This document shows positions 1 to 64,000 of a stretch of DNA of 64,000 bases, piece by piece. The notes beneath the pieces are model-generated. The model had not been told where the DNA came from and did no database searches. It saw only the letters and a program-made list of their open reading frames with translations. Source of the DNA: Alphaproteobacteria bacterium (GTDB taxonomy: Bacteria; Pseudomonadota; Alphaproteobacteria; CACZRW01); NCBI GenBank assembly GCA_017507765.1, contig JAFWAG010000021.1, positions 5,903 through 69,902 of the forward strand, given 5' to 3'. The position numbers were made by a program, and so were the translations under genes. How positions within the stretch are numbered: the stretch's first letter is position 1; every line of letters begins with the position of its first letter.

Positions 1-117
1 GTAAAACGCCGGATAAAGGATATAAAACGCCCGTTAAGCTGTTGTTTATCTCCGTTTGGGGTAATCAGCCGCCCTTTCCTTTAGGGATAAAAGGTAAATA
101 AAACCTTGCGGATAAGG

Positions 118-155
118 CAAAAATAAAGGGGAGGCTTGAAAGCTTAACCTCCCCC
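118..155 (-). terminator. putative rho-independent terminator downstream of the AsmA-like gene
   Basis: Inverted repeat GGGGAGG (128-134) / CCTCCCC (148-154). On the minus strand the stem is followed by TTTATTTTTG (A-rich 118-127 on plus). A second hairpin, ATACCCG/CGGGTAT, lies at 156-180. Confidence 0.55.
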
Positions 156-232
156 ATACCCGCCGTACTCTTTCGGGTATAAAAAGAGTATAGTGCATAC
201 GATTGTATGTTGCAAGATTATTTTTTAATTTT

Positions 233-3200
233 TTATTCTAAGCCTTCGGTAGAGCCTGTGAACTTAACAATTCTCCCCACCTCTTCCTTTGCCTTATCAA
301 AAGCTTTCTTAGCTCGTAAAACGGCGGCTTCCGCTTGTTTGGCATCAGCAGCTTCTTCCGCCAATCTGGAAGCATTTTCGGCTTCATATCCGGCGTCGTC
401 AATTTTCTTTGCCGCATCGGAAATAATCGGCGCAAAAGGATTGGCCTTTTCCATATCCCGAGCATACTTCACAAACTTTGCCGCATCTTGAGCATATTTT
501 TTTGCGGTTGCTTTGGCGGAAATCGTCAAAACTTTAGCATAATTAGCATTGATTTTATCGATTGGTTCTTGGACTTTTTCGGTTATTCCCGCAATCAGTT
601 TAATTTCGGCATCGGTTATATTTTCTTTGCCGACGAAATCAACCAACGGAGAAAAGTCCAAGAGCATTTTTTCGGCTAACATACGGTTTTCCGCTGCAAT
701 ATTTTTGATAGAGGGAGTTATTTCTGCCATTTTTTCCGTAGTCAAAACTTTTTGATATGTATCTCCGACTTCTTTTTTCAAGGCTTCAAGTTTTTCCGTA
801 AAGTCTTGTTCTTGTTTCAAAGCTTCGGTTTCTTGGATTTTAGCTTTTTCCAAGGCCTCTTCTTTTATTTGTTCTTCTTTGGCTTTTGCTTCGCTCTGAA
901 GCTGTTTTTCAAGCTCTGTGTCTGCGAAGGTGTATATCGGTGCATCAAGGGTTCCCTTAATGATAACCGAGTAAGCCGGAATGTTTAGCATTGTATCTTC
1001 CGGCACTTTGACGGTTGTATTTAAATCAGAAGTTGTAAGGTCTAATTTAAAGGCAACAAAGGATTTTTTGTCTTTATTGTACAATAAATCCAACGGAGCC
1101 GCCGTTATTTGACCGTTATTTATATTAAATGTTCCGGTTAAGCTGTTAAACGGAGTGTTGTTGTTTTGCAAAGCCTGCCGGAAGGAAGAAAGGAATGTTG
1201 CAGATTCCTCTTCACCGTCGTCAAAAGTCTTTTGTAAAAAGTCCTGCGCTTTAGTCAAAGATAAGCCGGCTATTTCCCCGTTTGCAAAAGTAAATGTTCC
1301 TGAACCGCCCATACCGGAAACCATTTCATAAACACTGTTTCCTTTACCGGTCATACGAACTTTGAAGTCAGCCATTTCTGCGGACAAGTTAACTTTGTCT
1401 TTAGCATCAAAAAGGCTATTTACTTTTACTTTTGTGCCGTTAGCTTCCGCTGTGAACAAAGGAAAATCAGGACGCAAATCAAGCATTCCTTTAATGTTAA
1501 CCGTCCCCTCTTCTCCCATTTTTGCTTCAAGGGAAGTAAGTTCTGCAACCTTATTAAGCACTTTGATTTTTACCAGAGCGTCATTAAAGTTAGTTGTTCC
1601 GGCAACCAGAGTTTTTGCCGACAGATTAATTTGAGCCGTCAAAGTTTTCAAAAACTCGGTCAAAGCAAAAGGTTCTTTATCCCATTCCGGAGCTGTAGCC
1701 GGAAAAGCCGCCATGGTCTTGGTTGCAAAGTAATTATTTACATAGAACTTATCGGTTTCCAAAGATGCAATAAATACTTTCCGGTCATTTTTCTCTGATA
1801 TTCCGGCATTTCCGGTAATTTTATCGGCTCCGATATTCAGTTCCAATCCGGTTATTTTGGTTTGTCCTTTGGTAACGTCAAAGTTTCCGAAAAACTTAAA
1901 CTTACCCGTAATTTCCTGCGGTAGTTTATAGGAGGAGAATAAGCTGATTAAATTACGGGTTTGAGGGTGACGTATCTCAAAGGTAAACACGGCAGAAGAA
2001 GGCTTTTCTGCGGTTGCTTCTTCATAAGTTCCTTCGGCATTAAAGTAAGCTCCGGAAGTATCCCCCACCAGCTTAAATAAGATTTTTTCTTCAGAACCGT
2101 TTAAGGTGGCATCTAACAGAAGGTTAGTCATTTTTGCCGTATCAAAAGGCAAAGCTATACCCATGTCATTGATAATTTGATTAACTCGGCTAAGCTTAAG
2201 ATTTACTTCCAAGTTCTTCAATACCAATGGTTTACCTTCTTCTAGTCCAGAAACCTCTCCTTGCAGGCTTGCTGAATTACCGGCGATATTGTTCATTCTG
2301 AATTCGGTTACATTGGCAATTCCGTCTTTAATGCTACCGTTAAAGACAATTCGAGGTGAAGAAATCTGACCGTATGCAGATTCGGAAATATCAAGTTTAA
2401 TACGGGCATTATATTTATTGATAAATGGGAAAGCTTTGAAAATATCTTGTATTCCGGCGTTAATTCCTTTTTCCGAAATATTTTTGATATTGTCTTGTAT
2501 TGTAGTTTTATTCAAAGATTCCTTAATGTTTATTCCGGCTATCTGCAAATCAAGGTCAAAGTTATCTTCTTGCAAAGCCAAATCCGTTCCGATTTTTCCG
2601 TCAACGCTTATACTTCCGGCTTTGAAAACGATTTTATCCAGATAAAAAGAGTTGGGATTTAAGGCAAGTTCAGCTTTAAATGTACTGTTATCCGGCGGGA
2701 TACGGTCAGTAATTTCTGCGGGCAAAGGAAGAGCCAACCATTTAAGCAATTCTGCGGTTTTTTCTGACGATATATTAAAGTCTCCGGCAAGATTTAAGTC
2801 TTTTCCTTCCGCCGCTTTGGTTAATGTAAGGTTTCCTTGTAACAAGGAGGTTCCCGGCAGTTTAGCTTTTATATTACTGAAAGTTACGGTATTTTCCGAA
2901 GAATCAATCAGCATCGCCGTATCTTCTATGTTATCGTCATTATATTTTAATATATCGGCTTTAAGAGCAATCAAAGCGTTGTTGACAAAGGATATATTTC
3001 CTTCCGTTTCGCTTTGGCAGATATTCTTTATAAGGTCTACCCACGGCGAAAGCTCCAGATAGCTTATAATGAAATTAGCTCTAAGATTTTTATCTTCTTT
3101 GTTATTGGTTTCCGGCGCATACAAAGCAAAGGAGGCATCACCGACGGCAGAGTTTTCTCCTTGCTTTATCACAATATCGGCCAAGGAAACTTGGGTTCCC

Positions 3201-4057
3201 TGCATTTTAAGGGAAAGGTTTGCGGTAATCGGAGTTGTTAGATTGTCAGGAACTTTTACGTTCGGCATCCAAAAAGAAATAAGCTTGTCCGGATTAGCAA
3301 TATCCGCCACCACATTTCCGGCGAAAGAAAAGCTTGGGGTTGAATGAATAAGCTTTCCGCTGATAGCTATTGAAGCTCCGGTATCGGGACGAGAGAACAT
3401 AACATTTAATTCTGAAGGCTCTCTGGTATGAAGCTTATCCAAGGAAATAGCTAAACCTGTAGCTGCATCAAAAAGCTTAAACGTACCGTCAAAGCGATAA
3501 GGCCCCCGCAAAGTTTCGGCAATCATCTCTCCGTTCAGCTGTTCCAGATTATATTCAACATTCGAAGCTTTATTGGTAAAAATTATACTTCCGTCTTGAA
3601 TGGTTAGACTGTCAAAAGAAACTTCGTCCGGCATATTTCCGGCATTTGCGTCCGTACCGTTTGAGTTAAGGAAATCAAGCGTCCAGTTAACTTTTCCGTC
3701 CGGCAAGACGTCTATATAAACTTTTGGCTTGATAAGTTCAGTTCTGGTAATTCTCAGATTACCGGAAATCAAAGATTTCAAATCCAGCTCTGCGGTAATC
3801 TTTTCAATTTCCAACATATTCGGATTTGTTGTTCCGGTTACATTCGCAATTCTGGTTCTTTCGGCAGTGATAGTGGGAGACGGCATAAACTTCAAAGAAA
3901 AGTCTCCGTCAACCGACACATTTCTACCGGTCATCATTTGGAGGTTTTCGGTAAACTTTTGCTTTAATCCCTCGTCATCAACCAAAAGAGGAACGGAAAT
4001 TACTCCCCCTATTGCAACTAACACTATAATTGCCACTATAGTTAAAAGCTTTTTCAT
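233..4057 (-). CDS. AsmA-family outer-membrane biogenesis protein with a long C-terminal coiled-coil extension
   Basis: 1274-aa ORF with an N-terminal signal anchor (MKKLLTIVAIIVLVAIGGVISVPLLV). The ~1000-aa body is beta-rich, repetitive and G/N/T/S-rich, as in AsmA/TamB-like proteins. The last ~270 aa are K/E/A-rich heptad-like sequence. Confidence 0.7.
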   Translation of the reverse strand: MKKLLTIVAIIVLVAIGGVISVPLLVDDEGLKQKFTENLQMMTGRNVSVDGDFSLKFMPSPTITAERTRIANVTGTTNPNMLEIEKITAELDLKSLISGNLRITRTELIKPKVYIDVLPDGKVNWTLDFLNSNGTDANAGNMPDEVSFDSLTIQDGSIIFTNKASNVEYNLEQLNGEMIAETLRGPYRFDGTFKLFDAATGLAISLDKLHTREPSELNVMFSRPDTGASIAISGKLIHSTPSFSFAGNVVADIANPDKLISFWMPNVKVPDNLTTPITANLSLKMQGTQVSLADIVIKQGENSAVGDASFALYAPETNNKEDKNLRANFIISYLELSPWVDLIKNICQSETEGNISFVNNALIALKADILKYNDDNIEDTAMLIDSSENTVTFSNIKAKLPGTSLLQGNLTLTKAAEGKDLNLAGDFNISSEKTAELLKWLALPLPAEITDRIPPDNSTFKAELALNPNSFYLDKIVFKAGSISVDGKIGTDLALQEDNFDLDLQIAGINIKESLNKTTIQDNIKNISEKGINAGIQDIFKAFPFINKYNARIKLDISESAYGQISSPRIVFNGSIKDGIANVTEFRMNNIAGNSASLQGEVSGLEEGKPLVLKNLEVNLKLSRVNQIINDMGIALPFDTAKMTNLLLDATLNGSEEKILFKLVGDTSGAYFNAEGTYEEATAEKPSSAVFTFEIRHPQTRNLISLFSSYKLPQEITGKFKFFGNFDVTKGQTKITGLELNIGADKITGNAGISEKNDRKVFIASLETDKFYVNNYFATKTMAAFPATAPEWDKEPFALTEFLKTLTAQINLSAKTLVAGTTNFNDALVKIKVLNKVAELTSLEAKMGEEGTVNIKGMLDLRPDFPLFTAEANGTKVKVNSLFDAKDKVNLSAEMADFKVRMTGKGNSVYEMVSGMGGSGTFTFANGEIAGLSLTKAQDFLQKTFDDGEEESATFLSSFRQALQNNNTPFNSLTGTFNINNGQITAAPLDLLYNKDKKSFVAFKLDLTTSDLNTTVKVPEDTMLNIPAYSVIIKGTLDAPIYTFADTELEKQLQSEAKAKEEQIKEEALEKAKIQETEALKQEQDFTEKLEALKKEVGDTYQKVLTTEKMAEITPSIKNIAAENRMLAEKMLLDFSPLVDFVGKENITDAEIKLIAGITEKVQEPIDKINANYAKVLTISAKATAKKYAQDAAKFVKYARDMEKANPFAPIISDAAKKIDDAGYEAENASRLAEEAADAKQAEAAVLRAKKAFDKAKEEVGRIVKFTGSTEGLE

Positions 4058-4094
4058 CTTGTCCTCTTTTGATTGTTGTGCAGAAGTTTAGTCT

Positions 4095-4748
4095 TTAAAG
4101 AGTTCCGAATAAACGGTCGCCGGCATCTCCCAAGCCGGGAATTATATAAGCTTGGTCATTCAAGCATTCATCAATAGCTCCGATATATATAGGTATTTCC
4201 GGATAAGCCTTAGAGAACACTTCAACAGCGTCCATAGCTCCAAGTAAAGCCACAAAAATCATTTTATCTGTTTTGACCCCACGTTTTTTCAAAGCTTCGA
4301 CGGCGGCACAAGCAGAAAATCCGGTTGCGAACATAGGATCAACCAGAATGAAGTGTTGTTCTCTTACTTCCGGTATTTTTACAAAGTATTCGATTGGGCG
4401 TTTTGTTTCATGGTCACGATACATTCCTACGTGTCCGATTGCGGAATTAGGCAGAATATTTAACAATCCGTCTGCCATGAACAAACCGGCTCTTAAGATA
4501 GGAACGATAATAGGAGGCTCGCCTTCCAAAACCGGAGCTTTTTCCATGGTACACATCGGGGTATCGATTTTTCTGGTTGTCAAAGGCAGAGCCTTTGTCG
4601 CTTCATAACCGATTAAGACGGCTATTTCTTTTAACAAGTCCCGAAAATCACGAATCGAAGTATTTTTATCCCGCATATGGGACAATTTGTGCTGAACCAA
4701 AGGGTGGTCTACTACAAACAAACTTGGGTGTTCAGGATATTGTTTCAT
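4095..4748 (-). CDS. upp: uracil phosphoribosyltransferase
   Basis: 217 aa. Shows UPRTase family features: HPLVQHKLSHMRD near the N-terminus, PILRAG, a PRPP-binding loop (ILVDPMFATGFS) and the C-terminal IIPGLGDAGDRLFGT. Confidence 0.92.
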   Translation of the reverse strand: MKQYPEHPSLFVVDHPLVQHKLSHMRDKNTSIRDFRDLLKEIAVLIGYEATKALPLTTRKIDTPMCTMEKAPVLEGEPPIIVPILRAGLFMADGLLNILPNSAIGHVGMYRDHETKRPIEYFVKIPEVREQHFILVDPMFATGFSACAAVEALKKRGVKTDKMIFVALLGAMDAVEVFSKAYPEIPIYIGAIDECLNDQAYIIPGLGDAGDRLFGTL

Positions 4749-4935
4749 AAGGATTTTCCTTTCATTAGGCTTTATTTTTTATATATATTTTTTAATCAGT
4801 ATATACAAGAGAACCTATAGGCTATATCTTTTCCCACGATTTTAAAAACAATATTTTACGCACAAAGCAAAAATAAATTAACTTTATTTTATTAAATATA
4901 GCATAAAGCTTCTTTACAAGGGAAAATAGGTCGCC

Positions 4936-6252
4936 ATGAACATTGCGGATATTATACATCATAAATTAGAGCGCAAACAATGGACCAAGAAAGAAATCGA
5001 CTTTTTGGTAAATGGCTTGCTTGACTGGTCGGTATCGGAGGCAGAGGCTGGTGCCGTTATTATGGCAGTATCTTTTTTCGGTTTAAGTGCGGAAGAAACG
5101 GTCAATTTAACTTCTGCCATAGCGAAATCCGGCGACAAAATAAACTGGAAATCATCTAAACTTAACGGCCCGTTATTGGATAAGATATCTTCCGGCGGCA
5201 TTGGGGATAAAATCACTTTGATTTTAGCACCGTTAGTTGCGGCCTGCGGCGGTTATGTTCCGATTATATCTGCCAGAGGCCTTGGCTTTTCCGGCAATAC
5301 CATAGATAAGCTTGAAAGCATTCCTAATTACGACGGCGAACCTTCGGTTGCAGAGTTTCAATCCATTACCAAAGATATTGGTTGTGCGATTGCTTCCGAA
5401 GCCCCTCATTTTGCTCCTGCAAACCGCAGTTTATATACGATAAGAGAAGCCATCGGAGCATCAGATTGTATTTCTCTTTTGGTTGCCTCCATGCTTTCCC
5501 GTAAGCTAGCCGCCGGCTCCAAAGCTTTGGTGGCGGATATAAAAGTCGGCAGCGGAACGGTTATTTCGGACATAGAAACCGGCAGACTTATGGCCAACAC
5601 CCTTTTAAATACGGCAAAATCTTTAGGAATGTCCGTAACGGCAGTAATCTCAGATTCGCACCAAGTCATAGGCAAAAGTGCCGGCAATGCGGTGGAAGTC
5701 GAAGAAGCCATAGAGTTTTTAATCGGCAAACATCAAGATTTGCGGCTTATGGAGTTAGTATTAAGCCTTGGTACGGAAATGCTTTTGGCAGGAAAGCTTA
5801 TAACCTCTTATGAAGAAGGAAAACGCCGTCTTCGTGCCGCTTTGGATAGCGGAGAAGCCGCCGAAAAGTTCTCTCGTATGGTTATGCGCCTTTCCGGAGT
5901 TGGCAATATCTTGGAAAAATACCATACGATTTTACCAAAAGCACCGATTATCCGTCCGGTTTTCCCCGATAAAGAAGGATATATTTCTTCTTTGGACGGC
6001 AAAAAGATTGCCTCTTGTCTTGTGGTTATGAATGCCGCCCGCATCAGCCTTGACGAGATTATTGATTATCGTTCGGGACTTTCTTCTTGTCGCTCTTTGG
6101 GTGATTTTGTGGATTTGGATACGCCGCTGGCTTATATTCACGCCAAAGACGAAGCTTCTTTTGCAGAAGTTTCAGAAATCATAAAGGAAGCCTTCACTAT
6201 CAGTGAAATAGCTCCGGAAAAGGCTCCGGTAATTTATGAAACCCTCACCTGA
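4936..6252 (+). CDS. deoA: thymidine / pyrimidine-nucleoside phosphorylase family protein (divergent motifs)
   Basis: 438 aa, co-linear with DeoA across its length (GDKITLILAPLVAACGGYVPIISARGLG...IDKLESIP, SAGNAVEVEEAIEFL). It sits directly upstream of deoB. Several canonical motif residues differ; see the finding on this gene. Confidence 0.75.
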   Translation: MNIADIIHHKLERKQWTKKEIDFLVNGLLDWSVSEAEAGAVIMAVSFFGLSAEETVNLTSAIAKSGDKINWKSSKLNGPLLDKISSGGIGDKITLILAPLVAACGGYVPIISARGLGFSGNTIDKLESIPNYDGEPSVAEFQSITKDIGCAIASEAPHFAPANRSLYTIREAIGASDCISLLVASMLSRKLAAGSKALVADIKVGSGTVISDIETGRLMANTLLNTAKSLGMSVTAVISDSHQVIGKSAGNAVEVEEAIEFLIGKHQDLRLMELVLSLGTEMLLAGKLITSYEEGKRRLRAALDSGEAAEKFSRMVMRLSGVGNILEKYHTILPKAPIIRPVFPDKEGYISSLDGKKIASCLVVMNAARISLDEIIDYRSGLSSCRSLGDFVDLDTPLAYIHAKDEASFAEVSEIIKEAFTISEIAPEKAPVIYETLT

Positions 6253-6276
6253 TAATTAAAAGGAAATCCTCTTGTC

Positions 6277-7467
6277 GTGAAAAGAGTTATTGTTTGTATT
6301 TTGGATTCTTTTGGTATCGGCGGCGCTCCCGATGCTGCCGCTTATGATGATAACGGCGCAGACACTCTTGGTCATATTGCAAAAAATTATCCTTTACATA
6401 TCCCTAATTTATTAAAAAACGGACTTGGTGAAGCTTATTTTATGTGTAACGGCCGCTATCCTCAAGGATTTAACCGAGAAGAAGAACCGGACGGAGCATA
6501 TACCTATGCCTCTGAACAGAGTATTGGCAAAGACACCCCAAGCGGTCATTGGGAACTGATGGGACTTCCTGTTACCACCCCTTGGAGCCTTTTTCCCAAA
6601 GAATATCCAAGTTTTCCGCCGGATATACTGGAAAAAATAGCCAAGGAAGTAAATATTGACGGTTTCTTAGGGAACTATGCCGCTTCGGGAACAGAGATAC
6701 TTAAAGAATTAGGCGAAAAGCATTTACATCTTCTTTCCGAAGGTAAAGCTCTGCCGATAGTCTATACTTCTGCCGACAGCGTTATGCAGATAGCCGCCCA
6801 CGAAGAATTGTTCGGCTTGGAACGCTTATATCAAGTATGCCAAAAAGCAAGAGAAATCATGGACGATGCCGGCTATATGCTTGGCAGAGTTATTGCCCGC
6901 CCGTTTTTGGGTGAAACCTCCGCTACTTTCAAACGAACTCCCAACCGTCATGATTATTCTTTGCCTCCGCCCTCTCCTACCATTCTGGAGTATTTGGTAG
7001 GTCAAGGAAAACAGATAACCGGCATAGGCAAAATATATGATATTTTTGCAGGTAAAGGGATAACGAAAAAGATTTTAGCCAGCGGCAACGAAGATATTTT
7101 CTCTGTTTTGGTTTCTGAAATCAAAAACAATGCTTCTGCGGCGGTTATTCTGGCTAACTTTGTTGATTTTGATATGCTTTACGGTCATCGCAGAGATATC
7201 AAAGGATACGCCAAAGCCTTGGAGTATTTTGACTCCTGCCTGCCTAAATTAAAGGAAGCGATGAGAGATGATGACATTTTAATAATTACGGCTGACCATG
7301 GCTGTGATCCCGATTTTAAAGGCGTAAACCATACCCGTGAATGCATTCCCGTTTTAATCAGCGGCAAGAATATCCAAGGAAAAAGCCTTCCTCCCGCAGA
7401 TTCTTTTTGTATCGTTGCCAAGGTAATAAATCAGCATTTAGCTGTTAACTATTCGTTAAGTAACTGA
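6277..7467 (+). CDS. deoB: phosphopentomutase
   Basis: 396 aa with a GTG start. Motifs ILDSFGIGGAPDA, GADTLGHIA, NFVDFDMLYGHRRD and ITADHGCDP match the metal-dependent phosphopentomutase family. Confidence 0.92.
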   Translation: MKRVIVCILDSFGIGGAPDAAAYDDNGADTLGHIAKNYPLHIPNLLKNGLGEAYFMCNGRYPQGFNREEEPDGAYTYASEQSIGKDTPSGHWELMGLPVTTPWSLFPKEYPSFPPDILEKIAKEVNIDGFLGNYAASGTEILKELGEKHLHLLSEGKALPIVYTSADSVMQIAAHEELFGLERLYQVCQKAREIMDDAGYMLGRVIARPFLGETSATFKRTPNRHDYSLPPPSPTILEYLVGQGKQITGIGKIYDIFAGKGITKKILASGNEDIFSVLVSEIKNNASAAVILANFVDFDMLYGHRRDIKGYAKALEYFDSCLPKLKEAMRDDDILIITADHGCDPDFKGVNHTRECIPVLISGKNIQGKSLPPADSFCIVAKVINQHLAVNYSLSN

Positions 7468-7568
7468 TTTTTGTAATAACCGTAACAAAGGTTGATTTGA
7501 GAAATCCCGATTTTCCTGATACTTTTCTGGAAAATAAACTATTAAAGTAAACGGAAAGGGATATTTTC

Positions 7569-8546
7569 ATGTCAGACAAAGAACTTCACAATCAGCAAGA
7601 TACTGAAGGCTTTATGGCTGAATATGCCTTAAAGCAAAAAACTATCCGTAACGCTATCAGCTGCTACGGTGTTGGTTTGCATTCCGGTTCAAAAGTAAAA
7701 CTCACTTTAAAGCCTGCGGATATTGATTCCGGCATTACTTTTTTCCGTACGGATATTTCCGGTAACGGTGCCGCAATCAAAGCTGATTATCGCAATGTTG
7801 TCGATACTCGCCTTTGCACCTGCCTTGGCGACGGCAAAGGCAATAATATTGCTACGGTTGAACATTTGATGTCCGCCATTCACGGTTTGGGGATTACCAA
7901 CTTAAATGTTGAAGTAAGCGGTCCGGAAATGCCGATTTTGGACGGCAGCGCATCTTCCTTTGTCTTTTTGTTAAACAGTGCCGGCTTGGAAGTCCAAGAT
8001 GCCCCGTTAAAAGCAATCAGAATAAAGAAATCCGTTACGGTTTCTGAAAACGGAGCTTTTGTAACTCTGCTTCCTTCTTCTACACTGTTTAATATTGATT
8101 TCTCTTTGGATTATTCTGCTTGCCCGTTTATCGGCCGCCAGCAAATGGATTTTGCTTTAAATCCTGTTGAGTATGTTCAAAATATTTCTTCGGCTCGTAC
8201 ATTTGGACTTGCGAAAGAAGTCGAACAGATTAAAGCCATGGGACTTGCCAAAGGCGGTTCTTTGGAAAACGTTTTGGTTGTTACCGACAAAGATGTTTTA
8301 AATCCGGAAGGACTTCGTTACGAAGACGAATTCGTACGTCATAAAATCCTTGACGCTGTTGGCGATATGTACATGGGCGGCTATACCTTGATTGGCACCA
8401 TGATTGCTTCCAAATCGGGACATCGTATGAACAATCTTGCTTTGCAGGCATTGTTTGCCGATAAAGATGCTTGGGAATTAGTTGAAGTTACCGCCAATAA
8501 TTATCCGGTTTCTCTTTCTAATTTAAAGAAACGGAACATCGCCTAA
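7569..8546 (+). CDS. lpxC: UDP-3-O-acyl-N-acetylglucosamine deacetylase
   Basis: 325 aa with GVGLHSGSKVKLTLKPA, ATVEHLMSA, EMPILDGSA, ARTFG and FVRHKILDAVGD motifs. An alternative start at ATG 7614 would remove a 15-aa N-terminal extension. Confidence 0.93.
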   Translation: MSDKELHNQQDTEGFMAEYALKQKTIRNAISCYGVGLHSGSKVKLTLKPADIDSGITFFRTDISGNGAAIKADYRNVVDTRLCTCLGDGKGNNIATVEHLMSAIHGLGITNLNVEVSGPEMPILDGSASSFVFLLNSAGLEVQDAPLKAIRIKKSVTVSENGAFVTLLPSSTLFNIDFSLDYSACPFIGRQQMDFALNPVEYVQNISSARTFGLAKEVEQIKAMGLAKGGSLENVLVVTDKDVLNPEGLRYEDEFVRHKILDAVGDMYMGGYTLIGTMIASKSGHRMNNLALQALFADKDAWELVEVTANNYPVSLSNLKKRNIA

Positions 8547-8639
8547 AAAATCCTTATTGTCTTATAATTAAATTGATGCATATTTACCCTCAAGGTGTTA
8601 TGCTCTGTGGCGATTTATAATTATATGGATAAGTTTCTT

Positions 8640-9464
8640 ATGGCTAATTTCGGACGTTTTATTGCTTTTTTGTTTTTGTTTTTTGTGGTTGTTATGTTTG
8701 TCGGCAGCTGTGCCTCAGATGCGGACAAAGCCCAAAAAGAGCGCACGGTTGAAGAATTATACAACGAAGGTTATGAGGCTTTAGGCAAGCATAATTATGA
8801 AAAAGCCGCTAAAATGTTTGATGAATTGGAACGCCAACACCCCTATTCTTCTTGGGCGTCAAAGGCGGAGCTTATGGCGGCATATTCTTATTATGAAAAC
8901 GAAAAGTATGATGATGCGATTTTAGCCTTAGACCGTTTTATTCAGCTTCACCCCGGCAATAAAAACACACCTTACGCATATTATATGCGAGCCATGTGCT
9001 TTTATGAGCAGATATCTGATGTTTATCGTGATCAAAAAATCACCCTTCTTGCCCGTGATGCGCTTCAAGAAGTGTTCAGACGTTTTCCAGACAGTGTTTA
9101 TGCCCGTGATGCCAAAGTTAAATACGATTTGACCATAGACCACCTTGCGGGAAAAGAAATGGCTATCGGCCGTTATTATCAAGAACAGAACGATATTCTG
9201 GCGGCACTTAACCGTTATCAGCAGGTTGTTATTGAATATCAGACGACCACTCATGTTCAGGAAGCTTTATATCGTTTGGTTGAATGCTATACGACCTTAG
9301 GCTTAAAGAAGGAAGCAATCCGCAGTGCGGCGGTTTTGGGATACAACTATCCGAACAGCGAGTGGTATGATATGGCGTACAAGCTTGCGGAACTTGACGC
9401 AGAACAGTTAAAGAAAATCAAGGAAGAGGAAGCCGAAAACTCTTGGTTAGGCTTGTCTTTTTAA
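8640..9464 (+). CDS. bamD: outer membrane protein assembly factor BamD (TPR lipoprotein)
   Basis: The ORF is open from 8595. ATG 8640 gives MANFGRFIAFLFLFFVVVMFVGSC with a lipobox (VGSC). The body is TPR-like, with the typical BamD phrases YEKAAKMFDELERQHPYS and RFPDSVYARDA. Confidence 0.88.
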   Translation: MANFGRFIAFLFLFFVVVMFVGSCASDADKAQKERTVEELYNEGYEALGKHNYEKAAKMFDELERQHPYSSWASKAELMAAYSYYENEKYDDAILALDRFIQLHPGNKNTPYAYYMRAMCFYEQISDVYRDQKITLLARDALQEVFRRFPDSVYARDAKVKYDLTIDHLAGKEMAIGRYYQEQNDILAALNRYQQVVIEYQTTTHVQEALYRLVECYTTLGLKKEAIRSAAVLGYNYPNSEWYDMAYKLAELDAEQLKKIKEEEAENSWLGLSF

Positions 9465-9491
9465 CCTCCGGCATTAACAAAAGAGCAAAAA

Positions 9492-13851
<4,360 letters not shown>

Positions 13852-13941
13852 TTTCTTTAATCCTTGCAGATAAATACGCTTTCTTTCCTTAATTTAAAGA
13901 AATTATAGCCAAATTGCAAGCAATACGAATATCAACACATA

Positions 13942-14550
13942 TTATAGCAAAGAAAACTTCTCTAAAAACGCCCTAACCTCTTGAGAATCCTTAAATATCA
14001 AAGCATCAAGGCCAAGGATTTTCGCCGCCTGTACATTTACTTCTGTATCATCAATAAAAACCGCTTCTTTGGGATTTATTTTAAATCGGTCAAAGAGTAT
14101 TTGGAATATTTCCGGTTCCGGTTTTGAAGCACCAACTTCTCCGGATATAATAATCCCGTCAAACAAATCCCAAAAATCCACAATCTTTTTAGCCATAGGA
14201 ATGGCACTTAAGTGCAGATTGCTTAACAGATATACTTTCACGCCCTTTTCTTTTAATTCTTTAATGATTTGCAGATTTTCGGTTATATAGCCGTCAAACA
14301 TTTCCGGCAGTATCTGTGGATAAATAGCTATTTCGTCCGCATATTCGGGATATTTTTTCTGGGTTTCAATAACCGCCTCTTCTATGGAAGTATGTTCCAT
14401 AAGGTAGTCAAAGCGGGAACCTATAACATTTTGCAGGAAAAACTCTAACCTTTGCGGGTCGGTAATCACTTTTGCATAAGCTTTTTCATGCCGCCAACGA
14501 ACTAAGACGTTAAACAAATCAAAAATAACGGTATTTTTCTTTTGTGTCAT
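13942..14550 (-). CDS. HAD-superfamily hydrolase, tandem paralogue of 13246-13851
   Basis: 202 aa, co-linear with its neighbour: VIFDLFNVL, KGVKVYLLSN, SGEVGASKPEPEIF, AVFIDD. Confidence 0.8.
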   Translation of the reverse strand: MTQKKNTVIFDLFNVLVRWRHEKAYAKVITDPQRLEFFLQNVIGSRFDYLMEHTSIEEAVIETQKKYPEYADEIAIYPQILPEMFDGYITENLQIIKELKEKGVKVYLLSNLHLSAIPMAKKIVDFWDLFDGIIISGEVGASKPEPEIFQILFDRFKINPKEAVFIDDTEVNVQAAKILGLDALIFKDSQEVRAFLEKFSLL

Positions 14551-14603
14551 ATGTAAACTCCGTGCTAAACTAATTCTATAAGCACCATTTTATGAAAGAG
14601 TAG

Positions 14604-15887
14604 ATGCCTATGACAACTCCTAATACAGATGATGATAAGCTTACAAAATCGGCAGAAAATATGGAAAAATCCGCTTTTGATGACGTTTTATCACCTAAAG
14701 TTGATAAGGGATTTTTTGCCGAAGAAGGTGAAGACCCACCTCCCAAAAAGCCGCTTATTAAAAGAATCCGGAAAAAAATCAAAACAGCCCTTAAAACCAA
14801 GTTTTTGCGCAGAGTTCTTTTCTTTGGAACTTTATCTGCTTCTATTATTATTGTCTTAGGCTATCTCTGGCTGTGTCTGGCAACGGAACGAGCCCTTCGG
14901 AATAACACGGTTTCTTTGCTTGAAAACCTTCAAACTCAAGGTTTTATAGTAAGTTACGACAGCATAGATTCCACTTATTATCCGTTCAGCAGCGGTATTT
15001 ATGTAAACAATCTTTCCGTAACCGCTCCGACATTCTTAGGCGGATGGAAATGGGAAATGGGCAAAGTTGCCGTTTCCACCTATCCGGTGATTTCAGATGA
15101 GCTTCTTATCAATGCCAAGGGAATGCAAAAGATTTCTCTTCCCAAAGATGATTATTCTTTGCAGTTTATAACCAAGGATATTGCCTTTAAAATAATCTCC
15201 AATCCAGAACAAGGCATGAGCAGTTTTGTCGGCACATTGGATTATTCAATGGCTCTTGCGCCTCAGAATATACGCAGTAGCGCTGTGTTAGCATCTGTTT
15301 CTTTCGCTGTGAAGAAAAAAAGCCTTGGAACCTATGATTTCAGCTTTGTTCTTGATGATTTGCAATTCCCAAACGAACATAAAAAACTTATTGTTGTCGA
15401 TGACGCAGCTTTAAGCGGATATATCAATGCTTTTGAAACTCGTGATACGATAAAAGATACGTTGCTGGATTGGCAGAAATCAGACGGCAGTATCAGCCTG
15501 CAAAAAATCCGCATAGATTGGGACGATTTTCAAATGCAAGGTGATGCGAATATAACTCTGGACGCAAATATGCAACCGGTTGTTGCCGGCATTGCCCGTA
15601 TGAAAGGATTTTTGGATTTTGTAAGTATGTTGGTTGACTATGGGATTGCGCCCAAAAAAGAAGCCAACATCGTAAAAATAGTTTACGAACAAGGCGCAAA
15701 AAGCACCGAAAAAGCTTTCCGTACCTTATTCAGTATTCAGCACAACAAGCTTTATATAGGCTATCTTCCGTTATTAAAGCTTCCTGATTTGCCTTTAAAG
15801 GAGATTGCTCTTACCCCTTCAGAGGAAGAAGATGAGGAAGAAGGCGAAGAAAACGAAGATGAAGCAAAAGAAAATCCGAAGAAATAG
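14604..15887 (+). CDS. hypothetical membrane-anchored protein (possibly DUF2125-like)
   Basis: 427 aa. The first ~65 aa are charged and look disordered, followed by a single TM helix (VLFFGTLSASIIIVLGYLWLCLA), a ~330-aa globular part and an acidic tail (EEEDEEEGEENEDE). The DUF2125 assignment is from memory of alphaproteobacterial proteins and is not verified. Confidence 0.5.
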   Translation: MPMTTPNTDDDKLTKSAENMEKSAFDDVLSPKVDKGFFAEEGEDPPPKKPLIKRIRKKIKTALKTKFLRRVLFFGTLSASIIIVLGYLWLCLATERALRNNTVSLLENLQTQGFIVSYDSIDSTYYPFSSGIYVNNLSVTAPTFLGGWKWEMGKVAVSTYPVISDELLINAKGMQKISLPKDDYSLQFITKDIAFKIISNPEQGMSSFVGTLDYSMALAPQNIRSSAVLASVSFAVKKKSLGTYDFSFVLDDLQFPNEHKKLIVVDDAALSGYINAFETRDTIKDTLLDWQKSDGSISLQKIRIDWDDFQMQGDANITLDANMQPVVAGIARMKGFLDFVSMLVDYGIAPKKEANIVKIVYEQGAKSTEKAFRTLFSIQHNKLYIGYLPLLKLPDLPLKEIALTPSEEEDEEEGEENEDEAKENPKK

Positions 15888-15899
15888 CCAAATAAAAAA

Positions 15900-15930
15900 G
15901 GGAAGAAACTAAATAATTTCTTCCCTTTTT
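15900..15930. terminator. bidirectional rho-independent terminator
   Basis: GGGAAGAAA (15900-15908) / TTTCTTCCC (15917-15925) with an 8-nt loop. Flanked by an A-run upstream and TTTTT downstream, between convergent genes. Confidence 0.75.
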
Positions 15931-15948
15931 ATTTAAAATAATCCGTAT

Positions 15949-16230
15949 TTATTTCTTTCGTTCATGAAAGCAGTAAAATAATACTACCGATGCGGATATT
16001 CCTCCGACACCGAAATTAAATACTAACGGCAGCTGTTCCAACATAGTCGGCGATATGTAAATCAAGCTGCAAACCGCACCTATAATCCACAATATCATGA
16101 ACCAACGGTTAACCCCGTGGGAGTGTCCTTGCCGTACACTGGTATAGGCTTGAGGTATGCAGGATATTGCATACGCAAAAGAACCAATCCAACCAAATAT
16201 CTGTAATATTCCGTGTTCCATTATTTCCAT
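15949..16230 (-). CDS. PQ-loop (SemiSWEET-like) small membrane protein
   Basis: 93 aa with three predicted TM helices and a PQ motif in helix 1 (AISCIPQAYTSVRQG). Its start overlaps the thrS stop by 10 nt on the same strand. Confidence 0.7.
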   Translation of the reverse strand: MEIMEHGILQIFGWIGSFAYAISCIPQAYTSVRQGHSHGVNRWFMILWIIGAVCSLIYISPTMLEQLPLVFNFGVGGISASVVLFYCFHERKK

Positions 16231-17969
16231 AACTCCAAGCTTTTAGTGTCATTAATTTCCTTCACATTAGCAATAAAATCAGCCAAAGGAATAGCATTTT
16301 TCTGGGTATTTTTTCTGTCTCGTACAGATATATTACCCGCTTCTACTTCTTTGTCGCCGATAATAATTGCATACGGTATTTTTTGGTTATGAGCCTCTCG
16401 GATTTGATAACCGATAGTATTGGACTTATTGTCCATTTCCGCACGGATACCTGCGTCCAAAAGTTCTTCGGTAATCTTTGCGGCATATTCACGGTGTTTA
16501 TCGGAAACCGGCAAGACTTTAACCTGTACCGGAGCAATCCAAACCGGAAAAGCACCGGCAAAGTTTTCGATTAAAATACCCAAGAATCGTTCCAAAGAGC
16601 CATATATAACTCTGTGGATTACGACCGGAGTTTTAAGCTGTCCGTCTTTGTCGGCATATTGACAGCCGAAGCGACCGGCAAGCTGGAAGTCCAATTGAGC
16701 CGTTCCCGTCTGCCATTCTCTGCCCATGCAGTCTTTCATATGGATATCGACTTTCGGACCATAGAAAGCGCCGTCTTTTTCTTTGATTTCGTAATTACCC
16801 TCGCCTACTCGTTCATCAAGGATATTCTTCAAGATGGTTTCTGCTTTATCCCAAACTTTCGGATCGCCCATAAAGTCGTCCGGCCGAGTAGAAAGCTTAA
16901 ACTCGCATTGAATACCAAATACTTTATAGAAGTAATCGGCGATATCGAAAATACGCTTGTATTCTTCTTCGATTTGGTCTTCGGTGATGAAGATATGAGC
17001 ATCATCTTGTTGGAACTGGCGAACTCTGAACAGCCCCATCAAAGCTCCGGAAGCCTCATTTCTGTGCAAAGTATCTACGTCCGAAAATCTGAGCGGCAAA
17101 TCCTGATAACTGCGGGTTTTAAGGTTAAACAGAACCATAGCATTCGGGCAGTTCATAGGCTTCAAGCCGTAAATCGTATCGTCATCTTCTTTGACCAAGA
17201 ACATATTTTCCCGATAATGATCCCAGTGGCCGGAAATCTCCCACAGATATTTATTATTTAATATCGGAGCGGATATTTCCTGATATCCTCTGCGTTCATG
17301 ATACTGGCGCCAAAAGTCCTTTAGTATGTTGATGATTTTCAATCCTTTCGGAAGCATATAAGGCGCTCCCGGAGCCGACGGATCAAAATAAAACAGTTCC
17401 AAAGCCTTACCGATTTTCCGGTGGTCTCGTTTTTCTGCTTCTTCAAGCATTTTTAAGTGTTCCCGCAGCTCTTTGGGAGAGGCAAAAGCCGTGCCGTAAA
17501 TACGGGTAAGCATCTTGTTCTTAGAGTTTCCCCGCCAATAAGCTCCTGCAACCGACAAAAGCTTTACGGCTTTAATGTCTCCGGTCGAAGCGACATGAGG
17601 GCCGGCGCACAAATCCACAAAAGAATCTCCCGTCCAATATACGGAAACCTGCTCTCCTCTGGCTTCGATTTCATCAAGCCATTCTTGTTTATAGGGATTG
17701 TCGGGGAAAAGCTTGCGGGCTTCGTCAACCGAAATCTCTTTGCGGACAATCGGAGCCTTTGCCGCAATAATTTTCTGCATTTCCTCTTCGATTTTTGGTA
17801 AGTCATCGATGGAGATTACGCTTCCTTCGGGAAGTTCGAAATCGCCGTAAAAGCCGTCATCAGTTGCCGGTCCCATAGCCATTTTTACTCCCGGATAGAG
17901 TTTATACATAGACTCGGCAAGTACGTGTTCGCTTGAATGGCGCATATCATGAAGAATGTCATTTTGCAT
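16221..17969 (-). CDS. thrS: threonine--tRNA ligase (lacks the N-terminal TGS domain)
   Basis: 582 aa. Starts at the editing-domain motif (DMRHSSEHVLA). Class II core motifs are present: KPMNCP, FRVRQFQQDDAHIF, VIHRVIYGSLERF. A C-terminal anticodon-binding domain is also present. Confidence 0.95.
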   Translation of the reverse strand: MQNDILHDMRHSSEHVLAESMYKLYPGVKMAMGPATDDGFYGDFELPEGSVISIDDLPKIEEEMQKIIAAKAPIVRKEISVDEARKLFPDNPYKQEWLDEIEARGEQVSVYWTGDSFVDLCAGPHVASTGDIKAVKLLSVAGAYWRGNSKNKMLTRIYGTAFASPKELREHLKMLEEAEKRDHRKIGKALELFYFDPSAPGAPYMLPKGLKIINILKDFWRQYHERRGYQEISAPILNNKYLWEISGHWDHYRENMFLVKEDDDTIYGLKPMNCPNAMVLFNLKTRSYQDLPLRFSDVDTLHRNEASGALMGLFRVRQFQQDDAHIFITEDQIEEEYKRIFDIADYFYKVFGIQCEFKLSTRPDDFMGDPKVWDKAETILKNILDERVGEGNYEIKEKDGAFYGPKVDIHMKDCMGREWQTGTAQLDFQLAGRFGCQYADKDGQLKTPVVIHRVIYGSLERFLGILIENFAGAFPVWIAPVQVKVLPVSDKHREYAAKITEELLDAGIRAEMDNKSNTIGYQIREAHNQKIPYAIIIGDKEVEAGNISVRDRKNTQKNAIPLADFIANVKEINDTKSLELWK

Positions 17970-18183
17970 AATAATACCTCGTAAGAATTATTTTATTGTT
18001 TTTATTAGGAATAAGATTGATTTTTGTACAGCTTGAAAATACCCCCTCAAGGGGTGGTAGTAAGACGAGTGGTAGTTTTATTAACAATCCAAGACATGGC
18101 TGTAAAATCCTTAATGCAATACTATCTTTCTTTTTAAGCCAAAAAGCATTAGAATACAAGCAAAAAATAAGAGGGAAAAACGT

Positions 18184-18360
18184 ATGTTTACAGAAGAAAA
18201 TGAAAATAAATACTTATCCGATGAAATAAAGATGCGTCCTGCCGAACGGGAACGCTTTATCAAACAAGCGGAAAAACTCCGCCGTAATATGGAGCTTAGG
18301 AAGAGGCAGCTTCGGGAAAGAGCGGAAATTACCCAAGAAAAAAAGGACGGAGAAGATTAA
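18184..18360 (+). CDS. possible small basic protein (58 aa), function unknown
   Basis: ATG 18184 preceded by GAGGGAAAAA. Encodes MFTEENENKYLSDEIKMRPAERERFIKQAEKLRRNMELRKRQLRERAEITQEKKDGED. It is below the 60-aa cutoff of the ORF track and I recognised no family. Confidence 0.3.
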   Translation: MFTEENENKYLSDEIKMRPAERERFIKQAEKLRRNMELRKRQLRERAEITQEKKDGED

Positions 18361-18391
18361 TTCCCCGCCCTTCCTTTTGCTTTGGTCAAAG

Positions 18392-19867
18392 CTATAAGGT
18401 TACCACTCCTTTGGAGAATAGTACCAAAGCAGAGATTGCAATCAAAATAATCGCAGTTGCCAATACTTTTTCTCCATTAGAGAATATCGGCTTTCCGTCT
18501 TTGGCTTCTTTTCTTGCCCAAACAAAGAATGGAATACCAACAGCCAAGAAAACCACCGCCATCAACAGATACGAAGGCCCTGCCGCATACAAAAGCCACA
18601 CGGCGAACAGCGAACCGACGATACCGCTGAACAAAGCATGACTGCGTTTTACGGCAAACCCGTTTGGATATTCTCCGTCCTCGCATATCTTCCACAAATA
18701 AGCCGTAGAAGTTAAATACGCAGGCAGAACCATGACGCCGGTAATGCTAAGCATTGTGTTCCAAGCATCATTAGAGAAGTAAACCAACAGCATTGCCAAC
18801 TGCATTACGGAACTGGTTACCCACAAAGATACAGCCGGAGCTTCATTTTTGTTGGTTTTAGCAAACACTTTCGGGAAAGTTCCGTTTTCTGCTGCCGCAT
18901 GAGGAATTGCAGCGGTAATCATTGTCCAAGCAAGCCAGCTTGACAATACCGCCACCAACATTCCGGCATTCATCAGCCAGCTTCCCCAAGGCCCTACCGC
19001 TCTTTCCAGAACTGCTGCCGTAGAAGGAGGAGCTGCCGCGGCAATTTCTGCCTGAGTCATAAAGCCAAACGGAAGCAAGGAAAGCAATGCATATATGCAC
19101 AAGCACCCGACAAAGCCGATTAATGTTGCTTTACTTACGGTATCTTGGCTTTTTGCTTTACCGGACATTACAACGGCGCCTTCAATACCGATGAAAGCCC
19201 ACAAGGTTACGAGCATGGTTGCTTTTACTTGTTCCGGAATACTTCCCAAATCTTTTTCTGCGCCATTAACCATATGTCCCCAGAAATCAAAAGAGAATTG
19301 ATCCAGATTGAACATAAAGATTAAAATAATGGCAAACAAGGTCAAAGCAATAAAGTTAACGGAAGTGCCGATAATATTCACAATCGTAGCTTGCCTTACC
19401 CCTTTAAGAACCAAGAAGTTAAACAGCCAGATAATTATCGAACCGCCGATAATGGAATATAGGTTATTTCCGCCTTGAAAATACGGAGGGAAGAAATAAT
19501 TTAAAGCATCCATAGTTATAACGGCATACCCGACATTTCCGAATATTTGGCATAACCAGTATCCCCAGCCGATAGTAAATCCGACATAAGGACCGAACCC
19601 TTCCCTGCTGTACATATATATACCTGCTTTCAAGTCAGGTTTTACCACGGAAAGAACTCTGAAGGTATTTGCGATAAAGTAAATACCTATACCCGTAACA
19701 ATCCACGCTATGATTATCGGACCGGCGGCCGCTACGCTTCCCATGTTTTGGGGCAAGTTATAAACTCCGCCTCCAATCATAGAACTTACTACGATTGCTG
19801 CCAGAGCAATAACTCCCAACCCCGCCGGATTGGTAGCCGTAGTGCTTTTTGCATTTTTCTGTATCAT
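18392..19867 (-). CDS. aaxC: APC-family basic amino acid antiporter (ArcD/AaxC-type arginine:agmatine or arginine:ornithine exchanger)
   Basis: 491 aa with about 13 TM helices. The N-terminal motif SSMIGGGVYNLPQNM and the GIYMYSREGFGPYVGF segment are typical of the ArcD subfamily. It lies immediately downstream of the pyruvoyl arginine decarboxylase gene. Confidence 0.8.
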   Translation of the reverse strand: MIQKNAKSTTATNPAGLGVIALAAIVVSSMIGGGVYNLPQNMGSVAAAGPIIIAWIVTGIGIYFIANTFRVLSVVKPDLKAGIYMYSREGFGPYVGFTIGWGYWLCQIFGNVGYAVITMDALNYFFPPYFQGGNNLYSIIGGSIIIWLFNFLVLKGVRQATIVNIIGTSVNFIALTLFAIILIFMFNLDQFSFDFWGHMVNGAEKDLGSIPEQVKATMLVTLWAFIGIEGAVVMSGKAKSQDTVSKATLIGFVGCLCIYALLSLLPFGFMTQAEIAAAAPPSTAAVLERAVGPWGSWLMNAGMLVAVLSSWLAWTMITAAIPHAAAENGTFPKVFAKTNKNEAPAVSLWVTSSVMQLAMLLVYFSNDAWNTMLSITGVMVLPAYLTSTAYLWKICEDGEYPNGFAVKRSHALFSGIVGSLFAVWLLYAAGPSYLLMAVVFLAVGIPFFVWARKEAKDGKPIFSNGEKVLATAIILIAISALVLFSKGVVTL

Positions 19868-19940
19868 CTGTATATGCTCCCTAAAAAGGTTATAACAGGT
19901 GCCGCAGATTATCCGCAGCTCCTGTTATAAATACTTTTGC

Positions 19941-20522
19941 TTATACTTTTACCGGCTCGGCATACTCAAAGTTCAAGAATCCGAGGCAGGTTAAGGAATA
20001 ACCAAAGTTTTGGGTAATGTTCACATAGTTATGGAAGAATTGGAAATCGCTGTGTTTTTCCACATCTCTTAACATAAGTTCATGGTTTAAAGATTTTGTA
20101 AGCCACATTTCGCAATGAGCCTTTGCAATATCATCATCAATGAAGGTATCAAAGAACTCGACATATTCGGCAGCCCAACCGCCGATAAACTTACCGTCTT
20201 TATCTTTTCCCCAACATATACCGACACCGGTAGCAATCGCTTTGTGTTCGGTTGCCGCCGCACCGTGTCCTGCCATAATTACTTCCAGCACCGCACCGTG
20301 TTTAAAGCTTTTTTCGACTTTTTCCACCGGCACGATATTGTTAAACAGTTCCGGAGGCAGAACGGAAGTATAAGGCACAACGTTAAAGTCCTGAATCTTT
20401 GCTTGCGTCAGAGCAGAGTCATAACAGAATGTTTCAAATGGCTGCGGAGGAATGCCGTCCTCTGCCAATCCTGCACCGCCGGTATGAAAAGCCAATGTCG
20501 GGTAACGAGTTCCTACAGTCAT
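19941..20522 (-). CDS. aaxB: pyruvoyl-dependent arginine decarboxylase (AaxB / PvlArgDC type)
   Basis: The ORF is open from 20612, but ATG 20522 has AAGGAG 7 nt upstream and gives a 193-aa product. [25 protein letters not shown] aligns with the archaeal PvlArgDC self-cleavage region (..NLIRISSIMPPE). A Thr52-Ser53 pair sits at the position reported for chlamydial AaxB. Confidence 0.85.
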
Positions 20523-20734
20523 AATAAATCTCCTTAAAACAGAATTAAAAACAATATTAAAGAACTGCGTACCAATGCGCCGTTCCTGCGAATAAGGATA
20601 AAAGGAAACCACCCTCGGTCAAACTAGCCATAGAGTTATAGAAATAACAAAAAGCTTTGCAAAACAAAGCATTAGGTCAAACAAACATACTTAAGTATAT
20701 GTCTGGAGCAACTAATTCCAATTGCATTAACCTC

Positions 20735-20763
20735 TTTACAATTTTAAAAGTAGTGCATAGTAT
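20735..20763 (+). promoter_or_regulatory. candidate sigma70-type promoter for the phase-variable pilin-like gene
   Basis: TTTACA (20735-20740), a 17-nt spacer, then TAGTAT (20758-20763), about 43 nt upstream of ATG 20806. Confidence 0.35.
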
Positions 20764-20805
20764 AGAATTACTTTAATGACCCATGTTTATTTAGGGTGAG
20801 CAACG

Positions 20806-22661
20806 ATGTTTTCGGAAAAAATTAAACTTTCTACCCCCCCCCGCTAGGAAATTGCGCCGCCGCCGGTAGTATTACGGTTGAAGCGATTATAGTTTTAGGG
20901 CTTATAGCCGCCTTAACACCGGTACTTTATAAGCATGTATCTGACCGTCGTCAGGATATAGACAACATCAACGAAGCGAATCGTTTTCTTTTATTAAAGA
21001 AGGCGGCATCGGAGTATATTAGCAACCACCGCCACAGTTTAAGCGTTGGTAATACCGTTCTTGAGCCTGACGATATAGGGTTAGAGCTTACGGGTTATCA
21101 AATAGGCATCAGGAAAGAATCGGACGGGACGATAAATGCGATGATTGCCGCTACTTCTGGCGGCAATGATTTAAAAGCGGCGAAGGTTGCTTCATTATTG
21201 GGCGTTTCTGCGGGGATATATTCGGCTCAGGATAGCAGTAAAGCATGGGGTATCAAGGGAGTTTGGGCAGAGAACATAGCGAACTATGGTTTTACGAGTT
21301 TGCCGACTGGCATTACGGTTTTGACGACTGCATATAAGGAAGAAACCACCGGCGGGATTAACGAAGAACAGTTAAAAGAAATCATTGAGAGCACGTCTTA
21401 TGACACGTTAACGACCAAGAAGTTTTGCCTAGACAATCCGAATATACCGGAAGATGAACGGTGCGTAGAAGATTGGGATTTAGCCGTCATCAATCCGGTT
21501 GAGATTATTGACGGCTGTAATTCCGGCACGCAAAGTGCGTGTCAGAAGGGTTGGGAAAAGAATATCAATCGCAGTTGTGAGCAGATATCCCAAAGATATA
21601 AAAAGATAGGCTTTGCCGCCACTTCGGGGATATACAAAATCACCACCGGCGCAACTACCCAAGTTGAGAAAGCCTGTTACTTTGTGAATGGAGACCTCCC
21701 AACTAATGCTCAGTTAATCGAAGCGGCAAAAAGTAATGACATCGCTCGCAGATACGACTGGGAAAATAATAAGATTACGGCAAGCTGTACTTCTATCATC
21801 ACGAACTGGAACTCTGCCCCAAGCGGACTTTATACTCATGTAAGCGGAACAAGTACTTACAGTGGGTCTCAGCCATGCTTGTTTGTGGGCAGCCGACTTG
21901 CCAACAATAACGAGACTATCACGCAGTGTAACAGCGGAGGCGGAAGCAGTGTTGCTTGCCGCTACGGCTGGAAGTTTGATGTTAATCGTTCCTGCGCAAG
22001 GGTGATTGCCACATGGACGAGCGCACCGACAGGTTGGTATCAGATTACAACTTCTTCATCATCGAGTTCCGCCCCGTGTGTCTTTACGGGTAACCGTGTT
22101 GCCACCGCCGCAGAAGTCGTTGCTCAATGCAATTGGTCAACCACCAGCAGTGCCATGGCGAGCAGCGTCCAATGCCGTTACGGCTACCTCAAAGGCTATA
22201 ACACCAGTTGTACTAATGTCATCAACAACTACGCCGCCGGCAAAGGCATAGAAAACAGCATCGTATCTGCTAGTGGCGGCTGGCGCGAATGCTGCGATTG
22301 TTGTAAGACTTGTGCAAACATAGGTACAGTAAGCGGAGGCGAATGCAAGAATGTAAATGGTTGTGCTTGGGTACGGTCTACGTCAACTAAGAATTATTGG
22401 GATTCACAGACGTTCTGCAGTAATTTAGGCATGGAGTTAAAGTCCAAATCTCAATTACAAGCTGCCGGATTATGGAATATAGGTTCAAATCCGTTCAGCG
22501 TACCTAGATGGCATTGGACCACGGATGTTTGGAGTGGCAACTCAAGTTGGGGAGCCCACGTTTGGCTCGGTAATAGCAGTGTTAGCCATTGCCCGAGAAG
22601 CAATGCAGGTTGGTACGAGGGCTACCAGATCAACATCTACGCATTGTGTGGGCTAAAGTAG
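20806..22661 (+). CDS. prepilin-leader, Cys-rich-repeat, lectin-like surface protein; frameshifted at a poly-C tract (phase-OFF as sequenced)
   Basis: ATG 20806 reads MFSEKIKLSTPPR and then stops at TAG 20845. The adjacent frame is open from 20826 to 22661 and encodes ..AAAG|SITVEAIIVLGLIAALTPVLYKHV.., co-linear with the 611-aa paralogue at 59321. One extra C would restore a 618-codon ORF. The ORF track reports only the 506-aa part from internal Met 21141. Confidence 0.8.
20834..20842 (+). repeat. C9 homopolymeric tract (candidate slipped-strand mispairing site)
   Basis: Nine consecutive C counted directly at 20834-20842, inside the leader-peptide codons. It sets the reading-frame relationship between ATG 20806 and the long downstream ORF. 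Confidence 0.9.
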
Positions 22662-22677
22662 TACTATAATTAAAAAA

Positions 22678-25600
22678 TTACTTTGCGAGTTCTGCCAATT
22701 TTGTCGCCAGAAAGCGTATGCCGTTAATTCTGTCAACCGGCTTTTCCCAATTTCTTTTGTAAACGATTTTATTATCCGGCCGGACTTTAGCCGTTCCTGA
22801 TTGCTCGGCGATAAAAGCGATTAAAGCTTCCGGTTTAGGGAAAGTGTTATTATGCAAAGTTATCACTGCGCCCTTTTCTCCGGCATCGATTTTTTCGATA
22901 TTGGCAATTCGGCATTGAGCTTTGATTAGAATAATATCAAGTAGGTTTTCCACTTCCGGAGGTAGTTTTCCGAACCGGTCTATTATCTCGCTTGCCATAG
23001 CTTCCACTTCTGCTTTGGAGGATAGGTCTGCAAGCCGGCGATAAAGGCTTAAACGAACGCTTAAATCCGCCACATATTTTTCCGGAATTAAAATCGGCAT
23101 TCCGGTATTTATTTGCGGCGACCATTTATCTTCAGTTTCTTCGGAAGTTCCGGTTTTTAAAGACGCAATAGCTTCTTCAAGCATTTGTTGATAAAGCTCT
23201 ATACCGACTTCTTTAATATGACCGGACTGTTCTTCACCCAACAGATTACCTGCTCCACGAATATCCAAATCATAGCTGGCAAGGTTAAATCCTTCGCCCA
23301 AACTATCCAAAGTTTGCATTACGCTTAAACGTTTTTGCGCCATTTTGGTAAGCTTTTTGGTTTCTGACGGAACGGTAAGATAAGCATAAGCCCGCAGTTT
23401 TGACCTGCCCACCCTGCCCCGTAATTGATACAGCTGAGACAATCCGAACATATCGGCTCTGTGAACAATAATTGTATTTACGGTCGGCATATCAATACCG
23501 GACTCGATAATAGAGGTCGCAACCAAAACATCATATTTATGGTCAGCAAAGCTCAGGATGGTTTTTTCTAAGACGGTTGAAGACATCTGTCCGTGCGCAG
23601 ATATGATTTTAACTTCGGGAACCAAGCTTTTTAAAGTTTCTTCAACTTCGGCAATATCGCTTACTCTTGGACATACATAAAATACCTGCCCGCCTCGGAA
23701 ATGTTCTCGCAAGATAGCTTCACGGATAATCACACCGTCAAAGGGCAGAACGAATGTCCGTACCGCCAAGCGGTCAATCGGCGGCGTAGCAATAATGCTC
23801 ATTTCCCGAACTCCGGCCAAAGCCATTTGTAAAGTTCTGGGTATCGGCGTAGCGGTAAGGGTTAAAATATGCACATTTGAACGCAGTTCTTTTAAGCGTT
23901 CTTTGTGGGCAACTCCGAAATGCTGTTCTTCGTCGACCACAATCAAGCCTAAATTAGCAAAAGAAATCCCTTTGTGTAAAAGCGCATGAGTACCCACCAC
24001 TATTTCCATGCGTCCTTCGGCAAGCTCTTTTTTGACCTCGGCCATTTCCTTGGCGGACACCATACGGGAAAGCTGGCCTATACGCACCGGAAGCCCTTTG
24101 AACCTCTGGATAAAAGTTTCATAATGTTGTCTGGCAAGCAGAGTTGTCGGAACCACGATTGCCACTTGAAAGCCAGCCATAGCCGCCACAAAAGCCGCCC
24201 GCAAAGCCACCTCTGTTTTTCCAAAGCCGACATCTCCACAAACCAATCTGTCCATTGGCTGCTCCGAAGACAAATCCGTAAGCACATCATCAATAGCTGC
24301 TTGCTGATCATCGGTTTCCATATATGGGAAGCGAGCGGCAAACTCCTCATAAATACCTTCGGGAACTGTCATCGGTTCGCTTTTCCGCAAATATCTTTCG
24401 GCGGCAATATTCATCAGCTTTGCGGCAATTTCTCGGATTCTTTTCTTCAAGCGGGCTTTACGCATCTGCCAACCCTGCCCGCCCAACCTATCAAGGTTTA
24501 CACCTGCATCTTCCGACCCGAACCGAGACAATACTTCAATATTTTCAACCGGAACAAAAAGCTTGTCTTCATCGGCATAGATAATGCAAAGGCAATCATG
24601 GGGCGCCCCGCCTGCTTCAATCGTCTGTAACCCTTGATAGCGACCGATACCGTGTTCAATATGAACGACCAAATCGCCTTCGTTTAAAACGGAAATATCG
24701 CTTATAAAGTCATCATTTTTCCGTTTTTTCCGCATCGGCCGAACGATTTTATCACCCAGAATATCTTGTTCGGTAATGATGCACAAATCGTTACTTACAA
24801 AGCCTCGCTCCATAGGCAGGATAACAATCCCGATTAAATCCGAAGGCGCAAGCATAGCTTCGGCAAAAGATAAGTATATAGGAATACTTATTCCCCGTTC
24901 TTTAAATAAATGAGAAAGTCTTTCCGCTGTTCCCGAAGAAAAAGCAGCAATAAAAGCTCTCTTTCCTGACTTTATTTCTTCGTTAAGATACTTTTTTACT
25001 TCTGAAAATAAGTCAACATCAACCTGAACTCTTACATCTGCGAAATCATGAGCAGGTTTTGCTTCCTTGGCAAGATTATCTCCAACATAAAAAGGTGAAA
25101 GTTCATAAGCATTTTCCGAACTTAAAACTCCCGCATATTCCGCTTCGGGGATAAACATACTCACCGGAGGCACCGGACGATATTTAAACCCGCCCTCTTC
25201 CAAAGGATTGTTGCTTTTCAAAGCTTCCATACGAGCGTCATAGAACTCTGCAATTTGCTCTTGGCGAGACTTTGCCGCCTGTTCCGCTTGAAAGTCCGTA
25301 GTAATAAATACATCGGGAAGATAAGCAAAAAGCGTCTCAAGCTTAGAATAAAATAGCGGCAGCCAATGCTCCATTCCGGAAAATCTTCGCCCTTCGGAAA
25401 TGCTTTCATACAAAACGTCTCCGGCTATCATAGAACCGAACATTTCTCGATATGATTTTCTGAAGGCGGCAATAGTTTCTTCGGTCAAAGCAATTTCACT
25501 TGCCGGAGTAAAAACAAACTCACCTATATTACCGATGCTTCTTTGCGTTACGGCATCAAAAGTGCGAATAGCCTCAATCTCGTCCCCGAAAAAGTCCAAA

Positions 25601-26109
25601 CGTAAAGGATTTTCTTCTCCGGCAGGGAAAATATCAAATATTCCCCCACGGATAGCATATTCCCCTTCGTCCATCACCTGCTGAGAGCGGGCATAGCCGT
25701 TTTTATCCAAAAAGCTTTGTAAAGCGGCAAGATTTATATCCGCCCCTACTTTAATCGCAAATGAAGCTCCGGCAAAAAACTCTTTCGGCGGCAAACGCTG
25801 TAAAGAAGCATTAACGGTCGTCAACACCACTCTTGGTGTGGAGGGTTTAGGAGAAGCCGTCAGCTTTGCCAGAGTGCTTACCCTTTCGGAAATTATATTT
25901 ATATTCGGAGAAACTCGGTCATAAGGAACGGTATCCCAAGCCGGAAAAATCAGTACTTCTATGTCCGGAGCAAAAAACTTTATCCCTTCGGCAAGCCAAG
26001 CCAATCGTACATCGGAAAGCGCAATGTGTAAGACATTGCCATGCTCTTTTGCCAGTTTGGCTAGCATCAAAGCATCATAACCTTCGGGAACTCCGGAAAT
26101 GATTTTCAT
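22678..26109 (-). CDS. mfd: transcription-repair coupling factor
   Basis: 1143 aa. Has a UvrB-homology N-terminus and a CarD-like region (DLVVHIEHGIGRY). Superfamily-2 helicase motifs are present: GDVGFGKTEVALRAA, DEEQHFG, LTATPIPRT. The C-terminal TRCF domain is also present. Confidence 0.95.
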   Translation of the reverse strand: MKIISGVPEGYDALMLAKLAKEHGNVLHIALSDVRLAWLAEGIKFFAPDIEVLIFPAWDTVPYDRVSPNINIISERVSTLAKLTASPKPSTPRVVLTTVNASLQRLPPKEFFAGASFAIKVGADINLAALQSFLDKNGYARSQQVMDEGEYAIRGGIFDIFPAGEENPLRLDFFGDEIEAIRTFDAVTQRSIGNIGEFVFTPASEIALTEETIAAFRKSYREMFGSMIAGDVLYESISEGRRFSGMEHWLPLFYSKLETLFAYLPDVFITTDFQAEQAAKSRQEQIAEFYDARMEALKSNNPLEEGGFKYRPVPPVSMFIPEAEYAGVLSSENAYELSPFYVGDNLAKEAKPAHDFADVRVQVDVDLFSEVKKYLNEEIKSGKRAFIAAFSSGTAERLSHLFKERGISIPIYLSFAEAMLAPSDLIGIVILPMERGFVSNDLCIITEQDILGDKIVRPMRKKRKNDDFISDISVLNEGDLVVHIEHGIGRYQGLQTIEAGGAPHDCLCIIYADEDKLFVPVENIEVLSRFGSEDAGVNLDRLGGQGWQMRKARLKKRIREIAAKLMNIAAERYLRKSEPMTVPEGIYEEFAARFPYMETDDQQAAIDDVLTDLSSEQPMDRLVCGDVGFGKTEVALRAAFVAAMAGFQVAIVVPTTLLARQHYETFIQRFKGLPVRIGQLSRMVSAKEMAEVKKELAEGRMEIVVGTHALLHKGISFANLGLIVVDEEQHFGVAHKERLKELRSNVHILTLTATPIPRTLQMALAGVREMSIIATPPIDRLAVRTFVLPFDGVIIREAILREHFRGGQVFYVCPRVSDIAEVEETLKSLVPEVKIISAHGQMSSTVLEKTILSFADHKYDVLVATSIIESGIDMPTVNTIIVHRADMFGLSQLYQLRGRVGRSKLRAYAYLTVPSETKKLTKMAQKRLSVMQTLDSLGEGFNLASYDLDIRGAGNLLGEEQSGHIKEVGIELYQQMLEEAIASLKTGTSEETEDKWSPQINTGMPILIPEKYVADLSVRLSLYRRLADLSSKAEVEAMASEIIDRFGKLPPEVENLLDIILIKAQCRIANIEKIDAGEKGAVITLHNNTFPKPEALIAFIAEQSGTAKVRPDNKIVYKRNWEKPVDRINGIRFLATKLAELAK

Positions 26110-26112
26110 CGG

Positions 26113-27081
26113 TTATCCGCGGGTCATTTTAATAAACTTATCCCGCCGCATGGCTTTAACCCGATTTTCGGGAAGATTTTTAAACTCTTGCAGAGACTTT
26201 TTCAAAACGTCCCCGACGGATTTAAGAACTTCTGTCCGGTTGCGGTGAGCTCCGCCCAAAGGTTCGGGAACGATTTCATCGACAATCCCCAAAGATAATA
26301 AATCTTGCGCCGTAAGTTTCAAAGCACCGGAGGCGGTCTTTGCCATTCCTCTGTCCCTCCATAGGATAGAAGCACACCCTTCCGGAGAAATAACCGAATA
26401 AATGGAATGTTCAAGCATTACGATTTTATTTCCCGCAGCCAAAGCTATAGCCCCGCCGGAACCGCCTTCACCGATAATGCAGGAGATTAAAGGCACATCA
26501 ATACTTAAAGCGGTTTCTATGCACGAAGCAATCGCTTCACCCTGCCCTCGTTCTTCGGCATCGATTCCGGGATAAGCTCCGGCAGTATCGACCAAAGTAA
26601 TCACCGGAAGCTTAAAATGATTTGCCATTTCCATAATGCGTTTGGCTTTTCTGTATCCTTCCGGCTTTGCCATACCGAAGTTATGGGCGATTCTGGTCTC
26701 TGTATCCGAGCCTTTTTCCAGTCCGATGACCATTACCGCCGTACCGTCAAGACGGGCAAGCCCTCCGACAACGGCTTTATCTTCGGCAAACAGTCGGTCC
26801 CCAGCCAGTGGCGTAAAATCTGTAAACAAGGCAGAAATATAATCCTTGCAGTGGGGGCGATTCGGGTGCCTTGCCACTTGCGTTTTCTGCCACGGTGAAA
26901 GCTTGGTATAAATCTGGCGGATTTGCTTGTCCAATTTAACTTCCAAGCGGCTTACTTCGTCTGCAATGTTAATGCCTTCCATGCCGTTTAAGCGGCGAAG
27001 CCCATCTATTTTTATTTCCAATTCTACGATAGGCTTTTCAAAATCAAGCAGATTACTTGGTATATTTTCGCTTACACTCAT
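26113..27081 (-). CDS. accA: acetyl-CoA carboxylase carboxyltransferase alpha subunit
   Basis: 322 aa with HPNRPH, the ARLDG..V.VIG segment, FGMAKPEGYRKA, TLVDTAGAYPG and GEGGSGGALA motifs. Confidence 0.95.
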   Translation of the reverse strand: MSVSENIPSNLLDFEKPIVELEIKIDGLRRLNGMEGINIADEVSRLEVKLDKQIRQIYTKLSPWQKTQVARHPNRPHCKDYISALFTDFTPLAGDRLFAEDKAVVGGLARLDGTAVMVIGLEKGSDTETRIAHNFGMAKPEGYRKAKRIMEMANHFKLPVITLVDTAGAYPGIDAEERGQGEAIASCIETALSIDVPLISCIIGEGGSGGAIALAAGNKIVMLEHSIYSVISPEGCASILWRDRGMAKTASGALKLTAQDLLSLGIVDEIVPEPLGGAHRNRTEVLKSVGDVLKKSLQEFKNLPENRVKAMRRDKFIKMTRG

Positions 27082-27226
27082 GATAAAACTTTCTTTAATT
27101 AGCTGTAAAAAACTCTTCCTTTATTAGCATATTTTATAAAAATTAAAAAATGCTTTTCTGTCCACCGAAAAAAAGGCTACAATCACGACACAATGTCAAC
27201 AGGAAAATCATGGGGAGTGAATACAA

Positions 27227-28255
27227 GTGTTACCGATAATCATTTTTGGAGCTTCTTTAATAGGTTCGATTTTTTGGTTAGCAGGAAGCGCCGTTTATAT
27301 AGAATCTCGCATAGGTTGGGAAAATCTGGTTACCATGAATCCCTCTGACATAGCCTTTTTTATTACGGCAATTCTTCTTCCTATTGTTGTTTTATGGATT
27401 ATTATCGGCTTTATTCATTATACGGGCATAATTCGTCGCCAAGGTTACTTTTTAACCGCCATGCTTGACCAATTAAAGCGCACTTCCGGTCAGAATGAAG
27501 TCATTTTAAAGAATCTTATCACCGGTCAAGAGCAAAATAAAAACAACGATATGCTCAAATATATTGATATAGAACTTGCCGATTTGAATAACGTCATTGC
27601 CGAAATAGCCGTTCGCTTTGGCATTATGCGCAAAACCTCTGAAGATGCTTTATGGGAAAGAGTTGGGCAAGGAAACCGTTGGGCATTCTGCCAAGTTATT
27701 TTGGAAAATGCCGAAGAAACCGAAGACTTTAGCAAAGCATTAAAAAAACGTATGGCGAGAGATGAAAAGTTAACAAAAGCGGTTAATCTTTTCCTTTCCC
27801 GTTTTGAAAAAGTCCTGCAAATGCTAAGTTCTACAGACTTTAACCGTCCGTTTATCGAAACTTTGGAAAACTGCAACTTAGGGGCTTTGTATTCCCTTTT
27901 GGCAAATATTGAAAACTTTGCTCCCCCCAAGGCTGACAATGAAGAAACAGCCATACCGGAAGATGAAATATCCTCAAACCAACCGGAAGAATCTTCTTTC
28001 CAAAAGGCTTTGTTTAATTCTCCGGAAACGGTTTCTTCTAACCCCGAAGAAAGCATAGACTTTTCTCCGATATTTGACGAAGAAGAAATTGTAACCATAG
28101 AAATAACCAACCAAAAAGAAAACGCCGCCACCACTGCGATAGATTCTGACTGGGAAGCCAGAAAAAAGGAAATCTTGGCCAAATACAGCAAAAAAGAACC
28201 CGAAGACGATTTAAACGCTCCGGCTTTCTTAAAAAATACAGATTGGAACAGCTGA
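27227..28255 (+). CDS. hypothetical membrane protein with an acidic C-terminal region
   Basis: 342 aa with a GTG start. Two N-terminal TM helices (IIIFGASLIGSIFWLAGSAVYI and FFITAILLPIVVLWIIIGFIHY) and an E/D/S-rich tail. Ends 3 nt before yejA. The 279-aa antisense ORF was rejected. Confidence 0.55.
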   Translation: MLPIIIFGASLIGSIFWLAGSAVYIESRIGWENLVTMNPSDIAFFITAILLPIVVLWIIIGFIHYTGIIRRQGYFLTAMLDQLKRTSGQNEVILKNLITGQEQNKNNDMLKYIDIELADLNNVIAEIAVRFGIMRKTSEDALWERVGQGNRWAFCQVILENAEETEDFSKALKKRMARDEKLTKAVNLFLSRFEKVLQMLSSTDFNRPFIETLENCNLGALYSLLANIENFAPPKADNEETAIPEDEISSNQPEESSFQKALFNSPETVSSNPEESIDFSPIFDEEEIVTIEITNQKENAATTAIDSDWEARKKEILAKYSKKEPEDDLNAPAFLKNTDWNS

Positions 28256-28258
28256 TAT

Positions 28259-30121
28259 ATGAAAGCCGCCCTTCTGATTTTTTCTTTTGCGCTCTTGGGG
28301 ATTAGCGAGAGTTCTTTCGCTACGGACAAAAACAGCCACCCCTTACCTGCCCATGCCATAGCCATGCATGGCTCGCCAAAGTACGCAAAGGATTTTAAGC
28401 ATTTTTCTTATGTCAATCCAAGCGCCCCCAAAGGCGGCACCCTAAACCTTTATTCGTTTGGTAATTTTGACAGCTTAAATCCCTATATTTTAAAAGGAAT
28501 CCCTCCGTCGGGCATAGAGCTTACTTTTGACACCTTAATGACCTCGGCAAAAGACGAACCTTTTACGGAATATGGCTTGCTTGCCGAAAGTGTGGAAGTT
28601 CCCGCCGACCGTTCTTATATAGCCTTTAATTTGCGCAAAGAAGCCCGCTTTCATGACCATAGCCCCGTAACCGCCGACGATGTAGTCTTTTCCTTTAAGG
28701 TTTTAAAAGAAAAAGGCAATCCGCTATACCGTTACTACTATGCAAATGTTGCTAAGGTTGAAACAACCTCTCCGCACAGGGTTTTGTTTACCTTTGATAA
28801 AAAAGCCGACAACAGGGAACTTCCTTTAATACTAGGACAGCTTCCGGTTTTTTCGGCTAAATCATGGGAAGGAAAGGACTTCGCCGCCACAACCCTAACG
28901 CCTATCATAGGCAGCGGACCATATAAAATATCTGCCTTTGAACCGGGAAGATATATTGTTTACGAAAGAAATCCTGACTATTGGGGCAAAGACCTTCCGG
29001 TTAATGTCGGAAACTATAATTTTTCCAAGGTAAAATATGATTTTTATCGGGATAGCACCGTAGCTTTAGAGGCTTTTAAATCCGGAGCCTTTGATTTAAG
29101 AATTGAAAACGAAGCAAAAAAATGGGGAACAGGATATAATTTTCCTGCCTATGAAAAGGGATTGGTCAAGAAAGCAGAGTTCCGTCACCATTTACCAAGC
29201 GGTATGCAAGGCTTTGTTTTTAATACCCGAAAGGACATTTTTAAAGACCGCAAAGTCAGAGAAGCTTTAAGTTACGCCTTTGATTTTGAATGGTCAAACA
29301 AGCATCTTTTTTATGACTTGTACAGCCGTACCAAAAGCTTTTTTGACAATTCCGCCATGGCTGCAACCGGACTTCCCTCCGCCAAAGAATTAAAGCTTTT
29401 AAAGCCTTGGGAACAGCAACTTCCGCCGGAAGTATTTACTTCCGTTTACAACCCGCCGGAAACCGACGGCAAAGGAAATGTCCGCCCTAACCTTTTAAAA
29501 GCATTTGCTTTATTAAAAGAAGCCGGCTGGGAATATAAAAACGGCAGACTGGAAAACGCCGAAGGTAAGCCCTTTGCCTTTGAAATCATGCTTGATACGG
29601 CAAGCGCCGGAGCATGGGAAAGAATAACCCTTCCCTTTGTCCGCAATTTAAAACGCTTGGGGATTGACGCCCGTATCCGTGTGGTCGACGTAACCCAGAA
29701 CCAAAACCGCATAAACAGCTTTGATTTTGATATGATAACCGCCGTTTGGGGACAATCGCTTTCCCCTGGCAATGAACAACGCTCTTACTGGGGAAGTGCG
29801 GCGGCAGACCAAGCCGGAAGCCGTAACTATTCGGGGATTAAAAATCCGGCTGTTGATGCGATAATAGAAGAAATAATCTCTGCCAAAGATGACAAAGCTT
29901 TAAATACGGCGGTAAAAGCATTGGATAGAGTTTTATTGTGGGGATATTATGTTATTCCGCAATGGCATACCAAAGTAACCCGTATTGCTTTTTGGGATAA
30001 GTTTGGTATGCCGGAGACTATTCCCATGCAAGGCGTTGATATTATGAACTGGTGGTATGATACAGAAAAAGCCGCCCGCCTTGAAACCCGCAAACCTATA
30101 AGTAAGGAGGACGCATCATGA
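28259..30121 (+). CDS. yejA: ABC transporter periplasmic substrate-binding protein, YejA (microcin C / peptide) type
   Basis: 620 aa with a signal peptide ([21 protein letters not shown]). Family-5 SBP size and layout, and first gene of a yejABEF-ordered operon. Confidence 0.85.
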
Positions 30122-31215
30122 CCGGATATGTTCTTCGCCGCCTATTCCTTATTCCCCTAACTTTATTTTTGATTATCACCATAAACTTTGCCTTTGTGCA
30201 GATTGCCCCCGGCGGCCCTGTTGAACAGGTAATTGCAAAGCTTGAAGGCAAAAACATTGATGCCTCCGCACGTTTTTCGGGCAGCGGAGCCGGAATGGCT
30301 ACCGCCAAAGCCTCCCTTTCTTCGGAAAGCAAATACAAAGGCGCCCAAGGACTTGATCCGGAATTGATTAAAGAAATTGAAAAGCAATTCGGATTTGATA
30401 AACCGGTTTATGAACGTTTCTTTATTATGCTTAAAGACTACCTTACTTTTGACCTTGGCGAAAGTTATTACCGCAATGTCAAAGTAACTGATTTAATTAT
30501 GGAAAAGTTCCCGGTTTCTTTATCTATAGGTCTATGGAGTACGCTTTTGATTTACCTTATTTCCATTCCGTTAGGGATAAAGAAAGCGGTTAAAGAAGGC
30601 TCTAAGTTTGATGTTATCACCAGTTGGGCCGTTATTATCGGCTATGCCGTTCCGGCGTTTTTGTTTGCCTTACTGCTTATTATTCTTTTCTGCGGCGGGA
30701 AATATTTGGATTGGTTCCCGTTACGAGGCTTGGTTTCCGATAACTGGGAACAGCTTTCTTTGGCCGGCAAGATTGTTGATTACTTCTGGCATTTAGCCTT
30801 ACCGGTAGCTTCCATGGTTATCGGAGGCTTTGCCGCTTTAACCATGCTGACCAAGAACTCTTTTTTGGACGAGATAGCCAAACCCTATGTCGTAACAGCC
30901 AAAGCCAAAGGCATGACCGAAAATCAGATTTTATACGGTCAGATTTTCCGTAACGCCATGTTGATAGTAATTGCCGGATTTCCCGCCGCCTTAATCGGGA
31001 TTTTATTTACCGGTTCATTGTTGATAGAGGTAATTTTCTCTTTGGACGGCATCGGACTTTTAGGTTTTGAAGCAGTTATGAACAGGGATTATCCGGTTAT
31101 GTTCGGTACTCTTTATATCTTTGGACTTGTTGGACTTTTGTTAAATCTGCTTAGCGATATGACATACCACTTTGTCGACCCCAGAATAGATTTTGGGAGG
31201 CGTAATGACTCTTAA
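30118..31215 (+). CDS. yejB: ABC transporter permease YejB
   Basis: 365 aa DppB/OppB-like permease with an inserted periplasmic loop typical of YejB. Overlaps yejA by 4 nt. Confidence 0.85.
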
Positions 31216-32230
31216 CCCGCTTCTTCGCCGCCGCATGGATAATTTCAAAGCCAACAAGCGTGGCTATTATTCCCTGCTTCTTTTCTTGGTGATTTTTATT
31301 CTAAGCCTGTTTGCAGAGTTTATCGCTAACGACAAGCCTTTGCTCGTAAAATATGATGATAATTGGTATTTCCCGATTATAACCGACTATCCGGAAACGA
31401 CCTTTGGTGGAGAACTCCCCACCCCTGCCGATTATCAGGATTCATTTGTGATAAAGCAGATAGAAGACCATGGCTTTATGATTATGCCGCCGATACCGTT
31501 CAGCTATAACACGATAAACTATCACCTTGACGTTCCGATGCCTGCGCCGCCTTCCTTAACGAACCTTCTTGGTACCGATGACCAAGGCAGAGACGTTGCC
31601 GCCAGACTTATTTACGGCTTCCGCCTGTCGGTTTTGTTCGGGCTTATTCTTACCGTTTGTTCTTCGGTCATAGGCGTTATCGTTGGAGCTTTGCAAGGAT
31701 ATTTCGGCGGTAAGGTTGACCTTCTAACCCAACGCTTTATCGAAGTATGGAGCGGCTTACCTCAGCTGTTTTTATTGGTTTTGGTAGCAAGCGTTTTCTT
31801 TCCCTCTTTTACTACTCTTTTATGCGTCATGCTTTTGTTCAGCTGGACGGCTTTAGTAGGCGTAGTCAGAGCCGAGTTCCTGCGTACCCGAAACTTTGAA
31901 TATGTAAAAGCGGCTTATGCTCTTGGCGTGCCTGATTGGTTGATTATTTTCCGCCATATTCTTCCGAACGCCATGGTTGCCACCATAACCTACCTTCCCT
32001 TTATTCTTTGCGGTGCGATTATAGCCTTAACGGCACTGGAGTTCTTAGGCATGGGTCTTCCCCCCGGTTCACCGTCTTTGGGTGAGCTTTTGCGCCAAGG
32101 AAAGGAAAATATCGAAGCTCCATGGCTTGGCATTTCCGGATTTGTTGTTCTGGCTGTCGTCTTATCTTTGTTGGTATTTATCGGCGAAGCATTCCGAGAC
32201 GCCTTTGATTCTCGTAAGGATGTAAGATGA
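31205..32230 (+). CDS. yejE: ABC transporter permease YejE
   Basis: DppC/OppC-like permease ([18 protein letters not shown]). ATG 31205 follows GGGAGG. The ORF track starts at an upstream TTG (31193). Confidence 0.85.
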
Positions 32231-33750
32231 CTAAAGAACTTTTAAACATAAACAATCTTCAAATAAACTTTGGGACTTTCTGTGCCGTAAAGGGTATTTC
32301 TCTTGCGATAAAATCTGGCGAAACCGTAGCTTTGGTCGGTGAAAGCGGCTCCGGTAAATCCGTAACCGCTATGAGTATTCTCCGGCTCTTAAAAGCAGAC
32401 ATCAGCGGCAATATCATTTTAAACGGTAACGAAGACCTTCTTAGCGTTTCGCAAAAACGTTTGGAAGAAATCCGTGGCGGTAAAATTGCCATGATTTTCC
32501 AAGAACCTATGGTATCCTTAAACCCCTTGCACACTATCGGCAAACAGATTATGGAAGTCCTGGCTATCCATAAACAGCTTTCCGGCAAAAGAGCCAAGGA
32601 AAAAGCCATAGAACTTTTAAAAACCGTAGGCTTTTCCGAAGCTCAAAAACGGATAGACGCCTTTCCGCATCAGCTTTCCGGTGGACAAAGACAAAGAGTT
32701 ATGATTGCTATGGCTCTTGCCGGCGAGCCTGATTTGTTGATAGCCGACGAACCGACTACAGCCTTGGACGTTACAATCCAAGCGCAGATTATCACTCTTT
32801 TAAAAGATATTCAGAAACGAACTGGAATGGCGATTTTGTTCATTTCCCACGACTTAAATCTGGTACGCAATATTGCCTCACGGATTGCGGTTATGAAGGA
32901 AGGTAAAATCGTCGAGGAAGGCACAACCGAGGACATATTTAAAAGCCCGAAAGCCTCCTATACAATCAAGCTTCTAAACTCAACTCCCAAAGGCGAACCG
33001 GAAGCATTTAATCCCAAATCTCCGATATTATTATCCGGAAAAGACATAAGCGCAGAATACAGTAAAAACAAAATATTAAACGAAGTTTCTCTTGCAATAC
33101 ATAAAGGTTCTTGCGTAGGCTTGGTTGGCGAAAGCGGCTCAGGAAAAACCACTCTTGGCATGGCTGTTTTAAAGCTTGTAAAAGCAAAGGGAGATTTATC
33201 TTTCCAAGACCTCCCTGTTAAAGATATACGTCCATTACGGAAAAATCTGCAAATCGTATTCCAAGACCCGTATTCATCTTTAAACCCTCGCATGAATATT
33301 GAACAAATTGTCGGCGAAGGATTAAAAATATACGAAAAAGGCTTAAAAAAGGATGAACTTCAAGCCAAAGTTTTGGATATATTGGCTAAAACCGGACTTC
33401 CCAAAGATGCCTTGTATCGCTATCCGCATGAGTTTTCCGGCGGACAAAGACAACGGATTGCCATTGCCAGAGCCTTGATTTTGCGACCTGATTTCATTGT
33501 TTTGGACGAACCGACCAGTGCGTTGGACGTTTCTGTGCAGGCACAGATAGTAGACCTATTGCGTAATTTAAAGAAAGAGTTTAATCTCTCTTTTCTTCTT
33601 ATCTCTCATGACATGAAAATCATAAAGGCTCTGGCCGATTATGTAGCAGTCATGAAAGACGGGAGAATAATTGAAGCCGGCATGAACAAGGATATTTTCA
33701 CCGCACCGAAGGAAGAATATACCAAGTCCTTAATATCGGCGGCATTTTAA
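32227..33750 (+). CDS. yejF: ABC transporter ATP-binding protein YejF (duplicated ATPase)
   Basis: 507 aa with two full ABC cassettes: GESGSGKS twice, LSGGQRQR twice, and Walker [12 protein letters not shown] / [11 protein letters not shown]. Confidence 0.92.
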
Positions 33751-33764
33751 GATTAGAGGAACGA

Positions 33765-34079
33765 ATGGCTGACGAAACCAACCAAGAAGAAACCTTTACG
33801 GGCGAAGAAGAGAAAACCGTTCTTAACGAAAAGTTCGGGGAAAAAGTTGCGATTAAGGACGTAAGTATATCCTTATCAGCGGTCTTAGGAAAAAACTCTT
33901 TACGGGTGCATCAGCTGTTAAAGCTTGGCCGTGGCGCAGTTGTTGAGCTTAACCGCCGTAAAAACGACAAGATAGAAATCCTTGCCGACAATATTTTAAT
34001 CGCCCGTGGAGACATTGTCGTTACCGAAAACAACAAAGTCGGCATCAGAATAAGCGAAATCATCAAATCTCAGGTATAA
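33765..34079 (+). CDS. fliN: flagellar motor switch protein FliN (SpoA domain)
   Basis: 104 aa with an acidic N-terminus, then the FliN/SpoA fold signature: VSISLSAVLGKNSLRVHQLLKLGRGAVVELNRRKNDKIEILADNILIARGDIVVTENNKVGIRISEI. Confidence 0.8.
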   Translation: MADETNQEETFTGEEEKTVLNEKFGEKVAIKDVSISLSAVLGKNSLRVHQLLKLGRGAVVELNRRKNDKIEILADNILIARGDIVVTENNKVGIRISEIIKSQV

Positions 34080-34112
34080 TTTCATAAATCACTAGTTATA
34101 GAGTAAGCAAAA

Positions 34113-37100
34113 ATGGCAGAAGGTAAGAAATACTATCCGGAAGTGGATACAAAAGTTGATTTTCCGAAAATCGAAGAAGAAGTTTTAGCCTATTGGCAGA
34201 AAAATAAGATTTTTGAAAAGTCCGTATCTTTTCGTCCGGCGGGAGAAAAAGGCTCTAACGAATACGTTTTTTATGACGGTCCTCCGTTTGCGAACGGCCT
34301 TCCCCATTACGGTCATCTTCTGACCGGCTATGTAAAGGACATTGTTCCCCGCTATCATACGATGAGAGGAAAAAGAGTAGAACGTCGTTTTGGGTGGGAC
34401 TGCCATGGACTTCCCGCCGAACTTGACGCCGAAAAGTTCTTGGGCTTTTCCGGCAGAGATAAAATCATCAATTACGGTATTGATAAGTTTAATGCCACTT
34501 GCCGTGAACGTGTTCTTATGTACACGGACGAATGGCAGACCACCGTAAACCGTCAGGCTCGTTGGGTTGACTTTTCCAATGATTACAAGACCATGGATAT
34601 ATCGTACATGGAAAGCATCATTTGGGCATTTAAAACCCTTTACGAAAAAGGACTTATGTACGAAGGCGTAAAAGTAATGCCTTACAGCTGGGCGGCAGAA
34701 ACACCGGTTTCCAACTTTGAAACCCGCATTGACAATGCTTATCGGGAAAAAGAAGATCCGGCAGTTACCGTCATGTTCACCTTGACACCTAAGGAAGGCG
34801 AAGACCTCCCCTTAAAGATTTTGGTTTGGACGACAACGCCTTGGACCCTCCCCTCCAATCTGGCTTTGGCAGTTGGTCCTGATATTGATTACGACATTTA
34901 CGAAGAAAACGGCGTTCGTTATGTCATCGGCTCTGCCGTAGTCGGTAAATACAAAAAGGAACTGGCAAATGCGGTAAAAGTAGGCTCTGTAAAAGGTAAG
35001 GATTTAGAAGGCCGCACCTATACACCTATTTTTGATTATTTCCAAGATATGCCGGGAGCATTCCGAGTTATCACCGCAGAGTACGTTTCCACCGAAGAAG
35101 GAACCGGCACCGTGCATATTGCCCCTGGCTTTGGTGAAGACGACTTAAACGCCGCCACTGCCGCCGGCATTCCGGTAGTATGTCCGGTGGATAGCAAAGG
35201 CCGCTTTACTCAACCGATTGAACCGTTTGTCGGTATGCAGGTTTTTGAAACCAACAAGCCGATTATCAAGATTTTAAAAGAACGTGGTATTTTGGTAAAA
35301 CAAGAGCAGTATAAGCATAATTATCCGCATTGTTGGCGTACGGATACCCCGTTGATTTACAAAGCGATTAACGGTTGGTTTTTAAAAGTAACCGAGATTA
35401 AAGACCGTATGGTAGAGCTTAACCAAAATATCAATTGGATACCGTCCCACATTAAAGACGGAGCTTTTGGAAAATGGCTTGAAAATGCTCGTGATTGGTC
35501 TATCAGCCGCCACCGTTTTTGGGGCGCTCCGATTCCGGTATGGAAAAGCGATGACCCGAAATATCCCCGCATTGACGTTTACGGCAGTCTTGATGAATTA
35601 GAACGAGACTTCGGCGTTCGTCCGGACAACTTGCACCGTCCGTATATTGACGAGCTTACTCGCCCGAACCCCGATGACCCAACTGGCAAAAGCACAATGC
35701 GCAGAGTTGAAGATGTTTTCGACTGTTGGTTTGAATCCGGTTCCATGCCGTTTGCCCAAGTCCATTATCCGTTTGAAAATAAGGATTGGTTTGAAAATCA
35801 CTTCCCTGCCGACTTCATTGTGGAATACATCGCCCAAACTCGTGGTTGGTTCTATACCATGATGGTAATGGCAACGGCTTTATTTGACCGCCACCCGTTT
35901 AAAACCTGCTTGTGCCATGGCGTAGTTCTTGATGAAAACAATCAAAAACTTTCCAAACGTCTGCGCAATTACCCAAGTCCGGAAGAAGTATTCTCCACCC
36001 TTGGCTCGGACGCATTACGTTGGTTCTTAATTTCCTCCAGCATTTTAAAAGGCGGTAACCTTTCCATTGACCGTGAAGGCAAAGAAATTGCCAAAGCCTC
36101 CCGTAAGGCGTTAATCCCCTTATGGAACGCCTATAATTTCTTCTGCTTGTATGCGAATGCCGAAGGTATTAAGGCAGAGGAAATAACCTCCTCTCCTGAC
36201 GTTTTAGATAGCTACATTCTGTCAAAGACCAAAAAGCTGATAGAAAAGCTTACCATTCTTATGGACGAAAGCAGCATTCCGGAAGTATGTGCCGAAATTG
36301 CGGATTTCCTTGATGTTTTAAACAACTGGTATATCCGCCGCAGTCGTGCCAGATTCTGGAACGGCCACAGTGAAGACGCTATAAATGCCTTTAATACGCT
36401 TTATACCGTCCTGCTCACTCTTACCAAAGCGGCCGCTCCGTTGCTTCCATTGATAACCGAAAATATTTATCAAGGTCTCACCGGCGAAGAAAGCGTTCAT
36501 TTGACCGATTGGCCGGACGTAAGCAAAATAAAAGTCGATGAAACTTTGTTAAATAATATGGACATGGTGCGTTCTATCTGCTCCACAGCCAAAGCAATCC
36601 GCGAAGAGTATAAACTCCGCAACCGCTTGCCTTTGGCGGCAATGACCATAGCCGGACAGCGCACTTTTGGGCTTAACGACTACATTCCGCTGATTGCCGA
36701 TGAGATAAACGTCAAAGAAGTATCTTTAAGTGCGGAGATTTCCGAATTTGCCGACAACTTCCTTTACGTCAAAACACCATTGGTTGGTAAACGCCTTGGT
36801 AAGTACATGAAGGACATTTTGGAAGCTTCCAAAACCGGAGCTTGGAGCAAAAACTCCGACGGCACGTTAAGTATCGCCGGTCAAACGCTTTTAGCCGAAG
36901 AGTTTGAGCTTCGTTTGGTTTTAAAGGAAGGAAAAGCCGGTATGGCTCTTCCTGACAACACCGCCGTTATCGTTATGGATACCAACGTTTATCCGGAACT
37001 TGAACGAGAAGGCATTGCCAGAGACTTTGTCCGTATGGTACAGAATCTGCGCAAAGAAAGTAATCTTGACGTTTCCGACCGTATTGATTTAACGTACAAC

Positions 37101-37259
37101 TCGGAAAACGAAACTATTTTACAAGCATTAAGCGAGCATAAAGACTATATCACCGAACAAGTCTTGGCTTTAAGCTTTACGGTTGGTACTGCGCTTAATA
37201 ATGCGAAACATGAAGAACTTGGCGAAGGAAATATCAACTTTGCCATAAGCAAACACTAA
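34113..37259 (+). CDS. ileS: isoleucine--tRNA ligase, type 2 (eukaryote-like)
   Basis: 1048 aa. Has HIGH (PHYGHLLTG), a KMSKS variant (KLSKRLRNYP), the CP1 editing insertion (TTTPWTLPSN) and a long C-terminal extension without the type-1 Zn-finger. Confidence 0.95.
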   Translation: MAEGKKYYPEVDTKVDFPKIEEEVLAYWQKNKIFEKSVSFRPAGEKGSNEYVFYDGPPFANGLPHYGHLLTGYVKDIVPRYHTMRGKRVERRFGWDCHGLPAELDAEKFLGFSGRDKIINYGIDKFNATCRERVLMYTDEWQTTVNRQARWVDFSNDYKTMDISYMESIIWAFKTLYEKGLMYEGVKVMPYSWAAETPVSNFETRIDNAYREKEDPAVTVMFTLTPKEGEDLPLKILVWTTTPWTLPSNLALAVGPDIDYDIYEENGVRYVIGSAVVGKYKKELANAVKVGSVKGKDLEGRTYTPIFDYFQDMPGAFRVITAEYVSTEEGTGTVHIAPGFGEDDLNAATAAGIPVVCPVDSKGRFTQPIEPFVGMQVFETNKPIIKILKERGILVKQEQYKHNYPHCWRTDTPLIYKAINGWFLKVTEIKDRMVELNQNINWIPSHIKDGAFGKWLENARDWSISRHRFWGAPIPVWKSDDPKYPRIDVYGSLDELERDFGVRPDNLHRPYIDELTRPNPDDPTGKSTMRRVEDVFDCWFESGSMPFAQVHYPFENKDWFENHFPADFIVEYIAQTRGWFYTMMVMATALFDRHPFKTCLCHGVVLDENNQKLSKRLRNYPSPEEVFSTLGSDALRWFLISSSILKGGNLSIDREGKEIAKASRKALIPLWNAYNFFCLYANAEGIKAEEITSSPDVLDSYILSKTKKLIEKLTILMDESSIPEVCAEIADFLDVLNNWYIRRSRARFWNGHSEDAINAFNTLYTVLLTLTKAAAPLLPLITENIYQGLTGEESVHLTDWPDVSKIKVDETLLNNMDMVRSICSTAKAIREEYKLRNRLPLAAMTIAGQRTFGLNDYIPLIADEINVKEVSLSAEISEFADNFLYVKTPLVGKRLGKYMKDILEASKTGAWSKNSDGTLSIAGQTLLAEEFELRLVLKEGKAGMALPDNTAVIVMDTNVYPELEREGIARDFVRMVQNLRKESNLDVSDRIDLTYNSENETILQALSEHKDYITEQVLALSFTVGTALNNAKHEELGEGNINFAISKH

Positions 37260-37275
37260 TAAAGGAGACAATATC

Positions 37276-37593
37276 ATGACTGACAATAAAGTTGATATTG
37301 AACAGATAAAAGACAAACTTAAGATTTTTGGTCGTAAAAGCTCGGAAAAGCTTAAAGAGCTTGGCGAAGAATTGAAAAACAAAATTGAGGAACGGGCAAA
37401 AAAAGCCACAGAAGATGACGGAAGCGTAGAATCTCAGGCTCCTGCCGGTCAAAAACAACCCAAAAATACGGTTGATGAGTTACTTGCCAAAATACCTACC
37501 ATCTCTATTAACATAGGTAAGAGAAAGGAAGATAAAGCTCCGGAAGAAACCAAACCGGAAGCAGAACCGGCGCAAGAAACAAATAAAGAATAA
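37276..37593 (+). CDS. hypothetical K/E-rich protein
   Basis: 105-aa ORF with a GGAG RBS upstream, placed 16 nt after ileS and followed by a strong terminator. Sequence is low-complexity and charged. No family recognised. Confidence 0.45.
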   Translation: MTDNKVDIEQIKDKLKIFGRKSSEKLKELGEELKNKIEERAKKATEDDGSVESQAPAGQKQPKNTVDELLAKIPTISINIGKRKEDKAPEETKPEAEPAQETNKE

Positions 37594-37600
37594 AGCCAAC

Positions 37601-37632
37601 AAAAAAGCGGGACCTAAAAAATCCCGCTTTTA
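37601..37632. terminator. bidirectional rho-independent terminator
   Basis: AGCGGGA (37606-37612) / TCCCGCT (37622-37628), with an A-run before and TTTT after. Lies between convergent genes. Confidence 0.8.
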
Positions 37633-37651
37633 ATAAATCTCTTAAAGATAA

Positions 37652-37822
37652 TTATTCCGCAGCTGTAATCTGCTCTATTTCTTCTTTAAGTTTCAGTTTT
37701 TGTTTCTTTAAATTGGAAATCAATACTTGATCCGGAAGTGGACGATTTGCTTCCTGTTCAATTTCCAAATCCAAAGCTTCGTGTTTGGCTTTTAATGCTT
37801 CTAAGTGTTTTTCTATACTCAT
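37652..37822 (-). CDS. DUF465 (YdcH-like) small protein
   Basis: 56 aa, hand-translated: MSIEKHLEALKAKHEALDLEIEQEANRPLPDQVLISNLKKQKLKLKEEIEQITAAE. GGAGGAG lies 6 nt upstream of the ATG. The H..LD..I....P.......LKK.KL.LK pattern matches DUF465. Not in the ORF track because it is shorter than 60 aa. Confidence 0.8.
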   Translation of the reverse strand: MSIEKHLEALKAKHEALDLEIEQEANRPLPDQVLISNLKKQKLKLKEEIEQITAAE

Positions 37823-37996
37823 TTCATCTCCTCCGAAGTGATACTTCCTTAATTTTAACCCAAGCTTTTGAATATTGCCACCTAATTTTTCGCAAAAGCA
37901 GAAAAATCTTCTATCGGGTTCATCATTTAATTGCCTTCTTTGTGGTAAATCTTTAAAGTGAAAGAGGTTGGCAGTTATAATCAGACGGGGAAGCTT

Positions 37997-38740
37997 ATGG
38001 AAACAGCCAAAAAGAAAGTACTTATCGACTCCGGTAGCGACATAGAAAGCTGTGTAGCGATTCTTATGGCATTAGCTTCACCCGAAATCGAAGTTGTTGG
38101 CATAACCTCTGCCACAGATGAAGACTTTCCCGTACTGAAAGAGTTATGTTTACTGGCAGAAAAAAGGCATATACCTCTTTATAAACCGGAAAAAGCTCCC
38201 GACTTTATCAAACTGGCTATGGAAGATTTCTCAGGCAGTTTGTATATAGCTTCCTTAAGCGATTGCCGGAATATCTATCAAGTGTTAAACGATATTCCGC
38301 CAGAGAAAATACAAATCAAACAGTTGTTTGTGACTGAAAAATATATTGCAGATTCGCTGAAAGCTTCCCTTCTGTATAAAATAGATAAATTAACTCTGAT
38401 TTCTTCTGACTTGGCAGAAGTTATAAGAATCACCCTCCATGATTTAGTAATTATGGAAGCCCTACACACCAAATCCGCCACTTACATTTCCGAGCAAATA
38501 AAAGAAAAACTTGCAAATAATCCGGAAAATTATTTAGTGCTTTACAATCCCATAGCAGTTGCCTGTATTCTTAGACCGGCTTTGTTCGGGGGCATATTCG
38601 GAAGCGCCTCTTTTTACGGAGGAATAGCCAAAGAAGAAAGCTTTGCTACGGAAGAACAAAACAACATTTTATGTATAAACGAAGTAAATATTGATGCATT
38701 TTTTGCCTTATTGAATGAACGGTTGGCAATGCTGCCATAG
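37997..38740 (+). CDS. inosine-uridine nucleoside hydrolase-like protein with a degenerate active site
   Basis: The ORF is open from 37958; METAKKKVLIDSGSDIESCVAILMALASPEIEVVGITSA starts at ATG 37997. It is co-linear with RihA-type hydrolases ([31 protein letters not shown] ... LHDP), but the DxDxxxDD and HD residues are replaced. Confidence 0.6.
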   Translation: METAKKKVLIDSGSDIESCVAILMALASPEIEVVGITSATDEDFPVLKELCLLAEKRHIPLYKPEKAPDFIKLAMEDFSGSLYIASLSDCRNIYQVLNDIPPEKIQIKQLFVTEKYIADSLKASLLYKIDKLTLISSDLAEVIRITLHDLVIMEALHTKSATYISEQIKEKLANNPENYLVLYNPIAVACILRPALFGGIFGSASFYGGIAKEESFATEEQNNILCINEVNIDAFFALLNERLAMLP

Positions 38741-38756
38741 GAACAGAGGAACAAAG

Positions 38757-39743
38757 ATGAAGTTTGGCATAACTCCCATTACCGGCATAACAGATCGCCA
38801 TTTTCGTTTTATGGTCCGCTTGATGAGCAAGGAAACCGCTCTATACACCGAACCCGTAGCCGCCAAAGATATTTTACAAGCGGATTTAAGAGATAACGTT
38901 CTTTGTTACAGTCCCGAAGAACACCCCTTAAGATTGTTTCTTACCGGCAGAAATCATAAAACCATAGCCGAAGCCGCCAAAATCGTCGAAGAATACGGCT
39001 ATGACGGCATTCATATCAAAGCCTTTGCTCCCTTGGAAAGGATTGGTGCCGGCAATTTTGGCGTTACCATAATTCCTGATGCGGAAACAACCTGCCGCTG
39101 TATTGATGCCGCCAGACAAGCCGTAAAAATCCCGCTCAGCGTTGATATTGCAATATCTTTGGTTGGGGAAGATTTTAACAAAGAAGATGCCCTAAAACTC
39201 AAACGTCTAATCAGAATGGTATCTTCTGCCGGAACAGACGATTTTGTAATCAACATTACCCGCAATCACGCCCGCAAAGAAAAGGTAAAGCTTTCCAAAG
39301 CCGAAAAGACAAGACACGACATGGTTTACCGTTTACAGGAAGAATATCCTCATTTGAAGTTTACCACTTACGGCGACGTCAAAACCTTCCCCAATGCCTT
39401 AGAGCATTTAACAAAGACGGACGGCGTTCTTATTGGATACAGCGTACATTCCAATCCGTATATGATGATTGATGCGGACAAAACCATTTTCGGCAAAGAC
39501 GGTCCCAACCCTTCCCGTACCGAAATCGTGGAAAGCATGATAGAGTATGCAGACCGCGCCTTGAAAGAAGGGGCAAGTATAAAAACGATTGTGAAGCACA
39601 TGATGGGAATCTTTAATTCTTGCGAAGGTTCTCGTATGTGGAAATATATGTTAGTCGAAGGCTGTAGTTTTGAAGACGCCGGCTCAGAAGTTTTAGTAAT
39701 GGCTCTTAACAAGTTAGAGGATAAAGAATGCCCGTATCTGTAA
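38757..39743 (+). CDS. tRNA-dihydrouridine synthase A-like protein with a degenerate active site
   Basis: ATG 38757 follows AGAGGA. It is co-linear with DusA (TDRHFRF, LYTE, EEHP, GYDGI, DGVLIG..HSNP, IVKHMMGIF), but the GCP catalytic Cys and other FMN/catalytic residues are substituted. Confidence 0.65.
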   Translation: MKFGITPITGITDRHFRFMVRLMSKETALYTEPVAAKDILQADLRDNVLCYSPEEHPLRLFLTGRNHKTIAEAAKIVEEYGYDGIHIKAFAPLERIGAGNFGVTIIPDAETTCRCIDAARQAVKIPLSVDIAISLVGEDFNKEDALKLKRLIRMVSSAGTDDFVINITRNHARKEKVKLSKAEKTRHDMVYRLQEEYPHLKFTTYGDVKTFPNALEHLTKTDGVLIGYSVHSNPYMMIDADKTIFGKDGPNPSRTEIVESMIEYADRALKEGASIKTIVKHMMGIFNSCEGSRMWKYMLVEGCSFEDAGSEVLVMALNKLEDKECPYL

Positions 39744-40345
39744 TTATATTTTTAAGTTTATGTGGAATCTGTGGTTATTTTCTCGGTTCAATTCCGTTTG
39801 GTCTTTTATTTACCCGCATGGCAGGCTTAGGCGACATACGGAAAATAGGCTCCGGCAACATTGGAGCCACTAACGTTTTGCGTACAGGCAGAAAAGATTT
39901 AGCTCTTTTAACGCTTATCTGCGACAGCGGCAAAGCAGCTTTGGCTGCTGCGGCAGGTATGTATTTAGCACCGGAAGGATATAGCCACCTTGCCGGATTA
40001 TTAGCGGGAACTGCGGGCGTATTAGGCCATAATTTCCCGCTTTGGCTTAAGTTCAAAGGCGGCAAAGGCGTAGCTTCTACCTTGGGCGTTATTTTGGTAA
40101 CTGCACCATTCACCGGACTGTTATGTTGCATCACCTGGTTAGTTATGGCTTTCACCTTCCGCTATTCCTCGCTTGCCGCTTTAACGGCAATGGTTTTGGC
40201 TCCGGTTTACGCCTTTTTCTTCAGCTCTTTGACTGCGGTAGGATTTTTCCTGTTTCTGGCTTTGTTGTCATTACTCCGGCACAGGGCTAACATTGACCGC
40301 CTTTTAAAGGGAACGGAAAGTAAAATAGGAGCGAAGAAATCTTAA
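39728..40345 (+). CDS. plsY: glycerol-3-phosphate acyltransferase PlsY
   Basis: 205 aa polytopic membrane protein with GSIPFGLLF, GSGNIGATNVLRTG, the HNFPLWLKFKGGKGVA segment and a C-terminal HRANIDRLLKGTE. Confidence 0.93.
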   Translation: MPVSVIIFLSLCGICGYFLGSIPFGLLFTRMAGLGDIRKIGSGNIGATNVLRTGRKDLALLTLICDSGKAALAAAAGMYLAPEGYSHLAGLLAGTAGVLGHNFPLWLKFKGGKGVASTLGVILVTAPFTGLLCCITWLVMAFTFRYSSLAALTAMVLAPVYAFFFSSLTAVGFFLFLALLSLLRHRANIDRLLKGTESKIGAKKS

Positions 40346-40346
40346 A

Positions 40347-41483
40347 ATGGCTTCTTTGTCGGCATCGGAAAAGCTTGATTATCTACGCCTGATTCGCAGC
40401 GAGAATGTCGGGCCGGTAACCTTTTACAACCTTCTTAAATATTTTGGCTCGGCAAAAGAAGCCTTAGCCAATATTCAAGATTTTGCCAAAAAGGGAGGTC
40501 GTAAAAAGCCGATATCTTTATGTTCCCAAGCGTCTGCCGAAAAAGAAATTGCGGCTTTGGAAAAAATCGGAGCCGAACTGATAGCCTTTAATGAACCCGC
40601 CTATTCTCCTTTACTTGCCAAGATAACCGATGCACCTCCTTTAATCTCCGTTCTTGGATATAAAAGCCTTATGCAGAAGAAATCCGTTGCGGTTGTCGGT
40701 ACCAGAGACGCCTCAATAAACGGCCGTAATATGGCACGGAAACTTGGTTTTGAATTATCCAAGGCGGATATAACCGTTGTTTCCGGCTTAGCCTTAGGGA
40801 TAGATGCGGCCGCTCATGAAGGCGCATTAAACGAACCGTCCTGCAAAGGAAGCACTATTGCCGTTCTTGGCACCGGCATTAACGTTCCCTATCCCCAAAG
40901 CAATCAAAATATTTATGACCGGATAAAAGAAACCGGACTTTTAGTTTCAGAGCTTCCTTTTGGAACCCCTCCTCAGCAAAACAATTTTCCCCGTCGCAAC
41001 CGTATTATTTCCGGATTGTCCGTAGGAGTTGTCGTTGTTGAAGCCAAGAAAAAATCCGGCTCGTTAATTACGGCGAATATGGCTCTGGAGCAAGGACGGG
41101 AAGTTTACGCCATTCCCGGCAGCCCTCTTGATGCAAGAAGCCAAGGCGGCAATCATCTTATCAAACAAGGAGCCATGTTAATCGAGACTCCTGCCGATAT
41201 CATCGATTCTGTCAAAGCAGATAAAACTTTCCGCCTTAACGAAGATATTTATACCGAAGATTTCACCTATATACCGGAAAAAATATCCGACCTTGAACTT
41301 GCCGAAATAAGGTCTAAAATCATAAGCCTTCTGGGCAACGGACCGGTTTTGCAGGACGATTTAATCCGTACAAGCGGAGCAAGTGCCGCATCAGTATCGA
41401 TAGTTTTAGTTGAATTAGAACTGGCAGGTAAGCTAGAACGTTTAGCAGGTAATAAAATAAACTTGCTGGCAGAGTGGGAGTAA
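40347..41483 (+). CDS. dprA: DNA-processing protein DprA (Smf)
   Basis: 378 aa with a Rossmann-like DprA core (VAVVGTRDAS, VSGLALGIDAAAHEGAL, NFPRRNRIISGLS, VVVEA..KSGSLITA) and a C-terminal winged-helix-like tail. Confidence 0.9.
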   Translation: MASLSASEKLDYLRLIRSENVGPVTFYNLLKYFGSAKEALANIQDFAKKGGRKKPISLCSQASAEKEIAALEKIGAELIAFNEPAYSPLLAKITDAPPLISVLGYKSLMQKKSVAVVGTRDASINGRNMARKLGFELSKADITVVSGLALGIDAAAHEGALNEPSCKGSTIAVLGTGINVPYPQSNQNIYDRIKETGLLVSELPFGTPPQQNNFPRRNRIISGLSVGVVVVEAKKKSGSLITANMALEQGREVYAIPGSPLDARSQGGNHLIKQGAMLIETPADIIDSVKADKTFRLNEDIYTEDFTYIPEKISDLELAEIRSKIISLLGNGPVLQDDLIRTSGASAASVSIVLVELELAGKLERLAGNKINLLAEWE

Positions 41484-41485
41484 AA

Positions 41486-44092
41486 ATGGAAAATGTAGTC
41501 GTTGTCGAATCTCCGGCAAAAGCAAAAACCATAAATAAGTATCTGGGCGACAAGTATAAAGTTCTTGCCAGTTTCGGACATATCCGAGACCTTCCGGCAA
41601 AAGACGGTTCTGTCAAACCGGAAGAAGACTTCCAAATGTACTGGGAAGTTGATGACAAAGGCGAAAAACGCATCAAAGAAATAACCTCAGCCCTAAAGGG
41701 TGCGCAAAACTTATTCCTCGCCACCGACCCTGATCGTGAAGGAGAAGCCATTGCCTGGCACGTTGTGCAGGAATTACAAAAAAGGGGAAAATTAAAAGGT
41801 CTTGCGGTCAAACGAGTAGCCTTTAACGAAATCACCAAAAGCGCAGTTACCGAAGCCATAAACAACCCTCGGGAAATTGATTTGGAATTAGTCAATGCCT
41901 ATCTGGCAAGGCGCGCCCTTGACTATTTGGTTGGCTTTACGCTTTCTCCGGTTTTGTGGCACAAGCTTCCGGGAAGCCGTTCGGCGGGCAGAGTTCAATC
42001 CGTAGCCCTTCGCCTTGTCTGTGAACGGGAAAATGAAATTGAAAAGTTCAATCCCGAAGAATATTGGACGGTGAAAGGGCTTTTTCAAACTCCGGAAAAA
42101 GCAGAGTTTAACGCTCTTTTGACCGCTTTGGACGGTAAAAAACTGGCAAAGTTCACCTTGAACAATCAGGAAAGCGCCACCGAAGCCGTAAACAAAATCA
42201 AGCAACAAACGTTTACGGTCGGTGATATCGAAAGAAAGACCATAAAGCGTAGCCCTGCTCCTCCGTTCACCACCTCCACAATGCAGCAGGAAGCCGCCCG
42301 CAAGCTATTTATGCCGACCAAAAAAACCATGCAAACCGCTCAACAGCTTTATGAAGGTGTGGACATTGGCGGAGATACCGTTGGTTTAATTACATATATG
42401 CGTACGGATGGTATTCAGATTGCCAAAGAAGCGCAAACCGCCTGCCGTTCTTTTATCAAAGGAAGCTTTGGGGATAAATATCTTCCGGAAACGCCTCGTT
42501 TTTATAAAAACAACGTAAAGAATGCCCAAGAAGCTCACGAAGCTATCCGCCCAACCGACATTTCCCGCACTCCGGAACAGCTTGCCGGCTACTTAAACAA
42601 AGACCAGCTTCGTTTGTATGAACTGATATGGAAACGCACGATTGCCTCTCAAATGGAAAATGCTTCCATTGATAAAATGGGCGTTAATATTGTTTCCGCC
42701 GATAAAAACATTACGTTCCGAGCCACCGGTCAAAGCATAGCGTTTGACGGCTTTTTGAAGGTTTACTTTGAAGATATTGACGATAAAGACGATGAAGAAA
42801 GTTCTTCAATCCTACCGCCGATGAAAGAAAAAGACGCTTTGGACACCAAAGAAGTTCTTCCCGAGCAGCATTTTACCCAGCCTCCTCCCCGCTATTCCGA
42901 AGCCAGTCTGGTTAAAAAACTTGAAGAGCTTGGCATTGGCCGTCCTTCCACTTACGCTTCGATAATTTCCGTATTGCAAGACAGAAATTACGTCCGTTTG
43001 GAAAGCCGCCGCTTTATTCCCGAAGATAGGGGTAGAATAGTTACTATTTTCTTGGAAAACTTTTTTGCCCGTTATGTTCAGTATGACTTTACGGCCAACA
43101 TGGAAAACAGCCTTGACGACATTTCGGCAGGAAAAGTTGCTTGGAAAGAGTTGTTATCCGGCTTCTGGGAAGATTTCAGCCATAACATCAAAGATGTAGA
43201 CCCTCTGACCATTACAGAAGTTTTGAACCGCTTGGAAGAAGCTTTGTCCGACCATATCTTCCCCACTCCGGAAACAAAGATATGTCCGGTATGTAAAAAC
43301 GGCTCTTTAAGCCTTAAAGTCGGTAAGTTCGGAGCTTTTGTCGGTTGTTCAAACTATCCGGAATGTCATTACACCCGCCCGCTTGACACCGCAGAAGCAT
43401 CAAAAGAAAACCAAGACGGCGAAGAAAACGGCTCTGCGGCAAAAGTCCTTGGTAAGAATCCGGACAACAATCAAGAAATAACTTTGCGCAAAGGACCTTA
43501 CGGTTACTATGTTCAGGAAGGTGAAGTTGTATCCAAACCGAAAGGCAGAGGTAAAACCAAAGCAAAAACCGATACCGAAGCAAAGGAAACGGAAACTTCC
43601 GGCAAAAGAGTATCCCTTCCTCGTAATATTGCACCGGAAAATCTGGATTTGGCAAAAGCCCTTGCCTTATTAAGCCTTCCTCGCACTCTTGGCAATCACC
43701 CTGATACGGGAACCGCCATACAAGCCGGCATCGGCCGTTTTGGGCCTTATGTTAAAAACGGCAACAGCTTTAAATCTCTAACTCCGGCTGATGACATTCT
43801 GAGCATAGACCTATCCAGAGCCATAGAGCTTTTATCCAAAGCTTCTCGTGTAAGCGCAACGGAAATCGGCACTCACCCGAAAGACGGCAAACCCATATCG
43901 GTAGGTAGCGGCCGTTTTGGCCCCTATGTCAAGCATGGAACGACCTATGCCTCTTTACCTAAGGATATGCGGGAAGAAGGAAGAACGCCGACTTTGGAAG
44001 AAGCCATAAAGTTACTTGCCGATAAAGAAGCCAAAGCCCCCAAAGCCAAGCCGAAAAAGAAAGCAACCAAAACTAAAAAGGAAAGCAAGTGA
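41486..44092 (+). CDS. topA: DNA topoisomerase I
   Basis: MENVVVVESPAKAKTINKYLG (TOPRIM), DPDREGEAI, the catalytic-Tyr region GLITYMRTDG, one CxxC...CxxC zinc ribbon and a lysine-rich C-terminus. The ORF track starts 4 codons earlier. Confidence 0.95.
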   Translation: MENVVVVESPAKAKTINKYLGDKYKVLASFGHIRDLPAKDGSVKPEEDFQMYWEVDDKGEKRIKEITSALKGAQNLFLATDPDREGEAIAWHVVQELQKRGKLKGLAVKRVAFNEITKSAVTEAINNPREIDLELVNAYLARRALDYLVGFTLSPVLWHKLPGSRSAGRVQSVALRLVCERENEIEKFNPEEYWTVKGLFQTPEKAEFNALLTALDGKKLAKFTLNNQESATEAVNKIKQQTFTVGDIERKTIKRSPAPPFTTSTMQQEAARKLFMPTKKTMQTAQQLYEGVDIGGDTVGLITYMRTDGIQIAKEAQTACRSFIKGSFGDKYLPETPRFYKNNVKNAQEAHEAIRPTDISRTPEQLAGYLNKDQLRLYELIWKRTIASQMENASIDKMGVNIVSADKNITFRATGQSIAFDGFLKVYFEDIDDKDDEESSSILPPMKEKDALDTKEVLPEQHFTQPPPRYSEASLVKKLEELGIGRPSTYASIISVLQDRNYVRLESRRFIPEDRGRIVTIFLENFFARYVQYDFTANMENSLDDISAGKVAWKELLSGFWEDFSHNIKDVDPLTITEVLNRLEEALSDHIFPTPETKICPVCKNGSLSLKVGKFGAFVGCSNYPECHYTRPLDTAEASKENQDGEENGSAAKVLGKNPDNNQEITLRKGPYGYYVQEGEVVSKPKGRGKTKAKTDTEAKETETSGKRVSLPRNIAPENLDLAKALALLSLPRTLGNHPDTGTAIQAGIGRFGPYVKNGNSFKSLTPADDILSIDLSRAIELLSKASRVSATEIGTHPKDGKPISVGSGRFGPYVKHGTTYASLPKDMREEGRTPTLEEAIKLLADKEAKAPKAKPKKKATKTKKESK

Positions 44093-46329
44093 GCAAAAAA
44101 CGTTCCCCCTTACCCAACATGGAAGACTTAGTCAGCTATCTTCAAGATAACTCCGGTCGTGTCGGCAAGCGGGAAATTGCCAGAGCTTTTAATATCCGTG
44201 GTGATGACCGGATTGCGTTAAAAGAAATGCTACGGGAAATGGAAAACTCCGGTGTTATCAGCAAAGGCAACCGCCGCAGTATCAGTATGGCAGGCGTTTT
44301 ACCGCAAACTTGTCCGGTCGAAGTAACCGGCGAAGATTCCGACGGCTATCTTATCGCCCGTCCTTTAAACTGGCATGAAGACACCCCTTCGCCGCAAATT
44401 ATCCTTATCGACATGGGAAATATAATTCCGGCGGCAAAACTTGGGGATTTTTTACTGGTACGGGTAAAACAAGCCGGAAAAAATCTTTACGAAGGAACGG
44501 TTGTCCGGCGTTTAACCAACGCCCCTGACCGCATAGTCGGTGTTTTTTCCTCTCGAGGCAAGGGACAGCCGGGAATGGTCTGTTCGGTTGACCGCCGTTT
44601 AAAACATAACTTTTTTGTAGAACGTGACGACACTCTTAACGCCGAAGATTCTTCAATAGTTATTGCGGAACTTTTTGGAGAGGCAAACCGCCGCCAAGCA
44701 AAAGTAATTAAAATCATCGGCAAAGAAACGGACAGTAATGTTGCCAGTCTGATTGCCGTATATCTGCACAATTTGCCGCTTTATTTCCCTTCTGCTGCCA
44801 TAAAAGAAGCAGAGAAAGCAATCCTTCCGCCCATGGATAACCGTGAAGACTTACGCAGCCTTCCCTTGGTAACCATTGACGGCGAAGATGCCCGAGATTT
44901 TGACGATGCCGTATGGGCAGAGCCATATTCTGACGGCAAGATAAAAAACGGCTGGCATCTTATTGTTGCCATAGCCGATGTTGCTTGGTTTGTCCGTTCG
45001 GGTTCGGCTTTGGACGCTTCCGCAAAAGAACGGGGAAACTCGGTTTACTTCCCTGACCAAGCAATTCATATGTTGCCGCAAGAATTATCCGCCGGCTTAA
45101 GCTCTCTGATGCCTAATGAAGACAGACCTTGCCTTGCCGTTCATATTTGGATTGACGGCGAAGGAAAGCAGATTAAGAAAAAGTTTACCAGAGCCATGAT
45201 ACGTTCTGTCGCTCGCCTTAATTATCACGAAGTGCAAGACATCATTGACGGCCGCATTCATTCCGAACATTTAGAATCTTTAATCAATAATTTATACGAA
45301 GCTTTTAAAGTATTAGATTATGATAGAAAATCCCGTGGAGCCTTAAATATTGATGCGGTTGAACGGGAAATAATTCTAACTTCCTCCGGCAAAGTAAGCA
45401 GTATAATTCCCAGAGAACGTTTGGAAAGCCACCAAATCATTGAAGAGTTTATGATTGCCGCCAACGTTGCCGCCGCTGAAGTTCTGGAAGAATTGGAAAT
45501 GCCGGTTATGTACCGTATCCATGAACCGCCTTCCGGCGAAAAAATTGCCGCCTTAAGCGATTATTTATCTTTGATGAAAGTACCGGTAAAGCTTCCCGCC
45601 AAACCCAAACCGGCTGATTTTAATAAGATTTTAGCAGAGGTAAAAGATACGCCTTTGGAAACCAACATCAACGAAATGGTTTTGCGTAGCCAGTCGCAAG
45701 CAAGATACAGTCCGGAAAATTACGGTCATTTTGGCTTGGCATTGGAAAAGTATGCCCACTTCACCTCCCCTATCCGCCGTTATGCGGACTTAATGGTACA
45801 CCGAGCATTGATAAGCGGCTTAAACCTTGGCGAAGGCGGACTTGATTTAAAAACCGATATCACCAAGACCTTTACCGAAACGGCAGAGCATATTTCTTAT
45901 ACGGAACGCCGTGCGGATACCGCAGAAAGAGACGCCGAAGACCGGTATATAGCTGCATTCCTTGCCCCGAAAGAAGGCGAGCTTTTCTCCGGCATCGTTA
46001 CCGGAGTAACGCCTGCGGGTCTTTTTATTCGCCTTGATGACAATTATGCCGAGGGCTTTTCTCCCATAAGCACCCTGCCTGACGAATACTATGTCTATGA
46101 CGGTATTGCCCAGAAACTTGTCGGCCAAAGCACGGGTATGAGCTTTTCTTTAGGTCAAGAAGTCCAAGTAATCTTAAAAGAAGCCGTACCGCTAACCGGA
46201 GGAATCCTTCTGGAAGTACTTGGTAAAGTTCGCCGGAAACACAGACCGCCTCGCCACCGTGGCAGACTTCACGAATCCCGCAGAAAATCATCTAAACAAG
46301 GACATAGACGTGCGCGCCATCATCATTAG
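44089..46329 (+). CDS. rnr: ribonuclease R
   Basis: 746 aa. RNB domain motifs are present: TIDGEDARDFDDAVW, YFPDQAIHMLP, HFGLALEKYAHFTSPIRRYADL. Has a C-terminal S1 domain (FSGIVTGVTPAGLFIRL) and a basic tail. Confidence 0.93.
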   Translation: MSKKRSPLPNMEDLVSYLQDNSGRVGKREIARAFNIRGDDRIALKEMLREMENSGVISKGNRRSISMAGVLPQTCPVEVTGEDSDGYLIARPLNWHEDTPSPQIILIDMGNIIPAAKLGDFLLVRVKQAGKNLYEGTVVRRLTNAPDRIVGVFSSRGKGQPGMVCSVDRRLKHNFFVERDDTLNAEDSSIVIAELFGEANRRQAKVIKIIGKETDSNVASLIAVYLHNLPLYFPSAAIKEAEKAILPPMDNREDLRSLPLVTIDGEDARDFDDAVWAEPYSDGKIKNGWHLIVAIADVAWFVRSGSALDASAKERGNSVYFPDQAIHMLPQELSAGLSSLMPNEDRPCLAVHIWIDGEGKQIKKKFTRAMIRSVARLNYHEVQDIIDGRIHSEHLESLINNLYEAFKVLDYDRKSRGALNIDAVEREIILTSSGKVSSIIPRERLESHQIIEEFMIAANVAAAEVLEELEMPVMYRIHEPPSGEKIAALSDYLSLMKVPVKLPAKPKPADFNKILAEVKDTPLETNINEMVLRSQSQARYSPENYGHFGLALEKYAHFTSPIRRYADLMVHRALISGLNLGEGGLDLKTDITKTFTETAEHISYTERRADTAERDAEDRYIAAFLAPKEGELFSGIVTGVTPAGLFIRLDDNYAEGFSPISTLPDEYYVYDGIAQKLVGQSTGMSFSLGQEVQVILKEAVPLTGGILLEVLGKVRRKHRPPRHRGRLHESRRKSSKQGHRRARHHH

Positions 46330-47686
46330 TTTTATAACTTTTGCTTTCTCTCTTCCTGCGATTGCCGCCACTGGCGGATTAACTCCGGCTTGGTGGACGG
46401 CTCCTTTTGACGGCTCACCGGAAGCAAAAACGACTATAAGCATGGCGGAAGTTTTTACCCCTGGTTATCAAGCCATTCAAAACAAATATATTACATCTAT
46501 CGACTTGCAGCCTTTGGTGGCAGACAGTTTAAAGCAGCTTTCAGCCATAGATAATCTTTTCCAAATCCGCACCGACGAAGAAAAAATCACGATTTTTTAT
46601 AGTGGACAAAAGCATAAAAGCTTACGGATAAAGCCCTCGGACAGCGGAGAAAACTGGGCAAAAGCAACCGCCGCCGCGATTTCCGAAGCTCGCAAGCTTT
46701 CTCCCAAAATTGCCTCCGTTAATATCGAAATCCTTTACGCACTTGTATATAACAGCATTTTGTCCCATTTGGATAAAACCTCTCACTATCTTCCTCCGCA
46801 TCATGCTCAAAAGGCGAAGATAGAGCATCATGGTTTTGGTAAAGTGGGAATAAGCGTCCGACCGACATTAGACGGCTTAGAAGTAACCGACGTTGATATT
46901 GATTATCCTTGCCCTCTTCTTATCGGTGATATCATTACCTATATTGACGGGAAACCTGTAAACACCATGGAAGCAAAAGACATTCAAAAAGCGTTTTCCG
47001 GAAAACCGGACAGCACAATTTCTGTAAATATCCGTTATAAAGAAGCCCCCATAATCTTAAAGCGCAAGTTTACACCTCCGCCAATTCCGGGAATGCTTAA
47101 AATGCTTTCCTCTGATGTTGCTTTAATAACAATTCCGGCGTTTACTTCCCAAACGGCATATAAAGTAGAAGCCGCTGTTACCGAGCTTCCCGCAAACACC
47201 AAAGGCCTTATTTTTGATTTACGAGGCAATCAAGGCGGCCTTCTTTCCGAAGCGGTAAAACTTGCCGACCTTTTTATAAAAAGCGGCATGATTACGGAAG
47301 TAAAAGGCAGAGCCATGGAAGCCACCGCTTATTACCAAGCAACCCCGAAAGAAATCTGGGAAAACAAGCCTATTGTTATCTTAATTGACGGCAAAACCGT
47401 CTCTGCGGCGGAAGTTTTTGCCGCAGCCATGCAGCAAAATCATCGGGCAACGGTCATTGGCGCCACTTCTTACGGTAAAGGTACCGTCCAAACTGCCGTT
47501 CCTTTGCCGAACAAGGGAGAACTTATGCTGACTTGGGCGGAAATATATACCTCCAAAGGAAATAGTTTAGATAAAAACGGAGTATCTCCGGACATATGTC
47601 TTTCTGCGAAAAATCCTTGTCCCAAAGCCATCATTGAAAGCGAAGAAGAACTTTTCTCCACCGCAATTTCTGCTCTTGGTTTATAG
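46310..47686 (+). CDS. S41-family C-terminal processing peptidase (PDZ-containing)
   Basis: The ORF is open from 46220, overlapping rnr. GTG 46310 gives a clean signal peptide (MRAIIISFITFAFSLPAIAA). Has a PDZ-like segment (GDIITYIDGKPV), S41 motifs (LIFDLRGNQGGLL, the Ser region DGKTVSAAEVFA, the Lys region YGKGTVQ). Confidence 0.8.
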   Translation: MRAIIISFITFAFSLPAIAATGGLTPAWWTAPFDGSPEAKTTISMAEVFTPGYQAIQNKYITSIDLQPLVADSLKQLSAIDNLFQIRTDEEKITIFYSGQKHKSLRIKPSDSGENWAKATAAAISEARKLSPKIASVNIEILYALVYNSILSHLDKTSHYLPPHHAQKAKIEHHGFGKVGISVRPTLDGLEVTDVDIDYPCPLLIGDIITYIDGKPVNTMEAKDIQKAFSGKPDSTISVNIRYKEAPIILKRKFTPPPIPGMLKMLSSDVALITIPAFTSQTAYKVEAAVTELPANTKGLIFDLRGNQGGLLSEAVKLADLFIKSGMITEVKGRAMEATAYYQATPKEIWENKPIVILIDGKTVSAAEVFAAAMQQNHRATVIGATSYGKGTVQTAVPLPNKGELMLTWAEIYTSKGNSLDKNGVSPDICLSAKNPCPKAIIESEEELFSTAISALGL

Positions 47687-47753
47687 TTTGGCATCAATAT
47701 TGCATATGTATAAGTAGTTATTATTACCACTTTAGCTAAAAGCGGAGTAAAAA

Positions 47754-48986
47754 ATGAGCTTATACGGAATATTGTCATGCAGTGCGACGGCCATGCTGGT
47801 TCAAAGCCATGCCTTAGAACGTATCGGAAGCAACGTTTCCAACATACAAACTGTGGGCTATAAAGCCAACGACACCTTATTTAAAACCCAGTTATATCAC
47901 TATATTTCCGAAGACAAGGAATATTACACTGCCGGAGCAATTGACCGACGTTATGTAAGCTTGCAGGGAAGCCTGACCAGTACCTCTTCCTCAAGCGATT
48001 TAGCTATTAACGGCGACGGTTTCTTTTTGGTCAGAGAGCGTTTTGGTACTCCGGATACGACGATGCTTACCAGAGCCGGTAATTTTGGTACCAGCAACAT
48101 AGACCCTAACGGCAAGACTGTAGACCCGAACAAAGCTTTTCTGGTTACGGCGGCAGGAGATTATGTTCTTGGTTGGCAATACGATATGACAACTAACTCT
48201 TATGCCGAAACCATCTCCCCGCTTGATGTAACTCCGGTTCAGCAAGTTGACGGAACGATGAGTACGACGGTTGGCGTTGATGCCAACATTCCCGCCTCAG
48301 GTTCAAGCGCAACCAACATTGGCTTAAACGTTTATGATGCGGGATACAATTCCCACACGGTTACCATGAATCTAGTCAAAGCTTCTGACGCCAACGAATG
48401 GACGCTTAGTTTTTCGCTTGAAGACGGCGTAACCACTACCGCTCCGGTAAATATCTTCTTTAACGGCGATGGAGATATTCTTCCGGAATACGCCACTCAA
48501 AGCCTTGATATCACTTGGGCAGACGGAACCTCTCAGACGTTAACTATTGATTTAAGCGAGCTTACTCAGCTTGGCGACGAGCAAGCGATAAAAGAGATTT
48601 CAACCGACGGCAAACCGATAGGAACTTTACGAACTACGTCTTGGAGTGAAGATGGCGTTTTAAATGCGATTTATACAAACAATAAAACCTATCCGGTAGC
48701 CAAACTTGCCATAGGTACGGTAACGGTTCCGGACTCTTTGCAGGCAATATCAAACAACCTGTTTGGCTTAACTCAAAACTCTGGCCCTTTAAAGATTTTG
48801 GATTTAACCGAACCGGAAGTTGGAATGTACACCTCAATCCTTTCAAACACTTTGGAAGCTTCCAACGTAGTTCTGGAGCAAGAGTTTACCAAGATGATAA
48901 CCACGCAAAGAGCGTATTCAAGCGCATCAACGGTTTTCACTACCGGCAATGAGATGTTCCAAACCGCTACGAATATTTTATCCTAA
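47754..48986 (+). CDS. flgE: flagellar hook protein FlgE (rod/hook family)
   Basis: 410 aa with the N-terminal flagellar basal-body rod motif (LERIGSNVSNIQTVGYK), LAINGDGFFLV and the C-terminal rod motif (LEQEFTKMITTQRAYSSASTVFTTGNEMFQT). Size fits a hook protein. Confidence 0.78.
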   Translation: MSLYGILSCSATAMLVQSHALERIGSNVSNIQTVGYKANDTLFKTQLYHYISEDKEYYTAGAIDRRYVSLQGSLTSTSSSSDLAINGDGFFLVRERFGTPDTTMLTRAGNFGTSNIDPNGKTVDPNKAFLVTAAGDYVLGWQYDMTTNSYAETISPLDVTPVQQVDGTMSTTVGVDANIPASGSSATNIGLNVYDAGYNSHTVTMNLVKASDANEWTLSFSLEDGVTTTAPVNIFFNGDGDILPEYATQSLDITWADGTSQTLTIDLSELTQLGDEQAIKEISTDGKPIGTLRTTSWSEDGVLNAIYTNNKTYPVAKLAIGTVTVPDSLQAISNNLFGLTQNSGPLKILDLTEPEVGMYTSILSNTLEASNVVLEQEFTKMITTQRAYSSASTVFTTGNEMFQTATNILS

Positions 48987-49036
48987 ATAACCACTTCCGG
49001 CTAAGCATAGCGATTAAAAGCAAAGGTCTTTTGCTT

Positions 49037-50233
49037 TTAATCCAGCTGGAAGAAAATCATCTTTAAATATCCGGTTTCCGGTAACAAAGGATGTACAGGA
49101 TGATCCGGAGCTGCTCCGGCTATCTTAACGATTCTACCGTTACGTCCGCTTTCGCTTATTCCGCGGGAACATTCGGTAAGAAAAGCTTCCGGCGACACAT
49201 GATGCGAACAGGAAGCAAGACCTAAGAAACCGCCCTTTTCCACTAACTTAGAAGAAAGCTTGGCAAGTTTACGATAACCTTTCAGACCTTGATTCAAATC
49301 CTTTTTAACTTTGGCAAAAGCCGGAGGATCACAAATAACCACATCGAACTTATCTTTATCGGCAATCATGTCTTCCAGTAAAGTAAAGGTTTCTCCTTTT
49401 ACAAAGCGGCTTTTATCCGCAACTTTATTAAGTGCTGCAGACTGCTCTGCCAAAGCCAAAGAATCAGCCGAACGGTCACAGGCAAGAACTTCTTTTGCTC
49501 CGGCAATTGCTGCGTGCAGAGCAAACCCACCGGCATAAGTATAAAAGTCCGCAAACCTAAGGCCATGAGCAAGCCTTCCGGCAAATGCTCGATTATCTCT
49601 CTGGTCATAGAACCAACCGGTTTTCTGACCTTCCCTAATATCTATCAAAAACTTTATACCATTTTCTTTGACTTCCAAAGGCGAAGGTATTTCCCCAAAC
49701 TCAATTTCATTTAACGGCTCAAGACCTTCCAATGCTCTTGCCGAACTTTCCGACCGGAACAAAATTGTTTTAGGGTCTAATACTTCTTTCAAAGCCGCCA
49801 CTATATCTTTTCTCAGCAAATCTGCTCCCGCCGTATTAAGCTGACAAGAAACAACATCTCCGAAGCGGTCGATAACCACACCGGGCAAGTTATCCCCTTC
49901 CGAATGAACCAAGCGGTAATAAGTACTGCCGATAAGCTTATGGCGCAAATCCAAACATTTACGCAGACGTTTTGCGATAAAGGCGGAGTTTATAGGAATA
50001 TCTGCTTCCGTAGAAAACTTCCGAAAACAAATCAAAGAATGCGGGTTAAATGAACCTACCCCAAGAAAAGCGCCATTATCATCAATAAGCCTAACCATAC
50101 TACCCGAAGGAATAGCCTTTGCTTCCGGCGTCATTTCTATTTCATTGGCAAACACCCATGGATATCCGAAACGAACTCTTTTGGAGGCTCCTGCACGCAT
50201 TTTTACGGATAACGGATAAAGAAGGTTTGCCAT
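49037..50233 (-). CDS. rlmI: 23S rRNA (cytosine-C5) methyltransferase RlmI-like (PUA + class I SAM MTase)
   Basis: 398 aa with a PUA-like N-terminus (GYPWVFANEI), YRLVHSEGDNLPGVVIDRFGD, a SAM-binding region (FADFYTYAGGFALHAA) and VICDPPAF. Confidence 0.82.
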   Translation of the reverse strand: MANLLYPLSVKMRAGASKRVRFGYPWVFANEIEMTPEAKAIPSGSMVRLIDDNGAFLGVGSFNPHSLICFRKFSTEADIPINSAFIAKRLRKCLDLRHKLIGSTYYRLVHSEGDNLPGVVIDRFGDVVSCQLNTAGADLLRKDIVAALKEVLDPKTILFRSESSARALEGLEPLNEIEFGEIPSPLEVKENGIKFLIDIREGQKTGWFYDQRDNRAFAGRLAHGLRFADFYTYAGGFALHAAIAGAKEVLACDRSADSLALAEQSAALNKVADKSRFVKGETFTLLEDMIADKDKFDVVICDPPAFAKVKKDLNQGLKGYRKLAKLSSKLVEKGGFLGLASCSHHVSPEAFLTECSRGISESGRNGRIVKIAGAAPDHPVHPLLPETGYLKMIFFQLD

Positions 50234-50384
50234 ATCAATTTCCTTTAGGCTAAAAAACTATTTAAAACAGCCAAAAGAATGCAAAATAATCGCCTTAAAA
50301 ACAAGAATAAAGTTACTACCCGTAAAAATAGGTTTGTTTTCCGGCGGTATTATTTTACACTTAACAAAAAATCAGGAGTAAGCC

Positions 50385-52187
50385 ATGGGCGGAGATGAAA
50401 TAGAATACAAAGCCGGAGACATTATATATGCCGAAAAAGAAACCGGAAATGCGGTATATTCTATCATATCCGGCACCGTAGAATTATACCAAAAAGGCAC
50501 TTTGGTTATGGAATGCCGTCCTGGGGATTACTTCGGAGAAATCGAAGTAATGGACAACACGTCCCGCATAATGGCAGCTCTCGCCAAGACCAATCTTTTG
50601 GTAAAGAAGATGAACCGAGCCGACTTCCAGACCCTTTTAAAAATGGACGGAGAAGCTTCGGTTGCCGTTATCAAAGGCATCTCGAAGAAAATGCTTCTTT
50701 TAAGCCGTATGGAAAACAAAAATGCTCTGGTTAAAACACCCCCAAAGGGTAAAAACCCTGTCAGCAAACTTTCTCCGTCTCGTTCTTTGGTAAAGAAGGA
50801 TACTCCTTTGCCTCCCCTTAAAGCCAAGTCAAAGAAAAAGCCTTCGATTCTAAGCTTTTTGTTCAAAGATTTATCTTCCGAACCTCCGTTGAATGCTCCA
50901 ATTGTTATCATTCCGGCAATCAAAGGAGATGATGAACATAACTTCCAGCAAATGATAGCGGAAACCGTTCAAGAATTACATGGCATACGCGTAAAAAGCT
51001 ATGAACAGGAAATGCCGACCAACGATATTGGCAAAGCTTTCCTGATTGCCAATTCATGGTTAAAAGACAAGCACGCTAATCTTGTTTTATGGGTAGAAAA
51101 AGAAAAAAACACCGAAGCCGTAACCATTCGTTTTATCCCTCGTAACACCAACCATGATGTTGCAGGAATATTCAATATATACAATTCATTAAAGATTCCT
51201 GTTAATCTTTCTGATGAAGATAAAAATCTTTTAAAAGCCGTAACAGCCGGAGCCATTCCGTCCTTATCTTACGAACAAGGCAAACTTTTAAAACTGTTGG
51301 TTCCGCAAACCTTGGAAACCGTAGCAAAGCCGACCATAGCGGAAAACTTATTCTGTTATGCCAACGCCCTTGCCGCCGCCGGTAACTTTGACACCAAAAG
51401 CACCTTTTATCGCAGAGCCGAAGAAGCCTACGAAGAATATCTTCAATCAGCAAAGGAAAGAGAAAAGGTATACACTGCCGAAGCTTATTATCAGCTTGGG
51501 CTTATTTTGCAAACCAAGGGCGAGCTTATCAACGATTTAGACACTCTTTATAAGTCTGCAACTTCATATGACGAAGCGATTCAGAACGTTGACCGTTTAA
51601 ACTACCCTTCCGAATGGGCTTTGTTTTACCTAAAACTTGGCAACTTGCTGTATAAAATCGCTCAACTTGAAGAAGACAACGAAACCTACGAAAAAGCGAT
51701 GAGCGCCTATAAAAACGCTTTGGACGTATACAACAAAAGCTTTGAGCCGATGCGCTGTGCCGAAGCTTTAAACGGTCTTGGGCTTACCATGCACGTTGTT
51801 GCGGAGCATTTAAAGAATCAAGAGCTTGCCAAAAGCGCCGTTAAACTTTATGCCTCCAGTCTGGAAATCCGTAGCAAGGAAGATACGCCTTTACTATGGG
51901 CAGCAACCAAAAACAACATGGCTTCCGCACAATTTTTACTGGGCAGACAGACCGGAGAACCAGAATACTATATCAGCGCTATCAGCGGATTTAGAGAAGC
52001 ACTGGATATGTACGAAAAGAGCAATTCTTACCGCATGGCAATGGTAACCACAAAAAACTTAAAGCGAGCGGAAGAAGAGTTTACAAAAATCGGAGGTATT
52101 CCCGGCTTGGCAAAATCAGCACGCATACCCTATCCCGAACTGTTTGACGGCTATGGTACAGAAGAAGACGACGGGAAAGCCTCTTAA
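50385..52187 (+). CDS. cyclic-nucleotide-binding domain protein with a P/K-rich linker and TPR-like C-terminal region
   Basis: 600 aa. The N-terminal cNMP-binding fold reads GDIIYAEKETGNAVYSIISGTVELY...GDYFGEIEVMDN..R.A.A. The ~55-aa linker is K/P/S-rich. The C-terminal ~280 aa have repeated helical A..Y......Y pairs resembling TPRs. Confidence 0.6.
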   Translation: MGGDEIEYKAGDIIYAEKETGNAVYSIISGTVELYQKGTLVMECRPGDYFGEIEVMDNTSRIMAALAKTNLLVKKMNRADFQTLLKMDGEASVAVIKGISKKMLLLSRMENKNALVKTPPKGKNPVSKLSPSRSLVKKDTPLPPLKAKSKKKPSILSFLFKDLSSEPPLNAPIVIIPAIKGDDEHNFQQMIAETVQELHGIRVKSYEQEMPTNDIGKAFLIANSWLKDKHANLVLWVEKEKNTEAVTIRFIPRNTNHDVAGIFNIYNSLKIPVNLSDEDKNLLKAVTAGAIPSLSYEQGKLLKLLVPQTLETVAKPTIAENLFCYANALAAAGNFDTKSTFYRRAEEAYEEYLQSAKEREKVYTAEAYYQLGLILQTKGELINDLDTLYKSATSYDEAIQNVDRLNYPSEWALFYLKLGNLLYKIAQLEEDNETYEKAMSAYKNALDVYNKSFEPMRCAEALNGLGLTMHVVAEHLKNQELAKSAVKLYASSLEIRSKEDTPLLWAATKNNMASAQFLLGRQTGEPEYYISAISGFREALDMYEKSNSYRMAMVTTKNLKRAEEEFTKIGGIPGLAKSARIPYPELFDGYGTEEDDGKAS

Positions 52188-52189
52188 AA

Positions 52190-53044
52190 TCATTTAAGTT
52201 CTTTTGCCGAAAACGGAACGGCATAACCGCCGATAACCGTCAGCAAGCTTATTTTACTATCCTTCTTTTTGCGGATTTTTTCCAAACGGGCATCTTCATT
52301 TCCCATATATCCGGAAACTTCCAACAAAAAAGCATGGCTTTCGTCCGGCATATCGTATTTATCCACGATATTTTTCACTTTAATGTCTGCTTCATCAAAG
52401 ATAGCTTTAAGTGCGCTGATACTTACCGAGCCTTTTGTTTCCAAAGCCAATAAAGAATTATCTTTTCCGGTTTCTTCATAAGGCATCTTAGCCAAAGCAT
52501 AAGCTTCTTTTCCTTCGCCCCGCCCTTCTCCGGCACCGCCGACGGGCAATCTGGCAATTACCCGCAAGTCCGTATCTTTACGGGAAGAAAGCAAGCCAAG
52601 CCACCACGGAGCTTCATTTTCATTTCGACTAACGGGAATAATTCCCACACTGGATTGATTGGATTTTACACTGTCTATAACTTCACCGACTATACCGCAA
52701 TCGACAATAGGCGTATAAGCACCAAAGCTGTCTCTGGCTATTTCAATATATCCGGAACCTCTTTCCGGCATATAAACTGCAACTTTAAAGTCGCCTTGCA
52801 TACGGATAAAAGCCCCCATCATTTCCGTCCACAAACGCAGCAAAACTTCCTTTGGAAAGCTTCCCTGATGTCTGGCAATCAGCCTGCGCAAGATTTTCAT
52901 TTGCCGAGCGGGGTGAAATATCGGCTGAGTGGATTTAGCTTTGTATTTTCCTATTTCCAACACGATTTCAGCCCTTTCCATCAGCAAATCATGAAGCTGA
53001 TTATCTACTTTATCTATCTGGGTTCTTAAATCATCTAATTCCAT
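52190..53044 (-). CDS. chorismate mutase domain protein with a prephenate-dehydratase-like C-terminal region (no ACT domain)
   Basis: 284 aa. N-terminal AroQ-type CM signature: LDDLRTQIDKVDNQLHDLLMERAEIVLEIGKYK ... HPARQMKILRRL. The downstream part has PDT-like GIIPV..NE segments. Confidence 0.6.
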   Translation of the reverse strand: MELDDLRTQIDKVDNQLHDLLMERAEIVLEIGKYKAKSTQPIFHPARQMKILRRLIARHQGSFPKEVLLRLWTEMMGAFIRMQGDFKVAVYMPERGSGYIEIARDSFGAYTPIVDCGIVGEVIDSVKSNQSSVGIIPVSRNENEAPWWLGLLSSRKDTDLRVIARLPVGGAGEGRGEGKEAYALAKMPYEETGKDNSLLALETKGSVSISALKAIFDEADIKVKNIVDKYDMPDESHAFLLEVSGYMGNEDARLEKIRKKKDSKISLLTVIGGYAVPFSAKELK

Positions 53045-53141
53045 AGCGTATTTACATACCTTTCATATATTCTCTAATTGCAAGTTTACATGATAGACAG
53101 ATATATCTATAAGAAAAAGAAATAAAAGTGAAGGACGCTTT

Positions 53142-54299
53142 ATGTTTATATTTTTATTACTTGCCATAGCCACTCTCGGCCCCATGACTTTAAATATGTT
53201 TTTGCCGGCTCTGCCTGTGATACAAGCGGATTTTGCGGCACCGTACAGCGTCTTACAGCTTTCCTTAAGCCTTGGGATTATCACCTTTGCCATAGGCACT
53301 TTCTTTAACGGCTTTTTATCGGACAGAATCGGCAGAAAGCCTACGATGATTTTAGGTTTATGGCTTCACATAATCGGCAATGTCATCTGTATTTTTTCGC
53401 CGAATATCTGGTGGTTTATTTTTGGCCGCATAGTCATGAGCTATGGCGGAGCCGGACTGGCCGTAGTTATCCGTGCCAGTATAAGCGACATTTACGGACC
53501 AAAAAAATCCACGGTTATTTATGCATGGCTTGCAATTACCATGGTTTTTGCGCCTATGATAGCCCCCTCTGTAGGCGGTTATATTGCCGAGTTTTTCAAC
53601 TGGAGGGTAATTTTCCTTGTCTTAACAGCTGTTGGCTTGCTTGCCGTCGGAGCAACCATTATCGGCATTCCGGAAACCCGCCCAAAGTTTAGAAACAAAG
53701 TATCTCCGGCAAAAGATTTCCTTTTAGTGTTAAAGAGTAAGGAATGGTGGATTTATGCTTTTCTTTGCGGTTTTGTTTCCTCGGAATCTTTTGCCTTTGT
53801 TTCCGGTATGCCATACATCGCCGAAACCATTTTACATATGACCCCCGGTCAATACGGCTCATGGCTGATGCTTGCGGCGTCCGGATACCTTTTCGGAAAC
53901 CTTATCAGCACCAGATTGGCTAATATCAAAAGCACCTTTTTCATGACCTTTACCGGAGCTTTAATATCTTCTGTCGGCGCCGGCATAATGCTTTGGTGTT
54001 ACCTTACGGATTTAAAGGATTATTACCTAATTTTCTTTGCAATGTCGGTCATAAACCTAGGCACCGGAGTAACGCTTCCCAGTAGCATTTCCGCCTCAAT
54101 CAACCTTGCCGGAGTTCCCCGTGGAGCAAGCGCAGCCATGCAGGGACTCGTTCAAAGCTTAATTCCTGCCGCAGTTGTGCAGTATATAGGAAGTGCTTAT
54201 GACGGCACCGCTTTTGTAACCTTTGCCTGTATCATAAGTATTACGTTTCTGACCGTCATCTTATCCTTAGCGGGCAAGACTCTTACTTCCCGCCGGTGA
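53142..54299 (+). CDS. MFS transporter (Bcr/CflA-like drug:H+ antiporter family)
   Basis: 385 aa with about 12 TM helices. Has GPMTLNMFLPALPVIQADF and the MFS motif A-like LSDRIGRKPTMILGL. Confidence 0.8.
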   Translation: MFIFLLLAIATLGPMTLNMFLPALPVIQADFAAPYSVLQLSLSLGIITFAIGTFFNGFLSDRIGRKPTMILGLWLHIIGNVICIFSPNIWWFIFGRIVMSYGGAGLAVVIRASISDIYGPKKSTVIYAWLAITMVFAPMIAPSVGGYIAEFFNWRVIFLVLTAVGLLAVGATIIGIPETRPKFRNKVSPAKDFLLVLKSKEWWIYAFLCGFVSSESFAFVSGMPYIAETILHMTPGQYGSWLMLAASGYLFGNLISTRLANIKSTFFMTFTGALISSVGAGIMLWCYLTDLKDYYLIFFAMSVINLGTGVTLPSSISASINLAGVPRGASAAMQGLVQSLIPAAVVQYIGSAYDGTAFVTFACIISITFLTVILSLAGKTLTSRR

Positions 54300-54722
54300 A
54301 ACCGTAAAGGATACTTCCGTTCCGCTGGTATCTCCGTCCAGCTGAATCGTAGCGACTCTGTTGCCATGCTTAAAGGTAAGCACGCTCATCTGGGAACGAA
54401 CCACGGTAATTTCCTGCCATCCGAACTTAGGCATTTCCGCCATATAGAAATCGAACAAACCGCCCTGACTGTACGGAGCATTAAAGACGATTCGCCCGCT
54501 CCAAGAGTTCTGACCGCCGAATACCAAAGTCCTTTTTAAGTCCATAACGGCCTGTTCCGGTATGGGAATATCGTTAAACTGGGCGAAATTAGGCGGAATA
54601 GCCTTTGCTTCTCCGGTAACATCGTCCGTGTTCTTAGATGAAGACATAAGCGGCGCACCGTTTGTGCAGGCGACCAAAGATGTTGTAATCATTAAAGAAA
54701 ACAAAAAAACTGCTATTTTCAT
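54267..54722 (-). CDS. hypothetical lipoprotein
   Basis: 151 aa with a signal peptide and lipobox (MKIAVFLFSLMITTSLVAC). Its 3' end overlaps the convergent MFS gene by 33 nt. Confidence 0.6.
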   Translation of the reverse strand: MKIAVFLFSLMITTSLVACTNGAPLMSSSKNTDDVTGEAKAIPPNFAQFNDIPIPEQAVMDLKRTLVFGGQNSWSGRIVFNAPYSQGGLFDFYMAEMPKFGWQEITVVRSQMSVLTFKHGNRVATIQLDGDTSGTEVSFTVSPAGSKSLAR

Positions 54723-54771
54723 AAAAACCTTCCTTGCATAACATTTAGATAAGTTTATTTTATATCATACT

Positions 54772-55566
54772 ATGATAACACCACATATTATCGTTCTCGG
54801 CAATGAAAAAGGTGGCACCGGCAAATCAACGGTAGCCATGCACATCATTGTTCACTTGTTAAGAGACGGCAAAAAAGTCGCTTCTTTGGATTTAGATGGC
54901 CGCCAAGGCTCTTTAACCAAATACATAAAAAACCGCAATTTATATGCGGAGAAGCATGGCATATCCCTTCCGATGCCGGAGCATTTAGCCGTTGCCGCCT
55001 CATCGTCATTTACCGAAAAAAGCATTGCCGAAGACTTAAAAGTTTTGGACAGTACGATTAAAGACTTAAAAAAGATTGCCGACTTTATCGTTATTGATAC
55101 TCCGGGTTCGGACAATTACCTTATGCGTGCAGGCCATAACTATGCCGATACGCTTATCACGCCGATTAACGAAAGCCTTATCGACCTTGACGTTCTTGGC
55201 TCTGTTGATCCGGAAACGCAAAAGATTTCTTCACCAAGCCAATATTCGCAAACCGTTTGGGAAGCCCGAAAGTTCAGAGCTGCCCACCGTTTAAAGCCTT
55301 TGCGTTGGTTTGTGGTCAGAAACCGCCTCTCTCATGTTGACACCCGCAACCGCCATGTAATGGATAAAGTCATCAATGATCTTGCCAAAAGAGTAAGCTT
55401 TACCGCTCTTCCCGGTCTTGGTGAACGGGTTATTTATCGTGAACTGTTTTTAAAAGGCCTTACCATGCTTGATTTGCGGAAAGCCGGCGTTGATATGAAC
55501 ATAGGACTGTCCCATATTGCCGCCCGAAGAGAAATCAAACAGCTTATGGATACAATCGAAGAATGA
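54772..55566 (+). CDS. mipZ: division-plane positioning ATPase MipZ (ParA/MinD superfamily)
   Basis: 264 aa. HIIVLGNEKGGTGKSTVAMHIIVHLLRDGKKVASLDLDGRQGSLTKYIKNR matches the MipZ-specific N-terminus (deviant Walker A followed by DLD.RQ). VIDTPG is also present. Confidence 0.82.
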   Translation: MITPHIIVLGNEKGGTGKSTVAMHIIVHLLRDGKKVASLDLDGRQGSLTKYIKNRNLYAEKHGISLPMPEHLAVAASSSFTEKSIAEDLKVLDSTIKDLKKIADFIVIDTPGSDNYLMRAGHNYADTLITPINESLIDLDVLGSVDPETQKISSPSQYSQTVWEARKFRAAHRLKPLRWFVVRNRLSHVDTRNRHVMDKVINDLAKRVSFTALPGLGERVIYRELFLKGLTMLDLRKAGVDMNIGLSHIAARREIKQLMDTIEE

Positions 55567-56030
55567 TTTACGCTTTTATCGCCGGCTTAGCTTTACTTTT
55601 GATGATTATAGGTATTGGCAATATCTACGACAAAGAAAAGCTTCCCTTTTTGAAAAAGGTTTTAAAGGTTGGCATTGTTATCCTAATAGTTTTGCTTGTT
55701 ATTTTCCTGATTGCGACCGGCCGCATTTCCGCCATAGCCGCTGCATTGGGAGCTTTGGCAATATGGGCGGCAAGGCTTTTACAGCTTGGAATACTATATC
55801 GTAATTTCAAGCATGGCGCAGGACCAAGACAAGCAAAGAATACCGCTTCCGACAATATGAGTACAAAGGAAGCCTATGACATCTTAGGCTTAAAACCCGG
55901 TGCGACAGAGAAAGAAATCAACCAAGCATACAGGGATTTAATGGCAAAGCTCCACCCTGACCACGGAGGAAACGATTATCTGGCAACCCGTTTAAACCAA
56001 GCCAAAGATATTTTGCTTAAAAAGAAATAA
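55563..56030 (+). CDS. membrane-anchored J-domain protein (DjlA-like)
   Basis: 155 aa with three N-terminal hydrophobic helices and a C-terminal J domain carrying HPD (AYDILGLKPGATEKEINQAYRDLMAKLHPDHGG). Overlaps mipZ by 4 nt. Confidence 0.8.
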   Translation: MIYAFIAGLALLLMIIGIGNIYDKEKLPFLKKVLKVGIVILIVLLVIFLIATGRISAIAAALGALAIWAARLLQLGILYRNFKHGAGPRQAKNTASDNMSTKEAYDILGLKPGATEKEINQAYRDLMAKLHPDHGGNDYLATRLNQAKDILLKKK

Positions 56031-56098
56031 CTTTCATAATAAATAAGTATGTATTATCAATACTTATCTTTTGCAGTCTTTATATTAAGGAGTATTCA

Positions 56099-59064
<2,966 letters not shown>

Positions 59065-59109
59065 AGATAACTCCTGCTTTACATTTATAATTGCATCTTC
59101 TAAAGTAAT

Positions 59110-59143
59110 CCTGCCTTTGCATGAAAAACAAAGGCGGGATTTA
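59110..59143 (+). terminator. putative terminator after pgm
   Basis: CCTGCCTTTG (59110-59119) / CAAAGGCGGG (59129-59138), a 10-bp stem with one G-U pair, followed by a short ATTT tract. Confidence 0.5.
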
Positions 59144-59320
59144 GAAGTCTCTTAATAACCAAAGGTTCCATCTTGGATAGACCTCTCCTTGCTTTGTGTC
59201 TGGGAGACAGAGTTATGTCCAGATGCCAAAGCATTAAAAACTTTGTACCGAGTTATTACGGTCTTCTAACTCCCAGGCAAGTGTAGCGCAAAGCCTTGAT
59301 TCTTTATTGGGAGAAAGCAG

Positions 59321-61156
59321 ATGAACCGTACTCAAAAAGGCAGCATTTCCGTTGAAGCAATTGTTATGTTAGGGATTATAGCTTCCCTGACGCCCATACT
59401 TTATAAGCACGTTGCCGACCGCCGCGAAGATATGGATAATATAACCGAAGCAAACACTCTGCTTTTGTTAAAGAACGCCGCCGCAGAATATATCGAAGCG
59501 AACAAAGACACCTTAAGCGTAGGTACAGTTCTTTTTGAGCCAACCGACATCGGTATAGACATATCCGGCTATCAAATCGGGATAAAGAAGGAAGTAAACG
59601 GCACCATAAACGCCATGATAGCCTCCACAAGCGGCAATAATGATATGAAAGCGGCAAAGGTTGCTTCGTTACTTGGCGTATCAGCGGGAATATATTCGGC
59701 ACAGGATAGTAGCAAAGCATGGGGTATCAACGGTATCTGGGCAGAAAATATCTCAAGCTATGGCTTTACGTCTCTGCCGACCGGCGTTCCGGTTGTAACC
59801 ACGGCTTACGACAAAGAAGAAAGCTTTGGAATTAATGAAGAAGAATTAAAAAACATTCTGGAAAATACAAGCTATGATTCTTTAACGGCGAAAAAGCTTT
59901 GTATTGATAATCCGGAAATACCGGAAGATGAAAGATGCATCGAAGATTGGAACATTATCGGCATCAATCCGTTGGAAATTATTGCTGGCTGTAATTCCGG
60001 CATTCAATCTGCCTGTGAAAAAGGCTGGTTAAAAAATATCAATCGTTCCTGCTTGGAAATATCCATAAAGTATAAAGGAGCCGGCTTTATGGCTCCTTCG
60101 GACATATACAAGCTGACGACTTCCCGTAATACCCAAGTTGAAAGAGCCTGCTACTTCGTAAACGGGGAACTTCCAACTAACGAGCAGTTAATTGAAGCCG
60201 TAAAAACCGATGCTATAGCCCGCCGCTATGATTGGGAAAACCATAAAATATCTGCTTCCTGTCAAAACATAATCACAAACTGGCCGGAAGCTACAACGGA
60301 CTTTTATACTCTTGTAACCGGCATTTCCACCTACCAAGCGAACCAACCATGCGTATTTACCGGAAGCAGAGTAGCCACAAACGGAGAAGTCATAACCCAA
60401 TGCAACAGCGCAATAGGAACCGGAGCCGCTTGCCGTTATGGGTGGATTAACAACCTTAATCGTTCATGTGAAAGAGTAATTGCGTCTAACACTTCTGCCC
60501 CTTCCGGCTATTACAATATCACGACGTCCTCCGGAGCAAGCAGCCAGCCCTGTTTCTTTGTAAACCACAGAGTTGCAACCGGACAAGAAACCATAGTTGC
60601 CTGCAATGCTTCCACTACAAGCGCAGCTATGAATAGCAATATTTCCTGCCGTTTTGGGTATGTAAGAGAATATAACAACAACTGCGCAAACATACTTGGA
60701 AACTATCCTGCCGGTATCGAACAAACGCACAGCATAACCACCTCAAATGGCGGAACCCGCAAATTATGTTTAATGTCCTGCGAGGTAATAGGCTCTGTTA
60801 CCGACGGAGAATGCAAAGATGTTAACGGCTGGGGCTGGGTACGGACAAGCACTGCGCTTAACTATTGGGATTCCATAGACTTTTGCAATGCTTTAAATAT
60901 GGCATTAAAGACACCGGCACAATTACAAAGCGACGGCTTATGGAATCCCGGATACAGTAACCCGTTTGCAAATTATTGGGTATGGACAACAAATACTTGC
61001 ACTTGCGGACAATGGAGTAGCACCTTTAGTAACGATTGCGGCTGTCAAGCCTATCTTGGAACCGGAGTTTTAGGCTGGAACCACAGAGAATCCGTATATG
61101 ACGGAGATTGGACAGTCAGTTACGGCTGGGTATACGCCCTCTGCGGCCCGAAGTAG
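59321..61156 (+). CDS. prepilin-leader, Cys-rich-repeat, lectin-like surface protein (intact paralogue)
   Basis: 611 aa. The leader MNRTQKG|SISVEAIVMLGIIASLTPILY has Glu at +5 and about 21 hydrophobic residues, as in type IV pilin / Tad pseudopilin class III signals. There are 24 Cys in total. Four ~67-aa 4-Cys modules span aa 224-497. The C-terminal ~110 aa carry W..s..FC..L...L....QL and a terminal YALCG. Confidence 0.8.
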   Translation: MNRTQKGSISVEAIVMLGIIASLTPILYKHVADRREDMDNITEANTLLLLKNAAAEYIEANKDTLSVGTVLFEPTDIGIDISGYQIGIKKEVNGTINAMIASTSGNNDMKAAKVASLLGVSAGIYSAQDSSKAWGINGIWAENISSYGFTSLPTGVPVVTTAYDKEESFGINEEELKNILENTSYDSLTAKKLCIDNPEIPEDERCIEDWNIIGINPLEIIAGCNSGIQSACEKGWLKNINRSCLEISIKYKGAGFMAPSDIYKLTTSRNTQVERACYFVNGELPTNEQLIEAVKTDAIARRYDWENHKISASCQNIITNWPEATTDFYTLVTGISTYQANQPCVFTGSRVATNGEVITQCNSAIGTGAACRYGWINNLNRSCERVIASNTSAPSGYYNITTSSGASSQPCFFVNHRVATGQETIVACNASTTSAAMNSNISCRFGYVREYNNNCANILGNYPAGIEQTHSITTSNGGTRKLCLMSCEVIGSVTDGECKDVNGWGWVRTSTALNYWDSIDFCNALNMALKTPAQLQSDGLWNPGYSNPFANYWVWTTNTCTCGQWSSTFSNDCGCQAYLGTGVLGWNHRESVYDGDWTVSYGWVYALCGPK

Positions 61157-61173
61157 TAACAAGCAAAAAATGC

Positions 61174-61202
61174 TTTACAAATGAAATAAATATGTCTAAA
61201 AT
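61174..61202 (+). promoter_or_regulatory. candidate sigma70-type promoter for rpsU
   Basis: TTTACA (61174-61179), a 17-nt spacer, then TAAAAT (61197-61202). Confidence 0.5.
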
Positions 61203-61279
61203 AGCAATAGAGATTGAATGGCCTCAGTGCTGTTTGATTAGTTGTTAACTCTGGATACCTATGTTAGGAGGGGATTAAA

Positions 61280-61486
61280 ATAGTACAGGTAGTGGTTCGT
61301 GATAATAACGTTGACCAAGCTCTTAAAGCATTAAAAAAGAAAATGCAGCGGGAAGGCGTTTTTCGGGAAATGAAACTTCGTCGTAGTTACGAAAAACCTT
61401 CCGAAAAAAAGGCACGGGAAAAATCTGAATCCATTCGCCGTTCTCGCAAATTAGAGCGCAAACGTCGTATTATAATGGGATTCTAA
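61280..61486 (+). CDS. rpsU: 30S ribosomal protein S21
   Basis: ..[61 protein letters not shown] is unmistakably S21. The ORF track starts at GTG 61292. Homology and the AGGAGG at 61266-61271 point to the ATA codon at 61280 as the start; see the finding on this gene. Confidence 0.88.
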
Positions 61487-61510
61487 CCTTATCCATAGGT
61501 TAAAAGATTA

Positions 61511-61541
61511 AACAGGCTCTTTTTTAAGAGCCTGTTTTTTA
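61511..61541 (+). terminator. rho-independent terminator after rpsU
   Basis: AACAGGCTCTT (61511-61521) / AAGAGCCTGTT (61526-61536), an 11-bp perfect stem with a 4-nt loop, followed by TTTTT. Confidence 0.85.
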
Positions 61542-61659
61542 TTGTCTTTTTCTGTGCCGATATATCCAAAAGGATAGAATACATCTTTTTCCCTTGCCTT
61601 CTGGGAAAAGCAACCGTATAAATAAGCTTTCATTACTCGTAATTTTTTATGCTTTTATA

Positions 61660-61687
61660 TTGACAGGGTTTCAAAAATCAATATAAT
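61660..61687 (+). promoter_or_regulatory. consensus sigma70 promoter for rpmG
   Basis: TTGACA (61660-61665), a 16-nt spacer, then TATAAT (61682-61687), 44 nt upstream of the rpmG ATG. Confidence 0.7.
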
Positions 61688-61730
61688 GCGACGAGTTTTT
61701 TGCATTTTTGGAAAAGAATAGGATAAAATT

Positions 61731-61898
61731 ATGGCTAAACCTACGGTTATTCAAATCAAGCTGGAAAGTACTGCCGGAACTGGATATTTCTATGTTACGA
61801 AAAAGAACCCTCGGACAATAACCGAGAAAATGGTTATGAAGAAATATGACCCGAAAGTACGCAAGCACGTAGAATTCAAAGAAACCAAATTAAGCTAA
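61731..61898 (+). CDS. rpmG: 50S ribosomal protein L33
   Basis: 55 aa, hand-translated: [55 protein letters not shown]. This is the typical alphaproteobacterial L33. Not in the ORF track because it is shorter than 60 aa. Confidence 0.92.
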
Positions 61899-61920
61899 TT
61901 TGCTTTAAGTTTCGTTTTAA

Positions 61921-61949
61921 AAAGTCCCCTTTTTTCAAGGGGATTTTTT
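61921..61949. terminator. bidirectional rho-independent terminator between rpmG and the receiver-domain gene
   Basis: TCCCCTT (61925-61931) / AAGGGGA (61937-61943), extendable by A-T pairs. Has an A-run upstream and a T-run downstream, and overlaps the stop codon of the minus-strand gene. Confidence 0.8.
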
Positions 61950-62316
61950 ATTCCGCCAACATTTCCTTGATTTTATTTAAAAATGCCACCACCGAAAAGG
62001 GGCGGTAAATAAAGTCATCAACTCCGACTTTAGCCAAAGCTTCTTTTTGTTTTTCTTGAGCATTGTTCAAAGCCGCCAAAATGGGGATTAAGCGAGTATC
62101 CTCATTATCTTTTAAGGTTTTTACGGTTTTTGAAAGCGACTCTTCCTGCTCATTTTCACTTAATATGATTAAGTCCGGAGAGTTTGTAAGCGCCAACTCT
62201 ACCACATCTTGGAAATCTTTAATCTGGATAGTATCACAGCCTATATCTTTAAGTAAATCGGCGAAAAGTTTTCTATCATCTTCATCTTGTTCGGCAAGCA
62301 GTACTTTTTTAAGCAT
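61948..62316 (-). CDS. single-domain response-regulator receiver-like protein lacking the phospho-acceptor Asp (pseudo-receiver)
   Basis: 122 aa with a CheY-like (beta-alpha)5 pattern. The conserved positions are changed: DD -> EQ/DE region, PDLIILD -> PDLIILS, T/S -> A, K-P -> R-P (FIYRPF). Confidence 0.65.
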   Translation of the reverse strand: MLKKVLLAEQDEDDRKLFADLLKDIGCDTIQIKDFQDVVELALTNSPDLIILSENEQEESLSKTVKTLKDNEDTRLIPILAALNNAQEKQKEALAKVGVDDFIYRPFSVVAFLNKIKEMLAE

Positions 62317-62331
62317 CTCAACCTCTTTTCT

Positions 62332-63111
62332 TTATTTTTGCTCTTTTGTATCAAGAGGAAGCATAGCGCAAACATCATCTTGGCACAATTGCAATCTGAC
62401 CAGTTCATTAATAATTCCGTGTAAAGTATTGACTTCCTGCAAAGATAAATGGCTTCTTGTGAATATATTGCGCAGATTTCGCAGCATTCTTGGTCGTTTT
62501 TCCGGTATCCGAAAGTATCCTGCTTTATCCAATTCCGCTTCCAAGTGTTGAAACAAGGTAAAGATTTCTTCTTTTGTCGCCACTCTTGAAGCAGGCATAT
62601 GCAAGGTTTCCGTGGTGTTTTTATGACTATGCTTAAAATATTCATACCCGACCAGCAAGACAGCCTGCGCTACATTCAAAGAAGTATTAGCAGGATTCAA
62701 AGGTATTTCTATCACCGCATCTGCGAAAGTCAGCTCATCATTTAACAATCCGGTACGCTCCGGACCGAACAAGACTCCGCATTTCAATCCGGCATCAAGC
62801 TGAGAGCAAAGCTTTGCCGCGGCACCCTCCCCGTCAAAGACTTCATACACCATATCCCTAGGCCTTGCACTGGTTGCATAGACAAAGTTCAAATCGGCAA
62901 CCGCTTCCGCCAAAGAAGGAAACACTTTCGCATTTTTAAGGATTTCTCCGGCACCGGCAGCCATACTCACGGCCGCAGGGGATAAGCAATCTTCCCTCGG
63001 AGCGACCAAGCGCAATTCACTAACGCCGCAGTTCATCATAGCTCTTGCCGCCACCCCGATATTTTCCGCCATTTGGGTTCTGACCATAATAAAAACCGGC
63101 AGATTAGCCAT
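62332..63111 (-). CDS. trmJ: SpoU/TrmH-family tRNA 2'-O-methyltransferase (TrmJ/LasT-like)
   Basis: 259 aa with VRTQMAENIGVAARAMMNCGVSELRLVAPR, VLFGPERTGL and IPLNPANTSLNVAQAV (SPOUT knot motifs), plus a C-terminal extension as in TrmJ. Confidence 0.82.
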   Translation of the reverse strand: MANLPVFIMVRTQMAENIGVAARAMMNCGVSELRLVAPREDCLSPAAVSMAAGAGEILKNAKVFPSLAEAVADLNFVYATSARPRDMVYEVFDGEGAAAKLCSQLDAGLKCGVLFGPERTGLLNDELTFADAVIEIPLNPANTSLNVAQAVLLVGYEYFKHSHKNTTETLHMPASRVATKEEIFTLFQHLEAELDKAGYFRIPEKRPRMLRNLRNIFTRSHLSLQEVNTLHGIINELVRLQLCQDDVCAMLPLDTKEQK

Positions 63112-63187
63112 AACTGCTCAATCCTTTTACACTTTTACAAAGAAAAGACGCTCCTCGCAGAGCGTCTGTTTACAGGAAAACGGCAAT

Positions 63188-63880
63188 TTATTTTGAATCC
63201 AATATACGCATAGAGTTATCAAGGATATTTTCAAAGGAAAAGCCGTAATTATTTTCTAAATCCTTACTGATTTTACCGATAGCCTCAAGGATTGGAGAAG
63301 AATTAGCATCTCCGCCCTTTTGAATCCACCGTGTAGACTGCAGCAAAGCCAAGCGGGTCTTTTCCGGAGCCGTACGGATAGCTTCGTCCAAGGAATCCGG
63401 CACGATATAACCAAGCTTCCGCAAATGCTCTGTCATCAAAAGCATATTGGTTTTATTGATTTCCGGAGCAATCATTTCTTGTCCCATTGCGGTGTTATAG
63501 GTAGTGTTTTGACCTACGAACTGCGGCAACGGAGTATCCCGCAAAGGAACGTCCTGTTGAAGTGCATCAGCCACAGCCTGAACTTGCGCTTGAGACTGAG
63601 CCGCCCAAGGATTTGCAGGCAAAGCCGCTTGCTGAGTTTGCTGGGTTTGCACCTGTTGTTGAGCTTGCGCCGCTGTAACTGCACTTTGCGCCATAGCCTG
63701 CACCGGAACATATATTGTATGCATCTGCTGTGCACCGGTAGCCGGATCAAGTGTAGCGATAGTTAAGGGATAATATGCCGCCTGTTGCCCTTGCGCTTGC
63801 TGAGCCAAAGCATTACCCGACACTCCGACGGCGACAGCAACCGACATAATTCCCACATACTTTGCAAAAGTTTTCATCAT
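63188..63880 (-). CDS. hypothetical secreted Q/A-rich protein
   Basis: The ORF is open from 63931. Met at 63880 gives the signal peptide MMKTFAKYVGIMSVAVAVGVSGNALA. The next ~110 aa are Q/A-rich low complexity, followed by a ~110-aa globular C-terminus. No family recognised. Confidence 0.5.
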   Translation of the reverse strand: MMKTFAKYVGIMSVAVAVGVSGNALAQQAQGQQAAYYPLTIATLDPATGAQQMHTIYVPVQAMAQSAVTAAQAQQQVQTQQTQQAALPANPWAAQSQAQVQAVADALQQDVPLRDTPLPQFVGQNTTYNTAMGQEMIAPEINKTNMLLMTEHLRKLGYIVPDSLDEAIRTAPEKTRLALLQSTRWIQKGGDANSSPILEAIGKISKDLENNYGFSFENILDNSMRILDSK

Positions 63881-64000
63881 ATTGCCCAAACTCCAAAAAC
63901 TTACCAATGCTGATACTTTAGCACGTTTCATCGGACAATAAAAGTTACAAAGTTATGAAAAAAACACACCCACCCTTTCTTCCTATAAGAACAAAAGTTT

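Follow-up and report, generated by a model that had tools for sequence, protein, structure and literature searches.

The window, a 64,000-nucleotide stretch of DNA, comes from the metagenome-assembled genome (MAG) of an uncultured gut alphaproteobacterium (1.41 Mb, 88% complete). It carries two adjacent genes on the reverse strand, aaxB and aaxC, which match the chlamydial arginine:agmatine exchange module in both order and strand, as a sequence-only reading of the same DNA had proposed. That reading also described the neighboring genes as unrelated to the pair, and we agree. The features of the locus are collected in Table 1. Our comparisons with Chlamydia used sequences of C. felis, C. suis, C. 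pecorum, and C. muridarum retrieved from databases. A search for AaxB among representatives of 50%-identity clusters returned 156 matches, none of them a named chlamydial sequence.

Table 1. Features of the aaxB-aaxC locus (positions within the window)
Feature	Position	Strand	Basis
Weak terminator-like hairpin between aaxC and thrS, some 110 nt past aaxC	18267-18283	(-)	Pattern scan alone; low confidence
aaxC, APC-family arginine/agmatine antiporter (predicted), 491 aa	18392-19867	(-)	TIGR00905, identity to C. felis AaxC, clade, linkage to aaxB
Putative aaxC ribosome-binding site, AGGGAG	19877-19882	(-)	Downstream of the hairpin and U5 run
Intercistronic stem-loop (19890-19930) and U5 run (19883-19887), terminator- or attenuator-like	19883-19930	(-)	RNA fold, recurrence
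aaxB, pyruvoyl-dependent arginine decarboxylase proenzyme (predicted), 193 aa	19941-20522	(-)	PF01862, identity to C. felis AaxB, clade, fold
Thr52-Ser53 codons, predicted serinolysis site	20364-20369	(-)	ACT (20367-20369) and TCC (20364-20366), read off the sequence
Putative aaxB ribosome-binding site, AAGGAG	20530-20535	(-)	Read off the sequence; 7 nt upstream of the ATG at 20522
Two sigma-70-like promoter candidates in the 5' non-coding region of aaxB	20721-20694, 20622-20595	(-)	Consensus scan, 9/12 matches each; low confidence

The aaxB product matches the PvlArgDC profile (PF01862) over residues 8 to 147 with 84.2 bits against a cut-off of 22.7, and it aligns over its full length with C. 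felis AaxB at 72% identity and 86% positives. Its scores against the archaeal-type PdaD equivalogs are far below the cut-offs (31.2 versus 207 bits for NF009064 and 29.1 versus 107 bits for TIGR00286), and judged by its sequence the protein is not a PdaD-type member. In a rooted tree with outgroups 38 to 54% identical, it falls within the AaxB clade with a support of 98/96. These comparisons bear out the earlier assignment to the AaxB type and identify the protein as an orthologue of the experimentally characterized chlamydial enzyme, with predicted decarboxylase activity.

Chlamydial AaxB is a 195-aa protein that self-cleaves at Ser53 (Giles et al. 2009, PMC2720952). The cleavage site aligns without gaps, and Thr52-Ser53 of our protein, within the local motif Y51-T52-S53-V54, lies opposite Thr52-Ser53 of C. 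felis AaxB, so the predicted cleavage pair and its description as the chlamydial variant both stand. Across 16 diverse homologues, down to 38% identity, Ser53 and Asn47 are invariant and Thr52 is nearly so; Glu119 is also conserved. The contrast between Thr-Ser and Ser-Ser is real, because the canonical PvlArgDC genes of three large alphaproteobacterial genomes read ..VSSILPP.., with Ser-Ser at the cleavage site. Processing would split the proenzyme into a beta chain of 52 aa and an alpha chain of 141 aa, the latter bearing the pyruvoyl group at its N terminus. An AlphaFold2 model of the protein (pLDDT 78, pTM 0.77) was matched by Foldseek to the Methanocaldococcus jannaschii PvlArgDC structures 1N2M and 2QQD, which are an S53A proenzyme and an N47A mutant, with a probability of 1.00, an E value of about 1e-9, and TM scores of 0.6 to 0.77; the next match was the pyruvoyl histidine decarboxylase 1PYA. 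A phmmer search with the protein against PDB sequences returned no relevant match, and kinship to the solved PvlArgDC structures is visible in the model solely at the level of the fold.

The 491-aa product of aaxC, which the sequence-only reading took for an ArcD/AaxC-type APC antiporter, scores 551.3 bits against the basic amino acid/polyamine antiporter model TIGR00905 (cut-off 409) and is 60% identical to C. felis AaxC over 484 residues with no gaps. This transporter subfamily also includes arginine/ornithine and histidine/histamine exchangers. Scores against more specific models fall below their cut-offs, with 490.6 bits for ArcD (TIGR03810, 591), 472 bits for the histidine-histamine model (NF040512, 725), and 157.5 bits for the AdiC equivalog (574). 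In a tree with ArcD-like outgroups, the protein lies within the AaxC clade with a support of 100/100, and the nearest paralogues from other Alphaproteobacteria, 37 to 47% identical, are an outgroup to that clade. Its closest characterized relative is chlamydial AaxC, whose arginine:agmatine antiport has been characterized (PMC2720952). We identify the protein from these alignments as an orthologue of chlamydial AaxC and predict that it exchanges arginine for agmatine.

The spacer between the two genes contains a prominent hairpin. The spacer region folds at -31.6 kcal/mol (z = -5.6), and none of 200 shuffled sequences is as stable. Of 76 related alphaproteobacterial loci, 40 likewise have a hairpin and a U-run between the two genes, in differing sequence; among shuffled spacers the share is 6%. 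The element probably lowers read-through into aaxC, which would yield more enzyme than transporter. It may be an attenuator peculiar to the gut-bacterial version of the module, fixing the ratio of the two products. The fold of the aaxB leader is not significant (z = -1.6), and a search against Rfam for a riboswitch or known leader RNA matched no family. One gut metatranscriptome run contains contigs 95 to 99% identical to parts of aaxB and aaxC, thin data that hint at transcription of both genes.

In a collection with one genome per species, at least 550 stretches encode a relative, and locus analyses were carried out on the best 80. Every one of these 80 comes from a MAG of animal gut or rumen origin, in nearly all cases with the label Alphaproteobacteria, and Chlamydia is not among the 80 best matches listed. 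aaxC lies directly 3' of aaxB in 79 of the 80 loci. Among 401 sampled alphaproteobacterial species, 12 from five families carry the pair, and co-occurrence is perfect, with AaxB and AaxC found in the identical 12 genomes. The order of the window's genome is sampled by three genomes from two genera, each incomplete (83 to 88%). The host organisms were detected in at least 20 gut metagenome runs; they are organisms of gut-lumen metagenomes, for which intracellular life is not demonstrable.

The module lacks a recognizable porin gene. Neither a PF04966 (OprB) profile search of the whole 88%-complete assembly nor a tblastn search of it with three AaxA proteins gave a match, in keeping with the earlier claim that no AaxA-like porin gene is present, and aaxA is also missing at the loci of the other two genomes of the order. 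An AaxA-like OprB gene lies within 6 kb in 34 of the best 80 related loci, and the window's lineage therefore appears to lack the porin or to have lost it. The absent porin is a lineage-specific condition and no general feature of the alphaproteobacterial module. Enzymes that would use arginine or agmatine otherwise were likewise not recovered. The arginase/agmatinase family and arginine deiminase (arcA, PF02274) are missing from all three genomes of the order, and agmatine deiminase (aguA), N-carbamoylputrescine amidase (aguB), and a homologue of pyruvoyl histidine decarboxylase (queried with the Cetobacterium HDC) were not found in the window's genome. At 88% completeness, aaxA, an agmatinase, or aguA may sit in the unassembled part. 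The set of missing enzymes favors a simple exchange, arginine in and agmatine out, serving acid tolerance or membrane energization.

We consider it highly probable that aaxB and aaxC together form a two-gene arginine:agmatine exchange module, the orthologue of the core of chlamydial aaxABC. The AaxB proenzyme would cleave itself between Thr52 and Ser53, with Ser53 converted to the pyruvoyl cofactor at the N terminus of the large chain. The mature enzyme would decarboxylate cytoplasmic L-arginine to agmatine and CO2, consuming one proton, and AaxC in the inner membrane would swap external arginine (+1) for internal agmatine (+2). Each cycle would thus remove cytoplasmic protons and export net positive charge. 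The expected benefit is protection from acid in the stomach, the abomasum, or acidic gut niches, with a possible gain in membrane potential. Agmatine would be an exported end product, as the missing agmatine-using enzymes suggest, and the window's lineage would work the pair without a dedicated AaxA (OprB) outer-membrane porin.

Two other functions could be assigned to the same genes. AaxB might supply agmatine for putrescine and polyamine synthesis, with the transporter acting only as an arginine importer. Such an arrangement is seen in Cetobacterium, where aguA and aguB lie downstream of an AaxB-type gene (75% identical to an approximate chlamydia-like query sequence) and there is no antiporter gene, and one large alphaproteobacterial genome has a canonical PvlArgDC gene followed, by eye only, by an arginase/agmatinase-like ORF. 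The absence of these downstream enzymes from the recovered sequence and the strict linkage of AaxB to an antiporter of an exchanger subfamily leave a biosynthetic role improbable. The transporter could instead be an arginine/ornithine (ArcD) or histidine/histamine exchanger whose position beside a decarboxylase gene is incidental. Its sizeable scores against TIGR03810 and NF040512 fit this idea, as do the similar antiporters, annotated as aaxC, that adjoin histidine decarboxylases in gut bacteria of other phyla (PMC8465708). Both scores are nevertheless under the curated cut-offs, no homologue of the pyruvoyl histidine decarboxylase query was found in the genome, and the fully supported AaxC clade and the perfect co-occurrence with aaxB also stand against it, so that we give this alternative very little weight. 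An arginine:ornithine exchanger tied to an arc operon elsewhere, which the sequence-only reading had named as a possible refutation, is opposed by the TIGR03810 score and by the absence of PF02274 from the three genomes.

Exchange of arginine for agmatine remains our preferred function, and the question that follows is how the pair reached this genome. The sequence-only reading suggested a horizontally acquired cassette of two genes, plausibly passed between intracellular bacteria with a common host. Read as a recent event, this would mean a transfer between bacteria such as Chlamydiae and the window's alphaproteobacterium inside one host cell. Identity across phyla is indeed very high for both proteins, the flanking genes are unrelated, and synteny beyond aaxBC is retained only within the genus. 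The distribution is also patchy, at 12 of 401 species. Mfd identity, taken as a rough guide to species relatedness, singles out family f19 alone, as the closest at 60 to 61%, and apparently one of its three sampled genomes has the pair; the other aax-bearing families are not among the roughly 150 best Mfd matches listed. However, the pair is present in all three genomes, and so in both genera, of the window's order, and hundreds of gut or rumen MAG species carry it. A check of GC content and codon usage gave no sign of foreign origin. The two genes lie at the 49th to 50th percentile of the genome's genes in GC and at the 56th to 69th in GC3, and in codon use aaxB lies at the 77th and aaxC at the 7th; for a membrane protein, the aaxC value is low without being extreme. 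We found no compositional anomaly of aaxBC relative to the genome. Phylogeny also speaks against a recent swap. In the AaxB tree and the AaxC tree alike, the sequences of the window's family make up a separate, deep clade on a long stem, not beside Chlamydia. The rooted AaxB tree has the chlamydial clade arising from within the gut-bacterial lineages and not vice versa. The base of the AaxC tree is a polytomy, where Chlamydia as sister to the alphaproteobacterial sequences or nested within them both fit, and monophyly of the alphaproteobacterial sequences survives an AU test (p = 0.36). Taken with the gut-lumen origin of the source genomes, this evidence makes a recent exchange between intracellular bacteria very unlikely.

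aaxBC is instead an old, widespread trait of animal-gut bacteria, long resident in the small-genome, uncultured order of the window, and the link between gut-bacterial and chlamydial Aax is real but old. Transfer into the ancestor of the Chlamydiaceae has already been inferred in the literature without a named source (PMC2720952), and Aax has been viewed as an acquired chlamydial peculiarity. Some lineages in our data set (L138, L139) possess a complete, co-directional aaxA-aaxB-aaxC operon, and these lineages, together with one family of Alphaproteobacteria, diverge earlier than the chlamydial clade in the rooted AaxB tree. We tentatively propose that animal-gut bacteria, including the small-genome Alphaproteobacteria of the window and the L138 and L139 lineages, were the reservoir from which the Chlamydiaceae ancestor obtained aaxABC, and that loss of the porin left the window's lineage with a secondary, two-gene form; the odds of this scenario seem to us somewhat short of even. 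For the window itself our results are confirmatory and not surprising. More broadly, the pair now appears to be standard in a large group of uncultured Alphaproteobacteria from the gut and rumen, which offers a plausible ecological home for Aax and a set of candidate donors to the Chlamydiaceae. The finding also predicts that common gut commensals turn arginine from the diet or the host into agmatine, a bioactive amine that they export, and gain acid tolerance or membrane energy in doing so.

The Chlamydiaceae AaxABC system (C. pneumoniae CPn1033-1031 and the C. felis CF0286 locus) has in common with the window the Thr52-Ser53 pair and the order and strand of aaxB and aaxC, and its AaxB is nearly the same length (195 versus 193 aa). 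It differs in possessing aaxA, an OprB porin gene not found in the window's assembly, and in an aaxB-aaxC spacer of about 9 to 17 nt with no hairpin, compared with 73 nt and a terminator-like hairpin here. The Chlamydiaceae are obligate intracellular pathogens, whereas the window's host is a gut-lumen alphaproteobacterium. Archaeal-type PdaD of M. jannaschii (1N2M, 2QQD) shares the fold, the Pfam family, and the Asn47/Ser53 numbering with the window's AaxB, but the two are only 15 to 18% identical, and the solved PdaD chains are about 30 to 40 residues shorter. PdaD has a Ser-Ser cleavage site where the window's protein has Thr-Ser, and it is biosynthetic and has no antiporter partner, in contrast to the antiporter-linked aaxB. 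ArcD of the arginine deiminase pathway belongs to the same APC subfamily (TIGR00905) as AaxC, yet the window's protein scores below the ArcD equivalog cut-off, ArcD-like paralogues form its outgroup, and arcA was not found in the order. The AdiA/AdiC system of Escherichia coli (AR3) follows a common logic, in which arginine decarboxylation and arginine/agmatine antiport together consume protons, with different parts: AdiA is a large PLP enzyme unrelated to AaxB, and AdiC is only distantly related to AaxC.

Three consecutive minus-strand genes of the window encode a 193-amino-acid protein, a 491-amino-acid protein, and ThrS. The first, aaxB, scores 84 bits against the Pfam PvlArgDC profile (cut-off, 22.7) and far under the NCBIfam equivalog cut-offs of archaeal-type arginine decarboxylase. 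A phmmer search against PDB sequences linked it to no solved structure; its AlphaFold2 model (pLDDT 78) matches the S53A proenzyme and N47A mutant structures of M. jannaschii PvlArgDC with a probability of 1.00 at 15 to 18% identity. The second, aaxC, encodes a basic amino acid/polyamine antiporter by TIGR00905 (551 bits; cut-off, 409) and scores too low for the ArcD, AdiC, and histidine/histamine equivalogs.

Features of the aaxB-aaxC locus (window coordinates)
Feature	Position	Strand	Basis
aaxB, PvlArgDC-type ORF, 193 aa	19941-20522	-	AAGGAG ribosome-binding site; Pfam match
Intercistronic hairpin, 18-bp interrupted stem, then U5	19890-19930	-	RNA fold of 73-nt spacer
aaxC, antiporter ORF, 491 aa	18392-19867	-	TIGR00905 match

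We compared both proteins with chlamydial references, comprising AaxB of C. felis (CF0286), C. suis, C. pecorum, and C. muridarum from the protein database and the C. felis locus. The window AaxB is 72% identical and 86% similar to that of C. felis across the entire protein, with a single gap of one residue, and AaxC is 60% identical over 484 residues with zero gaps. Chlamydial AaxB is a 195-amino-acid proenzyme that cleaves itself at Ser53 (Giles et al. 2009, PMC2720952), and Thr52-Ser53 of the window protein align with the same pair in C. felis. Among 16 homologs with identities down to 38%, Ser53, Asn47, and Glu119 do not vary and Thr52 hardly does. In contrast, the canonical PvlArgDC that replaces the AaxB type in three large genomes of a 401-species alphaproteobacterial sample carries Ser-Ser at the cleavage site. 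The sequence-only reading had proposed a chlamydial-type AaxB, with a Thr-Ser pair at the chlamydial position, and an ArcD/AaxC-type antiporter gene next on the strand; as judged by these alignments and the profile and fold matches, the observation is confirmed in every particular.

The spacer between the two genes folds at -31.6 kcal/mol (z, -5.6), and the aaxC ribosome-binding site directly follows the U5 run. Spacers of 45 to 100 nt with a hairpin and a U-run occur in 40 of 76 related loci under a strict parser and in 6% of shuffled spacers. Their sequences are not alike from locus to locus, and chlamydial aaxB-aaxC spacers lack the length for a hairpin of this type. The window hairpin may act as an intercistronic attenuator or mRNA-stabilizing end setting the AaxB:AaxC ratio. 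Upstream, in region 20806-22661, a 506-amino-acid Cys-rich pilin-like gene lies between mfd and aaxB. It is missing from the sister species (locus L021, genome G001), where only ~200 nt separate the end of mfd from aaxB, so that species of one genus differ here by an insertion or deletion. A poly-C tract (C9, 20834-20842) preceding the pilin-like gene (21141-22661) has one base fewer, at 20834, in a contig from sequencing run X18; this variation between samples fits a slipped-strand phase switch of that gene.

The window belongs to a 1.41-Mb metagenome-assembled genome (MAG; 88% complete) of a small alphaproteobacterial order, and all three genomes of this order, from two genera, contain the AaxB gene. 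Across 401 evenly sampled alphaproteobacterial species, the AaxB type is present in 12, all with genomes of 1.1 to 2.0 Mb and representing five families. An AaxC ortholog (at least 60% identical) is confined to the identical 12 genomes, the next-best transporters being just 37 to 47% identical. In a collection with one genome per species, at least 550 stretches encode a relative. The 80 best all come from MAGs of human, rabbit, yak, sheep, goat, deer, and other gut or rumen origin; in 79 of them aaxC is the next gene after aaxB, in the same orientation, and the remaining locus is cut by a contig end. Nearly identical DNA is present in 20 or more gut metagenome runs that belong to several studies, and gut metatranscriptome contigs 95 to 99% identical to portions of both genes hint at their expression. 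Eight distant PvlArgDC-like homologs (P0130, P0135, P0140, P0143, P0150, P0136, P0137, and P0145; 38 to 50% identical) begin with apparent signal or lipoprotein-type leaders or with long extensions (387 to 479 amino acids), suggesting exported or fused pyruvoyl decarboxylase-like proteins.

The lack of aaxA at the locus, also read from the sequence, holds for the whole assembly (88% complete), which contains no OprB-family gene and no tblastn match to three AaxA proteins. An AaxA-like gene is absent too at the loci of the order's other two genomes. Because 34 of the 80 related alphaproteobacterial loci keep one (33 to 43% identical) within 6 kb, either divergently upstream, directly upstream, or downstream of aaxC, the missing aaxA is a trait of the window's lineage and not of the whole alphaproteobacterial module, and it was probably lost. 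Complete co-directional OprB-aaxB-aaxC operons also occur outside recognized Chlamydia on metagenome or MAG contigs L138, L139, and L103. In the AaxB tree, L138 and L139 occupy basal positions, and the L139 operon precedes a PLP-dependent Orn/Lys/Arg decarboxylase gene. Contig L105 (1-12585), labeled Victivallaceae, carries aro genes-aaxA-aaxB-aaxC-DAO-mdh-pgi, a near gene-for-gene match to C. felis, and is probably from a mislabeled Chlamydiaceae relative.

The sequence-only reading suggested that the pair is a horizontally acquired cassette, plausibly exchanged between intracellular bacteria, and proposed composition and phylogenetic comparisons. The GC contents of aaxB and aaxC are 0.443 and 0.444, and both GC and GC3 lie near the genome-wide gene median. 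By codon-usage likelihood, aaxB ranks at the 77th percentile and aaxC at the 7th, a low value, though not an extreme one for a membrane protein. Within the genus, mfd lies upstream of the pair; outside the genus, the neighbors change. Rooting the AaxC tree with ArcD-like paralogs and the AaxB tree with relatives 38 to 54% identical, we recovered the window's family as a separate, fully supported, long-stemmed clade in both. The AaxC orthologs form a clade (100/100), and within it the chlamydial sequences form one of their own (100/99). The base is a polytomy in which the chlamydial clade and the window's family join three further alphaproteobacterial groups; an AU test did not reject alphaproteobacterial monophyly (p 0.36). 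Order-wide presence, ordinary composition, and separate long-stemmed clades argue against a recent exchange, and the pair is clade-wide and long-resident.

In the AaxB tree, the first branches are lineages P0367, P0340, and P0361/P0321 and the alphaproteobacterial family f57, and the chlamydial clade (99/95) arises within the remaining gut-bacterial diversity. P0367 and P0340, both basal, have complete OprB-aaxB-aaxC operons with all genes co-directional, and the Chlamydiaceae ancestor is inferred to have gained aaxABC by transfer (PMC2720952). Taken with that published inference, the trees make transfer from a gut-bacterial pool into Chlamydiaceae likelier than transfer from Chlamydia into the window's organism; that gut bacteria are the reservoir of chlamydial aax genes is a plausible but somewhat doubtful extension. 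Spread among alphaproteobacterial orders may have been vertical with losses or may reflect old transfers. By Mfd identity, a rough species yardstick, only family f19 is clearly nearest to the window's order, and the pair is apparently present in one of its three sampled genomes.

None of the order's three incomplete genomes has an arginase/agmatinase family or arginine deiminase gene, and neither agmatine deiminase nor N-carbamoylputrescine amidase was found in the window's genome. Agmatine therefore lacks an onward route, and an arginine/ornithine exchanger would have no arc pathway to serve. These absences and the strict enzyme-antiporter linkage favor an arginine:agmatine exchange cycle as in Chlamydia and in the analogous AdiAC system of E. 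coli. Arginine would be taken up and decarboxylated, consuming one proton, and agmatine would be exported, with a gain in acid tolerance and membrane potential. Locus L007 (G244, a 5.3-Mb alphaproteobacterium; ~2040-2942) has a canonical Ser-Ser PvlArgDC gene and, after it, an ORF that resembles the arginase/agmatinase family by eye only; if truly of that family, it would represent the classic biosynthetic pairing, as opposed to the AaxB type's pairing with an antiporter. A Cetobacterium MAG (L106, 6001-11938) has an AaxB-type decarboxylase gene followed by genes for agmatine deiminase (aguA), N-carbamoylputrescine amidase (aguB), a DDAH-like protein, and a pyruvoyl histidine decarboxylase, and it lacks an antiporter gene there. 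In that setting the AaxB-type enzyme belongs to polyamine and amine metabolism, unlike the window pair, which is a known kind of system, correctly identified, in a little-studied host group.

Follow-up and report, generated by a model that had tools for sequence, protein, structure and literature searches.

Homopolymeric cytosine tracts in the leader codons of a pilin-like gene family from uncultured Alphaproteobacteria: a candidate slipped-strand phase switch

Our analysis of a 64-kb stretch of DNA (here called the window) from a MAG of uncultured Alphaproteobacteria indicates with good confidence that a run of nine cytosines in the leader codons of a pilin-like gene serves as the element of variable length in a simple-sequence contingency locus, which would be switched ON and OFF by slipped-strand mispairing. 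We base this reading on the anatomy of the locus, the conservation of its cassette among homologues, the mixture of tract lengths and reading frames found there, one orthologous pair with C9 in one member and C11 in the other, and the intact bodies of OFF copies; the reversibility and the switching rate of the tract we infer. The mechanism itself is a textbook one, and what is new is the gene family and the lineage.

The gene is flanked by genes for a pyruvoyl arginine decarboxylase and an amino-acid permease on one side and by mfd on the other. The elements that bear on its expression are the following.

20735 to 20763, forward strand: predicted sigma-70-like promoter, TTTACA-N17-TAGTAT, from a consensus scan, about 43 nt 5' of the ATG
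20793 to 20800, forward strand: Shine-Dalgarno-like AGGGTGAG, a direct sequence reading, with a 5-nt spacer to the ATG at 20806-20808
20806 to 20847, forward strand: leader ORF in the OFF state as sequenced, reading MFSEKIKLSTPPR and then TAG
20834 to 20842, forward strand: C9 homopolymer, the proposed slipped-strand switch, for which C10 or C7 would be ON
20845 to 20847, forward strand: TAG closing the ATG frame at C9, within a conserved GCTAG 3' of the tract
20867 to 20869, forward strand: TAG closing the ATG frame at C8, the second OFF frame, as read from the sequence
20826 to 22661, forward strand: body open frame of 611 aa plus stop (612 codons), joined to the ATG at 20806 only at C10 or C7
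21141 to 22661, forward strand: 506-aa ORF, the only call in the six-frame list, equal to NCBI entry IKD08_01980 (P0008, 100% identical)

The tract starts 28 nt inside the ORF from the ATG at 20806, and the junction of the two frames falls at the tract. With nine bases it lies in the size range, about 7-9 or more, in which G/C runs are hypermutable. The body frame translates as ..LGNCAAAGSITVEAIIVLGLIAALTPVLYKHV.., includes the peptide stretch ..YKHVSDRRQDIDNINEANR.. upstream of Met 21141, and contains no in-frame start codon upstream of that methionine; the OFF state accounts for the 506-aa call IKD08_01980, an artefact of annotation from which both leader and hydrophobic helix are missing. 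An earlier note on this DNA had described most of this anatomy, and re-reading bore it out: the positions of the ATG, the RBS-like sequence upstream of it, the C9 tract and the first TAG were all correct; the neighbouring frame stays open between 20826 and 22661 and aligns with the paralogue at 59321 end to end (60% identity over 609 aa); one inserted C produces a single ORF of 618 aa, with C7 equivalent; C8 leads to the stop at 20867-20869; and only the 506-aa ORF from the ATG at 21141 appears in the six-frame track. The description of the genome as AT-rich did not hold, since the window contains 38 to 46% G+C per 2-kb segment, about 43% overall, and is not particularly AT-rich.

According to the proposed mechanism, the gene would probably be transcribed from its own conserved promoter at any tract length, translation would start at the ATG at 20806, and the number of C's would decide whether it continues. 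With C10 (or C7 or C13), a 21-residue leader, MFSEKIKLSTPPPLGNCAAAG, would be fused to the body starting G|SITVE and its hydrophobic helix; at C9 or C8, a TAG no more than 1 to 9 codons away would halt the ribosome, and the N-terminal part of the protein would not be made. Slipped-strand mispairing at replication would add or remove C's, so that a clonal population would always hold both ON and OFF cells. The codons of the tract would specify prolines, and since the leader around them is presumably removed, changes in tract length would leave the mature protein unaltered.

On composition alone, a lone C9 in 64 kb is not significant: the mean number of C9/G9 runs expected by chance was 0.40, and at least one such run occurred in 28 of 100 dinucleotide-preserving shuffles of the window. 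The significance of the tract, the window's sole C/G run with at least 7 bases, derives instead from its position at the frame junction and its recurrence in homologues. It sits exactly at that junction, in a leader of about 60 nt; the window has only two genes of the family, this being one, and no other noteworthy simple-sequence repeats were seen across the window. The fetched loci total 152 kb and contain 17 C/G runs at least 7 long, 14 of which occupy the homologous leader position in family genes; with the window included, the count is 15 of 18 in about 216 kb. These 14 further leader-position tracts, C7 to C11 in length, come from at least three other MAGs and several metagenomes. L-numbers denote fetched loci and P-numbers homologue proteins, all of them from metagenome assemblies, so that the tract lengths below are homopolymer consensus calls.

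C9 leader tracts: L001, L007, L012, L054, L055 and L056 (two copies, L056a and L056b)
C8 leader tracts: L013, L014 and L013b (a remnant)
C7 leader tracts: L022 and L057
C10 leader tract: L011; C11 leader tract: L010

Across the 15 tracts, that of the window included, 12 copies are full-length and OFF, 2 are ON (C10 and C11), and 1 is in frame in a 51-aa remnant. The tract-bearing copies span different MAGs and samples as well as two subfamilies whose N-terminal domains are only 44 to 47% identical. A distant rumen subfamily accounted for nearly all returns of the metagenome scan; most of its leaders are long and tract-less, and only L022 (C7) carries a tract. The recurring cassette has the form ..AAAATGAAAGTYTCTA-Cn-GCTAGAAAATAG.., with n = 7 to 11, and occurs both in and out of frame. 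Its flanks are conserved as well. The sequence GCTAG(A/G)AAAT 3' of the tract is kept in five of six aligned copies (four exact, and L012 with one mismatch, GTTAG) and is missing from L001, and the relatives' counterpart of the TAG at 20867-20869 is the TAG in GCT AGA AAA TAG. The 30 nt 5' of the tract are 87 to 100% identical in six of seven pairs that exclude the window and 77% identical in the seventh (L013/L014), compared with 68 to 78% for the bodies in the five of those pairs that have full-length bodies. At the site of the Shine-Dalgarno-like sequence, other family copies have AAGGAG. The promoter block CTTTACAnTTTT..GTGCATAGTAT is also conserved in the tract-bearing copies L055, L056a and L056b, and TTTACA-N17-TAGTAT probably functions as a promoter.

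The comparison of tract lengths across relatives that the earlier note had called for revealed C7 to C11 at the homologous position, and one locus differs in length between two assemblies. The orthologous copies L007 (MAG RUG12900) and L010 (ENA ERZ1039151) are C9 and OFF and C11 and ON, respectively; their 72-nt leader and the downstream flank are identical, and over 213 body codons pN is 0.004 and pS 0.028. L011, the leader of which is close to that of the window gene, is in frame at C10 (TCTA-C10-GCTAGAAAAT, reading MLLKKMKVSTPPPLENSVQSG|SITVE, versus TCTA-C9-GCTAGGAAAT in the window), and C10 is the ON length predicted for the window gene. Within the MAG that contains the window, P0041 (IKD08_00695) has an in-frame leader, ..KLKVSTPPPQQ... 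Whole-database protein searches for an orthologue of the window gene in other assemblies returned only the MAG's own truncated P0008. The proposal of a G/C homopolymer switch in leader codons thus gains support from the recurrent cassette, from the C10 of L011 and from the L007/L010 pair, the lengths having been compared in homologues.

The same data bear on whether the window gene is a young pseudogene, that is, whether a one-off frameshift in a redundant paralogue has set it on the way to decay. The family has at least 15 copies in the MAG, so that the loss of any one can be tolerated; an orphan piece of the cassette, 51 aa long (L013b), lies downstream of L013, and the relative L033 has an interrupted tract together with an A7/A6 difference that is also frame-breaking. 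However, the 611-codon body of the window gene is free of stops, aligns with its paralogue from end to end and retains the conserved Cys pattern, and its promoter, RBS and leader are conserved. The same hypermutable tract is out of frame in 12 loci with bodies that are intact wherever measured, at about 480 to 751 codons (598 in the window gene, 668 to 751 in L012 to L014). For the measured bodies, dN/dS was 0.09 to 0.3; the window gene against the paralogue at 59321 gave 0.09, with dS saturated. Decay also does not account for an orthologous locus whose state differs, OFF and ON, between two assemblies, and we consider a young pseudogene highly improbable.

OFF copies prevail among the homologues: about 3 ON copies stand against about 18 leaderless calls among 83 homologues (binomial P = 0.046 against one-third ON), and C9 is the commonest tract length in the collected loci. 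This skew could stem from selection for the OFF state, from a contraction bias of the tract or from a technical bias against longer tracts. An assembly or sequencing artefact in the strict sense would mean that the gene is intact with a stable C10, one base of which was missed when the short-read MAG was called. Sequencing is known to perform poorly on long G/C homopolymers, the window does come from a MAG (IKD08 locus tags), and C9, besides being the commonest length, needs a single further base to be ON in most C9 loci. This does not apply to all OFF loci, however, as the frame correction required varies between +1 nt, +2 nt and -1 nt from locus to locus: L001 and L007 (C9) would be restored by C8 or C11, L013 and L014 (C8) by C7 or C10, L022 (C7) by C6 or C9 and L057 (C7) by C5 or C8. 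Moreover, in-frame C10 and C11 tracts come from independent assemblers and samples, so longer tracts can be assembled, and all seven tested homologues that had been called from an internal Met, in different projects, are OFF alleles with out-of-frame tracts (P0021, P0031, P0034, P0039, P0045, P0048 and P0050). We therefore regard a miscall of this kind as very unlikely.

Stochastic DNA slippage predicts that the required shift varies between loci; neither a fixed signal for recoding nor a miscall that is always of one base does. Programmed recoding would make C9 itself functional, through -1 ribosomal frameshifting on C_CCC_CCC or through RNA-polymerase slippage, and would set a low level of full-length protein rather than act as a heritable switch. 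In the zero frame, AC[C CCC CCC] CGC TAG fits the X_XXY_YYZ heptamer perfectly, a -1 shift on it gives exactly the C10 product (..STPPPLGN..), and the prevalence of C9 and the excess of OFF copies would both fit. Yet no stimulatory structure was found, the 90 nt 3' of the tract folding no better than shuffles (z = +0.61); the shift is not conserved, since C9 needs -1 or +1 depending on the locus and C8 and C7 alleles need other shifts; and in-frame C10 and C11 alleles exist. Transcriptional slippage, for its part, is best documented for A/T runs. The variable frame shift and the lack of RNA structure 3' of the tract thus argue against programmed recoding, and the variable shift argues against a uniform assembly error. 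We judge recoding to be an improbable explanation of the tract, but some recoding leakage may well occur alongside DNA-level switching; CCACCGCCC is an example of a locked C9 allele by which recoding could be told from slippage.

The protein that the switch would control appears to be modular, with the following predicted parts.

20865 to 20882, forward strand: predicted prepilin-type processing motif G|SITVE (Gly at -1, Glu at +5), followed by about 20 hydrophobic residues
20871 to 21335, forward strand: N-terminal domain, a predicted pilin-like "lollipop" with a helix of 52 residues (16-67) on a beta-sheet (75-170)
21498 to 22235, forward strand: Cys-rich repeated modules, about residues 225-470, with a repeating helix-strand-strand-helix pattern in the AlphaFold2 (AF2) model and conserved Cys columns
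22308 to 22658, forward strand: C-terminal domain, about residues 495-611, predicted to be a likely C-type-lectin-like or Link-like binding module

The leader of the poly-C gene ends ..AAAG|SITVEAIIVLGLIAALTPVLY and the paralogue begins MNRTQKG|SISVEAIVMLGIIASLTPILY. The Gly at -1 (G14) and the Glu at +5 (E19) are invariant across 37 homologues, and the residue at +1 is Ser or Gly, which is atypical. A short basic leader ending in Gly, about 20 hydrophobic residues and Glu at +5 correspond to class III signal peptides, and by analogy with these the leader would be cleaved at G|S. The N-terminal domain was modelled by AF2 with pLDDT values of 84.7 and 84.5. The best Foldseek PDB match of the isolated domain was 3eoi, a putative PilM from E. 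coli B7A (E 0.011, probability 0.99), and no pilin structures were among its PDB matches. The Cys-rich modules differ in copy number and composition between family members. Foldseek matches of the whole model were all C-type-lectin-like or Link domains, namely 8oks (the Bd2740 C-terminal domain, E 1e-3), LYVE-1 (8os2) and NK receptors, with weak scores (E 1e-3 to 1e-2, target-normalised TM 0.50 to 0.56); the aligned part of the model is not given for these matches, which probably belong to the C-terminal domain.

Searches at the sequence level gave little. Pfam returned no match for the whole protein at E up to 1, N_methyl and TadE included, and none for the C-terminal 123 aa; the NCBIfam pilin models returned only ComGE (E 0.16, 12 bits against a cut-off of 49), and phmmer and profile searches of PDB sequences returned nothing significant. 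Pfam Xlink was found below threshold in the paralogue at 59321 only (25.1 bits against a cut-off of 27), and the weak sequence matches to Xlink, GGGWT, subtilase cytotoxin B subunit, ComGE and ANATO were discarded as noise. There was likewise no match to Pfam Neisseria_PilC, the PilY1/PilC beta-propeller, and the AF2 model has no propeller. The 64-kb window holds no prepilin peptidase or type IV filament assembly genes, the neighbours being housekeeping genes, and a neighbouring pilus operon was not found around the gene. Thus, where the gene had been called a pilin-like adhesin, the class-III-like leader stands, and the names pilin and adhesin are interpretive, with no Pfam or PDB sequence match behind them. 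The protein may be incorporated into a pilus and may act as an adhesin or lectin, and the family, for which there is no Pfam, NCBIfam or PDB sequence match, is a candidate new class of modular pilins.

The source MAG contains at least 15 scattered paralogues of this family, not two as in pilC, as had been assumed. About half of them have no called leader, their states being read from the protein N-termini. Judged by these N-termini, about half of the family would carry the cassette of promoter, leader and poly-C, and the remainder would combine a short leader with a structured 5'UTR. The second family gene in the window belongs to the short-leader class.

59198 to 59286, forward strand: conserved 5'UTR element of the short-leader class, with the outer stem CTGGGAG/CTCCCAG
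59321 to 61156, forward strand: intact short-leader paralogue of 611 aa, without a tract, starting MNRTQKG|SISVE..

The 5'UTR element is shared with other short-leader copies, is absent 5' of the poly-C gene and is apparently structured. No Rfam family matched it at gathering score; sRNA-Xcc1 gave a weak match in the window that was not reproduced in three homologous UTRs and was rejected as chance. The copy at 59321 is indeed tract-less, as the earlier note had it, but it may not be constitutive: this conserved, apparently structured element precedes the gene. Separately, P0042 and P0039 are about 99% identical over 375 aa and diverged thereafter, an instance of mosaic variation.

The closest known designs are found in Neisseria, where the tract of pilC lies in the signal-peptide region and the repeat of opa in leader-peptide codons. 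The genic tracts are G(9-20) in pilC and CTTCT(7-21) in opa, the latter present in 11 to 12 copies per gonococcal genome (PMC5953494). Like pilC1/pilC2, the poly-C gene has a G/C homopolymer of about nine or more in a 5' coding segment that would, as in pilC, be removed from the mature protein, where frameshifting would turn expression ON or OFF, and it has more than one paralogue; the PilC product is pilus-associated and adhesive. PilC, however, belongs to the PilY1 family and has an ordinary Sec signal peptide, whereas the poly-C protein is pilin-like; Neisseria has two copies, whereas the MAG has at least 15; and Neisseria is a betaproteobacterial pathogen, whereas the MAG represents an alphaproteobacterium that is uncultured and probably associated with the gut. 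The number of paralogues, at least 15, brings the design nearer to opa than to pilC: both are multi-copy families of single genes around the chromosome, each copy with its own repeat in the leader codons, and both vary the exposed part in a mosaic fashion (compare P0042 and P0039). Copies of such a kind would switch independently, and most would therefore be OFF at any time. The repeat of opa is a pentamer rather than a homopolymer, its products are small beta-barrels of the outer membrane rather than pilin-like modular proteins, and here only about half of the family has the tract, the rest having a short leader and a structured 5'UTR.

With regard to the protein, large type IVb minor pilins such as CofB and TcpB provide one precedent. 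Modular type IV pilins have been described in Streptococcus sanguinis (PilB and PilC; PMC8179133, PMC9934059). Similar to these, the family would have an N-terminal pilin-like module (class-III-type leader, Glu5, a predicted long alpha-1 helix and sheet) with putative grafted C-terminal binding modules, including lectin-type ones, and would be expected at the tip or surface of a pilus. It differs in that there is no detectable sequence similarity, the fold search gave no pilin, no pilus machinery is nearby, and residue +1 is Ser and not Phe or Met. To our knowledge, switching by simple-sequence repeats is not known for the modular pilins PilB, PilC, CofB and TcpB. The likeness to LYVE-1 and to the C-terminal domain of the Bdellovibrio fibre protein Bd2740 (8oks; PMC10769870), at weak scores, would be consistent with a tip domain that recognises ligands, in a family of many paralogues whose C-termini are swapped; Bd2740 itself is a trimeric fibre protein and not pilin-like.

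As about half of the paralogues carry the cassette, a population could display different subsets of surface proteins, which would be pilin-like and lectin-tipped, as with opa and pilC in Neisseria. A wider reading, less likely than not, is an opa-like combinatorial system in uncultured, probably gut- and rumen-associated Alphaproteobacteria, in which each genome would carry at least 15 scattered modular pilin-like genes with exchangeable lectin-type tips in two regulatory classes, one with the promoter-leader-polyC cassette, mostly OFF in the assembled consensus and more conserved than the bodies, and one in which a conserved structured RNA, absent from Rfam, forms the 5'UTR ahead of a short leader.

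Homopolymer contingency loci are textbook features of cultured pathogens (Neisseria, Haemophilus, Campylobacter and Helicobacter). We know of hardly any description of them from Alphaproteobacteria or from uncultured bacteria of the gut or rumen, and a full-text literature search on such loci in these groups returned nothing relevant. If slipped-strand switching is the correct reading, a lineage represented only by MAGs uses stochastic switching of a large pilin-like, lectin-tipped family, which would imply strong fluctuating selection on the cell surface, whether exerted by host immunity, by phage, or by changes in the glycans or partner cells that are targeted. About one fifth of the family's database entries, such as IKD08_01980, would be internal-Met annotation artefacts, and gene catalogues would therefore undercount and misdescribe the family. 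Tract lengths in raw metagenomic reads would provide a culture-free read-out of the adhesins expressed by a natural population. Should the opa-like reading also be true, MAGs of uncultured Alphaproteobacteria would have yielded their first simple-sequence "phasome", together with a new family of pilin-adhesins and a new cis-regulatory RNA.

The poly-C gene of the window starts at ATG 20806 and carries nine consecutive C residues within its leader, which place the leader out of frame with the gene body. Every coordinate that the earlier note had assigned to it (start codon, tract, body frame, and the stops of the C9 and C8 states) proved correct.

Features of the poly-C gene
20735-20763: sigma-70-like site TTTACA-N17-TAGTAT (sequence scan)
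5-nt spacer before ATG 20806, + strand: Shine-Dalgarno-like AGGGTGAG (read from sequence)
ATG 20806 to TAG 20845-20847, + strand: leader ORF as sequenced, MFSEKIKLSTPPR (translation)
20834-20842, + strand: C9 homopolymer (read from sequence)
20826-22661, + strand: open body frame, ..LGNCAAAGSITVEAIIVLGLIAALTPVLYKHV.. (translation)

Adding one C to the tract yields one ORF of 618 aa, and in the C8 state the ATG frame terminates at TAG 20867-20869. The body frame aligns end to end with an intact, tract-less 611-aa paralogue in the same window (59321-61156, + strand), with 60% identity over 609 aa. Since ATG, GTG, and TTG are all absent from the body frame between 20826 and 21141, the N-terminal domain cannot be made by an OFF cell, in which the leader frame stops early; the ORF listing of the gene contains only a 506-aa piece from Met 21141. 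This piece (21141-22661) is identical to NCBI IKD08_01980 (P0008), annotated as a hypothetical protein, so the window belongs to the MAG "Alphaproteobacteria bacterium." The frameshift at the tract is the reason that IKD08_01980 begins at an internal Met, and the public annotation of the gene is thus a frameshift artefact. About one-fifth of the family's database entries are apparently truncated in the same manner.

The C9 tract is the sole C or G run of at least 7 nt in the 64 kb. C9 or G9 was present in 28 of 100 dinucleotide-preserving shuffles of the window, so the tract by itself is statistically unremarkable; its remarkable features are its position and recurrence, not its mere presence. 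Contrary to the AT richness claimed for the genome, the window is not notably AT rich, its G+C content being about 43%. In homologue DNA fetched from GTDB species genomes, JGI metagenomes, and ENA assemblies, a poly-C tract occupies the same leader position in 14 further loci, and leader tracts make up 14 of the 17 C or G runs of at least 7 nt in the 152 kb of fetched loci, to which the window adds one more.

Tract length, state, and lengths giving the ON state (leader frame joined to body frame) in homologous loci
L001 and L007: C9, OFF; ON at 8 or 11
L010: C11, ON
L011: C10, ON
L012, L054, L055, L056a, and L056b: C9, OFF; ON at 7 or 10
L013 and L014: C8, OFF; ON at 7 or 10
L022: C7, OFF; ON at 6 or 9
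L057: C7, OFF; ON at 5 or 8
L013b (51-aa remnant): C8, in frame

The promoter-leader-polyC cassette has conserved flanks across homologues (..AAAATGAAAGTYTCTA-Cn-GCTAGAAAATAGCGTCC..; in the window, ..AAAATTAAACTTTCTA-C9-GCTAGGAAATTGCGCC..), and the ON length predicted for the window, C10, is found in frame in the same cassette in L011 (MLLKKMKVSTPPPLENSVQSG followed by SITVE). L007 (rumen MAG RUG12900) and L010 (ENA ERZ1039151) are orthologues with identical 72-nt leaders, identical downstream flanks, and a pS of 0.028 over 213 codons; the former is OFF at C9 and the latter ON at C11, the sole orthologous tract polymorphism. This pair and the mixed-length tracts of the homologues support, at the sequence level, the slipped-strand switch proposed in the earlier note. 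All seven internal-Met gene calls tested were OFF alleles of the cassette.

L055 and both copies in L056 are preceded by the sigma-70-like site in the conserved form CTTTACAnTTTT...GTGCATAGTAT. The 30 nt before the tract are 87 to 100% identical in six of seven compared pairs (window excluded) and 77% identical in L013/L014, while bodies are 68 to 78% identical in pairs with full bodies comparable; the closer similarity before the tract suggests that the cassette is under selection or is exchanged between copies. In L056, tandem family genes (119-1896 and 1966-2208) each have their own cassette with C9, both OFF. Directly downstream of the full-length OFF copy in L013 lies the orphan 51-aa remnant (3068-3223), with a leader, an in-frame C8, and a degenerate hydrophobic helix without Glu5 (MSPKKMKLSTPPAKNSVNSESITVITFGL..), providing evidence of the duplication and decay of cassettes. 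In L033 (~911-1010, rumen subfamily), the leader is as in L007/L010, the tract is interrupted (CCCTCCCCC) with no homopolymer, and the post-ATG A-run is A7 instead of A6, also breaking the frame; this reflects misassembly, or else an allele that is locked and has a second run prone to slippage.

A pseudogene reading was rejected, as the bodies of the measured OFF alleles are intact (598 to 751 codons); dN/dS between copies is 0.09 to 0.3, with dS saturated for most pairs. The length correction that OFF alleles need varies (+1, +2, or -1 nt), which fits poorly with a systematic undercall of homopolymers by one base as the cause of OFF tracts, or with programmed recoding, in which a fixed frameshift signal would decode the tract. 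In formal terms, the C9 state, AC[C CCC CCC], contains a -1 slippery heptamer, and slipping by -1 there would yield the C10 product, but the predicted folding of the 90 nt downstream of the tract does not surpass that of shuffled sequences (z = +0.61), and C9 in L001 and L007 would require the opposite shift. Some leaky decoding at the tract may occur. OFF states and length C9 are over-represented among tract-bearing loci and protein N-termini, the assembled consensus being mostly OFF; among N-termini, about 3 are ON and about 18 are leaderless, which departs from an expectation of one-third ON at a binomial P of 0.046. Possible causes of this excess are in vivo selection that favours the OFF state, a tendency of tracts to contract, recoding of C9 at a low level, and assembly that disfavours longer tracts.

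With the paralogue as query, 83 homologues were found; none has a name beyond "hypothetical protein," and all come from MAGs or metagenomes. Fourteen homologue clusters have IKD08 locus tags and, with the 59321 copy, bring the window's MAG to at least 15 paralogues, a large opa-like family rather than the pilC-like pair first envisaged.

N-terminal groups of the homologues
Short leader: MNRTQKG followed by S(I/L)(S/T)VE
Long leader, ..K(V/L)STPPP..: P0036, P0041 (IKD08_00695, window's MAG), and P0066
Internal-Met start: ~18 proteins, starting just past the leader (MLGLIAALTP.., MVEVIV..) or at a more internal position

P0042 (IKD08_04015, window's MAG) and P0039 (L054, ENA ERZ28594176), both called from an internal Met, with the OFF tract confirmed in DNA for L054 only, share ~99% identity up to about residue 375, beyond which their C-terminal domains differ strongly; this mosaic suggests recombinational exchange of tip domains between strains or paralogues.

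Searches of Pfam, NCBIfam, and PDB sequences gave no significant match for the family protein. Its N-terminus carries features characteristic of class III (prepilin) signals, namely, a basic leader ending in Gly, Glu at +5, and about 20 hydrophobic residues, with the Gly and Glu invariant in 37 homologues. AlphaFold2 (pLDDT 84.7) predicted four parts: a 52-residue N-terminal helix, a beta-sheet domain, Cys-rich helix-strand repeats, and a C-terminal beta-rich domain. Foldseek matches to the whole model were exclusively C-type-lectin-like or Link domains (Bdellovibrio Bd2740 C-terminal domain 8oks, E 1e-3; LYVE-1 8os2; NK receptors). The top match of the N-domain alone was 3eoi, putative PilM of E. 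coli B7A (E 0.011, probability 0.99), with no pilin among its matches. The protein is therefore best described as a pilin-like modular protein with probable lectin-type tip domains, analogous to modular pilins (PMC8179133, PMC9934059), and might be incorporated into a pilus and bind ligands. In the earlier label, pilin-like adhesin, both "pilin" and "adhesin" are inferences, and type IV pilin family membership is unproven.

No pilus genes were found in the 64-kb window; the poly-C gene sits among housekeeping genes, between mfd and genes for a pyruvoyl-dependent arginine decarboxylase and an amino-acid permease (18392-20612, - strand), which adjoin it upstream and divergently. Arginine/agmatine acid-resistance modules typically contain such a pair.

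The four short-leader genes with available upstream DNA share a conserved element of ~60 to 90 nt, located 26 to 45 nt upstream of the ATG in three of them; L002, where the nearest ATGs downstream of the element lie in other frames, is excluded from this range.

Copies of the 5'UTR element
59198-59286, + strand: window
2897-2966: L002
2881-2956: L003
2879-2940: L005

Its outer stem (CTGGGAG/CTCCCAG) is invariant, and 6 of 19 pairs in the inner stem and hairpin vary in a compensatory manner, making it a candidate cis-regulatory RNA. An Rfam search of the element gave nothing at gathering score, and identity with sRNA-Xcc1 was rejected (a weak match in the window, absent in the other three copies). 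Genes of the poly-C class have no such element upstream. The tract-less 59321 copy has its own copy of the element, and the constitutive expression earlier suggested for this gene is not demonstrable.

We propose that the poly-C gene is transcribed constitutively or under independent regulation, probably, and that replication slippage would alter the tract length, presumably reversibly, with translation from ATG 20806 entering the body solely at C7, C10, or C13. As the tract lies in a presumably removed leader, the number of Pro residues would be immaterial to the mature protein. The same switching logic operates in Neisseria opa/pilC, where a repeat lies within the gene of multicopy surface proteins (PMC5953494). 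Switches of this type are familiar, and the novelty lies in the protein family, the conserved cassette, and the lineage. With the cassette on about half of the 15 or more paralogues, a population would display varying subsets of these proteins.

Follow-up and report, generated by a model that had tools for sequence, protein, structure and literature searches.

A putative PilV-like pilin adhesin and its multicopy gene family in an uncultured gut alphaproteobacterium

Results

Layout of the locus

The window, by which we mean the whole 64-kb stretch of DNA analysed, is housekeeping chromosome: its Pfam scan returns LpxC, BamD, AsmA, MipZ, FlgE, Mfd, TopA and others. Between a phosphoglucomutase gene and a small basic ORF, the forward strand carries an ORF (59321-61156, +) that encodes 611 amino acids with 24 cysteines and begins with MNRTQKGSISVEAIVMLGIIASLTPILYKHV; re-translation agrees with both figures given in the initial annotation. 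A Shine-Dalgarno sequence, GGGAG, lies at 59309-59313 (+), and a conserved structured 5'-UTR RNA at 59197-59280 (+). On the 5' side of this RNA, a consensus scan located a promoter-like site, TTTACA-17-TAAAGT, at 59078-59106 (+), which is weakly supported, since the count of such sites across the region is about that expected from shuffled sequence.

The product has a modular architecture, with all parts encoded on the forward strand. The leader peptide MNRTQKG (59321-59341), delimited by translation and by the conservation of G7, forms the basic stretch of a class III-type signal with Gly as its last residue. It is followed by a pilin-like carrier module (residues 8-165; 59342-59815), recognised from the AF2 model, the family alignment A2 and a chain of homology to PilV. 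A linker with the single Cys pair C194/C206 (residues 166-216; 59816-59968), modelled by AF2 at low confidence (pLDDT 54-70), leads to four tandem alpha/beta modules (residues 217-485; 59969-60775; AF2 pLDDT >90). The protein ends in a C-type-lectin-like domain found by Foldseek (residues 486-611; 60776-61156 with the stop codon).

A pilin-type signal and predicted pilin-like fold

The layout around the presumed processing site, MNRTQKG/SISVE (the slash marks the site), combines a short positive leader, a terminal Gly and Glu at +5. In alignment A2, G7 (-1) and E12 (+5) are at least 90% conserved and T24, P25, L27 and Y28 are invariant, whereas the leader varies in length and sequence. The pattern [KR]-G/S-x3-E is present in 270 of the 312 superfamily proteins, preceded by leaders 7 to 59 residues long. 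The putative mature N-terminus displays Ser+1, Glu+5 and a hydrophobic alpha1N with Gly+11 and Pro+18. According to AF2, the alpha1 helix spans 53 residues (8-60) and is followed by the 5-6 strands of a small beta-sheet head (pLDDT ~85); the carrier domain modelled alone reaches a pTM of 0.73.

Canonical signatures do not recognise this region. The PS00409 pattern matches 0 of the 312 superfamily proteins, and R64 PilV fails it too. Neither N_methyl nor TadE gives a Pfam or NCBIfam match in the two window proteins or in 23 N-domains (E up to 1 or 10), and the same holds for TadE (PF07811) and the TadG-like N-terminal model (PF13400) searched at E up to 1, and with the 23 N-domains at E up to 10. 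The class III signal of the initial annotation stands in its short basic leader, Gly(-1), Glu(+5) and long alpha1, but is not matched by the canonical N-methylation models.

Structural comparison of the N-domain with the PDB returned no solved pilin among its Foldseek matches. The sole credible match is PilM of R64-type T4b systems (3eoi; E 0.009, prob 0.99, TM 0.59), and the PDB sequence set contains no PilV structure. Despite the Foldseek match, hhalign found nothing to make R64 PilM a sequence relative of the N-domain, nor does R64 PilM resemble the small TM protein encoded 5' of the ~1000-aa relatives. Searches of the N-domain against PDB sequences gave leads at most (Geobacter PilA-N, E 1.2; a ribosomal protein, E 0.23), and sub-threshold matches to ComGE, GGGWT_bact, SubB and mTOR_dom were judged uninformative or due to chance.

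Homology of the carrier to the PilV constant region

Profile comparison indicates remote homology between the N-domain and the PilV constant region (Pfam Shufflon_N, PF04917), traced through an intermediate profile. The family profile A2 aligns with A4, built from a distant set of ~1000-aa relatives, at an hhalign probability of 99.9% (E 6e-32), and A4 in turn aligns with R64 PilV over 183 columns (96.9%, E 1.8e-10). Shufflon_N is matched by 5 of 52 distant members, and sequence P0114 scores 39.4 bits against it (gathering cut-off 27.5). Compared directly, A2 and PilV align in register with 28% identity at a weak E of 0.064, so the link between carrier and PilV depends on the intermediate profile. 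Direct matches of N-domains to Shufflon_N number 3 of 23, all below threshold (best E 0.0038), and neither window protein matches the model in a Pfam search.

The product of 59321-61156 retains only about the first 165 of the ~345 residues of the PilV constant region, for which the Shufflon_N model has ~324 positions. A segment of the form LYR...N.M.T.L.MG.N, present in PilV and in the ~1000-aa relatives, is missing from the window protein. Searching the PDB with A4 yielded only a phage tail fibre, matched through the beta-helical middle region and uninformative on the N-domain.

Cysteine modules and the lectin-like tip

Four tandem modules were indeed found where four 4-Cys modules had been claimed, but only three of them carry the full motif (224-279, 361-413 and 428-485). 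The remaining one (~287-344) has an equal predicted fold with only 2 Cys. In the AF2 model the modules share a recurring helix-helix-helix-hairpin pattern. A Pfam Xlink match at 336-386 (25.1 bits, cut-off 27) was judged uninformative or due to chance.

The lectin-like nature of the C-terminal end is borne out by Foldseek. The best PDB match of the tip is the tip domain of Bdellovibrio Bd2740 (8oks; E 0.02, prob 1.0; 12% identity), a trimeric protein with a Ca-independent C-type lectin fold (PMC10769870), and further matches of the CTLD fold include NKR-P1A, MGL, DC-SIGNR, CD94 and viral C-type lectins. The E-values are weak because the query was the whole 611-aa model. The Ca-dependent sugar-binding motifs EPN, QPD and WND are absent from residues 486-611, and Bd2740 likewise has no Ca site. 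Lectin_C and DUF1566 have no Pfam match in either window protein; together with TadE, these were the models named in the initial annotation, and none of them found a match.

A second copy with a poly-C tract in its leader

The related gene reported at about 20.8-22.7 kb is present and encodes a product 60% identical to that of 59321-61156 over 609 aa, but the interval 20806-22661 (+) is not an open frame. Its ATG at 20806 stands in a different frame from the 611-codon protein frame (20826-22661), owing to a run of nine C in the leader-coding region (20834-20842, +), and the copy as assembled is phase-OFF. A tract of 10 or 7 C would restore a leader reading MFSEKIKLSTPPPLGNCAAAG/SITVE. No other G/C homopolymer in the 64-kb window reaches a length of 7. 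The longest ORF called mechanically here is 21141-22661 (506 aa), and the product is 100% identical to the NCBI MAG protein IKD08_01980, which is annotated from an internal Met.

The carrier module of this second copy, paralogue 2, starts at its Gly codon (20865-21344, +) and shows 72.5% identity in tblastn to the first gene's N-domain. Identity between the two copies falls along the protein, from 72% in the N-domain through 67% in the linker and 61% in the Cys modules to 44% in the C-terminal domain, which puts figures on the gradient from N-domain to tip previously judged by eye. In the frame read here paralogue 2 has 26 Cys, a set different from that of the first copy.

A tract of 7-9 C occupies an equal position in seven other family genes from independent assemblies, all of them out of frame, so that every tract-bearing gene seen as DNA (8/8) is OFF. 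The tract-bearing genes are 45-77% identical and come from at least six independent assemblies. ON alleles have 10 C (L049) or 11 C (L050). Allele L050 is 98.7% identical to L008, an OFF allele with 9 C, and the sole indel between them is the tract. Polymorphism of tract length with a consequence for the reading frame is directly visible in this pair of family relatives.

A structured leader RNA before the short-leader copies

The RNA at 59197-59280 forms a predicted three-helix junction composed of P1 (UGGGAG/CUCCCA), P2 and a P3 hairpin (CCG..CGG). It stands 5' of each of the six close-clade genes with a short leader and at no other place in ~660 kb. RNAalifold finds compensatory changes in 7 of the 20 pairs among the close-clade leader RNAs. 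Of the cells in this alignment 95% can pair, a share that drops to 32-45% once the partners are slid. The model R1 built for this element also locates it 5' of five distant-clade genes, and the compensatory pairs then rise to 14 of 20. These pairing patterns demonstrate that the predicted structure is conserved. No Rfam family matches the RNA; the one candidate, sRNA-Xcc1 (21.8 bits; gathering score 53), was not reproduced in the other loci and was rejected.

The Shine-Dalgarno GGGAG is identical to the 5' strand of P1 and complementary to its 3' strand. When the 5' strand of P1 is removed computationally, CUCCCAG pairs with the Shine-Dalgarno sequence in all six close-clade leaders.

Family size and distribution

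Where two paralogues had been reported, the MAG contains at least 15 genes of this family, comprising 14 IKD08_ locus tags and 59321-61156, with C-terminal parts swapped among family members. Searching 1.8 billion representative sequences with the A2 profile delineates a superfamily of 515 clusters at 50% identity, 216 of them at E <=1e-10. All named members belong to uncultured gut or rumen alphaproteobacterial MAGs, and all homologues are annotated as hypothetical. No Pfam or NCBIfam model reaches its threshold on either window protein. The earlier view that this is not a described family holds for annotation, where no model applies and every homologue is hypothetical, but not for the kind of protein: modular pilins (PMC8179133) and PilV adhesins (PMC9045228) have been described. 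The literature searched yielded no paper linking RF32, Alphaproteobacteria and a pilus.

Search for display machinery

The 64-kb window contains no T4P, T2SS or Tad gene, whether for a prepilin peptidase, assembly ATPase, platform protein, secretin or major pilin, in agreement with the earlier remark that no pilus machinery lies nearby. None of these components turned up in ~600 kb of flanking sequence from more than 50 family genes either, which brings the DNA covered around family members to ~670 kb. A phmmer comparison of E. coli GspC-O and R64 PilL-V with all ORFs of the family loci gave no match. Scanning these loci for other pilin-like ORFs with a G-x4-E regular expression produced only noise, and a motif scan detected no Flp-like small pilin near any family gene. 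The window also has no recombinase or pil gene (no Rci, no sfx cassettes), and its Pfam scan reveals no reverse transcriptase, the enzyme that diversification of the lectin tip by a diversity-generating retroelement would require.

Discussion

A probable modular pilin acting as adhesin

We think it probable that the product of 59321-61156 is a modular minor pilin, PilV-like and of type IV (type IVb-related), with the role of an adhesin. The core proposal of the initial annotation, a large adhesin of the minor-pilin type whose assembly end is conserved and whose binding end varies, and which would depend on a machine encoded elsewhere, is supported by the G(-1)/E(+5) site, the alpha1 helix, the homology to PilV and the lectin fold. 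A prepilin peptidase would remove the basic leader MNRTQKG by cutting after Gly7, and the mature N-terminus (Ser+1, Glu+5 and alpha1N) together with the small head would serve as a carrier that docks into a type IV filament, probably at its tip. The machine that builds the filament would be encoded elsewhere in the genome. Exposed on the cell surface, the carrier would present a stalk of four disulfide-stabilised modules capped by a Ca-independent C-type-lectin-like domain, which may bind a glycan or protein of the host or of other microbes. The genes of the family, at least 15 in the genome, share a common carrier and differ in stalks and tips, and expression would be set for each gene separately. 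Copies with a long leader, paralogue 2 among them, would switch by slipped-strand changes in the poly-C tract within the part that codes for the cleaved leader, whereas in short-leader copies such as 59321-61156 the leader RNA might free or sequester the ribosome-binding site in response to a signal that it senses.

Alternative explanations

The helix might act as an uncleaved signal anchor that keeps the protein fixed in the inner membrane, with the Cys-rich part in the periplasm or envelope and no filament involved. Such an arrangement would agree with the lack of pilus machinery near any of the more than 50 family genes, as well as with the missing canonical HMM and PROSITE prepilin matches and the lack of a solved pilin in the Foldseek results. 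We nevertheless regard it as unlikely, because it leaves unexplained why Gly(-1) and Glu(+5) are conserved behind leaders of 7-59 residues, and because PilV, to which the carrier is related by homology, is itself a processed pilin. Moreover, tips of lectin type, exchange of C-terminal parts and phase variation between ON and OFF typify exposed surface proteins and not periplasmic ones. Processing of the CpaA/TadV or GspO type is another option, in which case the protein would serve a Tad (type IVc) pilus or T2SS-like pseudopilus, as pseudopilin or tip subunit, instead of a PilV-type T4b pilus. TadE/TadF-type sites are compatible with the G/SxxxE layout, Alphaproteobacteria commonly carry Tad loci, and the searches around family genes revealed no machine of another type. 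The profile-level homology, however, points to PilV; the searches with 23 N-domains at E up to 10 bring up Shufflon_N and ComGE and not TadE or TadG; and no family gene has a Flp-like small pilin beside it, which leaves this option with a low probability.

Paralogue 2 could also be a decaying pseudogene or an assembly error, and the family merely a set of diverged duplicates. Some sequencing chemistries err at homopolymers, and none of the eight tract-bearing genes available as DNA is in frame. The sequence past the tract, however, stays open to give 611 codons and is 60% identical to the intact copy; genes only 45-77% identical carry the tract at an equal position in six or more independent assemblies; in-frame alleles with 10 C and 11 C exist; and the only indel separating the 98.7%-identical alleles L050 and L008 falls within the tract. 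Decay or error is accordingly very improbable.

Comparison with known systems

Among the closest known systems is PilV, the minor pilin and tip adhesin of the IncI1/IncI2 plasmids (R64, TP114) and of the PAPI-1 type IVb 'thin' pili. Like the family, PilV has a short basic leader with a Gly end and Glu+5, and the R64 leader MKKYDRG/WASLE is equal in layout to MNRTQKG/SISVE. In both, a conserved N-terminal pilin constant region bears variable C-terminal adhesin parts. In PilV the variable C-termini are adhesins that set recipient specificity (PMC9045228), and these ends are reported to determine what is bound (PMC9045228; PMC5297154). The window protein differs from PilV in that its constant region is reduced to the first half and its tip is made of Cys modules and a C-type lectin fold. 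Its gene lies outside any pil operon and is not plasmid-borne, and the family varies by means of at least 15 separate chromosomal genes and phase variation, with no shufflon in the window.

Modular type IV pilins are exemplified by Streptococcus sanguinis PilB (vWA) and PilC (lectin); a census lists more than 1,200 such proteins, which are widespread and in which lectin-type modules are common additions (PMC8179133). As in the predicted layout of 59321-61156, a pilin module, a linker and adhesion modules follow one another and are expected at the filament tip. Modular pilins are, however, defined by the IPR012902 N-terminal motif, to which the family has no match, and the domain combination of this multi-copy, phase-variable family is annotated by no model. 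CofB and TcpB (PMC8179133; PMC5207764) are reportedly also large type IVb minor pilins located at the tip with extra C-terminal domains. Unlike the family, they are encoded by single-copy genes inside pilus operons, and they show no sequence or Foldseek match to it.

The switch resembles that of Neisseria, where a homopolymer of ~9 or more in the 5' coding region likewise turns an adhesin or pilus-associated gene ON or OFF by frameshift. Jonsson et al. 1991 reportedly placed the pilC tract within the part coding for the signal peptide. The phase-variable loci of Neisseria include pilC, with a poly-G/C tract in the reading frame, and opa, with CTTCT repeats (PMC5953494). There is no homology between the two systems: PilC/PilY1 is no pilin, whereas the tract of the family encodes Pro residues in a leader of class III type, which under our model would be removed by cleavage. 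The Bdellovibrio MAT fibre adhesins (Bd2740; PMC10769870) share with the family the many paralogues with a conserved base and diversified tips, but they are trimeric and lack a pilin module, and the likeness (12% identity) is at the level of the fold only.

Implications

The lack of linkage between any family gene and pilus genes raises the possibility that an unconventional display route serves the pilin module. Combining all observations, one might picture a chromosomal 'gene-family shufflon': at least 15 PilV-like carrier-plus-tip adhesins in the ~1,300-gene genome of uncultured gut or rumen Alphaproteobacteria, each gene gated by poly-C slippage or by a new riboswitch-like RNA with one core and two expression platforms, and the pilin module perhaps displayed by an unconventional or undescribed route. 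Taken as a whole, this combination is speculative and rather improbable. If the modular-pilin model favoured above is right, the family would constitute a third route to pilus-tip adhesin diversity, in addition to the shufflon of plasmids and pilin recombination of the Neisseria type: many chromosomal genes share one pilin carrier, and each is switched individually, either stochastically or through RNA. Although current annotation misses the family altogether, it makes up ~1% of the genes in a gut bacterium with a small genome. In practical terms, the defined carrier domain could become a new profile model, the tips are candidate glycan-binding domains from an uncultured gut lineage, and the leader RNA, well supported by covariation, is a candidate for a new cis-regulatory RNA.

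Family size and arrangement

The query gene (59321-61156, forward strand) is an ORF of 611 codons with an ATG start and a Shine-Dalgarno sequence, GGGAG, 7 nt upstream on the same strand. Re-reading confirmed the 611-aa product with 24 Cys and the N-terminus MNRTQKGSISVEAIVMLGIIASLTPILYKHV. The second copy in the window, paralogue 2 at ~20.8-22.7 kb, is 60% identical over 609 residues, as estimated by the initial annotation, and identity decreases along the protein in the manner described there: 72% in the N-domain, 67% in the linker, 61% in the Cys modules and 44% in the C-terminal domain. The family is nevertheless larger than the two paralogues proposed. Relatives of the query protein were sought among 5.8 billion proteins, and 83 were recovered, none with a protein name. 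They include 14 different IKD08_ locus tags; adding the query gene gives a minimum of 15 paralogues for a single MAG. The highest-numbered tag observed is 06640, which corresponds to roughly 1,300 genes if tags are assumed to step by 5.

The conserved part of the family comprises the first ~165 residues, and all downstream parts are swapped between members: Cys modules with a lectin-like end, Cys modules with Gly-rich 'GGGGYxGG' domains, or Cys/Ser/Thr-rich tails. Gly-rich ends replace the lectin-like domain in P0012, P0023-P0034 and P0064-P0083. The C-terminus of PilV, the type IVb minor-pilin adhesin of the IncI plasmid R64, is likewise Gly-rich (L051 29791-31215, minus strand; GGNGGSAGG...).

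Only two GTDB species representatives contain the family, the Alphaproteobacteria MAG E30__bin2 and the rumen MAG RUG12900 ('uncultured proteobacterium'), and another 38 metagenome loci hold a clade 43-46% identical. This restriction to uncultured gut and rumen Alphaproteobacteria is new. Family genes are single and lie amid housekeeping genes. In L001 and L007, syntenic loci of two species, the family gene is found at the same position (10001-12148 and 9983-11908), and the flagellar, Mur ligase and Ddl genes around it are shared. On some contigs two family genes are found within 3-10 kb of each other (tandem in L010, 10007 and 12869; L001, 9974 and 19526; L005, 328 on the minus strand and 9751), and these close pairs suggest that the repertoire grew in part by local duplication.

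Relationship of the N-domain to PilV

The N-domain alignment, used as a profile in an exhaustive search, found 515 clusters, 216 of them at E 1e-10 or better. The distant members are proteins of 900-1300 aa in three parts: the same leader and helix (...QKG/SMMVEALAMLGLITMVTPILYKKAAERT..., the slash marking the putative cleavage site), a beta-helical middle and a conserved C-terminal domain. Those with a named organism all derive from uncultured Alphaproteobacteria MAGs. One distant member, P0114, matches Shufflon_N, the Pfam model of the PilV constant region, with 39.4 bits (cut-off 27.5); this model is matched by 5 of 52 distant members and is the top family among them. In profile-profile comparison, the family N-domain profile aligns with the distant ~1000-aa relatives at 99.9% (E 6e-32), and the latter with R64 PilV at 96.9% (E 1.8e-10, 183 columns). 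The direct comparison of the N-domain with PilV is weak (E 0.064), but places 42-159 against 42-180 in register, with 28% identity. This chain of matches leads us to regard the N-domain as a minor-pilin module of the PilV type, shortened and divergent, which differs from PilV in lacking the second half of the constant region. The R64 PilV N-terminus, MKKYDRG/WASLE, has the same layout as the family leader. Such a carrier, a putative shortened PilV module that escapes every current model, is new.

The sister group of 900-1300-aa PilV-like proteins (P0111-P0212; L052 1675-4299; L053 10001-13108) comes from the same kind of MAGs, and its genes also lie amid housekeeping genes. The middle part is tail-fibre-like and beta-helical, and the conserved C-terminal domain (YDAYQVNPAYTSVM.DIKL.TRGGARLSDILPDF...) is unannotated. 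Directly upstream of the ~1000-aa gene, both loci examined encode a protein of ~210-230 aa (L053 9305-9985; L052 1037-1657) with a TM helix at the extreme N-terminus and no Pfam match; it is laid out like R64 PilM, without detected sequence similarity to PilM.

The class III signal assigned to the query protein is retained in part. In the family alignment Gly(-1) and Glu(+5) are at least 90% conserved and T24, P25, L27 and Y28 are invariant; the leaders preceding the Gly are wholly different sequences. Leaders range from 7 to 59 residues among 312 superfamily proteins, 270 of which contain [KR]-G/S-x3-E. The standard descriptions of this signal fail, however: the N_methyl, TadE and T2SS pseudopilin models do not match the N-domain, and the PROSITE pattern PS00409 matches none of the 312 proteins. 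AlphaFold2 predicts the full-length query protein with pLDDT 85 and the N-domain alone with pLDDT 84.8 and pTM 0.73. The predicted N-domain consists of one helix, residues 8 to 60, on a small beta-sheet, and in the model its outline shows the pilin 'lollipop' shape. Foldseek of the N-domain found no solved pilin; the sole credible match is 3eoi, a 'putative PilM' of an R64-type type IVb pilus system.

Putative stalk modules and lectin-like tip

Residues 217-485 are predicted to form four helix-helix-helix-hairpin modules (AlphaFold2, pLDDT >90). Four 4-Cys modules had been proposed; three are complete (224-279, 361-413 and 428-485), whereas the fourth has the same predicted fold with only two Cys. 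Apart from a sub-threshold Link-domain match, residues 217-485 match no known model, and among the 5.8 billion proteins the modules are present only in the query's family. The C-terminal end, residues 486-611, does resemble C-type-lectin folds in Foldseek: the tip domain of Bd2740, a Bdellovibrio fibre adhesin, ranks first (prob 1.0), ahead of mammalian and viral C-type lectins. At the tip of its surface fibre, Bd2740 folds as a C-type lectin that is trimeric and calcium-independent (PMC10769870). The query protein has no EPN/QPD or WND motifs, so that if it binds sugar at all, it would not do so in the classical Ca-dependent way. The combination of stalk and tip is new and undescribed, as had been claimed, but its kind is known: PilV adhesins join a constant pilin part to variable binding ends (PMC9045228), and modular pilins are widespread (PMC8179133).

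Proposed function and machinery

The query protein is best read as a PilV-like minor pilin of modular build. Cleavage would follow Gly7, the carrier module would insert the protein into a type IV filament, and the disulfide-rich stalk would present the lectin-like tip. The genome would hold a repertoire of such adhesins, each with an individual switch. Diversity would differ in source from that of the PilV shufflon, deriving instead from a large chromosomal gene family; no recombinase is found in the 64-kb window.

The machine is the weak point of this reading. The gene content of the window is that of an ordinary Gram-negative alphaproteobacterial chromosome (AsmA, LpxC, BamD, RecN, LigA, ThrRS, Mfd, AccA, an Opp-type ABC system, IleRS, DprA, TopA, RNase R, FlgE, MipZ, UDP-glucose dehydrogenase and phosphoglucomutase) and, as already noticed, includes no T4P, T2SS or Tad genes. 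Neither the window nor ~600 kb flanking >50 family genes contains a peptidase, ATPase, platform protein, secretin or major pilin. Such an absence is compatible with genes dispersed away from one pilus locus but is no evidence that there is one. Two rivals are less likely. The protein could be an uncleaved membrane anchor, or it could be used by a Tad or T2SS-type system and not T4b. Other window genes without a Pfam match are the ORFs 27227-28255, 37958-38740 and 54267-54722, and 63188-63931 (minus strand), which encodes a secreted-looking 247-aa protein with a Gln/Ala-rich region.

Poly-C tracts and leader RNAs

Paralogue 2 had been placed at 20806-22661, but the frame is not open from the ATG at 20806. 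The protein frame (20826-22661, forward strand) is separated from this ATG by a run of nine C at 20834-20842, the sole G/C homopolymer of at least 7 in the 64 kb. With ten or seven C the product would be in frame, MFSEKIKLSTPPPLGNCAAAG/SITVEAII.... The truncated ORF of 506 aa is 100% identical to the NCBI protein IKD08_01980, which places the window in the IKD08 MAG or a genome almost identical to it. A rival reading that concerns paralogue 2 only, and is unlikely, is a pseudogene or an assembly error. We inspected 45 family 5' ends and found a tract of 7-9 C in eight, inside the leader-coding region and 22-45 nt before the Gly codon (besides the window, L001 ~9943, L002 ~9944, L003, L005 on the minus strand, L008 and L024 among them). 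All eight tract-bearing genes, seen as DNA, are out of frame. In-frame alleles have 10 C (L049) and 11 C (L050), and L050 is 98.7% identical to L008, from a different sample, with 11 C against 9 C as the sole indel. Eighteen database proteins start at an internal Met within the hydrophobic helix ('MLGLIA...', 'MVEVIVML...'), which is the gene-caller product expected from OFF alleles. The tract encodes Pro residues of the leader; provided that this leader is removed by cleavage, in-frame length changes would spare the mature protein. The arrangement resembles that of Neisseria pilC, which phase-varies through a homopolymer (PMC5953494).

Short-leader genes, including the query gene, have no poly-C tract and instead a conserved upstream leader RNA of three helices (59197-59280, forward strand, in the window). 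Copies are located at window 59197-59313, L055 9877-9958, L001 19420-19491, L004 6816-6894, L005 9624-9708, L007 9875-9945, L018 9758-9837, L027 720-799, L029 3451-3534, L019 5476-5560 and L014 6245-6327. At the syntenic position, the long leader of L001 has a poly-C tract and L007 combines a short leader and the RNA motif; one kind of 5' control region thus appears exchangeable for the other. The proposed per-gene expression control by poly-C slippage or structured leader RNA is a new feature.

The RNA matches no Rfam family, nor does any Rfam family occur in the 64-kb window. Its covariation is strong. Across the six close-clade copies, compensatory changes occur in 7 of 20 pairs, and paired cells reach 95%, against 32-45% with partners slid. 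A covariance model built from these copies locates the element upstream of five distant-clade genes, where the P1 sequence differs; compensatory pairs then rise to 14 of 20 in an alignment that was fitted to the model. A sequence further downstream mimics the 5' strand of P1 and can pair with the 3' strand in its place; folding without the P1 5' strand yields exactly these alternative helices. By analogy, the leader RNA looks like a riboswitch with one conserved core and two kinds of expression platform. In close-clade copies the Shine-Dalgarno sequence itself is the mimic; distant-clade copies have a terminator-like segment instead, with a U-run after it at three of the five loci.
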